Assembly: GCA_963848295.1 (NCBI GenBank) | Contig: CAWKDB010000011.1 | Coordinates: 128,001-192,000 of the forward strand | Direction of reading: 5' to 3' | Length of the DNA stretch: 64,000 nucleotides | From: an uncultured delta proteobacterium | GTDB lineage: Bacteria > Myxococcota_A > Polyangia > Haliangiales > Haliangiaceae | Shown: positions 1 through 64,000 of the stretch, in pieces | Layout: every line of letters begins with the position of its first letter | How positions within the stretch are numbered: the stretch's first letter is position 1 | Program-made: the position numbers and the translations under genes | Notes under the pieces: model-generated | What the model was told of the DNA's origin: nothing | Databases searched by the model: none | What the model saw: only the letters and a program-made list of their open reading frames with translations

Positions 1-1031
1 TCGCCGATCTCGGTTACGTCGACTTCTACGATGCGCTCGATCTGTTCCGCCCGCTGGCGGTCGACCAGGTCCACATCGGCGAAGGCTCGCAAGACCGCGC
101 GATCGGCGACGATGTCGAGCCGACTGCCGCTCGCGATCGCCGAGGAGGTCGATCGGCCGCAGCTTCCTGGCGCGCGCGATCAGCCGGATCGAAGAGCCGA
201 TCGAGGCCGAGCGGATCGAGCGCGCGCTCGACGATCCTCGTCAACAAGGTGCTCGCGGCCGGGCGCGCGAAGCCGGGCCAAGCCGAGGTCGTGCGCCGCG
301 GCGCGCTGTACGCGACCTCGACGCTGTCGCTCGGCCTCGAGACGGTCGCGCGCGGCGATCTCGCTCGCGCCGAGCAAGCGCTGCGCACGATCGCGCTCGG
401 CCGGCTGTTTCGGGTCGGCTACACGCTCGGCCACAAGCTCGCCAAGCTCGCACAGGCCCTCGCGCCGCGATCGCTGACCGCCGGCACGCCGGCGCGCGAG
501 CTCGTCGCGGCGCTGTGCTCGCCCCGCCCGCTGTTCGCGAAGATCGCGGATCAACCGCCTTCGGCCGGCGTCCGCCCGTTCGAGTCCGCCGCGGATCTGC
601 GCCGCGCCGGCGAGATCCTCAGCGGCCTGACGATCCGGATCGCGCTCGTCGAGGGACTAGGCGTCGACGTCGCCGCGATGGGGCGCTTGCCCGAGCCGCG
701 GCCCGAGCTCGACGATCACATTCGCACCGCGCTCGCCCGCGCCGTGATCGCCGGCGAGCTGCGCGGCGAAGCGCTCACCCAACGCGAGCTCACCGCATTG
801 CGCGAGCGCGGGTTCGCCGGCGTCAAGCTGACGTCCGAGGCGCGGGCCGCCGGTCGCGCCGCGATCCGCGCTCGGCTCGGCGGTTCGCAGCTCGCGGCCG
901 TCGGTTCGCTGCTCGATCCGCTGCTCGAAGGCTGGCTCGATGATCTCGAGCGCATCCTCGGTGGCATCGTCGGCGACGTGGTCGACGCGCGGTTTGTCGA
1001 GGGCGTGATCGTCGAAGTCGCGCGCAGCTAG
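1..1031 (+). CDS. DUF6178-like myxobacterial hypothetical protein, C-terminal part (5' truncated by window; apparent indels at ~120-231)
   Basis: Reading ADLGYVDFYDALDLFRPL...LVNKVLAAG...LSLGLE...LFRVGYTL is recalled as typical of this family. A protein-like reading needs three frame switches near 120, 151 and 231. Confidence 0.6.
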   Translation, partial: ADLGYVDFYDALDLFRPLAVDQVHIGEGSQDRAIGDDVEPTAARDRRGGRSAAASWRARSAGSKSRSRPSGSSARSTILVNKVLAAGRAKPGQAEVVRRGALYATSTLSLGLETVARGDLARAEQALRTIALGRLFRVGYTLGHKLAKLAQALAPRSLTAGTPARELVAALCSPRPLFAKIADQPPSAGVRPFESAADLRRAGEILSGLTIRIALVEGLGVDVAAMGRLPEPRPELDDHIRTALARAVIAGELRGEALTQRELTALRERGFAGVKLTSEARAAGRAAIRARLGGSQLAAVGSLLDPLLEGWLDDLERILGGIVGDVVDARFVEGVIVEVARS

Positions 1032-2669
1032 CCCGGATCATTCGCGAAGGGAGCGCGCCGCGAGGAGCGCATCGCCGGAATTTCGGTGCCGGTACGCAGG
1101 TTTCGCTGTTTGTGAAGACAAACGAATTTGCCCACGCACCGACGACACCGTGTATTCCACCGATCGAGCTTCAGTTCCAGCGCCGCCGCGCGATTCTGAG
1201 TGCTGACGCCGAACAGGTGTCCTCCGATGGCGGCGTCGTGCTGCTGCGCAAGCTCGACGAGCGGTTGGAGCTGACGACGCGTCTGACAGCGTTACTCGGC
1301 GATCGGCGCGACTCAGCTCGAGTTCGGCATTCGCGCCTCGAGCAAGTCCGGCAGCGCGTCTATCAGATCTGCCTCGGCTACGAGGACTGCAACGATGCGG
1401 ACTGGTTGCGCCACGATCCGGCACTTCGCCTGGCGTGCGACGCCGAAGATCACGCGATGTCATCGCAGCCGACGCTGTCGCGGTTCGAAAACGCGATCAC
1501 CGGTCGCGAGCTCAATCGGCTGACTCGCGCCTACGAGCAGGTCTACGTCGACGAACTCGTATCGACGACCGACCTGATCGTTCTGGACATCGACTCCACC
1601 GATGACCAGACCCACGGCAACCAGGAGCTCATGTGTTTCCACGGCTTCTACGACCAGCACATGCTTCACCCGCTGCTCGTGTTCGACGCCCTGAGTGGGC
1701 AGCTGATCACCGCCTTGCTCCGGCCCGGGCGTGCGCACGCCGCCAAGGGTGCGATCACGATCCTCACGCGGCTGATTCGAGCCATTCGCCGACGGTGCCC
1801 CCCACGCAAGCATCCTGGTGCGCGGTGACTCCGCGTTTGCGATGCCCAAGCTCCTCGATCGCCTCGAGCAGCTTGACGCCGAGCTCGGCGACGTCGAGTA
1901 CGTGATCGGTGTCGCGAAGAATTCGCGGCTGCTGGAGTTTGCCAAGCCGCTGCGGTCCTCCGTCGAGGAGGAATTCCTCGACGGCAAGCGATTCGTTCGC
2001 CGCTTCACTTGGCTGTCGTACGCCTCGAAGTCCTGGCCCGCCGAGCGCCACGTGATCTGCAAGGTCGAGCACAGCGAGCGCGGCGAGAATCCGCGATTCG
2101 TGGTGACCACGCTCGACGAGTTCTCCCCAGGTCTCATCTATGACGTCGCCTACTGCGCACGCGGGCAGTCGGAGAACTTCATCAAGGACCTCAAGAACGC
2201 GCTCCACGCCGATCGTCTGTCGTGTCACCGCTTCGTCGCCAACGCCTTCCGTCTCTTGCTGCACGCCATCGCCTACCGCTTGATGCATGCGTTGCGTGCC
2301 ACCGTCGCGCGCGTCGCCCCTACCACCGAGTATGTCTCCACCGATCGCGTTCGGCTCGCAACCGCCCAGATGGACACTCTTCGCTTGCGGCTACTCAAGG
2401 TCGCGGCTCACGTCACGGCATCCGTCCGCCGCGTCCTCGTCCGCCTGCCGCGAGCCTTCCCGCTCGCCCGCATCTTCTTCGCCGTGGCGCGCGACCTCGG
2501 CGTCACGTAGTCGGCGATTCTTTGACAACCAGTGCGCCGCCTCCCGGATCGCCGACCGTTGCGGCGTGGCGCCGCGGCAACGATGCGAGCTCGCGACGTA
2601 CCCTGACCGTGCGCGAGGCGGCTCCGCCGCCAAGCGCCGGTCAGCTGGAGCCATCACGAATGATCCGGG
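1032..2669 (+). mobile_element. IS1380-family insertion sequence (1638 bp) with 4-bp CTAG target duplication
   Basis: 13-bp perfect terminal inverted repeats: CCCGGATCATTCG (1032-1044) and CGAATGATCCGGG (2657-2669). CTAG at 1028-1031 and 2670-2673. Encodes a DDE transposase. Confidence 0.93.
1112..2510 (+). pseudogene. IS1380-family transposase, split by a +1 frameshift in a C6 run (~1798-1803)
   Basis: Motifs SSDGGVVLL, GYEDCND, SQPTLSRFEN, LDIDST, VRGDSAF, YCARGQSENFIKDLK. Removing one C joins ORFs 1112-1828 and 1818-2510 (RRCP-HASILVRGDS). Confidence 0.85.
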
Positions 2670-3143
2670 CTAGGGCGCGACCGCTCGCTTCGCCTCGACG
2701 ATCTCCGCTTCGAGCTGTTTGCGGTGGGCGCGCAGCTGCTCGAGCTTGGCGCGGACGTCGGGGTCGGTGGCCAGTGCTGCCAGCGAGTCGATCTGCTTTT
2801 GGGCGTCGGCAACCTGCTCCCACAGCTGACCGACCGCGTCTATTGGCTCGGTGACCGCTTTGCGATCGGCGATCGCCTTGGCGCGCTGCGACTGCAACAC
2901 GCCGGCGACGCACGCCTTCGCTTCGTCGGTCGTGCTCGCGGCGAGGACGCATTGCGCCTGCGGATTTCGGCGGATCTCGTCGATGTGGGCGCGGCATTCG
3001 GCGAGATCCTTCGCCGGGTCGGCCCTCGGGCGCTCGGACATCGCCGCGCTCACCTCGGCGGCGCGATCCAGCAGACGCTCGCACTCGTCTTTGTGGCTGC
3101 CGCAGCCGGCGAGGAGCAAGAGGGCGATCAGGCTCCGGCGCAC
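2670..3143 (-). CDS. hypothetical lipoprotein, Cys-containing with C-terminal coiled coil
   Basis: Lipobox LLAGC after a hydrophobic signal; TAGACT 7 nt upstream of GTG. Confidence 0.7.
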   Translation of the reverse strand: MRRSLIALLLLAGCGSHKDECERLLDRAAEVSAAMSERPRADPAKDLAECRAHIDEIRRNPQAQCVLAASTTDEAKACVAGVLQSQRAKAIADRKAVTEPIDAVGQLWEQVADAQKQIDSLAALATDPDVRAKLEQLRAHRKQLEAEIVEAKRAVAP

Positions 3144-3265
3144 CGCGGCGAGTCTAAATCAAGATCGTGGGCGTGCACGTGTCACGTGGCACGTACACGC
3201 CCACGATCTGTCTCTGCCGGTTCGAAGTCCTGCGTCGGCCGTGGTAACGAACCTACTGCAAGCCG

Positions 3266-5557
3266 ATGTCTGACGCGCCCCCGCCCTATCGCTCCGGCTT
3301 CGCGGCCGGGCTCGGCGTCAGCCTCACCGCCGGGCTCGTGATGTCGATCGTCGACATCGTGCACACCGGCTCCGGCGCCGCGGCACCGGCGTTGCTCGGC
3401 TTGTGGGCGATCCTCGCGCTGCCGCTCGGCGTCGCGGTCGGCATCGTGCTCGCCGCCGGCAACGCGACGTGGGGGGCGGGCTGGATTAGCGGGCTGTTCC
3501 GCCGCCTGCGCGACGACGCCGAGCTCGATCGCACGGTGTCGGCGATCCTGATCGCGGCGGCGTTGCTCGGTGGCGTGCTCGCGTTCGGCGTCGGCAAGCT
3601 CGCGATCCTGTTGGTCGGCGAAGTCCAGCGCAAAGGTCCGGGCGGCCTCCTGCTCGGCGTCGCGGTCGTGGTCGCGATCCCGCTGCTCGCGCTCGGCGCG
3701 CTGCCGATCTATCGGGTCACGCGCTGGATCACCGCGGTCGTGCCCGCTATCGGGCCGCTGTCGCGCGTCGTGCTGCTGCTGCTCGGCATCGCGGTGCTCG
3801 CGGTCGCGGCCGCCTTGTTCGTGATCTTCAAGCAACTCGACTACCAGAAGCTCAACCTCGGCGCGCTCGCCGCGCTCGCCGCGCTGCCGATCGTGGCGCT
3901 CGCGTTCGGCCTGGTGTTCTACGGACCCGCCGCGAAGCTGCGCGAGCGCATCCCCGCGCGCGGTGTGATCGTGGCGGTCGCGACGGTGATCGCGCTCGCG
4001 ATACCGGTCGCCTCGCTGCGCGGTACGCCTTCGCCGGCGGTCGTCGATGCGGTGATGGATCACTCCTACATCGCCGCGCCGATCGAGAAGTGGCCCGGCC
4101 TGGTCGGCCTGTTGCGCAAGCTCATCGATCACGACCACGACGGCTACTCGGCGTTCTTCGGCGGCCCCGACTGCGACGACCATAACCCGAACATCCACCC
4201 CGGCGCGGTCGACATCCCGGACAACGGGATCGACGAGAACTGCGCGGGCGGCGATGCCCACGTCGATCACACGACCCGGCTGCCGGATACCGCGCGGGAC
4301 AACGCACCGAAGATCGCCGCCGGCGACAACGTGCTCATCATCTTCATCGACACGCTGCGCTTCGACCGGCTCGGCATCGCCGGCTACAAGCGCGAAGGCA
4401 AGTCATTGACCCCGCGGCTCGATGCGTTCGCGAACCAAGCCGTCGTGTTTCGTCACGCCTACTCGCAAGCGCCGAACACGCCGCGCTCGGTGCCGTCGTT
4501 CCTCGCGTCGCGCTATCCGTCGCAGCTCGTCGTCGACAAGCAGTTCAAGGACTACGCGACGATCGCCGACGACAACGACCTGCTGTTCGAGGCTCTCCAC
4601 CCGGCCGGCCTCCGGACGATCGGGGAGACCTCTCACTTCTACTTCTGCGATCGCATCAAGCATCCCGAGACGTGCGCCGATGTGCTCAACACCGACGGCA
4701 CGCCGATGCACTCGAACATCGTGCAGGGCGCCGACGAGTGGGACAACACCGACGCGAAGTCGATCCCTGATTCGAACCACGACATCGCCGGCCCGCGGAT
4801 CGTCGCGAAGACGCTCGCGAAGCTCGACGCGCTCGCGCAGGACAAGACGAAGTTCGCGATGCTCGTCCACTTGTTCGAGCCGCACTCGACGTACATGGAG
4901 CATCCCGGCTACACGTACAAGGAGCACGGCACCGCGGCACTCGAGGAGAAGTACGACTACGAGATCGCGTTCGACGACGGCCTCGTCGGTCAGCTCCTCG
5001 ACGCGCTCGACAAGAACGGGCTCGCCGCGAATACCACGGTCGTGGTGATGGCCGATCACGGCGAGGCGTTCGGCGTTCATACGTTCGCCGGCCAGCAGAT
5101 GTTCTTTCACGGCCAGACGCTGTACCAGGAGCTCCTCCACGTGCCGTTGATGTTCCGCGTGCCGCACGGCGCGGCGTGCATGCGCGATGACGTCGTCCAG
5201 CTCGTCGACCTCGCTCCGACGCTCGCGGCGCTGTTCGGCGCGCAGCCGCCATCGACGTGGGCCGGCCGCAGCCTCGCGGCGGCGCTCGCGTGCAAAGATC
5301 CGCTGCCCCCCAAGCCCGCGTTCGCCGAGATGCTGCCGGCGCCGGAGTGGGATCACGCCGCGAAGTCGATGATCTCGTCCGACGGCAAGCGTCACGTGTT
5401 CTACCGGATCAGCGACAACCGCTGGGAGATCTACGATCTCGACGCGGATCCCGACGAGAAGCACAACATCGCCGACTCGGATCCCAACGCGAAGGCGCTC
5501 GAGGGTCAGCTCACGAGCTGGATGGAGGGCCCGCTCGCGGCGGGCGGGGGCAAGTGA
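3266..5557 (+). CDS. membrane-anchored sulfatase/alkaline-phosphatase-superfamily protein (LtaS/EptA-like) with Asp/Cys-rich metal-binding repeat
   Basis: Multiple N-terminal TM helices; [25 protein letters not shown] repeat; [32 protein letters not shown] and YDLDADPDE motifs. Confidence 0.85.
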
Positions 5558-5994
5558 GCGGCGGGCCGTATCGCAATCCGGTCCCGACCGTCGACATCCT
5601 GATCGAGCTCGCCGGTCGCCCCGGGACGCTCGTGTTCGTCGAGCGCAAGAACGAGCCGCGCGGCCTCGCGTTGCCCGGCGGCTTCGTCGACGCGGGCGAG
5701 TGGCTCGCCGACGCCGCGGTGCGCGAGGCCAAAGAAGAGACCGGCCTCGACGTCGCGATCGAGCAGCTGTTCCACGTCTACTCCGACCCCGCGCGCGATC
5801 CGCGCCAGCACACGATGTCGACCGTGTTCATCGCGACCGCGTCCGGTGAGCCCCGCGGCGGTGACGACGCCGCGCGCTGCCTGGTGTGCGCGCCGGACCA
5901 GCTACCGCAACCGCTCGTGTTCGATCACGCGACGATCGTCGCGGACTACGTGGCGTTCCGCCGCACCGGCCAGCGGCCACCGCCGCGGAGGTGA
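5554..5994 (+). CDS. NUDIX hydrolase
   Basis: Nudix box [27 protein letters not shown] overlap with the upstream stop. Confidence 0.92.
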
Positions 5995-5995
5995 C

Positions 5996-8071
5996 TCAGC
6001 GCTCGAACGCGATGCGCAGCGCGGTGACCGCGGCGAATGCGCGCTCGAGGTCCTCGCGATCACCGGCGAGCTCGGTCAGCTCGGCGACGACGGTCGCCCG
6101 CCGCGCGTCATCGCTCGACACCGCCGCGGCCAACAGCCCGCGCGTCTCGACGTCGCGCGGTTGCCAGCGCGACGCGACCCACAGCCGCGCCAGCGCCCCG
6201 GCATCGGGCGCCCGCTTCGCCGCCGCGATCGCGGCCGCCGCGTCGCTCGGATCGTTCGCGCCGGCGAGCGGCGGTGGCGGCGACAGCTTCGCGCGTCGCT
6301 GTGCAAGCGCCGCCACTTGCGAATCGCGACCGAGATCGCGGCTCGCGGCGATCGCGGCATCGAGCGCAGCCGCGATCTGATCGAGCCCGGCCAGATCGAT
6401 CGCATCGCGCGCGGCGGCGAGGGCCTCGACCGGCTTGCCCGCGCTCTCGAGCGCTCGCGACAGCGCGATCCACACGCGCGCCGGATCGCCGTCCGCCGCC
6501 GCCGCACCGGTCGCGACGACGACCGCCGCCGGCGCATCGCCCGCGCGCGCGATCGTCTCGGCGAGCCCGCGCGCGAAGCTCGGCTCCCAGCTCGCATCGA
6601 CCGCGGCTTGCCATTCGTGGCGCGCACGCGCCGAATCGGCGAGCGCATCGAACAACGCCCCGAGCGCGGCGTGCGCCCCGGCGCCATCGACCGCGGTCGC
6701 GACGATGTCGCGCCCGAGCCGCTCGGCGATGTCGGGATCGCGATGGAATGCCCGCGCGGCCGCGACCAGCGCCCCGAGCGCAGCGCCACCGGGAACGCGC
6801 GCGAACGCGTAGCGCGCCGCCGCGGTCGCGACGGGGTCGTCATCGACGTGCGGAGCGATCGTCTGGGGCGCATCGACGCCCCGGCCGGCAGCACCGCCGA
6901 AGGGCGGTGCGGTTCCATCGACGAGCGCCAACAAGGCTCGCCCGTCGTCGCTCGTCGCCGCATCGCCGAGCGTCGCGCGAACCTCGGAGAAGCTCGCGCC
7001 GTCGAGCGCGCGCTCGGCCGCCGCGATCGTCGCGTATCTCGCGGCGACGTGAGCCGGCACCGCACTGTGCCCACCCGCCGCTCGCGCCGCGATCGGACGG
7101 AGCTCCGCTGGCAGCGTGGTCCGCGCCGCCGCGATGTCGACGTGCGCGGCGATCAACGCGGTCCACCCGCCATCGCCGCGCAGCCAGCCGCGCAGGGCCA
7201 CGGCGATCGCCGCGGCGGCCTCGTCGGCGTCGCGGGTCGGCGCACCGAGCGGAGCGGCGAGCCAGGCGGTCGCCGCCGTGCGATCGACTACCGCGTCGCT
7301 CGCCCGACACGCGCTCGCGAACAGACAGCGCTCGCCACCCACCAGATCGGTTTTCGGCGGCGGCGCCGCATCGAGCGGCGTCCACCACGCGACGGCTTGC
7401 AGATAAGCCGCCTGCAACGTCGGCTCGCGCGGCAGCGTCGAGCTCGCATGCCACGCCGCGAGCTGATCGTACGCTTCGCGCCGCGCACCGCGCGCCCACA
7501 GCCACTTCCCGAAGGCGCCGTGCTCGTCGGGCGAAGCCTGCTCGGCCGCGCCGCGCCACGCCGGATCGGTCGCGAGCTCGGCGAGCTTGCGCCGACCGAC
7601 CGCTCGCTCGCCCGCATCGACGTGGCGCAGCTTGCCGATCGCGAAGGCGGCCGCGGCATCCGTTCGCTCGCGATCGCCGATCGCCGCGCCCAGCGCGTGC
7701 GCTCGCTCGAGATCGGCGAGCGCGGTGGTCGAACCGCGCGCGAGCCGCGCGAGGCCACGCGCATGGAGCAACCGCGCGAGGCGCGCTCGATCGACGTCGT
7801 GCCAGCGGATCCCGAGCAACCCGCCGAGCCGCTCCACCTCTTCGAGTTGCTCGATCGCCTCGCTCGGCCTACCCGCGTCATCCGCGATCGCCGCGAGCGC
7901 GAGCCGCGCCTGGACATCACGCGGGTTCGCGATCACGCGGATCTCGAGATCGAGACGCGCCTCGGCCGCGCCCTTCGCGCGCACGATCGCCGCGACGTCG
8001 ATCGGCGTCGGCGGCCGCACGCCACAGCTCGCGAGCAGCGCGAGCACGGGCAACGCGAGACTTCGGTGCAC
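5996..8071 (-). CDS. Ala-rich TPR-like lipoprotein, hypothetical
   Basis: Lipobox LLASC; repeated helical TPR-like segments. Confidence 0.6.
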   Translation of the reverse strand: MHRSLALPVLALLASCGVRPPTPIDVAAIVRAKGAAEARLDLEIRVIANPRDVQARLALAAIADDAGRPSEAIEQLEEVERLGGLLGIRWHDVDRARLARLLHARGLARLARGSTTALADLERAHALGAAIGDRERTDAAAAFAIGKLRHVDAGERAVGRRKLAELATDPAWRGAAEQASPDEHGAFGKWLWARGARREAYDQLAAWHASSTLPREPTLQAAYLQAVAWWTPLDAAPPPKTDLVGGERCLFASACRASDAVVDRTAATAWLAAPLGAPTRDADEAAAAIAVALRGWLRGDGGWTALIAAHVDIAAARTTLPAELRPIAARAAGGHSAVPAHVAARYATIAAAERALDGASFSEVRATLGDAATSDDGRALLALVDGTAPPFGGAAGRGVDAPQTIAPHVDDDPVATAAARYAFARVPGGAALGALVAAARAFHRDPDIAERLGRDIVATAVDGAGAHAALGALFDALADSARARHEWQAAVDASWEPSFARGLAETIARAGDAPAAVVVATGAAAADGDPARVWIALSRALESAGKPVEALAAARDAIDLAGLDQIAAALDAAIAASRDLGRDSQVAALAQRRAKLSPPPPLAGANDPSDAAAAIAAAKRAPDAGALARLWVASRWQPRDVETRGLLAAAVSSDDARRATVVAELTELAGDREDLERAFAAVTALRIAFER

Positions 8072-8151
8072 GGCGCATCTTGGACGGCTCCGCGTCGCAG
8101 ATCAAACCATCGCGTGTTGACTCTGGCCCCGCCCGAGGCATGCTCGGCCGC

Positions 8152-9033
8152 GTGGCAACCAGCCTCGACACCCATCGCGTCCAACGCATCGCGCTCGGCC
8201 TCGCGCTCGCCGCGTTCGTCGCGGTCACGATCGCGCTGATCGTCGTCGCGACCCGCGGCGGCTCCGACGGCTCCGGCCGGCTGACGCTCGGCGAACACCA
8301 GGTCAGCGCGGACGACTTGGCGCAGATCCGCCAGCACGCGACGTTCAGCACGAGCGGGTTCGCCGTCACCGATCCCGCGCTGGCGACGCGCTTGGGGCTC
8401 GGCCCCGACGACCGCGTGATCGACGTATTCGGCGCACCGGTCCATACCGCGTTCGCATTCCACGAGGTGCTCAAGTTCGCTCGAGGCCGAGGTGCAACCG
8501 CGCTCTACGTCACGATCGAGAGTCACGACGCGCGCAAGACGATGCGCTGGACGTTCGACGAGCCGATCCCACTCGACAGCGCGATGAACGACCTCGGCCC
8601 GACCGCGTCGTCGCTGCCGAGCTACCCACCGCCCCCACCGCCACCGATACCGCCGTCGGTCGATCCCGCCGACCCGCTCGCCGCTCAGCTCAACCAGATC
8701 GAGCACAGCGACGACACCCACTACACGGTCCCGCGGTCGCTCGTCGACGCGGTGCTCGCGAACCCGATGGGCGTCGCGAAGGGCGCGCGGATCGTGCCGG
8801 CGGTGAAGAACGGCAAGCCGGACGGCTTCAAGCTGTACTCGATCCGGCGGACGTCGATTTATGCATTGCTCGGGTTCCGCAACGGCGACACGCTGGTCGC
8901 GATCAACGGCATGGAGCTGACGTCCCCCGACAAGGCGCTCGAGATCTACACGAAGCTCAAAGACACGACCGAGCTCAGCATCGACATCGAACGCCGATTC
9001 CAGCCGATGACGCTCACGATCAAGATCCGGTGA
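8152..9033 (+). CDS. GspC-like PDZ-domain membrane protein
   Basis: N-terminal TM helix, Pro-rich linker, C-terminal GARIVPAVKNGKPDGFKLYSIR..LGFRNGDTLVAING motif typical of the GspC PDZ region. Start uncertain (8140 or 8152). Confidence 0.75.
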   Translation: MATSLDTHRVQRIALGLALAAFVAVTIALIVVATRGGSDGSGRLTLGEHQVSADDLAQIRQHATFSTSGFAVTDPALATRLGLGPDDRVIDVFGAPVHTAFAFHEVLKFARGRGATALYVTIESHDARKTMRWTFDEPIPLDSAMNDLGPTASSLPSYPPPPPPPIPPSVDPADPLAAQLNQIEHSDDTHYTVPRSLVDAVLANPMGVAKGARIVPAVKNGKPDGFKLYSIRRTSIYALLGFRNGDTLVAINGMELTSPDKALEIYTKLKDTTELSIDIERRFQPMTLTIKIR

Positions 9034-10078
9034 CGTCGGCGCGCGGATCGATGCGCGCCCACTCCGCGGCGAGCGCGCGCGCGAACTGACCGCGCGGCGG
9101 ATTGCCGCCGAGCTCCGCCCGCATGCGATCGGCGATGTGCTCGGCCGCGACGTACGCGGCCTGCGCGCCGGGGTCGTGCCACAGCGCCCACGGCGGCGCC
9201 TCGCCGGTCGGCTCGCTCGCGGCGGGCAACACGCGCTCGATCGCGTCGAGCGTCATCGCGATCGCGGCGCGCCGGGCGCGCGCGGCCCCCGCGAGCGGGC
9301 TCGCCCACTTCGCCGGCAGCCAGCTCGACGATTCGGCGAGACGCGCGACGTAGGCGGCGGCGGCCTCGTCGACCGCGCGCGGGATTCCGCCCGGCAAGAC
9401 GAGCGCCGCTGCGGCGTGGCCGAGCTCGTGCAGGACCGCGAAGCGCGCCGCCTGGCTGTCGACGACCTCGGGCACCACGACGATGACCTCGACCCGAGGC
9501 TCGACGACGAAGCACCGCGGGCGCGCGTTGCGACTGCGATCGATCCGCAGGGCGCCGGATACGCCGAGCCGCGCCGCGATCGCCTGCCAGGCATCGGCGA
9601 CGCCCACGGCATCGATCGCCGGCTCGCGATCGCGCCAGCCCGCGACCGGGGCGAGCAGCTCGGCGGGCGGCCGCTCGCTCGAGATCGAACCGGTGCCGTG
9701 CAGGCGATGCAGCGCCGCGATCGCGCCAGCGCCGAGCTTCGCGCGCGCCGCAGCATGGTCGCGCGCGGTCGCGAGCAGCCCGAGCCCTGCCCAGGTCACC
9801 GCGGCCGCGCGGGCGAGCGTGACCTGCGGATCGCTCTCGATCGCGAGTGGGGCGAGTAACCGCAGCAACGCGAGGCCGCGCTCCGCGTACGCGTCGGTAT
9901 CTGCGGCGAGTCGCGCGGTCGCCAGCGACGACGCCAGCTGCGCGACGAGCGGCGCGCTCGGCGGCGACCGGCCCTCCGCGTGGGCGCGCGCGAACGCCCG
10001 CATGTGCGCCGGTAGCTCCGCCGCGAGCTCGGCTTCGAGCAGATCGAGTGCGAGCTCGATCTGGAGCGGGTCGGTCAT
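9020..10078 (-). CDS. hypothetical protein with HExxH zincin-like motif
   Basis: [10 protein letters not shown] followed by VDEAAA; translationally coupled to the UDG gene. Confidence 0.6.
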
Positions 10079-10836
10079 GCCGGCGGGTTGGGCGGCTGGA
10101 TCCCGAGCCGCGCGAGCTCCCCGATCACCAACTTGAGGTCGCTCCAGGTCTCGCGTTTCTTCGCCGGTTCACGCAGCAGATACGCGGGGTGGTACGTCGG
10201 CATCACCATCGTGCCCTTGCGGTCGTGAAACCTGCCGCGCAGCGCGCCGATCGGCGCGTCGATCCCGAGCAACGTGTTCGCCGCCGGTCGGCCGAGCGCG
10301 ACGATGATCCGCGGCGCGATCGACGCGATCCGCGCGTCGAGGAATGGCGAGCACTGTGCGATCTCGTCGGGTTGCGGGTTGCGATTGCTCGGCGGCCGGC
10401 ACATCACGATGTTGTTGATGTAGACCGTGGCGCGGGTCCAACCCATCGCCTCGATCATCTTGTCGAGTAGCTCTCCCGCCGGCCCGACGAATGGCTCGCC
10501 GCGCTTGTCCTCTTGCTCGCCCGGCGCTTCGCCGACGAACATCAGCGGCGCATCGGGCGCTCCGACGCCGAACACGATCGAGCGCCGAGTCGCGTGGAGC
10601 TTGCACCGCGTGCAGTCACCGACTTCTTCGCGGACCTGCGGCAACGTCCGCCGGCCGGTCCGGATCGCTGCGCCGGCCTCGCCGGCGATCGCGCTCGGTG
10701 TCGCGCCTTCGATCGCGGGACGCGCCATCCGGCCACCCGGCGCCGCCCAGGTCCCGGCCGCGGCGTGATGCTGGAGGTGCGCGCGCAGCGATCGCGTCAC
10801 TGCGAGCAGCTCGTCTCTTGGATCGCCGTCGGCCAT
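10075..10836 (-). CDS. uracil-DNA glycosylase, family 4 (Fe-S)
   Basis: [43 protein letters not shown]. Confidence 0.95.
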
Positions 10837-10888
10837 GCTATCCATCTCCAACGGTATGCCACTTTCAGCCGTGCGACCTCAACTACGG

Positions 10889-11350
10889 ATGGCGTTGGTG
10901 ATCGTTTGCGGAGTGATCGCCGGTGCGTGCCAACGCGGACCGACGCCGCCATCCGGCGATGTCGCCGCGACGCTCACCGGTCCGCTGCTCGACGGTACCG
11001 CGTTCACCCCGGCGAGCCTCGCCGGCAAACCCGCGCTCGTGATGTTCGTGACGCCGACCTGCCCGTACTGCCTCGCGACGTTGCCGCGCGCCCTGGAAGC
11101 GAGCCACGCCGCGCACGCTAACGCGGTCGCGATCTTCTCGGTCGGCATGGCGAAGAACGCACGCGGCGTGATCGATCACGTGCATTGGGATGGCGCCGCG
11201 ATCGTCGACGGCGGCGCACTCGCGAAGCACTACGGCATCCACAGCTTCCCGACGACGTTCGTGCTCACGGCCGACGGCCACGCGCGCGAGGTCCTGGTCG
11301 GCGAGCAGGACGAAGCCACGCTCGCCGACGCGCTCGCCGACGCTCAGTAG
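10889..11350 (+). CDS. TlpA/thioredoxin-like lipoprotein
   Basis: CPYC active site and cis-Pro motif FPTTFVL. Start uncertain. Confidence 0.8.
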   Translation: MALVIVCGVIAGACQRGPTPPSGDVAATLTGPLLDGTAFTPASLAGKPALVMFVTPTCPYCLATLPRALEASHAAHANAVAIFSVGMAKNARGVIDHVHWDGAAIVDGGALAKHYGIHSFPTTFVLTADGHAREVLVGEQDEATLADALADAQ

Positions 11351-11352
11351 GA

Positions 11353-12027
11353 TCAGCGCTCGGGATCTTGCACGGTCGGCGCGGCCTGATCGGCACCCTC
11401 TCCGAACGACAGGTACGCGTAGTACATGCCGTCGGCCCCGGTCTCCGACTTCACGCTGCCCTCGTGCGTGTCTTTCGGGTTCTTGAACGAGATACGGATC
11501 TCGATTCCGGCGCCGTGCGCCGCCTTGGCCTTCGTCGCCCGCGCCGCTCCAACTCGCGCCGCCGTGATCTTCGCTAAGGGGTTATCGAAGAACCTGGTAT
11601 CGACGGGCCGCCAATCGTTCGGGCCGAGGCGGTTCAGCCCGACGAGCTCGACGACGAGCTGGCCGCCCTCCACGTGCTGCTCCAGCTCGAACGGCGCTAC
11701 CGATTGGAAGAACACTTCGGCGCCGCCGTTCTTCGCCTCGAACCCGATCCAGGTCAGCGTGCCCTTCGCAGCGTGGCGCTTGATCTTGCCGTGGTTGTCG
11801 TTGCGCTGCGGCTGGCCCGGGACGACACCGCCATAGTCGTCCTCGGCGTGTGCGACGCCGGGCGTGTCGGCTGGAGGTGGGTCGTCGCCCGAGGCGAAGT
11901 CGCGCGTACCGTTCGGTGCGGCGGGCGCAGCCTGGGACTTGGCCGGCGGCGTCTTGTGGTGCGGGCGCGCACTCGCCGACGCGGCGAACAGCGTGACGGC
12001 ACACAGAGCGAAGCGCGCTCGCAACAT
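11353..12027 (-). CDS. secreted hypothetical protein (AMIN-like domain possible)
   Basis: Signal peptide; NDWRPVDTRFFDNP motif; TACGAT 6 nt upstream of ATG. Confidence 0.65.
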   Translation of the reverse strand: MLRARFALCAVTLFAASASARPHHKTPPAKSQAAPAAPNGTRDFASGDDPPPADTPGVAHAEDDYGGVVPGQPQRNDNHGKIKRHAAKGTLTWIGFEAKNGGAEVFFQSVAPFELEQHVEGGQLVVELVGLNRLGPNDWRPVDTRFFDNPLAKITAARVGAARATKAKAAHGAGIEIRISFKNPKDTHEGSVKSETGADGMYYAYLSFGEGADQAAPTVQDPER

Positions 12028-12093
12028 GGATCGATCGTACGGGCCCGGCGGCTACTTCGCAACTTCGACGACTACCAGCTATGCTGCGTGTAC

Positions 12094-12651
12094 GTGCGGC
12101 AAGTTCGCGGCATCCTGTTCCTCGACTACGTGCGCATGCTCAAGGCGCGCAAGGCGATGGCGCTACCGGAGCTCGAGCCGGAGGACTTCGCATTCCTGGC
12201 GACGCCGATCGTGCTCGACGGCTGGTACCCGATGGATTCCTTCGAGCGCATGGGCAACGCGATCCTGCGGGTCGTCGCGAACGGCCAGATCTCGCTGGTC
12301 GAGCTGTGGGGGCGGTACTCGGCCGGCCAGCAGTACGCCGCGAACGTCAAGCTGCTCGCGCCCGGAGATCCGGTCGAGACACTCAACCGGTTCCGCGTGC
12401 TGCGCGAGACCTTCTTCGACTTCAACGCGCTCGAGCTGATCATGCTCCACGACGAGGAAGCGCTGATCGAGATCCATTACTACATGGGTCAGCAGGCCGA
12501 GGAGGCGGCGTCTTATCAGGCGCTCGGCTTCTTTGCCGCCCTGCTCGAGCTCGCGGGCGCGCGCGATGTCACGGGCACGTTTCGGCAGCGGTCGTGGGCG
12601 GGTGACGCCAAGACCGTGCTCCAGCTGCGCTGGAGCCCACCCGGCTCGTAG
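12094..12651 (+). CDS. myxobacterial DUF2378/V4R-like hypothetical protein
   Basis: VRGILFLDYVRML..GWYP..GFFAALLELAGA pattern; TATGCT 8 nt upstream of GTG. Confidence 0.6.
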   Translation: MRQVRGILFLDYVRMLKARKAMALPELEPEDFAFLATPIVLDGWYPMDSFERMGNAILRVVANGQISLVELWGRYSAGQQYAANVKLLAPGDPVETLNRFRVLRETFFDFNALELIMLHDEEALIEIHYYMGQQAEEAASYQALGFFAALLELAGARDVTGTFRQRSWAGDAKTVLQLRWSPPGS

Positions 12652-12661
12652 CGCTTGCGCC

Positions 12662-13336
12662 TCAGCGCCGCCACAGCCGGCGCACGCTGTGCGTCCACTC
12701 GACGAGGCCCTCGGCCGCCGCGCGAAACAACGCGAACAAGCCGGCGCGTGGCGTCTCGGTCGCGAGCGGCGCATCAGGGGCGATCGCGGTGACCGCGAAG
12801 TCGATCGACATCACCCCGTCCGCGAGCGCGACCGAGCGATCGGGTGCGATCGAGGTGACGAGCGCCTGCATCGCGTGGTTCGTGACCAGGACCTCGCAGC
12901 GGAACTGTTCGATGCCGCGTTCGGCGGCGGCGGCGCACAGCCTGAGCAGCAGCAGCGTACCGAGTCCTTTGCCGTGCGCTTCGTCGGCGACCGCGATCGC
13001 GGCCTCGGCGGTGACCGGCTCGCCGAGCTCGGGAGGCAACCGGATGAACCGCGCGATACCCCAACCGACCGGCTCGCCGTGGCCATCGCCGATCTCGAGC
13101 ACCGCACCGAGCGCGAAGTGCGACTCCTGATCGACCTCGCACAGGTAGCGCAGCTCGGCGTCGGATAGCGCTTGCTTCGGGACGAGGAACCGCGTGTAGC
13201 GCGACTCCGGCGACCAGCGCTCGAACTCCGTGCGGAGCAGCGCTGCATCGTCGGGCGCGACGAGCCGCAGCCGCACGACCGAGCCGTCGTGGAGCGTCGC
13301 GCGCTCGACGTAGTCGGCGGTGAAGTAACGCGTCAC
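12662..13336 (-). CDS. GNAT-family N-acetyltransferase
   Basis: SPESRYTRF, AEAAIAVADEAHGKGLGTLLL and NHAM motifs; GTGA coupling to folC. Confidence 0.88.
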   Translation of the reverse strand: MTRYFTADYVERATLHDGSVVRLRLVAPDDAALLRTEFERWSPESRYTRFLVPKQALSDAELRYLCEVDQESHFALGAVLEIGDGHGEPVGWGIARFIRLPPELGEPVTAEAAIAVADEAHGKGLGTLLLLRLCAAAAERGIEQFRCEVLVTNHAMQALVTSIAPDRSVALADGVMSIDFAVTAIAPDAPLATETPRAGLFALFRAAAEGLVEWTHSVRRLWRR

Positions 13337-14586
13337 CCGCGGCTCGCCGGGGGATCGCTGAGCGCGATCGGATCCGTAGGGACGCCGAGCAGCTCGACGC
13401 GCGCTTCGCCGACGATGAACAACGAGCCCGCGATGACGAGCGGTGCGCCGCGCCCGAGCCTGCGCGCGGCGGCGATCGCGGCGCGGATGTCCGGCGCGAC
13501 GACGACCGGGAGGTCCGGTAGCTCGGCGCGCACGATCGCCGCGAGCGCCTCGGGATCGAGCGCGCGGTCTTGCTGGTAGCGAGTCGCCACGACGGCGCGC
13601 AGCTGCGGGCCGAGCGCGCGGACGATCTCGGCGGCGGCCTTGTCCGACGAGATCGCGAGGATCGCGACGGGCGCCAGCGCGGCCTCGTGCAAGGCCGCGG
13701 CGAGCGCGGCCGCGCCGGACGGATTGTGGGCGCCATCGAACACCACGTCGCCGACGCGCTCGAACCGGCCGGGGTGCGCGACGGTCGCGAGCGCGCGTGC
13801 GCGGACCGGCGCCGGCGCGGCGATGACGCCGAGGGATTCCAGGTGGTCGATCGCGGCGATCGCCGCGGCCGCGTTGCGGCGTTGATGCGCGCCTCCGAGC
13901 GCGACCCGTGGGACCGCGGCGATCGCGGGGTCGTCGACCACGGTCAGCTCGGCGACTCCGGCGGCGCGCGCGGCGGTGGTCAGGATGGCGGTCGCGTCGA
14001 ATTCGCCCGACGCGCCGATCACCGCGCGCTGGCCGCTCTTGAAGATGCCGGCCTTCTCCGCGGCGATCGCCGCGATCGTGTCGCCGAGGATCGCCTCGTG
14101 ATCGAGCGCGATGCCGGTGACGACCGCGATCTCGGCGGCGACGACATTCGTCGCGTCGAGCCGGCCTCCGAGCCCGACCTCGAGCACGGTGATGTCGACC
14201 TCCTCCGCCGCGATCGCGACACATGCGATCGCGGTGAGCTGCTCGAAGAACGTCAGCTCGTCGCCGCCTGCGGCCGACACCTGGCGTCCGGCGTCGACGA
14301 TGTCCGCCTCGCTGATCGGCGCGCCGGCGAACGCGATCCGCTCGCGCAACGACGACAAGTGCGGCGACGTGTACGCCGCGACCCGCGCGCCCGCCGCTGC
14401 CGCGATCGCCGCGACCATCGCGACGGTCGAGCCCTTGCCGTTCGTGCCCGCGACATGGACGACCCTGCCGAGCCTGCGATCCGGCGCGCCGAGCCGATCG
14501 AGCAGCTCGCGCATGCGCTCGAGGCCGAGCACGACGCCGAACCGCCGGGCCGGCAACAACCGGTCGAGCAGCTCGCGGTACGTCAT
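13333..14586 (-). CDS. folC: folylpolyglutamate synthase/dihydrofolate synthase
   Basis: HVAGTNGKGST, YTSPHL, EVGLGGRLDATN, DGAHNP; downstream of accD. Confidence 0.96.
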   Translation of the reverse strand: MTYRELLDRLLPARRFGVVLGLERMRELLDRLGAPDRRLGRVVHVAGTNGKGSTVAMVAAIAAAAGARVAAYTSPHLSSLRERIAFAGAPISEADIVDAGRQVSAAGGDELTFFEQLTAIACVAIAAEEVDITVLEVGLGGRLDATNVVAAEIAVVTGIALDHEAILGDTIAAIAAEKAGIFKSGQRAVIGASGEFDATAILTTAARAAGVAELTVVDDPAIAAVPRVALGGAHQRRNAAAAIAAIDHLESLGVIAAPAPVRARALATVAHPGRFERVGDVVFDGAHNPSGAAALAAALHEAALAPVAILAISSDKAAAEIVRALGPQLRAVVATRYQQDRALDPEALAAIVRAELPDLPVVVAPDIRAAIAAARRLGRGAPLVIAGSLFIVGEARVELLGVPTDPIALSDPPASRG

Positions 14587-14588
14587 CG

Positions 14589-15494
<906 letters not shown>

Positions 15495-15630
15495 CGCCGG
15501 TTCCAATACACCCCCGGTGCTGGTTTGGGAAGACTTTCTCTCGCGGTCCGCGCGCTAGTCTGCTAATCAGCATGGGGAAAGTGGCGGTTGGCTGGGTGTG
15601 GTGGAACGGCCCTCAGTACGCGAGGTCGCG

Positions 15631-15942
15631 ATGTCGTCTTCGATCTTGGTCGTCAATGAAATCAGCAGCGAGCGCGAAGAGATCGCGCGTGCTCTCGAGG
15701 CCGAAGGGTTCTCGGTCGTGCAGGCCGCGTCCGCCGGGGAAGCCGTCCGCGAGATCTGGGGCGGTTCGTTTATCGTCGCGGTCGTCTCGACGCTCCTGAC
15801 CGGCACGACGAGCACCGCGCTCGTCAAACAGCTGGGGCAGATGGCGCCCGAGATCGAGCCGCTCGTCCACGGCAAGAACGACGAGATCCCCGCGCTCGTC
15901 AAGAAAGCCGTCCGGATCCGCGACGGCGAAGCCGCGGCGTAG
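15631..15942 (+). CDS. stand-alone atypical (pseudo-)receiver domain protein
   Basis: CheY-like pattern ILVVNE..R..IARALEAEGFSV..AASAGEAV, but lacking the canonical acidic residues. Confidence 0.75.
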   Translation: MSSSILVVNEISSEREEIARALEAEGFSVVQAASAGEAVREIWGGSFIVAVVSTLLTGTTSTALVKQLGQMAPEIEPLVHGKNDEIPALVKKAVRIRDGEAAA

Positions 15943-16279
15943 TTGTCAGCTCCCGCAACTCGCGGCGCCACTGCGGAAACGTCGCTGTAACGCGAGCTCA
16001 ACGACCTGGCGTCGTCGTGTGACTCTGATCGATGGCACGACCGGTGCTTTTGGTCGGGCCATGCCGCCCACGACTCGGGCCGGCCGAGCTCGAGACGATC
16101 GTCCGCACCGCGCTCGCGAAAGCCCCCGACCGCCGTACGACTCGCCGGCTTTGTTCGTCGACCCACTCGTCGGCTTCTTGGTCGGTGAACTGATCGACGG
16201 TTGAATGAGGTTGCAGGTCGTCTTGGCGTCGTCCGTTCGCACCGCCGACGTTCCGCGGTCGCGCCACCGCGGGCGACCG

Positions 16280-16384
16280 CGCGAAGGCCTTGTTCCCGAG
16301 CGAGTCCGCAGCGCGCACCCACTCCCAAGCGCGCGCGGCTAAACCGCGCGAGGAGTTCGAGCGCGGGGAACAAGCGCCTTCGCG
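16280..16384. repeat. intergenic inverted repeat (18-bp stem, 1-nt bulge)
   Basis: CGCGAAGGCCTTGTTCCC (16280-16297) pairs with GGGAACAAG-C-GCCTTCGCG (16366-16384). Confidence 0.7.
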
Positions 16385-16468
16385 CCAGCCCGCGGTCCCG
16401 CGACCACGCCACAGGAGTGCGAGGTGGGCGCCGGGCCAACTGCGAGCTCGCGAGATGGGGCCCGGTGG

Positions 16469-17152
16469 CTACGCGTTGAAGCGATCCTTCAGATTCAAGA
16501 ACTCGAGAAACTCGAGGAGCCGGCCGACCTCGGGGACGATGAAGCCGTCGACGTCGATGCCGGCGTCCTCGGCCATCAACACGAGTCGTGCGGTGCGCAG
16601 CCGATCGACGACCTCGATCACTTCATGGACCGGTAGCCCGACCCGGGTCGCGATGTCCTCGACGCGCTTGGGCACGAGGATCGCGGTGCTCGGGTTGTTG
16701 AGCGCCTGACCGGCGAGCGCGATCTGCTCGTCTGCCATGTGCCGCAGGCACTGGACGACCCGATGATTCGCGGTCGGCAGGAGCAGCAGCTCGATGTGCT
16801 GGTTCGCGCTCTCGAGCCGCGTCGCGAGCGCCTTGATGATGCGCAGCGCGATCTCCGGACGCGCGCGCAGCATCGCCTCGAACGTCTTGCCCTCGATCAC
16901 GAGCAGGCGCGAAGGTGAGCGCACGACCGCGGTCGCCGAGCGCGGTCGGCCGTTGAGGATCGCCATCTCGCCGAAGAACTCGCCGGCCGGGAGCACCGCG
17001 AGCACCCGATCGCTGTCTCCGACTCGGCGGCGAATCTCGACTTCGCCGGTCTGCACGACGTACATGTAATCGCCGGGCTGGCCCTCTTCGAACAACACGC
17101 TGCCCGCCGCGAAGTCGCGCGCGAAGCGATCGAGTCCGTCTGCCACCGTCAC
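16469..17152 (-). CDS. Crp/Fnr-family cyclic-nucleotide-binding protein
   Basis: LFEEGQPGDYMYVVQTGEV..GEFFGEMAIL..PRSATA; HTH-like C-terminus. Confidence 0.9.
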   Translation of the reverse strand: MTVADGLDRFARDFAAGSVLFEEGQPGDYMYVVQTGEVEIRRRVGDSDRVLAVLPAGEFFGEMAILNGRPRSATAVVRSPSRLLVIEGKTFEAMLRARPEIALRIIKALATRLESANQHIELLLLPTANHRVVQCLRHMADEQIALAGQALNNPSTAILVPKRVEDIATRVGLPVHEVIEVVDRLRTARLVLMAEDAGIDVDGFIVPEVGRLLEFLEFLNLKDRFNA

Positions 17153-17172
17153 CGGATCATCATCCCACGATC

Positions 17173-17811
17173 TCAGCGCATCGTGGCGTGGCGCAGGATA
17201 TGGAACAGCGCGCGCGAGCCGAGCTTGTCACTGCGGTGGTCGTCGGCCGACACCGGAACCTCGTCGGTCGACAGCCCGAGCTTGAGGGCGCGGACCAACA
17301 TCTCGACGTCCCAGCCGGCCCCGCGATCGCTCATCCCGAGAGCGATCAGCGCGGGGAACTTGAGCGCGCGGACCGGGCCGACGCTCGACCAGCGATGGCG
17401 ATACACGGCATCGATGAGGCCGGTGACGAGCTTCACCGAAGCGCGCTGGCGGCCTGCGGAGACACCGAGCACGAGCTCGACGCCGCGTTCGAGGATCGGC
17501 GCGACGAGCGCATCGAGTGCGGCGGCCGCCGCGGGTCGATCGCCCGGGATGAACACGACGACATCGGGGACGCGAGGGAGCGACGAGAAATGGCTCTGCG
17601 CGCGCAGGCAGGCCGCGCCGTAGCCCCCGGAGGCTTCGCGCAGGACGAGCGCACCCGCATCGCGCGCCAGCTCGGCGCTGCGATCGCGCGAGTTACGATC
17701 GACGACGACCACGGAGCGGATCGAACGATGCGGCAACGCGCGCAACAGCGCCGTCAGGGTCGCCGCGTTGTCGCGCGCCGGCACGACGACGTCGATGACC
17801 ACTGACGACAT
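17173..17811 (-). CDS. glycosyltransferase family 2 (DxD motif degenerate)
   Basis: IDVVVPARDNA, VVVVDRNSRD, GYGAAC, GWDVEM. Confidence 0.8.
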   Translation of the reverse strand: MSSVVIDVVVPARDNAATLTALLRALPHRSIRSVVVVDRNSRDRSAELARDAGALVLREASGGYGAACLRAQSHFSSLPRVPDVVVFIPGDRPAAAAALDALVAPILERGVELVLGVSAGRQRASVKLVTGLIDAVYRHRWSSVGPVRALKFPALIALGMSDRGAGWDVEMLVRALKLGLSTDEVPVSADDHRSDKLGSRALFHILRHATMR

Positions 17812-17910
17812 CTCGGGCCATGATAGCAGGCCCGAGCCGAGCTTATCGAATCCCTATAGCGAGGGCCCCCCTTTAGGGGCACCGGGCGACCGTGGTACAC
17901 GCAACCTGCG

Positions 17911-18939
17911 ATGGCGCTCACCTACAAAGACGCCGGGGTCGACATCGATGCCGGCGAGGCGCTGGTCGATCGCATCGCCCCGCTCGCGAAGGCGACCACG
18001 CGGCCCGAGGTGCTCGGCGGCATCGGCGGGTTCGCCGCGCTGTGCCGGATCCCGACCGGCTATGTCGAGCCGATCCTGGTCAGCGGCACCGACGGGGTCG
18101 GCACGAAGCTCAAGACCGCGCTCGCGTCGGGCCGCCACGGCACGATCGGCATCGACCTCGTCGCGATGTGCGTCAACGACGTGCTCGTCACCGGCGCCGA
18201 GCCGCTGTTCTTTCTCGACTACTTCGCGACCGGTGCGCTCGACGTCGACGTCGCGGCCTCGGTGATCGCGGGGATCGCCGACGGCTGCAAGCAAGCGGGC
18301 TGCGCGCTCGTCGGCGGCGAGACCGCCGAGCTGCCGGGCCTGTATCACGGTCGCGACTACGACCTCGCCGGGTTCTGCGTCGGCGTGGTCGAGCGCGCCG
18401 AGATCCGCCCGCGCGCGCGCGACCTCGCGGCCGGAGATGTCGTGATCGGCTTGCCGTCGGCGGGCTTGCACTCGAATGGCCATTCGCTCGCGCGCAAGGT
18501 CGTGCTCGACGTGTTGCAGCTGCCGCTCGATGCGAAGCCGGAGTTGCTCGAAGGTGCGAGCGTCGCCGACGAGCTGCTGCGCCCGACGCTCATCTACGCC
18601 GATGCGTTTCGCGCGCTGCGCGGCCAGCCGTGGAAGGCCGCCGCGCACATCACCGGCGGCGGGCTGATCGAGAATCCGCCGCGGATCTTCGGCGACGATG
18701 CGCTCGCGGTCGAGCTCGATCACGCGACGTGGGATCGACCGGCGATCATGAAGCTGATCGCGACCGCCGGCGTTAGCGACGACGAGATGCTGCGCACGTT
18801 CAACTGCGGCTTGGGCATGATCGTCGTCGTGGCGCCGGAGTACGCCGAGCGCACCGTTTCGCTGCTCGCGCCAGCGCGCGCCCGGGTCGTCGGCAGGCTC
18901 GTCGCACGCGGCAGCGGGTCGGCGTCGCGGCTGGTGTGA
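17911..18939 (+). CDS. purM: phosphoribosylformylglycinamidine cyclo-ligase
   Basis: [48 protein letters not shown]. Confidence 0.98.
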
Positions 18940-19547
18940 TGCGGATCGGCGTCTTGGTCTCTGGCAACGGGACGAACTTGCAGGCCCTGCTCGATGCCGA
19001 GGCCCGCGGCGCGCTCGCCCCCGCGACGATCGCGATCGTGATCTCGAATCGGCCGAACGCGCCCGCGCTCGACCGAGCGACGCTCGCCGGCGTGCCGACC
19101 GAGACGGTCGATCACGCGGGGTTCGCGGATCGCAGCGGGTTCGAGACGAAGCTGCTCGAGGTGCTCGCCGGCCACCGCGTCGAGGCGGTCGTGCTCGCCG
19201 GGTTCATGCGCAAGCTGACCGCGACGTTCGTCGCTGCGTTTCCGCTCCGGATCGTCAACACACATCCGTCGTTACTGCCCGCGTTCCCCGGCCTCGACGC
19301 GCCGGGCCAGGCGATCGCGCACGGCGCGAAGGTCAGCGGCGTGACCGTGCACTTCGTCGACGCGACCCTCGACGGCGGCCCGATCATCGCGCAGGCCGCG
19401 GTGCCGATCCTCGAAAGCGATGACGCCGCGGCGTTGCACGCGCGGATCCAGCGCGAAGAGCATCGCCTCCTGCCCGAGGTCGTGCGTGCACTCGCGTCGC
19501 ACGCACTCACCGTCCGCGGCCGAACCGTGGTTAATTCGGGTTCCTAG
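18939..19547 (+). CDS. purN: phosphoribosylglycinamide formyltransferase
   Basis: SGNGTNLQA, LAGFMR, NTHPSLLPAFPG, DGGPII. Confidence 0.97.
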   Translation: MRIGVLVSGNGTNLQALLDAEARGALAPATIAIVISNRPNAPALDRATLAGVPTETVDHAGFADRSGFETKLLEVLAGHRVEAVVLAGFMRKLTATFVAAFPLRIVNTHPSLLPAFPGLDAPGQAIAHGAKVSGVTVHFVDATLDGGPIIAQAAVPILESDDAAALHARIQREEHRLLPEVVRALASHALTVRGRTVVNSGS

Positions 19548-21055
19548 TGCCGACGAACTCGTATGACCTGGTCGTGATCGGCGACGACCTGGCCGCGCTG
19601 GTGTGCGCGACCCTGTGCGTGCGCCGCGGCATGCGGACGCTCGTCCTCGGTGACGATCGGCCGGCGCGCTACACGCTCGGCCCGCACAAGCTGCCGATCG
19701 AGCCATCGCTGTGGCCGGTGTTGCCCGGATCGCCGGGCGAGCGCGTGCTCAAGGAGCTCCACGCCGAGCTCGCGTTGCGCCGCAAGCTGCGCGAGCCGCG
19801 GATCGCGGCACAGCTCGTCACGCCGGATCTGCGCATCGACCTCGGCGGCGATCGCCTCGCGCCCGAGCTCATGCGCGAGCTCGGCGACGCGGCTGGCGAA
19901 GCGATGCTCGCGCAGTGGACGAAGGCCGGCGACGTCGCGCGGCTCGTCGATCCGCTGTTGTCGAGCGAGCACGCGTTTCCTGGCGTCGGGTTCTTCGAGC
20001 GGCGAGAAGTCGCGCGGCTGTCCGAGCTCGCGGCCGACGCTGCGAACGCGTGGTGGACCGAGCTCCAGGCCGATCCGCGCGGTCCGATCTGGCGGCATCT
20101 CGCCGCGATCGCGCTGCGCCATCCTTCGGCCCCACCGGCGGCGGCCGCCCGTGCGATCGATGCGTGGCGGTCCGGGCCACCTGCCCTGCGCGGCGACGGC
20201 GATGCGGTGCGCGAGCTGTTCGTCGAGAAGCTGACGACCGCGGGGGGCGAGCTGCGCGCCGGCAAGGTCACCGAGATCGCGATGTCGTGGGGCAAGGTCT
20301 CGGGCCTGACGCTCGCGAGCGGCGACGACATCGGCGCGAACCAGATCGTCTCGAGCCGACCGCCGGCCGAGCTCGCCGAGCTGCTCGGCAAGAAGGCGCC
20401 GAAGCGGCTAGCGGAGCTCGCGGACAGCATCGCGCTCGTCGGCTATCGCTACACGCTCAACGTCGTGCTCGATGAAGCCGGGATCCCGGAGCACATGGCG
20501 CCGACCGTCGCGGTGATCGCGCAGCCGGACAAGGATGCGATCGGCGACGCGTCGTTCTCGATCCACTTGTCGGAGACCGACGACGCCGGCCGCGTGGTCG
20601 CGACGATCGCGGCGGTACTCGCGGTCGACGGACCGGTCGAGCCCGATCGGCTCGCGCCGAAGTGCATGGCGTTGCGCGCCGGCCTGTGGAAGAGGTTCGG
20701 CGAGGTGATGCCGTTCTTCGAGCGTCATCTCGTGCTCGCGCACTCGCCGTTCGAGGCGACGCCGCCGCAAGTCCCAGGCGGCCGCGGTAGCTACGATGTT
20801 CCGCGCAACTTGCCGCTGGCGATGGCGCCGGTGTGGAAAGGCCAGCTCACGACGCCGGCCGATCAGATCGCCGGCGCCGCGATGGCGTACCAGGCCGGGC
20901 TCAAGAACTTGACGCTCACCGGGGACCAAATTCTGCCGGCGCTCGGCATCGAGGGCGCCCTCGCCTCGGGCTGGAGCGCGGCGAAGGTCGCGTGCGCGAT
21001 CGCGGGCAAGAAGAAGGATTACCTGCGCGACGAGCTGGTCGGGGCGGCGGGCTGA
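19547..21055 (+). CDS. phytoene-desaturase-like FAD-dependent oxidoreductase homologue
   Basis: N-terminal YDLVVIGDDLAAL Rossmann-like motif; C-terminal KNLTLTGDQILPALGIEGA..SG. Confidence 0.7.
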   Translation: MPTNSYDLVVIGDDLAALVCATLCVRRGMRTLVLGDDRPARYTLGPHKLPIEPSLWPVLPGSPGERVLKELHAELALRRKLREPRIAAQLVTPDLRIDLGGDRLAPELMRELGDAAGEAMLAQWTKAGDVARLVDPLLSSEHAFPGVGFFERREVARLSELAADAANAWWTELQADPRGPIWRHLAAIALRHPSAPPAAAARAIDAWRSGPPALRGDGDAVRELFVEKLTTAGGELRAGKVTEIAMSWGKVSGLTLASGDDIGANQIVSSRPPAELAELLGKKAPKRLAELADSIALVGYRYTLNVVLDEAGIPEHMAPTVAVIAQPDKDAIGDASFSIHLSETDDAGRVVATIAAVLAVDGPVEPDRLAPKCMALRAGLWKRFGEVMPFFERHLVLAHSPFEATPPQVPGGRGSYDVPRNLPLAMAPVWKGQLTTPADQIAGAAMAYQAGLKNLTLTGDQILPALGIEGALASGWSAAKVACAIAGKKKDYLRDELVGAAG

Positions 21056-21058
21056 TCG

Positions 21059-21730
21059 ATGGGGTACGCTCGTTCGCGCTTCTCGACCCAGATGACCGCC
21101 GTCATTGCGGTGGCCGCTGCGGTTGTCGCCGTGGTGCTCGTGATCTTCGGCGCGTTGTTCTCCGGCTGCGACGTCCGGTATCGCTCGCAGAAGGCCGCGT
21201 GTCGCGGTGGTGATGTCGAGCAGTGCCTCGCCGTCGCCAAGATCTACGACGACAAGGGCGATGCGCTGCTCGCCGATGTCCTTCACTACGGCGACGCCAC
21301 GCGGGAGTACTACAAGCGTGCCTGCGATCTCGGCTCACCCGTCGGTTGCGCGGGTTTCGCCAAGCACTCGTACGACGACTCCGAAGCCGGCGCGCGGATC
21401 CACGCCCACACGACGGCGTGCGCCGGCGGGATCGCCGCGTCGTGCGTCGAGCTCGGGGACGCGTACGCGACCGGGCAGGACGTTCCGCGCGACGACGCGC
21501 GCGCGCTGACGCTCTACCTGTCGGGCTGCACCGCAAAGGACGGCAAAGCGTGCGAGGACGCGGCGATCATGCGCGCGATGGGGCGAGGCGCCGCGCACGA
21601 CGACGGGGTGGCACTCGACCTCGACAAGCAAGGCTGCGCGGCCGGCGACAAGAACGCGTGCGTCGAAGTCGAATGGTACGCCGCCCATCACGAGTTTCGC
21701 TGGCAGTCGGAGCGCAAGCAGCCGCACTGA
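21059..21730 (+). CDS. Sel1-like (Hcp-type) Cys-repeat protein
   Basis: Repeats YKRACDLGSPVGC, ACAGGIAASCVELG, GCAAGDKNAC. Confidence 0.8.
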   Translation: MGYARSRFSTQMTAVIAVAAAVVAVVLVIFGALFSGCDVRYRSQKAACRGGDVEQCLAVAKIYDDKGDALLADVLHYGDATREYYKRACDLGSPVGCAGFAKHSYDDSEAGARIHAHTTACAGGIAASCVELGDAYATGQDVPRDDARALTLYLSGCTAKDGKACEDAAIMRAMGRGAAHDDGVALDLDKQGCAAGDKNACVEVEWYAAHHEFRWQSERKQPH

Positions 21731-21851
21731 CCTCGCCGTTCAGCCCGACGAGCGAACGCGCGCGGCCGATCGAACAACAGGCCCACCGATCCTGAGCGAC
21801 CTACGAAGCGCGATCGCAGGCGGGAAGTACGACTAACTGATCAGCCGCGGG

Positions 21852-22763
21852 TTACGACGACGGTCGCGTACCCTTGGTGATGCCGTTGAGCTCGCAGAAC
21901 GCCTTGTAGTAACCGTACGAGGCGAACCGCAGCGTGGTGTTATCGTACGCGAGCGCGTCGCCGAGAACGTCTGTCTGCCTGTGGTTTGCGCAGACCGGCG
22001 TCTCGAGGCCGCGCAGCCCGTCGCGGAGCTTCTCGGACGCCGACTTCTCGAGCGGGCTCGGGTTGCGGGACGATCTCCACATAAGCGCGTTTAGGACGGC
22101 GCCATCGCCGGCGTTACCTCGGTCGCAGTTGCCGATCTTTCGGCGCAGCGGCGCGTCGGTTGCGCAGCAGACCGCGCACATTGCGGGGAACTGACACTCC
22201 AGCGTGTGGTCGGCATCGTCACCGCGCTTGACGAGGGGCAAGTACTGGTCCGACGTCACGTGGTAGTGCGTGAAGCAGGTGTCGCTTGCGTCGAGCGATT
22301 GCTCCCTGACCTCGAGTGTATCGATGTGGATCCGGAGGTACGCGATGCAAGCGCCGCATTCCGTCGGGTCCCCCTCGTCCTCGGCCTTCTGCAGCGCCCG
22401 CCGTCTCGCCTTCTTCGAGAGCTTCGCCAGCTCCTTCGTCGGCGCCGGTTGCTCCGAGAAGCTGCGCGCGCGCTCGATCCCGCACACGGGGCAGGCGCTC
22501 GCGATCACCGGGGTGCGCCGTGCCGTGGCGAACAGCCAGACGCCGAACGCGGCGATCGCCAGCCCGGCGATCGAGAGCAGACCGCCGCAGAGCGTACCGC
22601 CGAAGTTGTCGCCGAACGGATCCTCGACGTGACATAGCCCGATGAACCAGTGGATCGCGAGCACCGCACAGAGCGGTGACACGACGAAGATGATGATCAT
22701 CTCCTTCTGCGGAATGCCCTTCCAGTAACTGAGCCGCTTGCCGACGACGACATTCTGCGTCAT
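21852..22763 (-). CDS. hypothetical membrane protein with CxxC motifs; start codon lies at the group II intron junction
   Basis: Two TM segments; CPVC, CGAC, CAVC. The ATG is made of the intron-terminal AT plus G. Confidence 0.7.
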   Translation of the reverse strand: MTQNVVVGKRLSYWKGIPQKEMIIIFVVSPLCAVLAIHWFIGLCHVEDPFGDNFGGTLCGGLLSIAGLAIAAFGVWLFATARRTPVIASACPVCGIERARSFSEQPAPTKELAKLSKKARRRALQKAEDEGDPTECGACIAYLRIHIDTLEVREQSLDASDTCFTHYHVTSDQYLPLVKRGDDADHTLECQFPAMCAVCCATDAPLRRKIGNCDRGNAGDGAVLNALMWRSSRNPSPLEKSASEKLRDGLRGLETPVCANHRQTDVLGDALAYDNTTLRFASYGYYKAFCELNGITKGTRPSS

Positions 22764-23740
22764 TGGTAGATCTACTTTCCCTCGTTATGAGTTTCCGTAC
22801 GACCCCCGTAGAAACCGTGCTTGCGGATTTCCCGTACACGGCTTGCGGGGGGGCTTTCGAGCCAGCGGTCCTGGACAGTCTCCGGATATTCGACGGTGCC
22901 GCGCAGGCGATGGAGTCCGAGTCCGACGAAGTAGTCGCGATCCCATCTCTCGACGGCTGCGGGAGCGAGCTGCCGACTCACACGTTTGATGCGGAGTCCG
23001 CGCAGTCGCTCGTACACGTAGCTGTCGATCTGGTTGAAGCTGCGCGCGGCGTTGCCCGTGGCGAAGTAGGCTCCCCAGCCTCGCAGGATGGGGTTGAGGT
23101 CCTTGATGACCACACGGACATCCGCGTGACATCGTCCTCTTGGTGTCCGATCCTTCACCTTCTGTCGGATCCGCTTCATCGCGCGCTGCGACGGCTGGCG
23201 ATGCAGTGCCCTCTCTCGTGGCCCTTCCCTCCCGCGGCGTTGTTCGTCGCCGCGATCATCGGTACTACGACCCCGTCGGACTTCCGCTGCGCGATGTCGC
23301 CCTTGGCCTTCAGCCTGTTGACGTCACCTCGCCCTGACTCGGGCTGCGCAGACGGATCTCTCGTGTTCCGCGATGATCCTTGCACGCGTGCTGCTCCCCA
23401 TACCCCGCCGAGATCGTCATCGCCTTCCGGTGCTTGCGACGCCAATATTGCCTTCGCTGCGACATGACCAGCTCGGCTCTCGGACTGTTTCTCTGTCGAG
23501 GCTGCAGGCTTCACTTCACGTTGCGGCCCGCGTGCTTGCTTCGAGGTGATCAGCTCTTGCTGCCTCCCTCGCTTTCGATGCCCGGCTTCAGCCGTCGGGA
23601 TCTCTCCCTCTGCTGCGGGCCTGCTACTCGGCGCTCCAGCGCTTACCGAGACGGGACTTGCACCCGCTGGATCATCACAGCCTGACCCCGGGTTCGTCAG
23701 CCCTTCGGGCCGACGGTCTCCGTCGTCGTCACGACGTACC
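22762..23740 (-). mobile_element. group II intron, internally deleted (RT domains missing, domain X retained)
   Basis: Domain V AAGCCGTGTACGGGAAATCCGCAAGCACGGTTT. Domain VI GGGGGTC/GATCT-A-CC with bulged A at 22767, ending CCAAT. 5' region (G)GTACGTCGTGACG... with DI-III-type elements (GGGTGCAAGTCCC, GGAAGTCCGACGGGGTCGTAGTACC, GGAGGGAAGGGCC). Boundaries +/-1 nt. Confidence 0.88.
22772..23179 (-). pseudogene. group II intron maturase domain X remnant
   Basis: PSQRAMKRIRQKVK..VIKDLNPILRGWGAYFATGNAARSFNQIDSYV; no YADD RT domain upstream. Confidence 0.85.
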
Positions 23741-23763
23741 ACGCAGGAGAGGTTACACCGAGG

Positions 23764-26700
23764 CTAGCTCCAGGGCAGGTTTCGCGTCTGCGCGACCTTG
23801 TCGTAGGTCATCTTGAATGCCCAGTTCAGCTGCTCGTTGGCGCTGTGCGCCAGCTCGTCGAGCTCCCTCGCGTCCGACTTGACCTTACCGGCCGAGCTCA
23901 TCAACACCTGCGTGTTCGCAGGGCTCATGCTGTTGACGCCACTCATGTCGCTCGTCACCTTGGCCGCGTGCTCGCGGACTGCCGCGACGACCTCGTCGCC
24001 TGTCCTGAGTTGCGCGAGGACTTTCTTCGCAGAGCGCTTGTTCTCGAACGTCGAGTTGAGCTTGTTGGTCTGCGCGGTCTGCGACGCGACGAGCCTCTGG
24101 ACGACCGTGCTCGCTTGCGATGACACGTAGGACGCCGCGTTGTGCACCTTGCCCACAGCGGCGGCGGATATCTTGGGCTCCTTCGGTTTGTCTTTGGCCT
24201 TGGCCTTGGCCTTACCCTTCTTCGGGCCGGCCGATAGCGCCGGGGTCGCAGCGGCAATCGGCGCCGGCGGCGGCGCTACCGCGGCCACTGGCCCCTTCTG
24301 GGTAGCTGCGTCGGCTTGAGCCTTCATCTTGTTCGCCTTCTCCGCGGCGACTGCCACCGCGAGACCCGCGAGGAACGTCCGCGCCATGTCTTGCTGCTTC
24401 GCTATGTCCTTCTCGGTGTCCTCGACATCCTTCACGAACGTGGCCGCGTCGTGGACGTTTTGGTCGCACTGCCTTGCGTCGTCGAGGGCCTGATCGGCGT
24501 AGCTCTTCGACTGGGCCTTGACGGACATCGCCGTGTCCATCGTCTGCTTGGCCTTGTCCTGGCCCTGGGTGCCGACCAGCTTCGAGAACTGCATGCGATT
24601 GTGCAGCGCCGTCGTGTACGCGCGCATGTCGCCCATGCTCACGCCGCACAGCCCCTCGAGCACTAGGCTGGCGATCTTGTCCTGGATCCACCCGAAGACC
24701 TTCGCGGCCTTCTCGGCGGCCCACGTCTTCACGTACCACCAGATCCGTTTGATGGGATGCCAGTGGCTTGGCTTCTCGCCGACGTCGACCTTCGGCTGGT
24801 TCTTGCTGGCGCTGTTGGCCTTGCCATCGTCCTGTTTCTTCTCGCCCGCACCGGCCTGCTGATCGCCCTTCTGGGCCGAGGCGCCGGCCGCGGTGGCCTC
24901 GGCGATGGTCCCGTTGATTCCGATCGAATGATCCATCGCCTGCGCCTGTTTCAGCGAAGCGTCATCACCCGCCTGTGCCATTGTCGCGACGGTCAGGAGC
25001 GCCTTGTGCTTGGCCTCCTGCTGCGACTTCTGGAAAGCGTAGGCGACGAGCTTCATCCGCTGCAGATCCTTCGCAGCTTTCGCGAACTCGCCGTCAGCTC
25101 CGGACAGCTTGGGCCAGTACACGAGCTCGGGGACCTCGGCGAGCTTGTCTTCCGGAGCACTACCCGCGGCGGGCGCAGGTTTGGGTGCGGGTGACGGTGC
25201 GGGTGACGGTGCGGGTGCGGGTGACGCGTTCGCGCTGGGGGGGGCGCCCGAGTCGTTCGAGCTCGTCGACGCCGGATCGACCGACATGGTCGGCTCGTCG
25301 TTGCCGTGGCTGTGCTGCGCGTCATGACCCTGGTCCCCGCCGTCCTGTGCGTCGTGACCCTGGTCCCCGCCGTCCTGTGCGTCGTGACCCTCGTCGCCAT
25401 GTTCGTCGGCGCCCTCGTCGAGGCCGTCGAGCATGCTCTCGACGTGCTCGTAGACCGCGATCTCCGGAACCTCACCCCAGGACCACGCATAGATGGCCTC
25501 GCGCTGCTCCGACTTCTCGAGCGTCTCGGCCTCGGCATGACCGCCCTGCTGAGCCTCGATCTGCTTGTTCGCGGCTTCAGCTCTCTCGCCGCTCTCGCTC
25601 TGGAACTGCGCCGCCGCGATGACCTCCATCGTCTTGCCCTTGATGTGCCACATGGTCTCCGGTAGCTCACCACCGTTGGCCTTGATCGCGATCAGGTGAC
25701 GCTGGTCCGCCTCGTGGCGGAGCTTCTTGGCCTCGTCCTCCGCGACCTTGCGCTGGTCCTGCGTAATGTTCTTGTCCTTGAGCCGATTCGCAACGATCTC
25801 CCGCTCGCCCTCGATGACGTCGGTCTCCTCCTGGAACTTCTTCGGGTCTTTCCGGAAGTCCTCGATGTTCTTCTTTGTGGTCGCTTCTTCCGCTTCCGTC
25901 TCGACTTTTTTCTCCCCTCGCTCCTTCGTGAAGTCCTTCCCGCCCTCCTCCTGGGCGCCAGCGACGGCCTTCTCTTCGCCCTTCTCGAGCTTGTCCGCGT
26001 GCTTACCGGCGGCGCGCGCGTTGCGTACGTTCTCTTTCGGCACGTGCCCGTCTTCGTCCCGGTGGTCGGCGATCTGGTTGTTCTGGTACTCGCGCGAGGA
26101 CGAGATGTCTCGGTCGATCCTCGCGCGCTCCTGGTTGCCCGCGTTCTTCCCGGCGTTGCTCTCGAGGGCTGCGTCGAGCTCTTTCTTGGAGTTGTCGGCG
26201 AACTTGTCGATCTGCTCCGTATGCTTTGCGGAAAAGCTGACCTTCTCGACGCGCCCGGCCGCGTTCTCGCCCATCTTCTCGCCGAAGCCGTCGACGCCCT
26301 TGACGAAGCTATTTTGCGATACCTTGGTCGCCCGAGCCTCGACCCCCTTCATGAAGTCCGAGTTGTTGATCTTCGTGATCAGCTTGGTACCGCGGATCTT
26401 CTCGCCAAGCGTGGCCGGTGCGCTCCACAGCTTGCTCATCATGCCCGGGCCCTCGGCCTTCTCGAGCCCGATGCCGAGCTTGTAGCCGATGTTCTTCGCC
26501 CAGTTCGCGACCGGGCCGAGTGCCTTCGCGGCGAACGTTCCGATCTTGTTCTTGACCCCTGTGAACAGCTTCCCGATCACGCCTTTCGAGGCGCCCTGGA
26601 ACCCCTTCATGAAGCCGGGCCCATAGGTCATCGCGAGGCTGAGCACGTGCCCGCCAGCCGACGTCGCCTCGTTCATCATCATGTCGGCGGTCGCGGCCTT

Positions 26701-27699
26701 TTCTTCGTTGGACGCACCCTTGCCGATCTGCTTCGCGAGCACGACGCCATTGAGCCCGGTCAAGATTCCCGACAACACGAAGCCGATCGCGTCGCAGATG
26801 ATGCCGATGACGTTGAGCACGCGCGCGACCGCCTCCACGGCGGCGCCGAGTGGCGGCAGGATCATGGCGAGCAGACCCACGATCGTGAGGACCATGCCGA
26901 TCTTGCCGCACACGTTCCCGACGATCGAGACGACGCTCTGAAACTTCGACAGGCCGCGCATGATCGAGCCGAGGCCGCCCTGGACTTTGTCGTACGGGTT
27001 CGCGCCAAAGATCGCGCCGACGTCCTTCTTGCCCAGGAAGTTGATCAGGCCGCCCTTGGCAGCCTCCATGCCACTCGCGCCGTTCTGGACGTACTTCTCG
27101 ATCTGGCCGTCGTAGCCTTGCGCGATCGCGGCCATCTCCTTGATCTTCGATAGCCGCTCGTTGGTCTCGGTTGACTTGTGCGGGTAGGCGTTGAGCCACC
27201 CGTCGAGGTTGCCATCGCCGGACATCGCCGCGGCGAGGACGAGCTCCCTCGGCGGCTTGAGTGCCGCGTCGGGGCCGGGCATCGCGGGTTTGGCGGCCTT
27301 ACCGGGAGCTTTGGGCGCTGCCGCGCCGCCCCCGGCCTTTTGTGGCGCCTTGGGGCCAGAAGTCGGAGGCTTGGGAGTGACGACCGATGGCGTGTGCGCG
27401 GCGCCAGCATCGACTCGGCCCGGCGGGCTGTCCTTGGCTTCCTTCGCGACGTCCTTGGGGTTGTTCTTCGCTTCTTCGGCCGCCTTCTCGCGCGCTTCCT
27501 TGGTCTGCTCTTCGTACTCCTCTTTATTGATCGGCGCGTCGGAGGCTTTGTCCGCAAGGCCCGACACGTAGGCCGCGGGGAAATGGGCGGCGATCGCCGT
27601 CTCGACCTTCTGGATCGCGGCGTCGTCCTTGGCCGCGTCCTTGTAGGTGTACTTGACCTCTAATGCCTTGGGGTCGAGAGGTTTGTCGGCGGTTGCCAT
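23764..27699 (-). CDS. 1311-aa hypothetical Lys/Ala-rich protein with central hydrophobic hairpin and coiled coils (putative membrane-active effector)
   Basis: Long ORF with protein-like composition; hydrophobic segment at ~aa 250-325; acidic repeats; Pro-Ala linkers. Confidence 0.85.
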   Translation of the reverse strand: MATADKPLDPKALEVKYTYKDAAKDDAAIQKVETAIAAHFPAAYVSGLADKASDAPINKEEYEEQTKEAREKAAEEAKNNPKDVAKEAKDSPPGRVDAGAAHTPSVVTPKPPTSGPKAPQKAGGGAAAPKAPGKAAKPAMPGPDAALKPPRELVLAAAMSGDGNLDGWLNAYPHKSTETNERLSKIKEMAAIAQGYDGQIEKYVQNGASGMEAAKGGLINFLGKKDVGAIFGANPYDKVQGGLGSIMRGLSKFQSVVSIVGNVCGKIGMVLTIVGLLAMILPPLGAAVEAVARVLNVIGIICDAIGFVLSGILTGLNGVVLAKQIGKGASNEEKAATADMMMNEATSAGGHVLSLAMTYGPGFMKGFQGASKGVIGKLFTGVKNKIGTFAAKALGPVANWAKNIGYKLGIGLEKAEGPGMMSKLWSAPATLGEKIRGTKLITKINNSDFMKGVEARATKVSQNSFVKGVDGFGEKMGENAAGRVEKVSFSAKHTEQIDKFADNSKKELDAALESNAGKNAGNQERARIDRDISSSREYQNNQIADHRDEDGHVPKENVRNARAAGKHADKLEKGEEKAVAGAQEEGGKDFTKERGEKKVETEAEEATTKKNIEDFRKDPKKFQEETDVIEGEREIVANRLKDKNITQDQRKVAEDEAKKLRHEADQRHLIAIKANGGELPETMWHIKGKTMEVIAAAQFQSESGERAEAANKQIEAQQGGHAEAETLEKSEQREAIYAWSWGEVPEIAVYEHVESMLDGLDEGADEHGDEGHDAQDGGDQGHDAQDGGDQGHDAQHSHGNDEPTMSVDPASTSSNDSGAPPSANASPAPAPSPAPSPAPKPAPAAGSAPEDKLAEVPELVYWPKLSGADGEFAKAAKDLQRMKLVAYAFQKSQQEAKHKALLTVATMAQAGDDASLKQAQAMDHSIGINGTIAEATAAGASAQKGDQQAGAGEKKQDDGKANSASKNQPKVDVGEKPSHWHPIKRIWWYVKTWAAEKAAKVFGWIQDKIASLVLEGLCGVSMGDMRAYTTALHNRMQFSKLVGTQGQDKAKQTMDTAMSVKAQSKSYADQALDDARQCDQNVHDAATFVKDVEDTEKDIAKQQDMARTFLAGLAVAVAAEKANKMKAQADAATQKGPVAAVAPPPAPIAAATPALSAGPKKGKAKAKAKDKPKEPKISAAAVGKVHNAASYVSSQASTVVQRLVASQTAQTNKLNSTFENKRSAKKVLAQLRTGDEVVAAVREHAAKVTSDMSGVNSMSPANTQVLMSSAGKVKSDARELDELAHSANEQLNWAFKMTYDKVAQTRNLPWS
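25184..25391. repeat. intragenic tandem repeats (12-bp PAPS unit; 30-bp GHDAQDGGDQ unit, ~2.5 copies)
   Basis: GGTGCGGGTGAC repeated at 25184-25225; GTCRTGACCCTGGTCCCCGCCGTCCTGTGC repeated with 30-bp period at 25321-25391. Confidence 0.9.
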
Positions 27700-27711
27700 A
27701 GGGTTGTCTCG

Positions 27712-28881
27712 TCAGCGCGAACGGAACGTCTGGCGGGCACGGGCGGCCTGGTTCACTTTTTCTGCAATGTCGGCAAACGTCTCCGGGCCGATCCGGTCAG
27801 CAAGGGCAGCTATGTACGGGCGAAACAGGTCGGTTGCAGCCGAACCCAGCTTGTCCTTGAGCGAACCATGAGCCTCTGCAAATGTACGGTACGCCGAGGC
27901 CAAATCTCCCTTCATCTCGTAGATCTGCGACATCAAGGCGACAGCGGACGCATAGCGGGGAAGATCGCCCTGGGAAACGGCGCTCTGGGCGATCTCGAGA
28001 CACCGGTCCAGCGCGGCCTGGGTCTGGCCTTTCTGAGTCAGCAAGCCGACTTGGCCGACCAGGGCGGCCATGCGTAGCGAATCGAGCCCGTGCTCTAGCG
28101 CGGAGTCGCGTGCGACTTGAAGGTGTTTCTCCGCCTCGTCCCGACCGACCTGATCATCCCGCTGCACGAGCGCGCCGGCGAGTGCGATACGCATCTCGAG
28201 CTCGTCCTCGACCGCGTCGACCCGTTTGGCGATCGCAACCGCCTCGCGCAACGCCACGCACGCGCGCTGGTGATCACCGAGCGCGAGCGCCATGGCGGCG
28301 CGCAATTGTCGGGATGCGAAATCGGTCTCGAGTAGCTCGTCTTGATCCTCGTCGGGCGTCATCGAGGGAAATACGTCGAGCCGCTCCCTGGCGCGTACGT
28401 GCTCGCCCTGCTCTACCGCGAGCTCCACCCAGCCGAGCGCGAGCCGCATGACGGCGCGCCGGCCGGCGAGCGTCGTCGGCTCCTCGGCGGTCGCGTCGCT
28501 CACTTCTACCAGCCGGGTTTCGGCCGCGGCGAAGTCCTTGCGCCGGATCAGGGTGCGGGCGAGGAGTGTACCTGCGTCGAGCATGCAATTCAGATCGCCC
28601 GCAACCCGGTCGCGGGCGCGGCCGACAAGCTGCTCGACGCCCTCGAAGTCCCCATCCGCCAACTTGACGTGCGCTAGCCGGAGGAGGATCCGGCCCTCGA
28701 GCGCAGGCTCGGCGAGTCGATCGACGAGTGCAGCCGCCTCTTCGAGCGGCGCACGTACGACGGGCTGGCGATGGCCGAGAATCGGCTCGGCCTCCGCGAG
28801 ATCGAGCAGCGCGATCGCGAGCGCTTCTCCGCCGGTCGCGCGGGCAAGGTCGACACGTGCCCTCACCTGTGCGAGCGTCAC
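27712..28881 (-). CDS. TPR-like alpha-helical repeat protein
   Basis: Repeated helix pairs (e.g. MSQIYEMKGDLASAYRTFAEA); TACAGT 6 nt before GTG; 12 nt upstream of the 1311-aa gene. Confidence 0.75.
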   Translation of the reverse strand: MTLAQVRARVDLARATGGEALAIALLDLAEAEPILGHRQPVVRAPLEEAAALVDRLAEPALEGRILLRLAHVKLADGDFEGVEQLVGRARDRVAGDLNCMLDAGTLLARTLIRRKDFAAAETRLVEVSDATAEEPTTLAGRRAVMRLALGWVELAVEQGEHVRARERLDVFPSMTPDEDQDELLETDFASRQLRAAMALALGDHQRACVALREAVAIAKRVDAVEDELEMRIALAGALVQRDDQVGRDEAEKHLQVARDSALEHGLDSLRMAALVGQVGLLTQKGQTQAALDRCLEIAQSAVSQGDLPRYASAVALMSQIYEMKGDLASAYRTFAEAHGSLKDKLGSAATDLFRPYIAALADRIGPETFADIAEKVNQAARARQTFRSR

Positions 28882-28905
28882 CGCTAGACTGTACCACGAG
28901 GCACC

Positions 28906-30045
28906 ATGCTCCTCGGCAGCGCCGCTCGTGCGATGCTGTTCGTGCGAATGACGCGGGATGCGGCGCAGCTGATCCGGATCGCGAGGTTGCGCCGGTTCGT
29001 TGGGGTGTTCGCGCGCGGCGGCGATCGCGAGGCGACCGCGGCTGCGCTCGCCTCGCTCTCGGCGGCGTCGCAGGCGAACGGCTTCGCGGGCGACGCGCTG
29101 CTGCGCGCACGCCAGGCCGCGGAGCTGTTGTGCAGCGACGACGATCCGGAACCGCGCGCTCGGTCGCTGCTCCACCTGGGCGCGGTGTGTCTCGACACCG
29201 GCGATGGCGAAGCATCGATCGCGGCGGCCGAGCTCGCCGCCGAGCTCGCGGCAACGCTCGAAGAGCCGATCAGGTCGCAGTTGATCGGCTGTGCGTCACT
29301 GCTCGGCGGCATCGCGCACTCGCTCGACGGCGATGACGCTCGGGCACGCGCGGCGTTCGACGACGCACGTGAACGGATGGTCGCCGCCGAGCAGCCGGAA
29401 GGCGCCGCGCTCGCGCTCACCCAACAAGGCCTGCTCGACGTCGCCGCCGGCCGGCCCGACGCGGCCGAGCTGTGCTTCCGGTTCGCTCAGGAGTTCTATC
29501 GCCGCGCCGATCGCGCAGGTGCGGTCGCGGAGGTCTCGGCGCTCGCCGCGCGAGCGCTTGCCGAGGCCGGCCTCGCGAACGTCGATCGCTGGTACGTCGA
29601 GGCGATCGCCGACGCCGACGCGACCGGGTCGGCGCGGCTCGCGGCGGAGCTCGTGGTCGAACGTGCGCTCCGGCTCGAGCGCGACGGCCTGCGCGACGAA
29701 GCGCTCGCGATGGCGGCGGATGCCGCACGCCGCTGCAAGCGGCTCGCGGATTCGCGCGAGCTCGTGATGCGCGCGCGCCTCGTGTCGGCACGGCTGACCG
29801 CCGACCCCGGCGACGTGCTTCGTCACCTCGAAGCCGCGTTCGAGATCGCGCTCGACGTCCGCGATCCCGAAGCGCTCGGCGGCGTCATGGAAGTCGTCGT
29901 CACCGCGCTCGTGAACGGCGGGTTCGCGAGCTCGACCGGCGCGGGCTGGCGGCTCGTCGACCGGTTTCGCGAACGGCTCGGCGCCGCCGGGTTCGCGCAC
30001 CTCGCGGATGCCGCGACGGTCGCGCTCGTCGATCTTCGCGAATAG
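28906..30045 (+). CDS. TPR-like alpha-helical repeat protein
   Basis: ARSLLHLGAVCLDTGD, LLGGIAHSLDGD and ALTQQGLLDVAAG repeats; divergent from 28881. Confidence 0.72.
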   Translation: MLLGSAARAMLFVRMTRDAAQLIRIARLRRFVGVFARGGDREATAAALASLSAASQANGFAGDALLRARQAAELLCSDDDPEPRARSLLHLGAVCLDTGDGEASIAAAELAAELAATLEEPIRSQLIGCASLLGGIAHSLDGDDARARAAFDDARERMVAAEQPEGAALALTQQGLLDVAAGRPDAAELCFRFAQEFYRRADRAGAVAEVSALAARALAEAGLANVDRWYVEAIADADATGSARLAAELVVERALRLERDGLRDEALAMAADAARRCKRLADSRELVMRARLVSARLTADPGDVLRHLEAAFEIALDVRDPEALGGVMEVVVTALVNGGFASSTGAGWRLVDRFRERLGAAGFAHLADAATVALVDLRE

Positions 30046-30080
30046 CCGGCGCGCGGTGTACGCTCGAAGCCAGGCACACG

Positions 30081-32177
30081 ATGGCCGGCGACGACGAGGT
30101 TTTCGGATACCAGGACGGAGGCGAGCAACTCTCCGACTACGCGGAGCGCTTCGGGTTGCTGTTCGACCGCTTGCACGCGATCCGCGACGTCATGCCCGAG
30201 GCGGCGGCGGTCGTGCCGCCGCGGGTCAAGCGCGAGCTGCTCGAGGGCGCGAGCGAGAGTCTGTTCGCGATCAACCGTCGCATCATCGATCTCGACGCCG
30301 CGATCGAGCGCCGCACCGAGGTCTCCGAGGAGCTCGGCATCGCACTTCCGCTCGAGCTGCTGCGCGGCCGGTTCGCCCTCGTGGAGCTCGACATCCAGGT
30401 GTTGTCGATGATGTTCGCGCTCGAATCGGGCGGCGCGTTCAACCCCTACGACACGCGCAGCACGCGGACCGACCGGGTCGATCCCGAGGTCGCGTTCTTC
30501 ATGGCGTTGCTCGGTGGCGGCGAGCGCGATGACGCCGAGCGCGCGCGCGCACGATTTCTTCCCGACGCGCCGCTGATCGAGTCCGGCATGGTGCTGCTCG
30601 TCGGCGATGCCGACTCGCCGATCATCTACAAGCGGATCCGGCTGTCGGAGCGCACGCTCGAGTTTCTCTCGGGCAGCTTCGCGCCGCCGCCGTCGTTGCT
30701 CGGCACGGTCGCGACGTTCGCCGCGACACCGCCTGGTGCCGACGCGTTCCTGTTCGAGGATCCCGCGCTCGTCGGCCAGATCGCACGCACGCTGTCGAGC
30801 CCCGAGCAGATCGTGATCTTGCGTGGCGCGCCCGGCGTCGGGCGCAAGTCGCTGGCCGGCGCCGCCGCGCACGAGCTCGATCGCGCGATGCTCGTCGTCG
30901 ACCTGTCGCGCGTGCTGCTTTCGGCCGACGAGCTCGACCGAACGCTGCGCACGCTGTTTCGCGAGGCCCGCATGCAGGGCGCGGTGCTCGTCCTCGATCG
31001 CGCCGACGAGTTTGCGGACCGCGAAGGTCAAGCCGCGCTATGGCCGTCGCTCACGAACCGGATCGCGCGTTCGTCGCTGCCGATCGCGCTCGTCTGCGAG
31101 AATCTCCCGAAGTGGCTCGACCGCCTGCAACGCGTCCGGGTCGAGCTCGCGGTGCCGTTTCCGTCCGAGGAGATCCAGCACCGGCTGTGGGTCCGGCACT
31201 TGCCGCCGAGCTTGCACCTCGAGCCCGGGCTGTCGATCGATTCGATCGTGCACATGTACTCGTTGTCGTGCGCATCGATCATCGCGACCGCGGACGAGCT
31301 GTCCCGCACCGACCACATCTACGCGCGCGGCGGTGTGGTCGATCAGCAAGGGCTCGTCGACATCGTGCGCACCCGGCTCGCTCACGAGCTCGGGGCGCTC
31401 GCCGAGGTCGTGCACACCACGCTCGAGTGGAAAGACGTCGTGTTGTCGGACGACGTCTACGAGCGCGTCATCGAGTTCCTCAACTTCGCGCGCCACCGCG
31501 GCGTCGTGATGCGCGAGATGGGCTTCGGCCGCAAGCTCGCGTACGGGCGCGGGCTGTCGGCGATGTTCTCGGGCCCGCCCGGTACGGGCAAGACGATGAT
31601 CTGTACGCTGCTCGCCAAAGAGCTCGGGATGGAGCTCTATCGCATCGATCTGTCGCAGGTCGTCAACAAGTACATCGGCGAGACCGAGAAGAACCTCGGC
31701 AAGGTGTTCGACGAGGCGGCGCGCGGCCAGGTGATGCTGCTGTTCGACGAGGCCGACTCGATCTTCGCGAAGCGCACCGAGGTCAAGTCATCGCATGATC
31801 GTTACGCGAACCTCGAGGTCAACTACCTGTTGCAACGCATGGAGGGCCACGAAGGCATCGTCGTGTTGACGACGAACTCCGAGAGCGCGATCGATAAGGC
31901 GTTCCTGCGGCGCATTCGGTTCCGCGTGCGTTTCCCGTCCCCGAGCGATGCCGATCGCGCGCGGCTGTGGCGCGGCATGGTGCCGAAAGAGGTCAAGCTT
32001 GCCCCCGATGTCGACTTCCAAGCACTCGCGGTGCGGTTCCCGATGGCCGGCGGCAACATCATGAACGCGCTCGTCCGCGCGTCGATCAGCGCGACCGCGA
32101 GCGGTCAGCCGGTCGGCCAGCAGCACTTGATCTGGGCCGCGGAGCTCGAGTACAGCGAGATGGGATTCCTCGCATGA
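30081..32177 (+). CDS. AAA+ ATPase of the Afp15/Pvc15 (eCIS-associated) type
   Basis: N-terminal LRGRFAL winged-helix-like region; degenerate first P-loop GAPGVGRKS; second module GPPGTGKT, DLSQVVNKYIGETEKNL, LFDEADSIF, RYANLEVNYLLQRME, IDKAFLRR. Confidence 0.9.
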   Translation: MAGDDEVFGYQDGGEQLSDYAERFGLLFDRLHAIRDVMPEAAAVVPPRVKRELLEGASESLFAINRRIIDLDAAIERRTEVSEELGIALPLELLRGRFALVELDIQVLSMMFALESGGAFNPYDTRSTRTDRVDPEVAFFMALLGGGERDDAERARARFLPDAPLIESGMVLLVGDADSPIIYKRIRLSERTLEFLSGSFAPPPSLLGTVATFAATPPGADAFLFEDPALVGQIARTLSSPEQIVILRGAPGVGRKSLAGAAAHELDRAMLVVDLSRVLLSADELDRTLRTLFREARMQGAVLVLDRADEFADREGQAALWPSLTNRIARSSLPIALVCENLPKWLDRLQRVRVELAVPFPSEEIQHRLWVRHLPPSLHLEPGLSIDSIVHMYSLSCASIIATADELSRTDHIYARGGVVDQQGLVDIVRTRLAHELGALAEVVHTTLEWKDVVLSDDVYERVIEFLNFARHRGVVMREMGFGRKLAYGRGLSAMFSGPPGTGKTMICTLLAKELGMELYRIDLSQVVNKYIGETEKNLGKVFDEAARGQVMLLFDEADSIFAKRTEVKSSHDRYANLEVNYLLQRMEGHEGIVVLTTNSESAIDKAFLRRIRFRVRFPSPSDADRARLWRGMVPKEVKLAPDVDFQALAVRFPMAGGNIMNALVRASISATASGQPVGQQHLIWAAELEYSEMGFLA

Positions 32178-32497
32178 AGAAGGTGCTCGGCATCCTCGGC
32201 ACGATCGGCGTCGTCGCGTTCTTCGTGCTGCTCGCTTACCTCAAGTGGTGGAACGTATTCGGCCAGCACAAGATGGGCGGATCCTGTAGCAACCGCACCG
32301 ATTGTCGATCGGTGTACTGCCTCGAGCACGAGAAGACTGGCGGCACCGAACAGAAGAGCGACGGCTACTGTACCGACAAGTGCGACACGGATAGCGACTG
32401 CGAAGATGGGCTCGTCTGCGTCGTGCCCTCGCAAGCCGCGCTCGACGACTTGCCGCGCTACGGCCGACCTACGAAGCTGTGCGAACGAGTCCGATGA
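32174..32497 (+). CDS. small Cys-rich membrane-anchored protein
   Basis: ATGA overlap with the ATPase stop; N-terminal TM helix; CSNRTDC, CTDKCDTDSDCEDGLVC. Confidence 0.8.
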   Translation: MKKVLGILGTIGVVAFFVLLAYLKWWNVFGQHKMGGSCSNRTDCRSVYCLEHEKTGGTEQKSDGYCTDKCDTDSDCEDGLVCVVPSQAALDDLPRYGRPTKLCERVR

Positions 32498-32507
32498 ACG
32501 AGTCGCG

Positions 32508-34472
32508 ATGGCCGAAATCAATCGCCTGAATCGCGCAGGGCTGCGCCGGCTCGTCGCGCTCCATCCTGACGGTGGTCGGATCGAGCTCCGATCGAAGCTG
32601 CTCGCGCCTGCCATCGCCGGACCGCTGGCTCCCGCCGACGCCGAGCAACGGTTCGCCGACTACTTGCTCGATCGCTGCGCCCAGCCGATGCGCGCGCACA
32701 CGCCTGCCGACGAAGCGTGGTTCGAGCGCTCGTTGCTCATCGAATCGATCGCACCGGGCAACGCGATCGCGGTCGCCGATGAGCTCGCGGCGATCGTCGC
32801 GGCACCGCGCCTGGTCGCCGACGGCCGGTTGAGCGAGCAAGCGATAGCCGCTCGGTTCGCGCTCCGCGCCGACGAAGCGATCGCGGCGGCGGTCGCGACG
32901 CTTCCGCCCGATGGCGCCGTCGCGGTGATCCGCGAGCTCGCGACGGCCGCGGGCCCCGACGAGGACCGGCTGCACCTCGCGACCTTGCAGGCCGGGCGGG
33001 CCCTCGCGTGGCGCGGCGATGTGATCGATAGCGACGGCGGCGGTGCGCTCGTCGATGAGTTGCTGGCGTTGCTCGAGCGCACGAATCCGCGTCCGCTCCT
33101 CGGAGTGCTCGCTCCGATCCTCGGCGCGATCGCGGCATCGCGAATCAAGGTCCGCAGCGCGGTGCTCTCGCGGCTCAGCGAGATGAAGTGGCGAATCCTC
33201 GATCGGCGATCAGGCACGTCGTTCCTCGGCGAGTTCCGCGCCCTCGATCAGCCTCGGAGGTTGCCCGACGAGGACTACTTCATGACCCTCCCCGACCGCC
33301 ATGTCGCCGAGACCGCCGCGTGGATCCTCGGGCGTGCCGCCGAGCGGCTCGATCGCGACGGGTTCGTCGCGCTGCAGAACCAGGTGCTCGACGGCGAGCT
33401 CGGCTCGACGTTGCTGCCATCGTTCGTCGACGGTCTGATCGCCGGTGCGTCGCTGGCGCCGCTCGTCGAGCTCGGGACGATGCTATTGGCCTCACGCGAC
33501 GAAGAACCGTGCGTGCTCGGGTTGCGCATCGCCGCCCAGCTGCCGCTCGACGAATGCGCCGACGCCTGTCTCGCCCACCTCGACGACCATCGCCGCCTTG
33601 TGCGAATCGGCGCGATCCGCGCGGTGACGATGCTCGAGCCCGAGCGCGCGGTGCCTGCGCTGGTCGCGCGACTCGACGATCCGGATCCGGGCGTGTGCGC
33701 CTGCGCCGCGCACGCGCTCGTCGAGCTCGGCCAGCGCGATCGAGTGGCCGCCCGACCGATGCCGGGCGAGGTCGCGATCGGCAAGGCGCGCGAGCGCACC
33801 GCGGCCGCACGCGCCGCGATCGGAGATGCGAGCTTCGAGGTCGTCACGGCGCTGTTGCCGATCGTCGTGACCGAGACCGAGCGCGACCTCGAGCCCGGCG
33901 ATGCGCCGTTGCTCGCCGCGCTGCGGACGAGCCTGCTGGGGAGCGCGGACGGCGTTCGGATGGCGGCGACGCTCGTGCGCGAGATCCCCGACGCGCTCGC
34001 ACTCGTGGCACTCGCCTTGGCGGGCGATGCGGACAGCCCGTCGATGGCGCTAGCCACCGGGCTCCGCGACGAGCTCGCGTCCGCGCTCGATCCGCTGATC
34101 GACGCAGGCGGCGAGCCGGGCATGATCGCGCTCGACACGCTCAGCCGGTTCTCGCTCGGCGACGCGGCGCTCGTCGCACGGATCGTCGACGCCACTCGGC
34201 GCACCGAGGGCTACGCGGCGCAAGCGCTCACCGCACTCGCGCAGGTTCGACGCCGCAGCGAGCTCGGCGCCGAGTTTCTCGCCCCTTGGCTCGACAACCG
34301 CGAGCACATCGCCGCCACGGTGATGGCAGCGGCCGTCGCGGGCCTGGTCCTGCCCACGGGCCACCGCCTGTGGGAACAGGTCCGCGAGCTGTTCGCGCTG
34401 GGCAGTGTCGCCGCCGCGACCGCATACGCCGCGCTGGTTCGAGGTGCTCGCGTGCGCTGCGACGACAAATGA
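32508..34472 (+). CDS. HEAT-repeat protein
   Basis: LDDHRRLVRIGAIRAV, AVPALVARLDDPDPGVCACAAHALVELG. Confidence 0.8.
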   Translation: MAEINRLNRAGLRRLVALHPDGGRIELRSKLLAPAIAGPLAPADAEQRFADYLLDRCAQPMRAHTPADEAWFERSLLIESIAPGNAIAVADELAAIVAAPRLVADGRLSEQAIAARFALRADEAIAAAVATLPPDGAVAVIRELATAAGPDEDRLHLATLQAGRALAWRGDVIDSDGGGALVDELLALLERTNPRPLLGVLAPILGAIAASRIKVRSAVLSRLSEMKWRILDRRSGTSFLGEFRALDQPRRLPDEDYFMTLPDRHVAETAAWILGRAAERLDRDGFVALQNQVLDGELGSTLLPSFVDGLIAGASLAPLVELGTMLLASRDEEPCVLGLRIAAQLPLDECADACLAHLDDHRRLVRIGAIRAVTMLEPERAVPALVARLDDPDPGVCACAAHALVELGQRDRVAARPMPGEVAIGKARERTAAARAAIGDASFEVVTALLPIVVTETERDLEPGDAPLLAALRTSLLGSADGVRMAATLVREIPDALALVALALAGDADSPSMALATGLRDELASALDPLIDAGGEPGMIALDTLSRFSLGDAALVARIVDATRRTEGYAAQALTALAQVRRRSELGAEFLAPWLDNREHIAATVMAAAVAGLVLPTGHRLWEQVRELFALGSVAAATAYAALVRGARVRCDDK

Positions 34473-34530
34473 GCACGCGACTTCGCCGTCACGTTTCCGT
34501 GCACCTCCACCTGCCGCCTAGGATTGCGGC

Positions 34531-35673
34531 GTGACCGATTCGGCGCAAGTGCCAGCGATCGAGATCCTGCGCTGTCCGAGTTGCTCCGGCGCGGTGCCAC
34601 TCGGCGATGGCGAGACCGTGCGCTGTCCATTCTGCGGCACCGAGGTCCCGCTCCCCGAGCCGCATCGCGCGCTGCGCGACGCCGAGCGCGCCGAGCGTGC
34701 GACGCGCAAAGACGCGGAGGCGTACTACGCGGCGCTGGCGAAGCCGCCGAACGTCATCGTTCGCGCATTCGGCCGTCCGGGCGTCGGGCTCGCGTTGGTG
34801 ATCCTCACGCCGTTCATCTTCATCGGCTCGCTCTTGCTGAGCGTGCCGTTGCTGGACGTGTTCGAGCGAATCCGGCACGAGTCGTTTCTCGACGTCCATC
34901 CAGACAAGTGGATCGCGGTCTATCAGTGTTTGTTCGCGAGCATCCTGCTCGCCGTGTTCGGCTTGATCGGCGGGTTCGCGCGACGGACGGCGGTAGGTCG
35001 CGTGCTGCTGCGCGCGGCGCTGATCGCCAAGCCGCCCGAACGTCCCGGCGGCCCCGCGCTGTGCCGCTCTTGTAACGCACCGCTGTTCGTACCGACCGGC
35101 GCCGAGGCCGTGCGCTGCACGTACTGCCGCAGCGACAACATCATCGCGATCAGTGCCGCCGACATCGCGGCTCAGGCGGTCGCGCAGCGCGGCGTCCAAG
35201 AGGCGTTAGCCGAAGCGAGGCGGAGCGGACGCGATGACCTCAAGCACGTGCGGTGGTCGATGTTCTGGCGGTTGCTCTTGCTCTCGACGCTGTTCGTCTT
35301 CATGTGGGTTCCGATGATCAGAGCAAACGGCTCGATCCACGACCCGACACCGTGGGACGACTGGCGAACCGACATCACCCCCCGCTACTACTCGAGCGTC
35401 GCGGACTGCACGAACAACTTCCATCGGGTCGCGATGCGTCGCGGCGAGACGTTCCACGCGACGCGGATGAACGACGAGCGGGCGCCCCTCGAGGTCGACG
35501 TGGAGGCGCACATCCCTGGTTCGGGCATCGAATACTGGCAGCCGCTCGGCCCGACGCTGCGTTGGCCGCCCGGTGTCCCGTTCGACTTCGTGGCGCCGCA
35601 CACGGGCTGGATGTACCTGTGCTTCCGCGGGCGCGCGACGCGGATCACCGGCACGGTCGTCACGCGCCCGTAG
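34531..35673 (+). CDS. double zinc-ribbon membrane protein
   Basis: CPSC..CPFC and CRSC..CTYC; three TM segments; TAGGAT 6 nt before GTG. Confidence 0.8.
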   Translation: MTDSAQVPAIEILRCPSCSGAVPLGDGETVRCPFCGTEVPLPEPHRALRDAERAERATRKDAEAYYAALAKPPNVIVRAFGRPGVGLALVILTPFIFIGSLLLSVPLLDVFERIRHESFLDVHPDKWIAVYQCLFASILLAVFGLIGGFARRTAVGRVLLRAALIAKPPERPGGPALCRSCNAPLFVPTGAEAVRCTYCRSDNIIAISAADIAAQAVAQRGVQEALAEARRSGRDDLKHVRWSMFWRLLLLSTLFVFMWVPMIRANGSIHDPTPWDDWRTDITPRYYSSVADCTNNFHRVAMRRGETFHATRMNDERAPLEVDVEAHIPGSGIEYWQPLGPTLRWPPGVPFDFVAPHTGWMYLCFRGRATRITGTVVTRP

Positions 35674-35809
35674 ACGTTCGCGACCTCGCGATCGCGGCGA
35701 CTGCCGCGCTCCGCGAGCTGCGCGCCTGACCCGCGGGTCCGCACGCGGTGTTGATTCGCGGCGCGCGGACGTCACGTGCCCCTGCAACCGAATATAGTTG
35801 GCGACGTAG

Positions 35810-37649
35810 ATGCCGAGCCTCCAACCTCACACCGCGGCGATCGCGGCCAGCGCCGACGGCCGTTGGCTCGTGTGGGGCGAGCCCGGGCGGTTGGTGCTAT
35901 TTGACCTCGCGAAGCGCACGCAGGTCGCCGAGGTCGCGCTCGATCTCGAGCCACCGTTCGAGCTCGCGGTGACGTCGACCACGCTGTTCGTGATGCAAGC
36001 CCAGAGCGGCAGCACGCTCGTTCGACTCTACGATCTTCCCGAGATGCGCGCCGGCGTCGAAGCGCGGCTCAAGGGCGAGTCGCGTTTCGGCGGGCTGTGC
36101 GGATCGTTCGCGATGTTGCTCGGTAGTAACGAGCCGTTGACCGCGGTCGATCTGTCCCAGCTCCGGTCGGCCGCGCTGCCCGCTCGCGGGCCGATCCAAG
36201 TCGTCGCCGAGCTGTCGCCGGACACGATGCTCGTCGGTGCGCGCGGCAAGCTCGACGTGTGGAACCTCGATGAACGGCGACCGACCCATCGACTCGCGCT
36301 CCCGCTCGCGAACGATGTCGCGTTCGCCGGCGTGATCTCGAGCGGCAAGTTGCTGTGGCTCGCGTCGAGTGGACCGCGCGGCGCGATCTCCGTGCTCCGG
36401 CTGTCGGACGGCAAGCTGCTCGCGCCATCTGCGGCGGGTGGCACGATCAAGGCGATCGTGGGCGATGCTGCTACGACCACGGTGGTCGCCGCGATCCAAC
36501 CGGAGGGTGGCAAGACGGTCCAGCTGATCGCGCTCGATCTCCACGCGCAGACCAGCCACCCCCTGGCGTTCGACCATCCGATCTCGGCGTTCTGTCTCGC
36601 CGGCGAAGCGGTGGCGATCCAATCGGAACGCGCGCAGCCGGTGCTGGTCGCGATCGCCGCGAGCGCGAGCGGCGCTGGCGCCAAGCCGTTGAGCGGCCCG
36701 GACGCGGACCTACCGGAGCCGGCGCTCGGCGAGCTCGCCCCCGAGGATGGCGTCGTGAATGGCGGCGAGCCGGCGCCGAACGATCTGTCCGATCGCCTCG
36801 ACCACTGGCGCTCGCAGGTCAAGGCCGCGGTCGTCGCGGCGCCGCCGAAGCCGCGCAGCCCGCTCGAGACCCTCGCCGACGAGCCGCGCAGCCGATCACG
36901 CGCCGAGCTCTACGCGTGGGGCTTGTCGGCGCGCGCGCGCACGACGACGACACCACCGCCGCCGCCGCAGGGCTGGCGCCTCAACGATTCTCGCGAGCCG
37001 GTTCGATCTCGACATGCGGTCGAGGACCTTGCTCGCCTTGCTCTACGCGGGCTGGCTCGATGGCGAAGGCAAGACCGGCCTGCCGGTCGGCGTCGTCGCG
37101 CGCGCGCTCGGCAACGATGAAGACGCGTGGGTCGAAGCGCTCGCGCAGGGCCGCCTCGGTCGCATGGGCTGGGTGCGGTCCGCGTACGGGCGCACGCGGC
37201 TGTATCGCGAGATCGGGCGATTTCTCGACGAGGCGCCGGCGCGCATCGCGATCGTGGCGCCCGCCGACGACGCGGTCGCATCGCTCGCGCCTCCGCTGAC
37301 CGCCATGCTCTGGCGGATCGTGGATCGCAGCGCGTTCGACGAGCAGCTGCACGCGCTCGCGAACCGCTTGCGCGAGCCGGTCGCGACGATCGAGCTCAGC
37401 GCGGTGCCGGCCGCGCGCCTCGCCGACCGCTTGCTCGAGGCGCGACTGCACGGCGCGCTACCGATCCTCGTGCCGTCCGAGGGCGCGCCGTTCGACTCGC
37501 GCTTGCTCGACGGTGGCGGGCTCGTCGTCGCGTTCGGCACGTCGCTCGCCGACGCTGGCCTCCCGCTGTGGGCGCCGCCGGAGCTCGCCGCGAACGAACC
37601 GGTCGAGACCGAGCCCGAGGCCGCGGCGAGCTCGACCGCGCCGGCGTAG
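35810..37649 (+). CDS. beta-propeller-like protein fused to a degenerate Afp15-like N-terminal region; apparent +1 frameshift at ~36988
   Basis: WD-like strands (IAASADGRWLVWG..LVLFDL, LDVWNL). Deleting one T in GATTCTC joins to LASRFDL..EARLHGA. Confidence 0.7.
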
Positions 37650-37650
37650 C

Positions 37651-38631
37651 CTAGTCGTTCGCGTCGTCGTCGTCGGGCAATGTCACCGGCGTGATCGTTC
37701 CCGGCGTGGTCAGCGCGGGCGCGGGCGCCGACGCGGGCGCAGGTTGCCAGGCGAGCTCGAGCGTCGCGCGAAACGCCGGCGCGCCGATCTGATCGTCGAG
37801 CCCTGCCCCGGCGCGCACGCCGACCACCCAGCCCGGCAGCGGCGCGATGACGAGGCCGAGCCGCGCCTCGACCGGAGACGCGCCGAGCTCGTGATCGACG
37901 TTGTCGCCGAGCACGCCGACGACCTCGGCCGTCGCTTTGAGTTGCTCCGCCTTGCACCACAGGTGCGCGATCGGCGGCACCGGCACGATCACGCCGAGCC
38001 CGCCGAACGTCTCGTCGCCGACGAGGCGATCCGCGACCATCACTTCGGCGCCGCGCAAGCGAATCCCGGCGGTGGCCGCGAGCACGATGCCGGCGCCGAG
38101 GTTGAACCGGCCGATCAGGCTCCACGCACCGCTCCAGCTCGCGTTGCCGGCGAAGTCGTAGTCATCGCCGGTCGGCAGCGTGAGCTCGGCGCGCAGGAAC
38201 GCGCCGAACGACGGGCGCTGCGTGACGCGCAACCGTGCCCCGACCACGAGATCGCCGGGGACCCAGCGATCGAGCGGGCGGTCGTCGCCGAGCCCCATGT
38301 ACCGATCGCCGATCTGATGCGCGAGCGGCATCCGGAGGTCGACGACGATGCTGTTGATCGCGATCGCGCCGCCGAGCGCGAGCGTCTCCCGGTGATCGAC
38401 CGGATGACTTTCGGCGCTCGTCGTGCTCAGGGTGATCGGCCGGAGCAGATACTCGAACCGCGCGCCGAGGCCCCACGCGTCGACCGGCGCGCCGCTGTCG
38501 AACCCGAGCTCGACTCGACCGAGCGGCGCGTCATCGCGATCGACATCGATCGCTTCGGGTCGGTCGACCGGCGTGCCCGCATGCGCGACGGTCGCGCCGC
38601 ACGCCAGCGCCACGGTCGCGGCGAGCCTCAT
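37651..38631 (-). CDS. putative outer-membrane beta-barrel protein
   Basis: Signal peptide; alternating strands; GDLVVGARLR, ELTLPTGD, GAPAFRATLELAW. Confidence 0.7.
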   Translation of the reverse strand: MRLAATVALACGATVAHAGTPVDRPEAIDVDRDDAPLGRVELGFDSGAPVDAWGLGARFEYLLRPITLSTTSAESHPVDHRETLALGGAIAINSIVVDLRMPLAHQIGDRYMGLGDDRPLDRWVPGDLVVGARLRVTQRPSFGAFLRAELTLPTGDDYDFAGNASWSGAWSLIGRFNLGAGIVLAATAGIRLRGAEVMVADRLVGDETFGGLGVIVPVPPIAHLWCKAEQLKATAEVVGVLGDNVDHELGASPVEARLGLVIAPLPGWVVGVRAGAGLDDQIGAPAFRATLELAWQPAPASAPAPALTTPGTITPVTLPDDDDAND

Positions 38632-39278
38632 CCCATGATCCGCGAGCCGAGCTCGTAGACCCGCGCGGCCGGCATGTGGCGATAACGCGTGACCTGAACG
38701 CGCAGCTGCGCGATCTGATCGATCACGTCGCGCCGGGTCGCGCCCTTGCCGAGCAGCGCCCGCGCACGTTCGACGATCGCGCCGCGCGCTTCCTTCGGAT
38801 GGTAGATGAACGTGCGGCCGAATCGGACCTCGCCGAGCACGCCTACCAGCCGGAGCTCCGCGACATCGCCGATGTCGACGCCGTGCAGCGTCCGTTGCTC
38901 GATCACGTGCAGCTCGCTGCCGCCGAGCAGGTCGAGCAGCTCGATCCGCCCGCGTGCCATCGCGCGAACCTCGTACAGCGAGCGCTGCGACGTCAGCAGC
39001 GCGCGAACGATCGGCGCGCGCTCGTCGCCCGCGGCGTTGAGCTCGCGATAGGTCGCGACGGCCGGCGGCACGTGCTCGCCCGCCGCGACGCGCTCGATCA
39101 CGTACCACTCGACGAACGCCGCGCTCCACGGTTCCCACAGCTCGTCGTCTTGATGGACCTTGCCGCGGCGCTCCTCGTACTCGCGCCGCGCGATCCCAGC
39201 CGCCTCGGTGTCGGCGGCATGCCGGGCGTAGAGCTCTTCGGTCACGCTGTCGAGCAGCGCCGCGCTCGAGGGCGTCAT
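38628..39278 (-). CDS. hypothetical protein co-transcribed with carA
   Basis: ATGA overlaps on both sides; FVEWYVIER and SLYEV segments. Confidence 0.75.
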
Positions 39279-40405
39279 CGCGCCGCCGCGAGGTGCGTGC
39301 GAAACCGCGCGAACAGATAACCCGCGTCGTGCGGGCCCGGGCTCGCCTCGGGGTGGTACTGGACGCTGAAGATCGGCTTGCCCTCGACCGCGAGACCCTC
39401 GACCGAGTGATCGAACAGGTTCTCGTGCGTGACCTGCACGCCGGACGGCAGGCTCGCCGGATCGACCGCGAACCCGTGGTTCTGCGACGTGATCTCGACC
39501 TTGCCGGTCGTCTTGTCGAGCACCGGATGGTTGCCGCCGTGGTGGCCGAACGGCAGCTTGAACGTCTGGCCGCCGACCGCGAGGCCCAGGATCTGGTGAC
39601 CGAGGCAGATCCCGAACACCGGCTTGCCGCTCGCGCATAGCTCGCGCACCGCGCTGATGCCGTAGCCGACCGCCGCCGGATCACCTGGCCCGTTCGACAG
39701 GAAGAACCCATCGGCGCCGAGGGCGAGCGCGGCCTTCGCGGTCGTCGTCGCAGGGACGACCGTCGTGCGGCAGCCGATGTCGCGCAGCTGGCGCAGGATG
39801 TTCTCCTTGATCCCGAAGTCGTAGGCGACGACGTGAAACTCGACCGGCGCCGGCGCGGGCGTGCGGTGGTCATCGAGCGCGCGCCAGGCCGGCAGGGTCC
39901 ACTCGTAGCTCCGCGCGCAGGTCACGCGCGGCACGAGATCGAGGCCGTCCATCTTCGGCGCGGCGCGCACGCGGGCGAGCACCGGCTCGAGCTCCGATAC
40001 GTGGGGCGTGATCGAACCGCGCATCGCCCCTTGATCGCGCAGCACGCGGGTCAACGCGCGCGTGTCGATGCCTTCGATGCCGGGCACGCCGCACGTCTCG
40101 AGCCAATGCGGCAGCGTGTCCTCGCTGCGCCAGCTCGACGGAATCGGCGACAGCTCGCGAATCGCGAGGCCTGCGCACACGACCTTCTTGGCTTCATTGT
40201 CGTCGCGATTGACGCCGACGTTGCCGATCTGCGGTGCGGTCATCACGACGATCTGGCCGCAGTACGACGGATCGCTGACGATCTCCTGGTAGCCGGTCAT
40301 CGACGTGTTGAACACGACCTCGCCGATCGACTCGACGCGCGCGCCGTAGCCGTCACCGCGAAAGATCGAGCCGTTCTCGAGCACGAGCGCGGCGGGCCAG
40401 CTCAC
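39275..40405 (-). CDS. carA: carbamoyl-phosphate synthase small subunit
   Basis: [44 protein letters not shown]. Confidence 0.98.
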
Positions 40406-41697
40406 GCGAGCCTCCCGTCGAGGTCGTGGACGCACCGGCCCTCGACGAACGTCAGCACCGCTCGCCCGGCGAGGGTCTGGCCGAGGAACGGCGAGTTCTT
40501 CGACTTGCTCGTGACGGTCTCGGCGGTCAGCATCATCGGCCGCTCGGGATCGATCACCGTGATGTCGGCGACCGCGCCCACCGCGAGCGCGCCACCGGGT
40601 AAGCCGAACGCGCGCGCCGGGCCGCCGGTCAGCGCCGCGATCACGCGCTTGTCGTCGAGCGTGCCCATCCGCACGAAGTCGAGCACGATCGGCAACGCGG
40701 TCTCGAGGCCGAGCATGCCCGGGGCGGCGCACTCGAACTCGACGTCCTTCTCGACCGGCGAGTGCGGCGCGTGATCGGTCGCGATCGCGTCGATCGTGCC
40801 GTCGGCGAGGCCTTCGAGCAGCGCCTCCTGGTCCGCGGCGGTGCGCAGCGGCGGCATGACCTTCGTGCGTGTGTCGTAGTGGCTGCACGCCTCGTCGGTG
40901 AGCGCGAGGTGGTGCGGCGTGACCTCGCACGTCACCGGCAGGCCGCGGCGCTTGGCATCGCGGACGAGCGCGACGGTGCGAGCGGTCGACACGTGCGCGA
41001 CGTGGTAGCGCGCGCCGGTCCACTCGACGATCTCCAGGTCGCGAGCGACCATCGCGCTCTCGGCGCACGCCGGCTGCGGCTTGATCCCGATCCGCGTCGA
41101 CACCGCGCCTTCATTCATCGCCCCGCCCTCCGCAAGATCGAGATCCTCGGCGTGCTGGACCAGCGGCAGGTCGAACGTCTTGGCGTACTCGAACGCGCGG
41201 CGGACGAGCCCGGCGTTCATCACCGGGCGCCCGTCGTCGGAGATCGCGACGATGCCGGCTTCTTTCATGTCGGCGATGTCGGCGAGCGCCTTGCCTTCGA
41301 GCCCGTGCGTGATCGCGCCGATCGGCCGGACGCGGACCGAGCCGACCTCGCGGGCGCGGCGCACGATCAGCTCGGTGACCGCGCGCTGGTCGTTGACCGG
41401 CTTGGTGTTCGGCATGCAGCACACCGTCGTGAACCCGCCGACCGCGGCCGCGCGCGTGCCGCTCTCGATGTCTTCCTTGTATTCCTGGCCGGGCTCGCGC
41501 AGATGGACGTGGAGGTCGATCAGGCCTGGCACGATCCACAGATCCTTGACGTCGATGATCCGGGGCGCGACCAAGCCGCGGCCGATCTCGACGATCCGGC
41601 CACCCGCGATCCGCACGTCGGCGGCCTGGTCGAGAGGACGCGCCGCACCGGGGTCGAATACCCGGCCACCGCGTAGGACCAGATCGCCGGAATCCAT
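40402..41697 (-). CDS. pyrC: dihydroorotase
   Basis: [40 protein letters not shown]. Confidence 0.96.
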
Positions 41698-41734
41698 CGC
41701 GGCAGGTCTTACCACGATCGGCGGGAACCGGGCG

Positions 41735-42877
41735 TCACTGTGCTTGGACCGCGAGCGGCCAGGTATGGGTCACGCCGCCGAGGGTCGAGGTGATGTCGAC
41801 GACGCCCGAGGTCGCGGCCTGCGCGCCGACGATCAGGTGCCGCACGTCGCCGTTCTGCCCGGCCGGGACATCGAACGAGAACGTCGCGGTCAGATCACCG
41901 ACGGCGGTGGCGCCGAGCTGCCAAGCGGCCGACGTCGGACCGTCGCTGATCAACTCCAGCGCGACCGTGGTGTACGAGCCGACCGGGACGGTCACGCCGA
42001 GGCCGGTGCCGACCGGGTCGGTCGCGAGCGGCACCGCGACGAAGTACGGCGAGGGATCGGCCGGCGCGCACGGGTCGTGATAAGCGGCCGCCGCCGCGTT
42101 CGACCAGATCTTCGCGACCTGGTAGCCATCGATCGTCGCCGGCGCGTCTGCGCACACGGTGTCGAGCTCGCCGCCGAACGCCGCGGGCTGGGCGAGCGAG
42201 CCGCCGAACCCGGCCCAGCCTTGCGGTTGCAACCCGACGAGCGGATCGGTCGCGATCGCGACCATCGCGTAGGTCGCTCCGGCGATCACGCCCGCGCCGC
42301 TGTCACACGTCGGCACGACGCCGACCTGAGCGCGCGCACCGCTGCCGAGCACGACGTCGCGGTGATAGCCGGTCGTGCCCGATGTGCACAGATCGACGCC
42401 GCCGACGGTGACCATCGACGACGCCGGGTAGATCAGGATGAATTCCTTGGTCGCGAGCGTCGCGCTATCGACCGCGCCGATCTCGGCGTGCGTCCCGTCG
42501 AGCTCGCTCTTGACGAACGCGTCGACCGCGGTCTCCGGCACGGTGCCCGGCGCCGAGGTCGCGAGCGTGAGCGGCGAAGCGAGCGTCGCGGATCGCACGC
42601 CGTACTCGGCGAGCTCGGAGCTGAACACCGGAGACGCGACGTAGTCGGCGAGCACCGGGTCGTAGGTCGCTTGCGCCGTCTCGCCCGCGAAGTACACGAC
42701 CTGGATCGTCGGGCTCGCGACCACGAGCGGCGGCCGGCCCGCGGGCTTGACCTGCGGCATCGACGGATGGAACGCCGGATATGCGGTCGCGTCCGGTCCG
42801 ATCGCGGCATCGGGTCCGGGCGGTCGCGCGCTGGTGCACGCGACGAGCAGGGCGACAACCGCGAGCCACCGATTCAC
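41735..42877 (-). CDS. hypothetical lipoprotein
   Basis: LLVAC lipobox; GYH and WSNAAAAAYHDPC segments. Confidence 0.7.
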   Translation of the reverse strand: MNRWLAVVALLVACTSARPPGPDAAIGPDATAYPAFHPSMPQVKPAGRPPLVVASPTIQVVYFAGETAQATYDPVLADYVASPVFSSELAEYGVRSATLASPLTLATSAPGTVPETAVDAFVKSELDGTHAEIGAVDSATLATKEFILIYPASSMVTVGGVDLCTSGTTGYHRDVVLGSGARAQVGVVPTCDSGAGVIAGATYAMVAIATDPLVGLQPQGWAGFGGSLAQPAAFGGELDTVCADAPATIDGYQVAKIWSNAAAAAYHDPCAPADPSPYFVAVPLATDPVGTGLGVTVPVGSYTTVALELISDGPTSAAWQLGATAVGDLTATFSFDVPAGQNGDVRHLIVGAQAATSGVVDITSTLGGVTHTWPLAVQAQ

Positions 42878-42942
42878 GCCGCAACCTTGCCCGAACCGCG
42901 CCGGTCGCGCCAGGAGCTAGGCAGTCGCGCTATGCTGTCGCG

Positions 42943-43683
42943 GTGCCGACCGCAGGAATCGTCATCATCGGCGACGAGATCCTGACCGGTAAGTTCGCCG
43001 AGGAGAACGCGGCGTTTCTGATCGGCGAGCTGCGCGCGCTCGGGGTCGAGCTCAAGCGGATCACGGTGGTCCCCGACGAGCTCGACGACATCGCGACGAC
43101 GGTCCGAGAGGCCTCGGCGCGGTTCGACCACGTGTTCACCTCCGGCGGGGTCGGCCCGACCCACGACGACATCACGATCGCCGCGATCGCGCGCGGGTTC
43201 GGCGTCGGCGTCCGGCGCCATCCCGAGCTCGAGGCCAAGGTGCGCGGCTACTGGGGCGACAAGCTCGCCGACGCGAACCTCCGGCTCGCCGACCTGCCGG
43301 ACACCGCGGAGCTGGTCTACGGCAAGGACCAGATCTGGCCGGTCGTGTGCGTACGCAATGTCTTCATCTTGCCCGGCGTGCCGGCGCTGTTTCGCCGCAA
43401 GTTCGTCGACATCCGCGATCGGTTTCGCGCCGAGCCGGTGACCGCCGCGCGGCTCTACGTCGATGCGGACGAAGGCGAGCTCGCGCCACACCTCGAGGCC
43501 GTCGTCGCGGCTCATCCCTCGGTCAAGATCGGCAGCTACCCGCGGTTCTCCGAGAAGGAGTTTCGCGTGCTGGTCACGCTCGAGGGCGCCGATGGTGCCG
43601 AGGTCGCGGCGGCCCACGATGCGCTCGCGGTCAAGCTCGGCGCCCGGGTCGTGCGGCGCGAAGAACCGCGGAGGGTCGGATGA
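42943..43683 (+). CDS. CinA N-terminal / molybdopterin-binding-like protein
   Basis: IIGDEILTG, TSGGVGPTHDDIT, LPGVP, IGSYP. Confidence 0.9.
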   Translation: MPTAGIVIIGDEILTGKFAEENAAFLIGELRALGVELKRITVVPDELDDIATTVREASARFDHVFTSGGVGPTHDDITIAAIARGFGVGVRRHPELEAKVRGYWGDKLADANLRLADLPDTAELVYGKDQIWPVVCVRNVFILPGVPALFRRKFVDIRDRFRAEPVTAARLYVDADEGELAPHLEAVVAAHPSVKIGSYPRFSEKEFRVLVTLEGADGAEVAAAHDALAVKLGARVVRREEPRRVG

Positions 43684-44753
43684 AGCTCGTCGCCGCGCTC
43701 CTCGTCGCGGCGTGTGGCTCGGCCGCCGCGCAACCGCCGCGCTCCCCGACCGCGCCGGCTCCGGTCGGGTTCACGCCGCTCGCCGATCCAGATCTCCAGC
43801 TGATCGCGACGCCGGCGACCGACCACGCGCCGTTCGTCCAGGCGATCGACGCGGCGATCACGTCGATCGATCTCGCGATGTTCCACCTCACCGACAAGCA
43901 GGTGGTCGAAGCGCTCCAGGGCGCGGCCTCGCGCGGCGTCGCGGTGCGCGTGATCATCGATCACGACAGCGTCAAGGCGAAGGCGAATCAGCGGCAGTTC
44001 GATGTGCTGCGCACGCACGGCGTGCCGATCCGGCGCTCGAGCAAACAGTTCTCGATCACGCACGAGAAGGCGATGGTGATCGACGGCAAGGTCGCCTTCG
44101 TCACCGCGATCAACCTCACGAACGATGTCGACAAGACGCGCGATTTCGGCGTGATCACCCGCGCGCCCGACGTGGTCAGCGACGTCGCCGCGCTGTTCGA
44201 GGCGGACTGGACGAACGCCGACAGCCATGGCCACGTCACGCCGGCGCAGCGCGCGGCGAGCCTCGTCGTGTCGCCGACCAGCTCGCGCAGCAAGCTCGTC
44301 GCGTTGCTCGGCTCGGCGCAACACACCGTCGACCTCACGGTCGAGAACCTCGGCGATCCGGCGATCATCGAGGCGATCGTGGCCGCGGCCAAGCGCGGCG
44401 CGGCCGTGCGCGCGATCGTGCCGGCATGCGACAAGAACCCGGACGAGCTCTACAACCTGCCGGCCGCGCAGCGGCTCGCGGCGGCGGGCGTCGCGGCGCG
44501 GATGATGCCCGCGCCCGAGACCGCCGACACGCCGTACATGCACTCGAAGATGATCCTCGTCGACGGCCACGTCGCGTACATCGGCTCGGTGAACTTCTCC
44601 GGCAACTCGCTCGCCCACGCGCGCGAGCTCGGCGTGATCGTCGACAGCGCCGCCGCCGGTGCGCAGATCCGCGCCACGTTCGAGACCGACTTCGCGCACG
44701 CAGTGGTCCCTCCGGCCACGCGCCCGGCATCGTGCCGCGCGATCGGGCACTGA
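43680..44753 (+). CDS. phospholipase D family lipoprotein (two HKD motifs)
   Basis: HEKAMVID and HSKMILVD..GSVN; lipobox LVAAC. Confidence 0.9.
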   Translation: MKLVAALLVAACGSAAAQPPRSPTAPAPVGFTPLADPDLQLIATPATDHAPFVQAIDAAITSIDLAMFHLTDKQVVEALQGAASRGVAVRVIIDHDSVKAKANQRQFDVLRTHGVPIRRSSKQFSITHEKAMVIDGKVAFVTAINLTNDVDKTRDFGVITRAPDVVSDVAALFEADWTNADSHGHVTPAQRAASLVVSPTSSRSKLVALLGSAQHTVDLTVENLGDPAIIEAIVAAAKRGAAVRAIVPACDKNPDELYNLPAAQRLAAAGVAARMMPAPETADTPYMHSKMILVDGHVAYIGSVNFSGNSLAHARELGVIVDSAAAGAQIRATFETDFAHAVVPPATRPASCRAIGH

Positions 44754-44755
44754 GG

Positions 44756-46129
44756 TTAGTCGACCGCGAGCAGCTCTCCGACCTTCGCGACGACCGCGCC
44801 GAGTGGCACTTCGTGCTCGTTCGCGATCGTGGTGTCGGTGATCCGCAGATCCTTGACCTTGACGACGCCGGCATCGCGTTCGCGCGAGCCGAAGATCAGC
44901 GCGAGCGGAATACCGCCCTTGTCGGCGTACTTGAACTGCTTGCCGAGCTTGTCGTCGCCGCCGTAGACCTCGGTGTTGTGGCCGGCGGCGCGCAGCTGCG
45001 ACGCGATCCTCGCGTAGTCAAGTGCGAGCGTCGGATCGACATTGAGCACGATCGCATGCGCGATCGAGCGGCGATCGCCGGCGATCACGCCGAGCTCGAG
45101 CAGTTGCGCGAACAGCCGCGTCACGCCGATCGAGATGCCGACGCCCGGCAGCTTCGACTTCGTGTAGTGCCCGGCGAGGTTGTCGTAACGGCCGCCCGAG
45201 CAGATCGACCCGAGCTTCGGGTGGTCATCGAGGAACGTCTCGTAGACCGTGCCGGTGTAGTAGTCGAGGCCGCGCACGATCGACAAATCGATGCACAGCG
45301 CGGCATCGGGTACGCCGAGCGCGATCGTGCCGGCATAGACCCGCTCGAGCTCGGCCAGGCCCTCGGCGAAGCTCGCCGACGCGGTCGGCTGTATCGCGTG
45401 CTCGCGGAGCTTGCCGAGGATCGCGCGCGAGTCGCCGGCGCCCGCGGTGAGCAGATCGAGCAAGCGCCTCGCGGCCGACGGCTCGATCACCGCCGCGAGC
45501 TTTGCTTCGACCGCGGCGCGATCCTGTTTGCCCAGGCGATCGACCTCGTGCAGCACGTCGCCGTGGCTCGCGGCCGGGATCGCGAGCGACTCGAGCAGGC
45601 CGCGCAGCAGCTTGCGGTTGTTGATCTTGATCGTGAACGCGCCGAACCGTAGCTCGTGGAAGATGCCGTAGATCACCGCCGGCAGCTCGGCATCGTAAGC
45701 GAGCGCCAGCGCGTCCTTGCCGATCACGTCGATGTCGGCTTGATAGAACTCGCGATACCGGCCGTGCTGCGGGCGCTCGCCGCGGTAGACGCGCTGGATC
45801 TGATAGCGGCGGAACGGAAAGTTGAGCTGGCCCTCGTGCTGCGCGACATACCGCGCGAGCGGCACCGTGAGATCGAACCGCAGCGCGAGCTCGGGCGGCT
45901 TGCCCTGCGCGAGCGCCCCGGTCGATTGTACGAAGTAGACTTCTTTCTCGGTCTCGCCGCCGGACTTGGTCAGCAGCACCTCGGACAGCTCGAACACCGG
46001 GGTCTCGACCGGCAGAAAGCCGAAGCGCTCGAACCCGCGCCGGATCGTGTCGAGCATCCGCTGGTGCGCGAGCTGCTGCGCGGGGAGCAGCTCGAGGACT
46101 CCGGGCGGTATGCGAGGCGAGACGGGCAT
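44756..46129 (-). CDS. hisS: histidine--tRNA ligase
   Basis: [38 protein letters not shown]. Confidence 0.98.
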
Positions 46130-46152
46130 CGCGCCGTGACATACCATGCGAG

Positions 46153-47451
46153 TCAGCCGCGGCGCAGCATGCCGACGACGATCACCGCGGTGCCGAGCAC
46201 GAGCGCGACGCCGACCATCGCGACCCACAACATCGAGCCATCGTCGTCGCCGCTGTCGTCGACCGGCGCGGCCCGTGCAGCACTGGCCGGCGGCGCGGAG
46301 CCCGCGGTCATGCGCGACGCCTCCGCGACCGGCGCCGGGCCGTCGGTCCACGACGTCGTCTCGATCGTCGTGCCGTCCGAGCGGATCGCGGTGACCTCGA
46401 CCCGATTTCCACTCGTGGTCACCCGCAGGTAGTGCAGCACCCGCTCGAACTTCTGCACCGCCTCGGCATCGACCGCCGCGGGCTTGGGCCGGCGCGGATA
46501 CAGCGGCGCGCCACCGCCGCCCGACACGAAGTAGTGCACGCCGTTGTGCTCCGCGCGCTCGTAGACGTGGTCGTGTCCGGAGAACACCGCGGTGACTTGA
46601 TACTTCTCGAACAGCGGCGTCCAGCGCTCGCGCAAGTCGCGCTGGCCGCCGTGCAACGAGATCGAGAACGGCGGGTGATGCATGACCACGAAGATGTGAT
46701 GGATGCGCGGATCCTGGCGCGCGGCGATCAGCTCGCGCTCGAGCCACGACGTCTGGTCGGTGAGCGCGAAGCTGTAGGCGTTCGAGTCGAGCACGAGGAA
46801 CCGCGCCGCGGCATAGCTGAACGCGTAGTAGCGCTCGGACTCGCCGCCGTTCTCCGGGACGGAGAAGAACTCGCGATACGTATCGGCCGTACGCCCGCGG
46901 CCTTGACGATCGTGATTGCCGACCGCCGGGTAATAGACGTTGTCGCGCAAGAACGGGCTCTCGACATCGAAGTACGCCTGCCACTCGTCGAGCCGAGCGC
47001 CATCGTCGACCATGTCGCCGGTGCCGAGCACGAAGTCGGGCACCTCTTCCATCATCCGTTCGACGACTCGGCGATGTTGCTCGATGCCGTTGCGCGAATC
47101 GCCGATGACGACGAACGAGAACGGCACGTCCTTGCCGACCGGCGGCGCGGTCGCGAACTCGCCTTGCCAGCTCTGGTCGCCGACCTCGACGCGATAGTGA
47201 TAGCGCGTCGCCGGCATGAGGTTCTCGATCTTCGCCTCGACGATACGCGCCCCGGGGACGTCTTGCGCATGCTCGCCGCCCGGGCCGGACACGATCAGCT
47301 TGCCCGGCTCGACGTCGTCGAGCTGCCACATCACCTTGATCGACGTCGGCGCGAGATCCTGCAGGTACGGCCCCTTCAACATCTTCGGAGCCGCGGTCGC
47401 CGCGCCACCTAGCCCAGCGAGCACGACGATCGATGCGAAGGGGCGCGCCAT
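46153..47451 (-). CDS. purple-acid-phosphatase-like metallophosphoesterase with C-terminal membrane anchor
   Basis: [25 protein letters not shown]. Confidence 0.92.
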
Positions 47452-47506
47452 CCAGCTCGCCCCAAGGATACGCCAGGGACGCGATGTAGGCGCAAGCGCG
47501 CGTCGC

Positions 47507-48199
47507 TCAAGCCGCGAACAGCCGCGGCACGATCTCGTCGGCCTCGCCCACGTGGACCTCATCGAACAACTCCCGAGCATCGTCGAACGCCTCGAGGTTG
47601 ATCAGCACGCGCCGCGCGCCGGCGTATTCGGCGGAACGGACGAAGCTCGACGCCGGGGTCACGGTGCCCGACGTACCGATCGCGACGAACAGGTCGCAAT
47701 CGCGCAGCGCGCGTTTGACGGCGTGCTCGGCGTCGACCGGGATCGGCTCGCCGAATAGCACCGCGCCCGGGCGCATCACGCGATCGCAGTGCTCGGGTGG
47801 CCGCTCCGAATCGTCGGGCACGAGCTCGGCTGCGCACGTCTCGCAGCGCCAACACGCGAGGCTGCCGTGGTACTCGCAGACGCTCTTACTTCCGGCCGCC
47901 TGGTGCAGGCCGTCGACGTTCTGCGTGACGACCAGCATGCGCGCCATCGCGGGCAGCGTCGCTTCGTACGCGGCGAGCGCACGATGGGCCGCGGTGGGGC
48001 TGACCCGCCGGATCGCTCGCCGGAATCCCCAGAACATCTCGCACGCCTCGTCGTGCCGATCGGCCAGCGCGCTCGCGTGCGCCAGCTCCGCGAGCTTGCC
48101 GTCGCTCCACAGCCCGCCCGGTCCGCGATACGTCGCGAGCCCCGCGCTGCGCGAAATACCGGCCCCGGTTAGCACCACGATGCCGCGATAGCCATGCAT
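47507..48199 (-). CDS. cobB: Sir2-family NAD-dependent deacylase
   Basis: TGAGIS..GLATYR, TQNVDGLH, HGS, RPGAVLFGE, GTSG. Confidence 0.92.
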   Translation of the reverse strand: MHGYRGIVVLTGAGISRSAGLATYRGPGGLWSDGKLAELAHASALADRHDEACEMFWGFRRAIRRVSPTAAHRALAAYEATLPAMARMLVVTQNVDGLHQAAGSKSVCEYHGSLACWRCETCAAELVPDDSERPPEHCDRVMRPGAVLFGEPIPVDAEHAVKRALRDCDLFVAIGTSGTVTPASSFVRSAEYAGARRVLINLEAFDDARELFDEVHVGEADEIVPRLFAA

Positions 48200-48238
48200 C
48201 TACCTAGTGTACTATGGACACTCTTATAGGCAACGCGA

Positions 48239-50233
48239 CTACGGAGCGCCGACGAGCCCGGCGACGTCGTCGGTGACGATCTCCGGCCGCGCATCGGGGC
48301 TCGCGACCGCGGTCGTGCAGCTGTCGAACGTGACGCCCGCGACGTGCCGCAGGTAGTAGCCCCACGCCGGGAGGTCGCCGAACATGTTCGACTCGGGATA
48401 TTGATCGGGTGTCGCCTCGGCCGGTGCGCCCGGCACGCTCGCCAGGCCGCCGTCGTAGGTCACCGCGACTCGCGTGAAGCTGAGGTTCGTGATCGGATAG
48501 GTCGTGCCGTTGAAGATGTGCCCGGTGATGAGGCTACCTTGGTGCGGCGAGTTCCCCCACGGCGCGGTCGAGCCGCGGATGTCGGTGAACGAGACGTTGT
48601 CGATGCTGCCGAGCTTCGGCACGTCGCCGATCGGGTGGGTGGTCGATTGCTGCGCGAGGTAGACGAAGAACGCGCCGCCGGTGTTCGAGAACTCGACGCG
48701 CTGGAACGTCATACCCTCGATGTCCGCGCCCTGGCGCGACTCGACTGCCATCGCCGCGTACTGGACGTCCTTGACCCAGGTGTCTTCGATCGTGACGTTC
48801 GCGAACGCGCCGTAGGTCGCGGTGCCGACCTTGATCCCGTTCGAGCCGCCGTTGTTGCCGGTGAACACCGAGTCCTTGACGACCATCGTGTCGATGCCGC
48901 GCCGCACGCCGCTCTTCAAGCACATCGCGTCGTCGCCTGCGTTGATCGCGCTGTGCTCGACCGTGATATCGGTGCCGTCGACGATGTCGATGCCGTCGTG
49001 TGTGATGTAGTTCGACTGCAAGTTGATGTTGTTGATGACGACGTGGTCGCTCTCCATGCTGACCAGGCTCCACACCGCGCCCTTGCGCAGGTAGAGGTTC
49101 TGCACGGTCACGTCCTGCGCGAGCACGGCCCAGATCAGCAGCGGGCGGGTTCCTTCGACCCCGGAGAACGAGTCGCCCTGCCCGTCGATCACGCCGCCGC
49201 CGTCGATCGTGAGGTCGGTCGAGCCCGGCGCGTACACCAGCGCGCGCTGCGTGTTGCTGAGCTGCGTGTTGCCGGTAGCCGGCGTCTGCGTCGGATAGTC
49301 GGCGACGTTCGTGCTGCCGAGCAACACCGCCGACGAATCGACGAACAGCGTCAGCTTGCTGCCGAGCGTGACCGTGCCGGACAGGAACGTGCCACCGGAC
49401 AGCACGACCGAGCCGCCGGTGCCGGCCGCGGCGTCGGCCGCCGCCTGGATCGCCGCGGTGTCGTTCGTCACGCCGTCGCCCTTCGCGCCGTAGTCGCGGG
49501 CATCGAACACCGGCGACGGCGGCGCGCCGATGTACGCCGCCTCGGTGTAGACCTCGACGTTGTCGACGTACAGCGTGCCGGTGTTCGCGCCGTCCATGAA
49601 GTAGCTGACCTTCGCGACCGACGGTGAGGCGGTGCGCAGGGCGACCGCGTGCTGCTTGCGAACTCCGTCGACGTACAGATCGAACGTGCCCTGCGTCGTA
49701 TCGACGACGACGCGCACCCGGTACCACACATTCGCGGCGAACGTCTGGATCAGCGTGGTGGTCGCGCCGACATGCGCGTTGAGGTTGCCGTCCTGGAACG
49801 AGATCGATGCGACCGCGGCGCCGTTCGCGTCGTAGATGTACGGGATCGCCTTGAACCCGGCGGTCTCGGCCGCCTTGACCTTCGCCTCGAACACGATGCG
49901 ACCGCTCTGGGGCGCGAACGACGTTGCCAAACTCGACGTCCCGCTCGTGTCGGGCTTCACGATCGCGATCGACTTGTCGGTGGCGAACGGGACCTCGGCG
50001 GCGGTCACCGAGCCGGTCGGCGACTCTGCGACGACCCACGGCGTAGCGGGAGCGAACCCGGTCGCGACCTCGTTGAAGGTCTCGTCGATGATGTAGGCGC
50101 CGTTCGTGCCGGCATCGGACCCGGTGCCATCGCCGTCGCCCTTTCCGCCGCCCGAATCGTCGCCTCCGCCGGATGCCGGGTTGTGAGTGGCACAGGCGGT
50201 GAGGAGCGCCACAATGACCAGGAGTGACTTCAT
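48239..50233 (-). CDS. GH28-like (pectin-lyase fold) glycoside hydrolase lipoprotein with N-terminal lectin-like domain
   Basis: DYGAKGDGVTNDTAAIQAA, HDGIDI, GDDAMCLKS, YPESNMFG; lipobox LTAC. Confidence 0.85.
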   Translation of the reverse strand: MKSLLVIVALLTACATHNPASGGGDDSGGGKGDGDGTGSDAGTNGAYIIDETFNEVATGFAPATPWVVAESPTGSVTAAEVPFATDKSIAIVKPDTSGTSSLATSFAPQSGRIVFEAKVKAAETAGFKAIPYIYDANGAAVASISFQDGNLNAHVGATTTLIQTFAANVWYRVRVVVDTTQGTFDLYVDGVRKQHAVALRTASPSVAKVSYFMDGANTGTLYVDNVEVYTEAAYIGAPPSPVFDARDYGAKGDGVTNDTAAIQAAADAAAGTGGSVVLSGGTFLSGTVTLGSKLTLFVDSSAVLLGSTNVADYPTQTPATGNTQLSNTQRALVYAPGSTDLTIDGGGVIDGQGDSFSGVEGTRPLLIWAVLAQDVTVQNLYLRKGAVWSLVSMESDHVVINNINLQSNYITHDGIDIVDGTDITVEHSAINAGDDAMCLKSGVRRGIDTMVVKDSVFTGNNGGSNGIKVGTATYGAFANVTIEDTWVKDVQYAAMAVESRQGADIEGMTFQRVEFSNTGGAFFVYLAQQSTTHPIGDVPKLGSIDNVSFTDIRGSTAPWGNSPHQGSLITGHIFNGTTYPITNLSFTRVAVTYDGGLASVPGAPAEATPDQYPESNMFGDLPAWGYYLRHVAGVTFDSCTTAVASPDARPEIVTDDVAGLVGAP

Positions 50234-50245
50234 GTAATCGGTCAC

Positions 50246-50261
50246 AGCAAGAGCCGTACCC
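50246..50261 (-). promoter_or_regulatory. putative sigma-54 (-24/-12) promoter
   Basis: GGGTACGGCTCTTGCT (GG-N10-GC) 12 nt upstream of the GH28 ATG. Confidence 0.5.
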
Positions 50262-50395
50262 GCGCCGGCGACACGGCGTTCCAGGACGTTACTGATATGC
50301 CGACCGGTCCATCGGCTAGCAACTCGTCTTGCCGGCGCGTTACACGGCGGTGTCACGCCGTGCTGCGCCGACGCGATGCGATCCCTGCGGTTCGA

Positions 50396-52633
50396 TCAGC
50401 TCCGATATCGCATCGACGCGAGCGAGCCCACGAGATCGCGCGCCGAGTCTCTCGAGTACCCGTACTTCGTGGTCAGTGTGACGAGCGCGGCCTCGGCGCG
50501 CGTCCGCGCGTCGGCGTTGAGGTGGCTCTCGTTACCCGCGAGCAACGACACGAGATCGGTGATGCCTTTGCCGATCACCTTCTTGTGCTTCTCGAAGTAC
50601 GCGTCGCGCAGCTTGCGCAGGATGTCCGCGAAGATGTCGTTGAGGACCGGCTTCTGGCCTTTGTGGTCGAGCGACCACGCGCCGATCTTCGCGATCAGCC
50701 CTTGGCGAAAGTCGTCGGCGCGACCGGCGAGATCGAGCGTGCGTTCGACCTCGCGCATCATCGCCTCGTCGGGGTCCTCCATCCTGCCGGTCTGCGCGTT
50801 GCGAACCTTCTCCTTCTTGATCGCGTGCATGACGTGCGTGACGTAGCGCTCGAACACGCGGCCGTACTCGCTCTCCTCGACCAGGCCGACCGAGGCGCGA
50901 ACTTCGTCGTCGATCCGATCGAACAGCTTGCCGCGCACGACGTCGAGCAGCTTGCGATGGTCGTGGTACCCGCCGGCCTGGACGTCTTGGCGCAGGAACT
51001 CGTAGATGCTGACCTGCTTCGTGAGCTCGTTCAGCTCGTCGAGCACGACGAGCGGCGACACGTAGGAGTAGCGCGTCGATCCGGCGGACGCGAGGAGCAC
51101 GGTCTGCATCTCGCGCGGCGAAGCGCCGACCCGGCCTTCGTAGATCGGGTAGGTGTCCGATTCGTGGAACAGCTCTTTGATCTGAGCGGTCAGCTCGCGC
51201 GCGCGATCCGGCGGCAAGTCCGCGGGCACGATCCCGCTCGAGTACAGCTCGACCTTCTCGAGCGGCGACAGCCTGCCGATCACCTCGGCGAGCGTCGACG
51301 GGAAGCGCTCGACCTGCGGCTTGCGCATGCGCGACAGCACCGCCCACAGCGCCGCGACGTACGCGGTGTGCGGCGCGATCTCGCGGCCACCGGCCGCCTC
51401 GCGCAGCCGCTCGGCGTAGAGCGCCTCTTCGTGGCGAACGTCGAGGATGAACGGCACGCGCACGAGCTCGATCCGACCCTTGAAGCTCTGAAAATCGGGG
51501 ATCTCGCGAAACGCCGACAGGTGGATGTCGTTGCAGCTGCCGAGGAAGACCAGATCCAGGAACAGCGTCGCGCTCGTCATCGACAGCTCGGCGCGCTCGA
51601 CCGTGGTCAGCAGATACTTGTAGTGCTCGAGCGGGCGCTTCAGCAGGTCGTCGAACTCGATCATGCCGCGATTCGCGCCGACCACCTCGCCGCCGTACTC
51701 GTGCAGCGACACCGACTGCAGCGACGGCGGCAGCGCATTGAGCGTGCGATCCGCGGTGATCTGGCGCTCGGTCGCGTCGACCGAGAGCTGCGGCTCGACC
51801 GTGACCCAGCCGGCGCGATAGCGGTGAGAGATCTCGAACCGCTCGATCCGGATGTGGCGCAGCACCTGGACGTAGTCACCCTGGTAGCTCGCGAGCAGCG
51901 CCTCGTAGATCGCCTTGTTGCGCGGCGACAGCGTGCCGTTGCGCAGGTAATCGCTGAGCTGGAGCTGCTTGCCCGCGAGCATCTTGTCGAGCAGCTTGTG
52001 GCGCTCCTCGAGTGGCACGAGCAACAGCGGGTGGTCGCGCAGCTCGTCGCCGAGCCTGGCGTCGATCATGTCGTCGGCGAGGTACGCGTAGGACTCGGCC
52101 GATTCGATCGCCGCCGCGTTGCCGCCGAATCCGATGCCGCCCTTCGTGCTCTTCGACGCCGGGAAGATCCAGCTGAACCGGTACAGCGCGCCCTGCTCGA
52201 GCGTCGAATAGTCCTCGAGCCCGCGGCCGAGGCAGCGAATGAACGTGGTCTTCGCCGAGCCGTTCGGGCCGTGCAGCAGGATCAGCTTGGTCGGCCGGCC
52301 GTCTTGCACGAACGTGCGCAGCACGTCGTAGACCTGGTTCTGGACCATCTCCTGGCCGAACAGGCGATCCTCGCCGTTCGCCCACGGCGCGTCGAACAGC
52401 GCGAACCGGCGGACGTCGCCCCACGGATACTTCACGGTCGTGGAGCCGTAGTGATCGAACGCATCGACGATGTACTGGGTCGACGACCTTAGCTGGCGCT
52501 CGGGCTGCGCGAACACGAGCGCGAGGTACTCGGTATACGACATCACCCGGCGATTGCGCGTGAAGTCCTCGCGCACGGCCTCGCCGAGCCCGACGAGCGA
52601 CTGCCTCACGATCGCAGGGATGTCGTCCGCCAT
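50396..52633 (-). CDS. prkA: PrkA/YeaG-family AAA serine protein kinase
   Basis: LHGPNGSAKTT, ANRGMIEFDDLLKRP, SFKGRIELV, GASPRE. Confidence 0.88.
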   Translation of the reverse strand: MADDIPAIVRQSLVGLGEAVREDFTRNRRVMSYTEYLALVFAQPERQLRSSTQYIVDAFDHYGSTTVKYPWGDVRRFALFDAPWANGEDRLFGQEMVQNQVYDVLRTFVQDGRPTKLILLHGPNGSAKTTFIRCLGRGLEDYSTLEQGALYRFSWIFPASKSTKGGIGFGGNAAAIESAESYAYLADDMIDARLGDELRDHPLLLVPLEERHKLLDKMLAGKQLQLSDYLRNGTLSPRNKAIYEALLASYQGDYVQVLRHIRIERFEISHRYRAGWVTVEPQLSVDATERQITADRTLNALPPSLQSVSLHEYGGEVVGANRGMIEFDDLLKRPLEHYKYLLTTVERAELSMTSATLFLDLVFLGSCNDIHLSAFREIPDFQSFKGRIELVRVPFILDVRHEEALYAERLREAAGGREIAPHTAYVAALWAVLSRMRKPQVERFPSTLAEVIGRLSPLEKVELYSSGIVPADLPPDRARELTAQIKELFHESDTYPIYEGRVGASPREMQTVLLASAGSTRYSYVSPLVVLDELNELTKQVSIYEFLRQDVQAGGYHDHRKLLDVVRGKLFDRIDDEVRASVGLVEESEYGRVFERYVTHVMHAIKKEKVRNAQTGRMEDPDEAMMREVERTLDLAGRADDFRQGLIAKIGAWSLDHKGQKPVLNDIFADILRKLRDAYFEKHKKVIGKGITDLVSLLAGNESHLNADARTRAEAALVTLTTKYGYSRDSARDLVGSLASMRYRS

Positions 52634-52646
52634 GGCCGCGACGCTA

Positions 52647-53189
52647 TCACTTTGCGGCGATGACGATCGTCACCGGCTGCCGCTTCGCGTGGCAGCTCTG
52701 CTCGTCGCACACGCCGAACTTGAACATGCCCTTGATCTCGAAGCTGCCGGCCTGCGCCGGCGTCGCCTTGACGTCGAACGCGAGCACCTGCTCGGTCAGC
52801 GTCGACGCGTCGCCCTGCGACTTGTCCCGGCCACCGGCGACGAGCTCGGCTTTCGCGAGCGTGATACCGGCCGGTGGCACCTCGAGCGTCAGCTTGATCG
52901 GGAAGTCGGTGTTGACGTGAAACCCGGTCGCCGGCGTGACCTTGAGCGACACCGTCGCTTCGGCGCCGGGCTTGACCTCGGCGGTCCCGATCTCGAGCGT
53001 GCCCTCGTCGGGATGGAGGTGGTTGCGTTCGTCGTCAGCGACCTTGACCGCTTTGTGATCGCCGGCGTTGGCCTGTACGCCCGCGGGCGACGGGTTAGCG
53101 GGGACCGGATCGGCGCTCGCCGCCGGCTTCGAGCATCCCGCCGCGAGAAACAGTGCGAACAGACCGTGGCGATACATGGGCGTGAGCAT
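52647..53189 (-). CDS. lipoprotein with DsbD-N-like Ig fold
   Basis: LAAGC lipobox; GFHVNTDFP; FGVCDEQSC. Confidence 0.7.
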   Translation of the reverse strand: MLTPMYRHGLFALFLAAGCSKPAASADPVPANPSPAGVQANAGDHKAVKVADDERNHLHPDEGTLEIGTAEVKPGAEATVSLKVTPATGFHVNTDFPIKLTLEVPPAGITLAKAELVAGGRDKSQGDASTLTEQVLAFDVKATPAQAGSFEIKGMFKFGVCDEQSCHAKRQPVTIVIAAK

Positions 53190-53278
53190 AGACGATCTCC
53201 GTTGCCTAGATAAGAAACGACGACGTGTGTGGGAGCGTGTGCCCCTATGAGATCGAGAACCGGCGGGGTACCCTCGTT

Positions 53279-54673
53279 ATGCCGGTGAGGAGAGCCCAAC
53301 AGCTCGGCCGTTACCACTTGCTCGATCGCATCGCGTTCGGTGGGATGGCCGAAATCTATCGCGCGAAGACCTTCGACGCGGAGGGACAACCCCACCTCGT
53401 CGCGGTCAAGCGCGTGCTCGCGCACCTCGCCGAGGACGACGACTTCATCCAGATGCTCGTCGACGAGGCGAAGATCGCGAGCGTGCTGCGCCACCAGAGC
53501 ATCGCGCGGGTCTACGAGTTCGCGCGCGCGCACGGCGAGTACTTCATCGCGATGGAGCATGTCGACGGCAAGGACATGCGCACGGTGCTCGAGCGCTGCC
53601 GGACGAAGAAGAAGCCGATCCCACCGGAGCACGCCGCGTACATCGCGGCCGAGGTCGGTTCGGCGCTGCACGCGGCGCACTCTGCGGTGGACTCGCGCGG
53701 CCGGCCGCTGCGCATCATCCACCGCGACGTGTCCCCATCGAACATCATCTGCAGCTATGCGGGCGAAGTGAAGCTGTGCGACTTCGGCATCGCGAAGGCC
53801 ACGCTGTCGCGCGTGCAGACCAAGACCGGCGTGATCAAAGGCAAGGTCAAGTACATGAGCCCCGAGCAAGCGCTCGGTCGCAAGCTCGATCACCGCAGCG
53901 ACGTGTTCTCGCTCGGCAGCTGCCTCTACGAGATGCTGACCCGGATCCCGCCGTTCACCGCGACGAACGAGATGGACCTGCTGATCAAGGTCCGCGACGC
54001 GAAGTACCGGCCGGTCAGCGAGGCGACGCCGGGGATCCCGCCCGAGCTCGAGGCGATCTGCGATCGCTGCCTGACGCGCAGCCGCGCGAGTCGTTATCAA
54101 ACTGCGGCCGATGCCGAAGGCGACCTGCGCGCGTTCCTGCGCAAGTTCATGCCGAACTATTCACGCAGCCACCTCGGCCGGTTCATCCGCAAGATGTTCG
54201 CGCAGGAGATCGAGCGCGAGCTGCGGATGCTCGAAGAGTTCGTGATGACCGACGACGTGTCCGACGACGTCGGCGAGAGCTTGATGGTGCGCGACGAAGA
54301 CTTCGAGCCGCCCGAGGTGCCGTTCCAGCCGAAGCCGACGTCGGTGTCGATCGCCGGGTTGCCGAGCGACTTCGACGGCGATTCGAACTTCACGACGATG
54401 CCGAAGGTGAGCCAGCAAGAGGATATTCACGTCCAACCGACGCAGATCCTCCCGGACGGCCCGCGCAGCCAGATGATGCGGGCGCAACCCGACCCGGTAT
54501 CCGACGCCGCGCCGCCGCCACCACCGCAGCGCGCGAAGTCGAAGACCACTCCGCCGCCGCGCAAGCCGCCGACCAAGCCGCCGCCGCGCGTGTTCGACGA
54601 GAAGCTGCACTCGGCGCCGACGATGATCATCGACATCGGGCGCATGCGGCAGCGCCAGCGCGGCGGGCGCTAG
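53279..54673 (+). CDS. Hanks-type Ser/Thr protein kinase
   Basis: GGMAEIY, VAVK, HRDVSPSN, DFGIAK, YMSPEQ, DVFSLG; Pro-rich tail. Confidence 0.97.
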   Translation: MPVRRAQQLGRYHLLDRIAFGGMAEIYRAKTFDAEGQPHLVAVKRVLAHLAEDDDFIQMLVDEAKIASVLRHQSIARVYEFARAHGEYFIAMEHVDGKDMRTVLERCRTKKKPIPPEHAAYIAAEVGSALHAAHSAVDSRGRPLRIIHRDVSPSNIICSYAGEVKLCDFGIAKATLSRVQTKTGVIKGKVKYMSPEQALGRKLDHRSDVFSLGSCLYEMLTRIPPFTATNEMDLLIKVRDAKYRPVSEATPGIPPELEAICDRCLTRSRASRYQTAADAEGDLRAFLRKFMPNYSRSHLGRFIRKMFAQEIERELRMLEEFVMTDDVSDDVGESLMVRDEDFEPPEVPFQPKPTSVSIAGLPSDFDGDSNFTTMPKVSQQEDIHVQPTQILPDGPRSQMMRAQPDPVSDAAPPPPPQRAKSKTTPPPRKPPTKPPPRVFDEKLHSAPTMIIDIGRMRQRQRGGR

Positions 54674-54772
54674 CTGCGCGGAGGAGCGGGAGGCCCGCGA
54701 GCCCGCGCTTTGGCATGAGACTGAAGCGGAGAGGTACGCGAAGCGCGCGCCCTGTTCGAGGTCGACGTCGCG

Positions 54773-57325
54773 CTAGCGGATGTCGATCGTCAGGCCGAGC
54801 ACTTCATCTCCGGGTCTGACCGTCGCGTGCACGCTGCCGCCTTCGTCACCGCGCGCTGCGAGCACCGATAGCTCGCCGGTCGGGCAGTCGTGGATCCGGA
54901 ACTCGCCGAGCGCATCGACGTCGGCTTCGACCGCGACGCCCGAGCCATCGGTCGCGCGGACCGTGACGTGAGCTCCGACCGCGCGCTGGCCGCGCGAGTC
55001 GCGCACCGTGCCGCCGACGAGCGCACCGCGCTGGAGGTCGATGCGGATGTCGCGCACGGTCGTCGCCCCGGGCGTTGTCGCCGCCGGCACGTCGACCGCG
55101 CGCGAGGCCGGCAAGTACCCGGGCAACGCGATCGACAGCTTCCACGCGCCGGCGCGCAGCGGGCCGAGCTTCCACCGGCCGTCCTTATCGCTCGACGCCT
55201 CGCTGGTCTGCCCGTTCGGGCCGCTCGCGGTGAGCGTCACGCTCGACACCGGCGCACCGGTGACCGCGTCGAGTAACACGCCTTCGACACCACCGCCGAG
55301 GGGCAGCTCGAGCCGAACGCGCTCGCCGGTGCCGGTCGTCGCGGTCGCCTCGAGCTCGACGGGCGGATAGCTGGGATGCTCGATCCGCACGCGCACGTGG
55401 CCCGCGGGCAACATGTCGATCGAGAACGTGCCGTCCGCGGCGGTGATCGCGCTGCGGCCTTCGTCCGAGCCGCCGAGCACTTCGATGTGGGCCGCGCCGA
55501 CCGGGACGCCGGTCGTATCGTCGACGCTGCCGGCCAGCACGGCGTCCGCGACCGCGAGCACGATGTCTTCGCGCTGCTCGCCCGCGAGCGAGCCGTGGTG
55601 CGCCGCGAGCTCGATCGGGCGCCGGGCGTCGACATGGCCGTACGCCGAAGCGCGGAGCTCGACCGCACCGCTGACCGGGCCGAGCCGGTACTCGCCGTCG
55701 GCGTCGCTGAAGCCGACCGCCGGCGCGCCGACCTCGGGTTGCGCCGAGACCTCGGCCCCGGTCACCGGCGCACCGTGCTGGTCGGTGACCTTGCCGATCA
55801 CGAAGACGCCGGACGACATCACGAGGTCGACGCCGGTGACGACCTGGCCCGCGTCCACCGTGACCGGCTTCGACCGCGCTTCGGCGAAGCCCGACGCTTG
55901 GGCGAGCACGGTGAGCTTGCCGTTCGGTGCGCCGCGAATGCGATAGCGCCCATCGGTGCCCGTCACCCAGATCGAGCCGCGCGGGTCATCGGGCAGCGGC
56001 GGCGGATCACCGAGTAGCCCGACCGCGCCGGCGCTCGCATCGATCGACGCCGGCAGCGCCGCCTGCACGCCGGGCGGGGGCAGCGGCGGAATCGGGCCGA
56101 CCATCACGCCGAGCTCGCCGCGCGCGATCAGCATCGGATCGGAGCCCGGGGCGGCGTCGGGCGCGACCGGAGCGGCGCTGCGTCCCGAGAACCGGCGCAG
56201 CCGATCGCGATCGACATCGGCGGACACTTCGGGCGCCGACTCGCCGCCGCCGAGCGCGCGCACGGTGGCACCCGCGATCGGCTGGCCTTCGGCGTCGAGC
56301 ACACGCCCTTCGATCGCGCCGCCGCGCGCGAGCTGGAGCTCCGCGATGCCGTGGCCGGCCTCGAGCTCGACGCCGCCCGCGCTCGTATAGCCGGGCGCGA
56401 ACCCATCCGCGATCCACTTGCCGGTCGGCACGCCTTCGATCTTGAACGCGCCGTCGGAGCCGCTGCGCGCGTAGCGCGGCGCCTGATCGTCACCGCTCGG
56501 TCGCAGCTCGATCGCGGCGGCGAGCCCGGTGCCCTCGTCGCGGTCGATCACGCGGCCGACGACGATCGTCGCGGCCTCGAGGTGGAGCTCGACCGGACCG
56601 AACGGCCCGGCGCCGAGCCGCGCGACCCGGATCGCCCGCGCCGCGAGCGAGCTCTGCCACGCGTAGACCTGATAGCGGCCTTCCGGCAGGTTCGGCGCAT
56701 GGAACGCCCCGGCGCCATCGGTCTTGATCTCGAAGGCGCCGCCGATCGCATCTCCGCGAATCCCGACCGTCGCGCCTGCGACCGGCTTCCCGCCGTCGGT
56801 CACCGTACCGTCGATCGCGATCTCGCGCGCGATCACGATCCGGGTCTCGTCCGATGGCACTGGCACGAACCGAACCTCGGCCGGCAATAGCCCTTCGCCT
56901 TTCACGCGCAGCCGGTAGCGGCCCGCGGCCAATCCTTCGAGCAAGAACCGGCCGTCAACCCCAGTCGCTTGCGCGACCGCCTCGGGAGCACTCGAGCCCG
57001 AGCCCGAGCCCGAGCCGGTCAACGCCCGATCGGCGACGCCTTTCTCCAGCTCCGCCGAGACCTGCGCGCCTTCTACCGGCAGCCCGGCGCCATCGACGAC
57101 GACGCCGGTCAGCCTGACGCCCTGGGCACCGAGCGGCCCGAGATGCGGCGGCTCGGGCACGGCGAGTAACCGACCGGCGTGGCGCGGCGCGGCGGCCGGC
57201 GGGGGCAAGACCGCGCCCGGCCCGTGGCTCGTCACCACGACGACGCCGAGGATCAGGCCGAGCACGATCCACGCGCCGACCACGATGCGCACGCGCGCTC
57301 TCGCCGACGTGTCCGTGCCCGACAT
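54773..57325 (-). CDS. membrane-anchored carboxypeptidase-regulatory-like (transthyretin-like) repeat protein
   Basis: Repeated G.V.D..G.PV.GA.V ... TD..G.F units. Confidence 0.88.
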   Translation of the reverse strand: MSGTDTSARARVRIVVGAWIVLGLILGVVVVTSHGPGAVLPPPAAAPRHAGRLLAVPEPPHLGPLGAQGVRLTGVVVDGAGLPVEGAQVSAELEKGVADRALTGSGSGSGSSAPEAVAQATGVDGRFLLEGLAAGRYRLRVKGEGLLPAEVRFVPVPSDETRIVIAREIAIDGTVTDGGKPVAGATVGIRGDAIGGAFEIKTDGAGAFHAPNLPEGRYQVYAWQSSLAARAIRVARLGAGPFGPVELHLEAATIVVGRVIDRDEGTGLAAAIELRPSGDDQAPRYARSGSDGAFKIEGVPTGKWIADGFAPGYTSAGGVELEAGHGIAELQLARGGAIEGRVLDAEGQPIAGATVRALGGGESAPEVSADVDRDRLRRFSGRSAAPVAPDAAPGSDPMLIARGELGVMVGPIPPLPPPGVQAALPASIDASAGAVGLLGDPPPLPDDPRGSIWVTGTDGRYRIRGAPNGKLTVLAQASGFAEARSKPVTVDAGQVVTGVDLVMSSGVFVIGKVTDQHGAPVTGAEVSAQPEVGAPAVGFSDADGEYRLGPVSGAVELRASAYGHVDARRPIELAAHHGSLAGEQREDIVLAVADAVLAGSVDDTTGVPVGAAHIEVLGGSDEGRSAITAADGTFSIDMLPAGHVRVRIEHPSYPPVELEATATTGTGERVRLELPLGGGVEGVLLDAVTGAPVSSVTLTASGPNGQTSEASSDKDGRWKLGPLRAGAWKLSIALPGYLPASRAVDVPAATTPGATTVRDIRIDLQRGALVGGTVRDSRGQRAVGAHVTVRATDGSGVAVEADVDALGEFRIHDCPTGELSVLAARGDEGGSVHATVRPGDEVLGLTIDIR

Positions 57326-57364
57326 CCCGCAACGATAGCGCGATCTGCGCTACCTTCCCGGCCG

Positions 57365-57829
57365 ATGGTGCCAGCCCTGTTCTCGAACCAGCGCGAGACA
57401 AATCTGCAATCGACCCTCGCGCTCGTCGAAGCGGTCCTCGGGGAGCTCGGTCACCCCGCCGCCGGCGCGCGGACCGAAGACAAGACGGCGCTGTACGCCT
57501 GGCGGTTCCGGCAGGGATCGGCCGCGATCTCGGTCGCGCTCGTCCACCGCACCGCGTTCACTCATCTCCGGGTCTCGGCGGTCGTGATGACGCTCGACCC
57601 CAAGGTCGATCGCGCGGCGCTGTTCGCGCACCTGCTGACCCGCAACGCCGAGCTCACCGGCGCCGCGTTCGCGCTCGACAACGACCGCGTGCTCCTGGTG
57701 TCGGAGCGCTCGACCCTCGACCTCGATCGCAGCGAGGTCACCGACCTGATCCGCCGCGTCGCCCAGTACGCCGACGATCACGACGACTTGCTCGTCGAGC
57801 GGTTCGGCGGAACGCTCGGCGCTACCTGA
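57365..57829 (+). CDS. YbjN/CesT-like (type III chaperone fold) protein
   Basis: WRFRQGSA..LLTRNA..GAAFAL..ADDHDDLLVERFG. Confidence 0.75.
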   Translation: MVPALFSNQRETNLQSTLALVEAVLGELGHPAAGARTEDKTALYAWRFRQGSAAISVALVHRTAFTHLRVSAVVMTLDPKVDRAALFAHLLTRNAELTGAAFALDNDRVLLVSERSTLDLDRSEVTDLIRRVAQYADDHDDLLVERFGGTLGAT

Positions 57830-58079
57830 GATCGCGACCGCGCGGACCCTCGTCGAGCGCGATCGAGGTCAGCGCGTTCGGACACAGCGTCAGCTCGTCG
57901 GCGGAGCGCACGACCCGGCCGTGCGAGTCGACGAGCTTCGCGTCGGACAGCACGATGAACTCGACCGGGCCGGCGCTCGGCTGGCACGACGCGAGGTAGC
58001 CGGTGACCTTCGCGCCGGTGTCGTACTCGATCGAAACGCGGTGACTGATCAGATCGTGGAGCTTCGCGTAGTTCGGCAT
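57822..58079 (-). CDS. small hypothetical protein with Sm/LSm-like pattern
   Basis: Helix LHDLISH then V.IEYDTG.KVTGYL...IVLSDA...LTLCPNALTSI. Confidence 0.65.
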   Translation of the reverse strand: MPNYAKLHDLISHRVSIEYDTGAKVTGYLASCQPSAGPVEFIVLSDAKLVDSHGRVVRSADELTLCPNALTSIALDEGPRGRDLR

Positions 58080-58100
58080 CCCGCGCGGCTATAACACAGA

Positions 58101-58439
58101 TCAATCGCCCCACGGATCGCCCGACGGCGGCACGTGCTCGTGCTCCGGCGCCGTCTCCGATTCGACCGTGAACCGGTAGTGGCCGTCGCGATCGAGCGTC
58201 ATGCCGAGCTCGGCCTGGTCGCCGTCGGCGAGCTCGAGGTGACAATGGAACTGCGCGCCGTCGACGCCGATCGGGACCTTGTCGTCGCAGCGCATCGTCC
58301 GCCACCCGTACGCCTGCTCCTGGGCGACGAGATCGGCGGCGATCACCGCGCCACTCGCGATCGTCGGCCGGCGCGCCACCTCGAACGCCGCGACCGCCGC
58401 GCCCGCGATCAACACGACGAGCCCGAGGCTGCGCAGCAC
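58101..58439 (-). CDS. small exported hypothetical protein (DUF4333-like)
   Basis: N-terminal TM helix; C..VPI...GAQFHC pattern. Confidence 0.55.
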
Positions 58440-58467
58440 GGAGCGATCATCTGCTACACAGGCGGAT

Positions 58468-60048
<1,581 letters not shown>

Positions 60049-60058
60049 GCCGCGCTCC

Positions 60059-60970
60059 CTAGTTCGTCGCGGTCGGCGGCGGGGTGACGCCGGCGTCGGG
60101 GGCGACGTCCGAGCCCGAACCGTCCGGTGGTGACGAGTCTTCGGTGTTGTCGTAGGTCTTCGCCTCCGGCATCGGAGCCGGCGCGGCGATCGCGATCGAC
60201 TTCACGCCTTCGAGCCGCTTGCGGCTGGCGACGGCTTCGCTCGAGCCGAGCACGCCGCCCTTCTCGAACGCGGTGCGCGCTTCGTCGAGCCGATCGAGCT
60301 GCTCGAGCGCGGTGCCGAGGTTGTTGAACATGTAGCCGGTCGCGCCCTTGCGGTTGGTCGCCTCGGTGAAGTGAATCACGGCTTCGTCATATTTCTTGAG
60401 CTGCATCTCGACCAGGCCGAGGTTGTTCCACGCCCACACGTTGTCGGCATTGACCTCGACCGCCTTCTCGAACGCGGTCTCGGCGCCGTCGTAGTTGAAC
60501 CGGTTCAGCTCGGCGCGGCCGAGCGTGTTCCACGCCAGGCTCGAGTCCGGCGCGAGCTTGACCGCCTTGTTCGCCGCCGCCATCGCGAGCCCGCGCTCGT
60601 GCATCGCGATGAACATGCGCGCGAGCTCGATGTGTGGCTCCGCGCGTCTCTTGTCGAGCTTGATCGCGGCCTCGAACATCTCGCGCGCGTTCGCGGTGTC
60701 GCCCTTGGCGGCGAGGTCCTTGCCCTGGGCGAGCGCATCGTCGAACTTCGTCGGCGCGACCGGCAGCACGGCGGGCGGGACGACCGCGACCGGAGCCGGC
60801 GTCGCCACCGGGGTCACCGTCGGCGTGGGCATCGGCAGCGTCAGCGCGCGAGTGAACGCCGGGTCTCCGTCGTCGCTCGCGATCGGCGACGCATCGCCAC
60901 CGCACGCGGGAACGAGAACCGGGACGAGGAACAGAGCGGAGAACAGGAACGAACGGACTTGCGGCTTCAT
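60059..60970 (-). CDS. TPR-repeat lipoprotein
   Basis: AWNTLG, AWNNLG and MFNNLG TPRs; LVPAC lipobox. Confidence 0.88.
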   Translation of the reverse strand: MKPQVRSFLFSALFLVPVLVPACGGDASPIASDDGDPAFTRALTLPMPTPTVTPVATPAPVAVVPPAVLPVAPTKFDDALAQGKDLAAKGDTANAREMFEAAIKLDKRRAEPHIELARMFIAMHERGLAMAAANKAVKLAPDSSLAWNTLGRAELNRFNYDGAETAFEKAVEVNADNVWAWNNLGLVEMQLKKYDEAVIHFTEATNRKGATGYMFNNLGTALEQLDRLDEARTAFEKGGVLGSSEAVASRKRLEGVKSIAIAAPAPMPEAKTYDNTEDSSPPDGSGSDVAPDAGVTPPPTATN

Positions 60971-61020
60971 AGAGATCCTTTTGGCGAGCCCTTGCACGGG
61001 CTCTTGCCGACGGGAGCTAC

Positions 61021-61036
61021 AGCACCGCTCGTGCCA
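61021..61036 (-). promoter_or_regulatory. putative sigma-54 (-24/-12) promoter
   Basis: TGGCACGAGCGGTGCT, close to consensus TGGCAC-N5-TTGC, ~50 nt upstream of the TPR lipoprotein. Confidence 0.6.
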
Positions 61037-61159
61037 TCGCTCGCGCGAGCCGCGACGCGAGCTTGTACTGCGATGTGGGTGCGCGGACACGCCTTCGTCG
61101 ACGGCGCGCGCCACAACGCCGGCGCGAATGACCCGCGCGACTCGCGCGTTGATGAGGAG

Positions 61160-61714
<555 letters not shown>

Positions 61715-61782
61715 GTGAGATGGTAGATCACCTCGCGACCGCACCGCTAGCAGAATTGCCCTGCCAGTGCGGTTGGATCGAT

Positions 61783-62496
61783 CTACGGGCCGGCGTGCGC
61801 GAAGATCGTGACGTCGGCTTCGAGCGACCCGGTAGGTACCGGACTGTCCTGGGAAACCGAGAGCGTCGAACCGACGATCACGTTGAACGGCGTCCGGTAC
61901 GTATTCATGATGTCCACGAGCGCTTGCTTGCCGGTCGCCGTGAACTCCATATCCGTCGCATCGACCGTCGTCATCGCGGCAACTGCTCCGATCGTTCCGA
62001 TCTGCTGCACCGCGGGATCTTCCGGGTCGGTGATCGACATCGGCGCGACGTAGACCTGGAGCGGCGGCGTGTCGACGTCGAGCGTGTTCGGCGTGACCGT
62101 GTACTGCACCGAGTCGACCGTCACCTTGATCACGGGCGCGTTGCTCAGCGTCGTAAGCTCGGGCGCATCCATCTGGAGATCGACCGGGGAGTAGACGCCG
62201 ACCCGCAACCCGAGGTCACAGGTGTGCGTCGTCGCATCGCACGAGCCGCTGCAGTTGGCGGCGCACGCCTGCATCGCAGCCGCTCCGCACACGGTCGGGG
62301 TGGCCTCGCAGCTCATCGCCAAGAACGTCGTCGCGGCCGCCTCGTTGACCTGCCAGCTCGACGCGTCGATCGTGAAGTGATTGTGGCCTACTTCGACGGC
62401 GACATCGGTCGAGCCCGAGTCGATCACGCCACACCCGGTTAAGAGCGCGGCGCCGAGGGGAATGAGGGCCCCGGCCCAGTAGCGAAAGCTAGTCAT
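61783..62496 (-). CDS. Cys-rich hypothetical lipoprotein
   Basis: LLTGC lipobox; Cys cluster. Confidence 0.7.
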   Translation of the reverse strand: MTSFRYWAGALIPLGAALLTGCGVIDSGSTDVAVEVGHNHFTIDASSWQVNEAAATTFLAMSCEATPTVCGAAAMQACAANCSGSCDATTHTCDLGLRVGVYSPVDLQMDAPELTTLSNAPVIKVTVDSVQYTVTPNTLDVDTPPLQVYVAPMSITDPEDPAVQQIGTIGAVAAMTTVDATDMEFTATGKQALVDIMNTYRTPFNVIVGSTLSVSQDSPVPTGSLEADVTIFAHAGP

Positions 62497-62594
62497 GAAA
62501 TGCCTCTCGAACGGACGAGGTAACGTTAGGCAGCAAGCATAGCATCGACGGGCGCCCCACCCTAGTTCCGTCGAATCAGCCGTGATGACGGCCA

Positions 62595-63545
62595 CTACAG
62601 CGTCGAAACGAGCTGTTCCGCGACCGTCCAAGGGTCGGTTTTCCCGGCGACCACCCCTCTAGCAAGCTCGTCGAGGCCGCCCCGGTTGGCCATCGCGACG
62701 GCCGCGCGATCGGCGAGCTGGGCGCGAACCAGCTCGGCGATCTGAGCCGCAGCACGCACCGCGGCGCGAGCGCCGGCATCGGGCCCGGTCCAAGCACGCG
62801 CGCGGTGGGCGTCGATCGCGGCCGCGAGCTCCGCGATGCCCGAGCCAGCACCGAGCCCGAGCGTCGCCACGGTGCGGACGATGTCGACGTCCTTGCGTTC
62901 GCCCGCGCCGCGCAGGTCGAGCATGTGCATCAGATCGCGCTCGGTGCGATCGGCGCCTTCGCGATCCGCTTTGTTGATCGCGAGCACGTCCGCGATCTCG
63001 AGCAAGCCCGCCTTGATCGCTTGGATGTCGTCGCCGAGTCCGGGCACGGTGACGACGACCGTCGTGTGCGCCGCGCGCATGACCTCGACCTCGTCCTGCC
63101 CGACCCCGACCGTCTCGATCAAGATCCGCTCGTAGCCCATCGCATCGAGGACGTACGCGATATCGAACGTCGAGCGCGATAGCCCGCCGAGGTGGCCGCG
63201 CGTCGCGACGCTGCGGATGAACACGTTCGGATCGAGCGCATGACGTTGCATGCGAATGCGATCGCCGAGGATCGCGCCACCGGAGAACGGCGATGTCGGA
63301 TCGACCGCGATCACCCCGACCTTCTCGCCCGCGGCGCGGTAGTGCGAGATCAAGCCGTCGACGACCGTCGACTTGCCCGCGCCGGGATTGCCGGTGATGC
63401 CGACGACGTACGCCTTGCCCGCGTGGGGAAACAACGCCTTGAGCTGGACGAGCGCTTCGGGGCGGCGATCGTCGAGATCGCGCATCAGCCGCGCCCCCGA
63501 GCGCTGATCGCCCGCGAGGATCGCGTCCATTGCCGAGCCACTCAT
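62595..63545 (-). CDS. meaB: methylmalonyl-CoA mutase-associated GTPase
   Basis: GITGNPGAGKST, VDPTSPFSGGAILGDRIRM, ETVGVGQDE, INKAD. Confidence 0.96.
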   Translation of the reverse strand: MSGSAMDAILAGDQRSGARLMRDLDDRRPEALVQLKALFPHAGKAYVVGITGNPGAGKSTVVDGLISHYRAAGEKVGVIAVDPTSPFSGGAILGDRIRMQRHALDPNVFIRSVATRGHLGGLSRSTFDIAYVLDAMGYERILIETVGVGQDEVEVMRAAHTTVVVTVPGLGDDIQAIKAGLLEIADVLAINKADREGADRTERDLMHMLDLRGAGERKDVDIVRTVATLGLGAGSGIAELAAAIDAHRARAWTGPDAGARAAVRAAAQIAELVRAQLADRAAVAMANRGGLDELARGVVAGKTDPWTVAEQLVSTL

Positions 63546-64000
63546 TTCTTGAACCGCTGCTCCGGTCCGGCCGGCGTATAGACCTGTAGCGCCTTGAAGT
63601 CCTCGCTGACCGCGAAGGCGTGCTTCGTGTTCGGCGGAATCTGGATCACCGATGTCGGCGTGACCGCGACCGCGGTGCCGGCGACCGTGATCGTGCCGGA
63701 CCCGGCGAGCACGTAGAGCAACTCGGTCTCGGTCGCGTGCACGTGCTCGGGCACCTTCGCGCCGGTTGCCAGCCGCAGCACCGAGGCCGCGAGGGTGTGG
63801 TCGGCGTTCGCGGTCGCGGGCTCGACGAAGATGGTCACCGGGCCATAGACCTTCGCCGCGCTCGCCGGGTACACGACCGGCCTGAGCGGCGCTCTGCGCC
63901 ACGACGTCATCTCCGGCGTCGGTAGCGCGCCCGCGCGCGCCGCGCCCTCACGCCCGCCGGGCACCGCGACGATCACGGCGTGCAGCTCCGCACCGGCTGC
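63542..64000 (-). CDS. cupin-domain protein (5' truncated by window)
   Basis: VPEHVH..ETELLYVLAG..IPPNTKH..YTPAGPE. Confidence 0.85.
   Translation of the reverse strand, partial: AAGAELHAVIVAVPGGREGAARAGALPTPEMTSWRRAPLRPVVYPASAAKVYGPVTIFVEPATANADHTLAASVLRLATGAKVPEHVHATETELLYVLAGSGTITVAGTAVAVTPTSVIQIPPNTKHAFAVSEDFKALQVYTPAGPEQRFKK

Follow-up and report, generated by a model that had tools for sequence, protein, structure and literature searches.

How does a group II intron come to lie at the very first codon of a gene, and from which codon is such a gene then read? The question is raised by a locus on the minus strand of the window (the whole stretch of 64,000 nucleotides that was analyzed), where an initial annotation had placed a group II intron within the start codon of a leaderless gene. 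The flanks read as that annotation had quoted them, and removal of 979 nt indeed leaves TAACCT, a spacer of 7 nt, and a GTG joined in frame to an open reading frame (ORF) of 303 aa. The reading that we favor, with a probability of about 0.78, is that the element is a reverse transcriptase (RT)-deleted copy from a clade of introns that are sited right after the start codons of likely leaderless genes (TANNNT box 6 to 8 nt upstream) and carry an AUG of their own at the 3' end; these introns likely find their sites by pairing with the DNA of box and codon, and their RT is likely expressed from the host promoter and start codon. The features on which the argument draws are as follows.

22761..23739, minus strand: group II intron of 979 nt, GTACG...CTACCAATG, RT-deleted (Rfam; ends of a sibling copy; boundaries from EBS3 and gamma)
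23750..23755, minus strand: TAACCT, -10-like box 7 nt upstream of the host start codon, with its 3' half as the predicted IBS2 (sequence; 4 empty alleles; clade sites; putative promoter function)
23740..23743, minus strand: C plus GTG, the original host start codon and end of the 5' exon (IBS1)
23176..23742, minus strand: 188-codon frame that opens at the host GTG and runs through domains I to III, left over from a fusion of start codon and RT; it closes with a TGA overlapping the ATG of the X-domain ORF
23490..23493, minus strand: EBS2 (GAGA), pairing at 3 of 4 bases with 23749-23752 (covariation)
23463..23466, minus strand: EBS1 (CAUG), pairing with CGUG with one G-U wobble
23400, minus strand: EBS3 (U), with A22760, base 1 of the 3' exon, as partner (covariation)
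23276..23278, minus strand: J2/3 (CGA), with gamma as C23278, pairing with the terminal G22761
23206..23209, minus strand: junction of a deletion of ~1,036 nt that removed the RT domains (comparison with the sibling; also spanned by a contig from DNA run X1, possibly the source sample)
22772..23179, minus strand: 135-aa ORF with the maturase X domain and the C terminus of the intron protein (Pfam GIIM, E = 1.1e-16; 76% identical to the sibling protein)
22812..22844, minus strand: domain V with AGC triad and 5-nt loop; at 22835, a G-to-A change private to this copy disrupts a distal pair
22765..22807, minus strand: domain VI, with branch-point A 22767 six bases from the end and GAGGGA at 22778-22783 (sequence)
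22761..22763, minus strand: ATG that closes the intron and shares the reading frame of the host gene
21852..22760, minus strand: body of the host gene (3' exon), 303 aa including the start codon, no known family
23764..27699, minus strand: upstream 1311-aa ORF ending 8 nt before the box; the same neighbor is present in the empty alleles

The presence of a group II intron at this locus was borne out by a match to the Rfam D1-D4-4 model (80.3 bits; 23516-23669), together with a match to the Intron_gpII model of domains V and VI at 22759-22846 that, at 33.5 bits, falls below the gathering score of 40. Rfam, folds, and alignment recovered the hallmarks of the group in the window intron, namely, domains I to VI, the catalytic triad of domain V, and a bulged branch-point A. 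A full-length sibling of 2015 nt lies on the same contig of the same genome (G000:C11:619000-621014); it is 82% identical to the window intron at both ends and encodes an intact RT/maturase (TIGR04416, 417 bits), of which the window copy has just the X domain left. Placing the deletion by BLAST against this sibling showed that the missing stretch contains the RT domains, a loss that had gone unnoticed in the initial annotation. A third copy in the genome is a 3'-only piece on contig C2. All three copies end in CTACCAATG, in frame with downstream ORFs of 303, 184, and 338 codons. At the site of the sibling (L001:8015-8700; G000:C11 near 621030), the box shares bases with the stop codon of a phosphopantetheinyl transferase-like gene. 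Searches of the 303-aa host protein recovered no family in Pfam, NCBIfam, or Atlas, and the 1311-aa upstream ORF likewise has no family match.

For comparison, GTDB contigs were searched with the sibling protein and the best 80 of 597 confirmed matches were kept. Of these 80, 65 group with the sibling in one clade, with an SH-aLRT support of 97 in a quick IQ-TREE run and 95 in FastTree, and 15 fall outside it; L050 was left out of the IQ-TREE run, in which the L039 row was the protein of a nested intron, and the FastTree tree was rebuilt. The sampled clade spans at least 10 phyla, with Sorangium sp. So ce176, Nannocystis pusilla, and Embleya sp. among its cultured carriers, and lies beside a Bacillota/archaeal group in quick protein trees that included five named references and no class C, D, E, CL, or core-F rows. 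The 5' ends could be fixed for 62 of the 65 relatives (L008 is cut off, and L036 and L067, which carry insertions, were left out), giving with the window copy and the sibling a clade set of 64. Ends were located by intron-internal patterns, with seven added after reading the sequence and three having more than one candidate; three members with <30 nt of flank reduce the set for the box count to 61. Because the introns are related, the counts given below overstate independence, and shuffles were made only within three coarse subclades. Three clade introns (L039, L036, and L067) have a second intron or another insert nested inside them, in L039 directly after domain V.

The first point to settle is where the intron begins and ends. 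The initial annotation had the insertion split the codon as GT|G, with an intron running from GGTACG to CCAAT, which has an ordinary AY end and an additional base at its front, and had treated this register and that of 22761-23739 as equivalent. The joined DNA is identical in the two, the GT|G register retains the textbook AY end, and the C of EBS1 could in that register represent a IIA-type delta that pairs with the first G of the exon. Nevertheless, EBS3, gamma, and branch-point spacing all favor 22761-23739, i.e., an intron that sits after the GTG rather than within it, starts with GTACG at 23739 with no extra 5' G, and ends in AUG. In a scan of all intron columns against target positions -20 to +6, EBS3 was the top column: in 53 of 59 introns it can form a Watson-Crick pair with the base that follows the terminal ATG (17.3 expected; shuffles within the three subclades gave a mean of 19.3 and a maximum of 34, with 0 of 5000 reaching 53), against 16 of 59 in the AT|G register. 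Gamma, in J2/3, is C in the clade members, which calls for a terminal G and not for the end with which an A would pair. Gamma and intron end go together outside the clade as well, with G and AC in L068, L072, L075, Ni.ha.I1, and B.th.I3, C and AG in L059 and L077, and A and AT in Rh.sp.I1. Six bases lie 3' of the branch-point A in the window intron, where the accessible text of PMC4748821 gives 6 or 7 as the rule; the GT|G register would leave just 5 and would also displace the GUGYG-like start. We accordingly regard a GT|G insertion as very improbable. A register with canonical ends on both sides (GTACG...AT; 22762-23739) was rejected since its join is out of frame.

With these boundaries, the canonical 3' AY end is replaced by UG and the gamma-gamma' pair is kept as C-G, which is a variant of group II and does not exclude the element from the group. 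Among 62 3' ends, ACCAATG occurs 56 times, ACCAGTG 4 times, and one-base variants of these twice, the search pattern having required RTG; L045 ends in ACG, outside that pattern. In the Paenibacillaceae part of the sister group (L059, L064, L077, and L081), the introns end in AG and have a C at gamma where both could be seen, and some of these Paenibacillaceae introns follow terminator-like hairpins with T runs.

Alignment of the other copies, a check that the initial annotation had proposed, brought out a recurrent target. The codon directly upstream of the intron is ATG in 51, GTG in 11, TTG in 1, and ATT in 1 of the 64 introns, hence ATG or GTG in 62; the intron that follows ATT (L051) has perhaps had its codon altered after insertion. 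A TANNNT box lies 5 to 8 nt before the codon at 60 of 61 sites, against 21 of 2937 RTGs in the same flanks, with spacers of 6 nt (37 sites), 7 nt (20 sites), and 8 nt (3 sites). Kin genomes supplied another 21 5' ends, of which all 21 have RTG before the intron and 16 have TANNNT, so that 5 of 21 kin sites and 1 of 61 clade sites lack the strict box. Together with the covariation of the EBS sequences described below, these figures strongly support a start-codon-targeting lineage, as the annotation had suggested.

The target as it stood before insertion can be read from relatives of the host. Orthologs of the host gene were recovered in 5 of 36 same-genus genomes searched, and in four of them (G002, G006, G018, and G030) an intron-less allele reading TANNNT-N6/7-ATG lies behind the same upstream gene; the fifth (G034) has no clearly readable start. 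An intron-less allele with the box 6 to 7 nt before the start codon was thus found as predicted, though not GTGACGCAG letter for letter, the proteins being 31 to 33% identical. The pair formed by the 1311-aa ORF (23764-27699, minus strand) and the cysteine-rich, membrane-like 303-aa ORF (21852-22763, minus strand) is conserved in at least four same-genus genomes, and a Sel1-like gene (21059-21730) adjoins it in two. A scan of the window genome for TANNNT followed by RTG and a long ORF gave 336 and 360 cases for ATG at spacers of 6 and 7, against about 80, and 390 and 232 for GTG, against about 105. Such box-RTG starts are common in this genome, and their spacing suggests that they are leaderless promoters.

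How might the intron recognize such a site? EBS1 has the form CAY-N and can pair with the start codon together with the preceding base, and the pair at position -4 forms in 52 of 64 introns (34.5 in shuffles). Its counterpart in domain I of the window copy, which the initial annotation had proposed to seek by folding, is found at 23463-23466 and pairs with CGUG (23740-23743). EBS2 is complementary to box positions 7, 6, 5, and 4 in 41, 60, 48, and 29 of 60 introns, respectively, against 24.2, invariant (A-T), 23.8, and 14.2 in shuffles, and anchoring the alignment of sites on the box gives a better fit than does a fixed distance (48 versus 36). At box position 3, no covariation with EBS2 was detected (18 of 60; 16.4 in shuffles), and among the clade introns no RNA partner was found for the invariant TA of the box.

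These observations would be accommodated by a box that functions as a genuine -10 element and by a transcription start on or adjoining the start codon, leaving a 5' exon of about 3 nt. With such a start, EBS2 and the -4 pair could form only on DNA, during homing. A DNA-only role of EBS2 fits with its being dispensable for in vitro splicing in IIE and IIF introns, for which a homing role has been suggested (accessible text of PMC3753933). Splicing from so short an exon would restore a leaderless mRNA. Reverse splicing into mRNA as the main route was considered and is disfavored, as EBS2 covaries with bases upstream of the predicted transcription start. The TA of the box, covered by no EBS, may be read by the intron protein or through entry into a melted promoter, or may reflect survival bias.

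The last of these can be extended into an account of the whole pattern, according to which short EBS matches (RTG and one T upstream) permit wide landing and only those copies that come to be expressed, and are harmless, behind a promoter and start codon are kept. The EBS pairings do total only about 8 to 9 bases, the box TA is unpaired by any EBS found, sampled copies are by their nature survivors, and damaged remnants persist at box-RTG sites. Yet not a single copy away from a start site was seen among the 64 and 21 5' ends, including near-identical young copies (L032 and L033) at different genes; EBS2 follows the box rather than a fixed distance; and ordinary group II introns persist in intergenic DNA (accessible sections of PMC12584367). 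We hold a pure survival filter to be unlikely, but survival of insertions that happened to be well placed could account for some of the pattern, given the lack of covariation at position 3 and the unpaired TA.

Under the favored reading of a lineage that finds box and codon on DNA, the intron protein would be expressed from the same codon. The frame that opens at the host start codon remains open past domain III in 42 of 64 introns, against 0 and 0 for the other two frames; in 29 of 64, among them the sibling with 668 codons, it runs on into the RT as a fusion, which is not the case in the other 35, and in members of the actinobacterial subclade a stop codon closes it after about 125 or 161 codons. 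Some mitochondrial group II introns have an ORF in frame with the upstream exon. The likeness is that the protein is made as a fusion from the host start; the present introns differ in being bacterial, in having an upstream exon predicted to consist of the start codon alone, and in running the frame through ribozyme domains I to III. In the window copy, the 188-codon frame is followed by the overlapping X-domain ORF, which reads through domain V and stops 8 nt before the terminal ATG; this arrangement may hand ribosomes over to the host gene, or it may be due to chance.

At the other end of the intron, the frame set by the terminal ATG extends for at least 100 codons in 48 of 54 cases, against 10 and 22 for the other frames. 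This strongly supports the earlier claim that the host gene keeps an in-frame start codon with or without splicing, as do remnants that head whole genes. Four of these (L130 to L133, at G008:C452, G030:C134, G035:C8, and G014:C18), 317 to 473 nt long, have lost the core domains and kept both ends between a box-RTG and a host gene, whose frame runs for at least 120 codons from the intron ATG; one heads a whole DUF1428 gene (residues 3-105 on model positions 1-101). The 3'-only piece on C2 (L002:5390-5750, near G000:C2 436390) likewise provides the ATG of a PanE-like gene, whose model match, searched from residue 7, starts at model position 5; it lies about 1 kb downstream of a gene that by eye is polynucleotide phosphorylase-like. 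That remnants incapable of splicing still head whole genes supports a start that would be usable in the unspliced RNA. Initiation there would proceed by reinitiation or from a Shine-Dalgarno (SD) sequence in domain VI where one is present. The SD candidate named in the initial annotation, GAGGGA, does form a purine run in domain VI but lies 14 nt from the ATG rather than ~11; a distance of 11 nt holds only for the end of the longer purine run. An SD as a general feature of domain VI was rejected because an SD-like site (scored against an anti-SD hexamer) occurs in 24 of 62 ends, none of them actinobacterial, and GAGGGA in the window is weak and distant. A new -10 box in domain VI before the terminal ATG was also rejected, being found in only 8 of 62 ends and absent from the window. 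The terminal AUG also matches the intron's own EBS1, so that circles or tandem copies would rebuild a start codon for the RT.

Taken further, these features suggest a new target mode, in which a retroelement seeks out leaderless promoters, probably through reverse splicing while RNA polymerase keeps the DNA open, appropriates the host promoter and start codon for its RT, splices (if at all) from a 5' exon of about 3 bases, and through its spare AUG turns leaderless genes into led or coupled ones when it decays. We lean modestly toward this fuller scenario. A rival reading extends the translation switch floated in the initial annotation: either the output or the choice of start codon (leaderless GTG versus led ATG) would be set by splicing that depends on the maturase of the sibling. 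The identical 303-aa frame in both states, the full-length sibling on the same contig, and the intact EBS1, EBS3, and gamma pairings of the window copy are what such a switch would need, and ORF-less introns under trans control are described for Trichodesmium in the accessible part of PMC12584367. On the other side stand the absence of the intron from 4 of 4 orthologous alleles with a readable start, hosts across the clade that are unrelated genes, changes peculiar to the window copy at G3 (1 of 64) and within domain V, and the many broken remnants in kin. With no positive evidence in its favor and SD-like sites in only a minority of ends, we consider a splicing-dependent switch quite improbable.

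The window copy itself looks like a decayed member of the lineage that targets start codons, and its own splicing appears possible but doubtful. EBS1, EBS3, and gamma match their partners, as do three of the four bases of EBS2. The GTACG 5' end, which the initial annotation took as a possible mark of the lineage, is due to a private G3-to-A change (G in 63 of 64) that is silent in the read-through frame; among the first 57 introns, the 5' ends read GTGCG (44), TTGCG (7), TCGCG (4), GTGTG (1), and GTACG (1). At 181 conserved columns, the window copy has 16 mismatches to the consensus and the sibling has 18; since the sibling is as divergent, many of the differences are sublineage traits rather than decay. 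The RT would have been lost after insertion, and G3 and a domain V pair have changed. The host gene is probably read more from the intron ATG than from spliced mRNA, although the full-length sibling on the same contig could help the window copy in trans. Run X1 yielded contigs that cover both the 5' junction and the deletion and extend over the 3' junction by only 30 letters; in four DNA sequencing runs, no joint that skips the intron was found.

Several known groups resemble the clade in part. The closest parallel in position is the IIB1/CL1 clade found at initiation and termination codons of housekeeping genes (Avi.groEL and EcKTE56.groEL), which carries an insertion of 300 to 700 nt at the base of domain I (accessible text of PMC12584367, citing Michel et al. 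2007). Both groups are tied to start or stop codons and leave a usable codon to the host. Here, in contrast, no domain I insertion of that size is present, the distance from the 5' end to J2/3 being 455 nt (377 to 470 in the clade) and a variable stem close to the 5' end not exceeding ~50 nt; the hosts are diverse and the site is fixed after RTG with a box upstream; and the intron has an AUG end with gamma C and an RT frame opening at the host codon. The CL1 protein of that clade has an En domain; the intron protein P0001 ends shortly after domain X, and the trees did not include an Avi.groEL sequence.

In protein and RNA, the clade resembles class F sensu lato (F and g2 to g4) and unclassified En-less introns, as described in the accessible parts of PMC3552965 and PMC3753933, with an RT-X protein lacking En, a IIB-like RNA, a 5-nt domain V loop, and a length of ~2 kb; it also shares the Rfam D1-D4-4 model with Ni.ha.I1 and Rh.sp.I1. 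It differs in that the five named introns compared (g1, g2, g3, and unclassified, including Rh.sp.I1) fall outside the clade and end in AC or AT rather than AUG. The FADD of g2 in RT5, seen in B.th.I3, is replaced by YADD in P0001 and by YADD or YCDD in the clade. The accessible portions of PMC3552965 and PMC3753933 do not mention start-codon or promoter targeting for class F-type introns. So.us.I2 and My.va.I1, of similar size and from similar host phyla (Table S2 of PMC3552965, as far as accessible), may be clade members. Class C (IIC) introns are similar in having a short EBS1 and in targeting a class of expression signal rather than one sequence, but their targets are intrinsic terminators or attC, whereas here the target lies where a transcription unit begins, an EBS2 exists and covaries, domain V has an AGC triad, and the ends misfit the class C consensus in the accessible text of PMC4028801. 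The literature searched, in which subscription papers are thinly covered, yielded no description of these introns, although Michel 2007 or Simon 2008 could mention the lineage.

According to the accessible text of a 2015 review (PMC4424553), bacterial group II introns show three target specificities. The present clade points to a further type beside homing sites, terminators, and attC, namely, the starts of transcription units, across the phyla sampled, and offers a case for how a retroelement may read a promoter, through pairing of its RNA with one half of a -10 box together with some further cue. It likewise provides a case of predicted splicing with a minimal 5' exon and of an AUG end with a C-G gamma pair. 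Its insertion sites would mark putative leaderless promoters in uncultured bacteria, and its remnants show a route by which genes may gain a new initiation region. The window copy is a decayed example, and the value lies in the lineage. Elsewhere in the window, the plus strand carries ORFs at 17911-19547 that by eye are purM- and purN-like.

Follow-up and report, generated by a model that had tools for sequence, protein, structure and literature searches.

The window analysed here, a stretch of 64,000 nucleotides, contains the following features, in which the letters denote genes and their products.

21852-22763, minus strand: Z, Cys-rich membrane protein downstream of A; no Pfam match
22761-23741, minus strand: group II intron remnant (GIIM PF08388, E 1e-16), a maturase-domain fragment with no RT
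23764-27699, minus strand: A, 1311 aa, essentially all-helical (model of residues 150-1311), candidate cargo
26731-26937, minus strand: hairpin of A, residues 255-323, predicted transmembrane from hydropathy and conservation
27712-28881, minus strand: B, TPR protein, 389 aa; TPR_12/TPR_MalT below the Pfam cut-off
28933-30045, plus strand: C, second TPR-like protein, 370 aa; TPR_12 at E 0.008, below the cut-off
30081-32177, plus strand: D, WHD-AAA-AAA ATPase of Afp15/Pvc15 type, 698 aa; WHD PF22977 and AAA in Pfam
32174-32497, plus strand: E, Cys-rich, predicted single-TM protein, 107 aa; ATGA overlap with D
32508-34472, plus strand: F, HEAT-repeat protein, 654 aa; HEAT_2 above the Pfam cut-off
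34531-35673, plus strand: G, Zn-ribbon membrane protein, 380 aa; zinc ribbons in Pfam
35810-37649, plus strand: H, beta-propeller, winged helix and truncated, Walker-A-less AAA module; no Pfam family

All eight genes A-H are present in the order and on the strands given in a preliminary description. The absence of tail genes claimed there was likewise borne out: Pfam yielded no sheath, tube, baseplate or DUF4157 match in the A-H proteins, and no sheath, tube, spike, baseplate or terminator gene at the locus. Genes A-F form a conserved, previously undescribed gene set of soil myxobacteria, referred to below as the cassette, of which no published description was found in the literature.

Among 118 genomes of the family, A is present in 30, B and E in 33 each, and F in 35; B, E and F each occur in 29 of the 30 A-bearing genomes and in only 4-6 genomes without A. 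The conserved five-gene core, A, B, C, D and F, is found together in 20 of the 32 A loci fetched, and B lies directly upstream of A in 29 of the 32, the other three loci stopping at contig edges. Two genomes (G002 and G006) carry two paralogous cassettes each, with matched parts. An F homologue (hhalign 93.8%) is located beside A and B in the Myxococcales isolate Baikal-deep-G131. The expected co-occurrence in other genomes thus holds, far beyond chance, for A-F; it does not for G, and H is not specific to the module. That the genes are chance neighbours at a variable chromosomal site would suit the gene order, which differs among subclades, and the presence of passengers (G and the intron remnant), yet co-occurrence, adjacency, the paralogous cassettes with their matched parts and a triad that recurs in distant metagenome contigs, described below, speak against this and refute it for A-F, and we give it practically no credence.

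The inclusion of G and H as system parts had to be dropped. G is a local passenger, with a single match, weak at 27%, across the related loci inspected, and the H family occurs in 87 of the 118 genomes, i.e., genus-wide, so that H is associated with the cassette but not specific to it, and neither gene defines the system. The characterization of H as a dead-ATPase propeller was supported, as it combines a WD40-like propeller with a winged helix and a truncated, Walker-A-less first AAA module (hhalign 67%, E 5e-5). The idea that H derives by truncation from the full-length propeller-WHD-AAA-AAA proteins (1004-1119 aa) was rejected, the propellers aligning at only 4% probability. The reading frame of H is broken near 36985, its two parts lying in different frames. 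Given that its G002 orthologue is one 593-aa ORF, and that 11 of 85 test queries (housekeeping genes among them) match this assembly in more than one frame, the frameshift is probably an assembly error (indel). The intron remnant, directly after A and 82% identical to a longer copy at C11:619000-621016, is not part of the system. Z homologues lie downstream of A in five genomes of the window's subclade (G002, G030, G006, G018 and G115). E is the next gene downstream of stand-alone A in nine loci and may be an immunity or accessory factor, while F is a candidate adaptor.

Protein A comprises a Pro/Ala-rich, poorly conserved stretch (about 75-150), the hydrophobic hairpin (255-323), basic helices, a variable charged middle (480-770) and a long coiled-coil arm (855-1135). 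Kyte-Doolittle 19-mers exceed 1.6 across residues 255-323, with column identity of 0.71-0.83; residues 255-325 are the peak of both hydropathy and conservation, and the hairpin is the most conserved part of the protein. The AF2 model of residues 150-1311 presents a pLDDT of 71 and a pTM of 0.40. A is a predicted membrane-inserting protein and a candidate cargo. No Pfam or NCBIfam match, no significant PHROG match and no known toxin domain was found in A. A fold search of the model against the PDB returned nothing at E<=0.001, profile A3 obtained 0 matches among PDB sequences, VIA-align retrieved generic coiled coils only (best Z 11.5), and the best Atlas match for residues 150-480 (0.88) has no family. 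The 73 homologues of A come, where source names are informative, from Kofleriaceae or Myxococcales.

Against BFVD, the best match of the model is a tape measure protein (E 1.1e-3), as are many of the next-ranked rows. Together with the all-helical model bearing a TM hairpin, and with lineage II eCIS generally being without Afp14 (PMC6899500), this raises the reading of A as an alternative tape-measure or structural lumen protein, non-toxic, that would alter particle length or form an injection channel. Yet a TM-score of 0.08 and an rmsd of 52 correspond to generic helix matches, and A has no PHROG tape-measure match. Moreover, only 30 of 118 genomes have A, whereas 114 have tubes, and a conserved gene of 1294-1586 aa already sits between the tube genes of the eCIS locus, which makes the reading quite improbable.

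Hydrophobic translocators of type III secretion systems have class II TPR chaperones, and the chaperone-binding motif is of the P/V-x-L-x-x-P type. A and B resemble such a pair in that a TM-hairpin protein is encoded beside a dedicated TPR protein. A pattern of this type is found in full in 33 of 50 A sequences, a raw count in a Pro-rich region, and P104 and V106 are nearly invariant. A complex prediction for A(1-480) with B scored 0.00. From its position, B is a candidate dedicated chaperone of A; C is weakly related to it (hhalign 68%). The adjoining hairpin and TPR genes, an Atlas SseC cluster at 0.77 (a chance-level lead) and two FHIPEP loci in the genome would fit a translocator role of A in type III or type VI secretion, with B serving as a class II-like chaperone. 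However, one FHIPEP locus is in a flagellar cluster and the other is an orphan, the neighbours of both have no match in the related loci, no injectisome and no T6SS VipB were found in the assembly (85% complete), B has 389 aa, and the linkage to DUF4157 and an Afp15-type ATPase points elsewhere. We regard this reading as very unlikely, and the type III or type VI option of the preliminary description is not supported.

D has the Afp15/Pvc15 layout, i.e., a WHD (PF22977) followed by tandem AAA modules, of which the first is degenerate (GxxGxGRK, DRAD) and the second intact in Walker A and B (GPPGTGKT 498, KYIG 530, LLFDEAD 553, RRIR 610). Afp15 of pADAP, whose gene is located between the tape-measure and DUF4255 genes, is 34% identical to D over 77% of D's length. 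Of 129 plasmid matches to D, five were opened, and all five adjoin CIS or DUF4157 genes. The NCBIfam housekeeping AAA models all score far below cut-off. D orthologues form a 100/100 clade in a tree with long reference branches and no non-CIS outgroup. By layout and closest annotated relatives, D is an Afp15/Pvc15-type ATPase, with a predicted function in loading. Seven further D-type paralogues are scattered on C10 of the same genome. Identities of A and D are correlated across 20 loci (rho 0.88), which is not taken as proof, since host phylogeny could produce the same value.

DUF4157 is absent from A and its neighbour genes in this genome. In 8 of 32 relatives, and in P0042 and P0062, A is joined to effector bodies that contain DUF4157 (eCIS_core), with P0062 ending in Colicin D (E 2e-11). 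The fusions constitute one nested clade (FastTree 0.945) with exchanged bodies, and within the close family the stand-alone form of A is ancestral. Over more than 1000 aa, two of the bodies share 33-39% identity with the two DUF4157 giants scattered in this genome. DUF4157-first forms were found in 14 of 31 distant matches scanned and in four family loci; the module thus meets DUF4157 in both orientations, also in distant lineages. The hairpin of A is homologous to that of a distant DUF4157 family (hhalign 98.7%). Nine of 17 metagenome loci were examined: all nine have an A-like gene followed by a B homologue, and an Afp15-type ATPase precedes the A-like gene in all six with upstream DNA, repeating the triad of ATPase, DUF4157-A-like gene and B-like TPR gene. 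ORFs upstream of these ATPases have no Pfam match. A plasmid search with P0110 obtained DUF4157 matches only, and the central domain of the distant family gave only sub-0.9 Atlas leads, to HNH-type nuclease toxins. Further correspondences were rejected: distant 620-aa and 240-aa neighbours as homologues of F and C (67% and 27%, weak), and a distant 265-aa gene as a homologue of E (no match). The middle parts of A and of the distant family do not match either.

At C2:902-933 kb, the same genome encodes a complete eCIS structural locus, comprising sheath, tube, spike, baseplate and terminator genes. In seven of seven genomes, the eCIS locus conserved in the family has no D-type ATPase; a different AAA protein sits inside the structural locus. 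Given that protein and the seven D-type paralogues, the lack of an Afp15-type gene there can be accounted for without D. Tube genes are present in 114 of the 118 genomes, including all 30 with A, so co-occurrence of eCIS and cassette is uninformative. The link to eCIS follows instead from the Afp15 layout of D, the A-DUF4157 fusions, the distant triad and the genome's own eCIS locus without an Afp15-type gene. On this basis, the proposed detached cargo-loading module is retained for eCIS, and not for type III or type VI systems.

In only one of the loci examined (G129) does the cassette adjoin a gene of this kind, Pvc16; elsewhere it stands apart from structural genes. This detachment, the ancestral stand-alone A and the membrane protein E travelling with the cassette would be expected of a tube-independent membrane toxin or lysis device with eCIS-borrowed parts, in which D would free A from B and A would insert into the membrane of the producer or of a touching cell; Sle1 of Streptomyces acts on the cell that makes it (PMC13277306). 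The joining of A to DUF4157 in both orientations, even in distant lineages, and the tube genes in every A-bearing genome argue against such a device, which we consider unlikely.

We consider it probable that D and B load A, a predicted membrane-active cargo, into an eCIS encoded elsewhere in the genome, the cassette being a detached cargo set. From the observed gene content, linkage, domain layouts, fusions and structural locus without an Afp15-type gene, we infer all physical steps as follows. B, probably with C and F, would hold the hydrophobic hairpin of A in the cytoplasm, as their constant linkage suggests. By analogy with Alg15, D would engage the flexible N-terminal region of A and unfold A into the tube. 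After firing, the hairpin and amphipathic helices would enter the target membrane, A acting as a pore-type effector or as a conduit for DUF4157 toxins loaded along with it; in one subclade such toxins are fused to A. E may shield the producing cell. Alg15 is required for loading and not for assembly, and DUF4157 is dispensable for loading (10.64898/2026.05.27.728243). Several observations weigh against the loading reading: neither here nor in the nine metagenome loci does the cassette lie next to a structural gene, A itself has no DUF4157 in this genome, and fusions reach 4705 aa in some cases, large for a tube. The ATPase tree is limited by long reference branches and a missing non-CIS outgroup. 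In addition, F and H remain neighbours where A-E are missing from the site (G028, G113, G134), A, B and F occur with C and D not nearby (G002:C273), and A and B occur with no ATPase nearby (G275).

In comparison with Afp15, Pvc15 and Alg15 (of Afp, PVC and AlgoCIS), D shares the winged helix and two AAA modules with an intact D2. Unlike them, it is encoded away from the structural locus, as one of eight paralogues, and is tied to a specific cargo gene, two TPR genes, one HEAT gene and one small membrane gene. A resembles, at the level of features, Sle1/Sle2 of the Streptomyces lividans SLP, which are large coiled-coil cargos with a predicted TM hairpin, without DUF4157 themselves yet linked to it (PMC13277306). 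In its predicted structure, A has the long coiled coil and TM hairpin that mark the tape-measure-related effectors Sle1 and Tme. The genes for Sle1/2 lie on either side of the sheath gene, and their partner is a small DUF4157 protein; A, in contrast, is not flanked by a small DUF4157 gene and a sheath gene, and has a putative TPR partner and a cassette with its own ATPase. The fused relatives of A share the plan of Tme of Streptomyces davawensis (PMC11126660) and of DUF4157 eCIS-associated toxins (PMC8213781, PMC11297309), which are long, with TM and coiled-coil parts and a variable C-terminal toxin. In those proteins DUF4157 is described as N-terminal, whereas in the fused A relatives it follows a 1350-1450 aa module; ancestrally, as here, that module is a separate protein.

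The cassette is thus a candidate defined set of cargo, chaperone and loader, whose specificity could be addressed by paralogue swaps, although direct tests are limited by its hosts being soil myxobacteria not yet in culture. To our knowledge, what has been established of eCIS cargo choice and loading comes down to the ATPase and a disordered N-terminal signal, and we know of no role assigned to DUF4157. The cassette also brings to light a large protein scaffold without annotation, found by itself as well as before or after DUF4157. If eCIS cargo and loaders can sit at a distance from the structural genes, catalogues built on operons would overlook them. More tentatively, and as a possibility we hold below even odds, eCIS may have a chaperoned translocator class with cargo-specific loaders, A being a TPR-chaperoned conduit with its own Afp15 paralogue that would carry separately encoded DUF4157 toxins across the target membrane. 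If so, the Kofleriaceae would equip a single common particle, itself without a loader, with plug-in cassettes that each bring their own ATPase.

All eight genes placed in the window by the preliminary description are borne out at their positions, and are as follows.

Genes of the locus, with window coordinates where given
A, 23764-27699, minus strand: candidate cargo of 1311 aa, no Pfam family
B, 27712-28881, leftward as A: TPR-like protein, TPR below the Pfam cut-off
C, rightward: TPR-like protein, TPR below the Pfam cut-off
D, rightward: ATPase, Pfam WHD (winged helix) plus AAA, joined to E by an ATGA overlap
E, rightward: Cys-rich membrane protein
F, rightward: HEAT protein, Pfam HEAT_2
G, rightward: Zn-ribbon membrane protein
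H, rightward: propeller, winged helix and AAA module, no Pfam family

A group II intron remnant without RT lies directly after A (window 22761-23741), with an 82% match to a longer copy at C11:619000-621016.

Genes A to F (the cassette) are conserved as a module. In the co-occurrence sample, made up of 118 family genomes whose completeness is 85% or higher, A is found in 30, B and E in 33 each, and F in 35, with B, E and F each present in 29 of the 30 A-bearing genomes; given that related genomes are not independent, these figures are counts rather than tests. Use of two unpublished genomes, G010 and G085, is confined to the 118-genome tallies, in which they match the tube and H families and none of A, B, E and F. 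B is directly upstream of A in 29 of 32 fetched A loci, the remaining three ending at a contig edge, and A, B, C, D and F occur together in 20 of the 32. Two paralogous cassettes, with parts matching within each, are present in both G002 and G006, which argues for the cassette as a unit beyond shared ancestry. The proposed co-occurrence stands for A to F, while G is not conserved and the H family is spread over 87 of the 118 genomes. Beyond the family, B occurs in two of 249 further genomes of the class, one having A adjoining and no ATPase nearby; the Myxococcales isolate Baikal-deep-G131 carries A, B and F homologues, and the informative source names among A homologues are Kofleriaceae or Myxococcales.

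In H, a WD40-like propeller is joined to a winged helix and to an initial AAA module that has no Walker A and stops at Walker B (hhalign 67%). This agrees with the dead-ATPase propeller fusion described earlier. Its reading frame is broken in two near 36985, likely by an assembly indel, since the G002 orthologue is a single ORF of 593 aa and 11 of 85 test queries, including housekeeping genes, gave multi-frame matches in this assembly. The F-H pair persists in G028, G113 and G134, where A to E are missing at that site. An H paralogue, a second propeller-WHD gene, lies outside the cassette at C11:453369-454967. Proteins of 1004-1119 aa with a long N-terminal extension, WHD and two AAA modules (L074:16215-19574, L077, L079, L082) adjoin A-like or DUF4157 genes, the G129 copy being beside an orphan Pvc16 gene.

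The two-module layout of Afp15/Pvc15, the loading ATPases of extracellular contractile injection systems (eCIS), had been proposed for D and is seen there: a winged helix precedes two AAA modules, of which D1 is degenerate and D2 intact. D shares 34% identity, across 77% of its length, with the pADAP ATPase encoded between the tape-measure and DUF4255 genes, and the remaining four plasmid matches opened (of 129) are also beside CIS or DUF4157 genes. Its orthologues form a 100/100 clade within a myxobacterial radiation that also takes in six of the seven scattered paralogues of the window's genome; the seventh, a 210-aa fragment, was left out of the tree. This tree has no non-CIS outgroup, so that the predicted assignment of D as an Afp15-type ATPase rests on layout and neighbours. 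Seven orphan Afp15-type paralogues lie on C10 (about 115k, 562k, 1012k, 2054k, 3482k, 3498k and 4141k), with no structural gene near.

Residues 150-1311 of A model as essentially all helical (pLDDT 71, pTM 0.40), and fold searches of the model gave no outstanding match. Conservation is highest at a hydrophobic hairpin (255-323), after which come basic helices; the middle, which is charged, varies between homologues and is missing from one G129 copy. In relation to DUF4157, the eCIS_core domain, A occurs in three layouts. It stands alone in 20 of the 32 loci (1039-1603 aa where complete), while in eight it is fused to a downstream DUF4157 with a long and variable body, the whole protein reaching up to 4705 aa; the other four are incomplete in sequence. 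All seven fused forms included in the tree fall into a single clade that arises from within the stand-alone ones (support 0.945), so that the window's A is not a truncated remnant. One fused relative, P0062, ends in Colicin D, and the G090 and G118 bodies share 33-39% identity, across more than 1000 aa, with the window genome's two scattered DUF4157 giants. In the third layout, DUF4157 precedes the A-like part (four family loci, in two of which a full propeller-WHD-AAA-AAA ATPase and a B homologue are encoded close by). Among 31 distant A matches scanned (of 90), 14 are DUF4157-linked, one in the second layout and the rest DUF4157-first.

Several fused tails (L045, L046, L040, L072) have Rossmann/oxidoreductase-like C-terminal regions, with Pyr_redox_2 at E 0.013 in one, and in G026 the gene after fused A has a sub-cut-off TIGR02996 domain. 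Proteins of about 2000 aa with tandem DUF4157 are encoded at C2:478297-484446 and C10:4150706-4157191, the second ending in a DDE transposase fragment.

One distant group aligns to A at the hairpin (98.7%) and the C-terminal arm (81%), with no alignment in the middle. A B homologue follows the A-like gene in all nine of its metagenome loci examined (of 17), an Afp15-type ATPase precedes it in all six having upstream DNA, and no CIS structural gene was detected in the nine. Between its two A-like arms, this distant family has a conserved His-rich central domain (P0110 residues 770-970), with weak Atlas leads to HNH-type nucleases.

A search of the window's genome for the injection machine suggested to lie elsewhere found an eCIS locus on C2 (902-933 kb), with Pvc16, two sheaths, tubes, hub, spike, gp25, baseplate J, FHA proteins, an AAA protein unlike D and a small DUF4157 protein. 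The T6SS and T3SS part of this search gave no such machine: VipB was not found, and the FHIPEP genes are one in a flagellar cluster and one orphan. That cluster (C10:3357000-3385000) has flagellin-, hook- and export-like genes, judged by sequence starts, with FHIPEP tested. Afp15 is reported in more than 85% of eCIS loci (PMC6899500); a D-type gene is absent from the C2 locus and from the orthologous loci of G011, G026, G102, G112, G132 and G139, and any D paralogue could supply the missing role. Tube genes are near-universal (114 of 118 genomes), so their presence alongside the cassette says little. The main rival reading, in which A would be a membrane toxin acting independently of a tube, is considered unlikely.

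The C2 locus (C2:902000-933500; L091, L092) is family-wide and unusual in make-up, with the same gene order in seven genomes, four FHA proteins, a 537-aa non-Afp15 AAA protein with DUF1257 and DUF2997, a pentapeptide protein and, flanked by tube genes, a low-complexity protein of 1294 aa. Far from this locus, at C10:71983-72921 and 1532808-1533746, are two long tube-like (gp19) orphans.

The pairing of A with B may be compared with that of hydrophobic translocators and TPR chaperones in T3SS, where the chaperone-binding motif is of the P/V-x-L-x-x-P type. In AlgoCIS, the Afp15 homologue is required for cargo loading, and the loading signal is an N-terminal disordered region, DUF4157 being dispensable (10.64898/2026.05.27.728243); this domain marks eCIS toxins (PMC8213781, PMC11297309). 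Given these loading roles and this mark, we infer for every physical step a loading reading, which we hold to be probable: D would act as the loader of A, B would chaperone its hydrophobic hairpin, C, F and perhaps H would serve as adaptors, E may be an immunity factor, and A would be a membrane-active cargo that may form a pore itself or may instead let other toxins through.

Among cargo already described, Sle1 (PMC13277306) and Tme (PMC11126660) come closest; unlike A, they are encoded at their own CIS locus, and the available text of both sources describes no TPR partner or private ATPase. No description of the cassette was found in the literature searched, mostly open-access text, and genes of this kind could appear in the tables of eCIStem and dbeCIS. 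The cassette is a real, conserved and eCIS-linked module, apparently undescribed until now.
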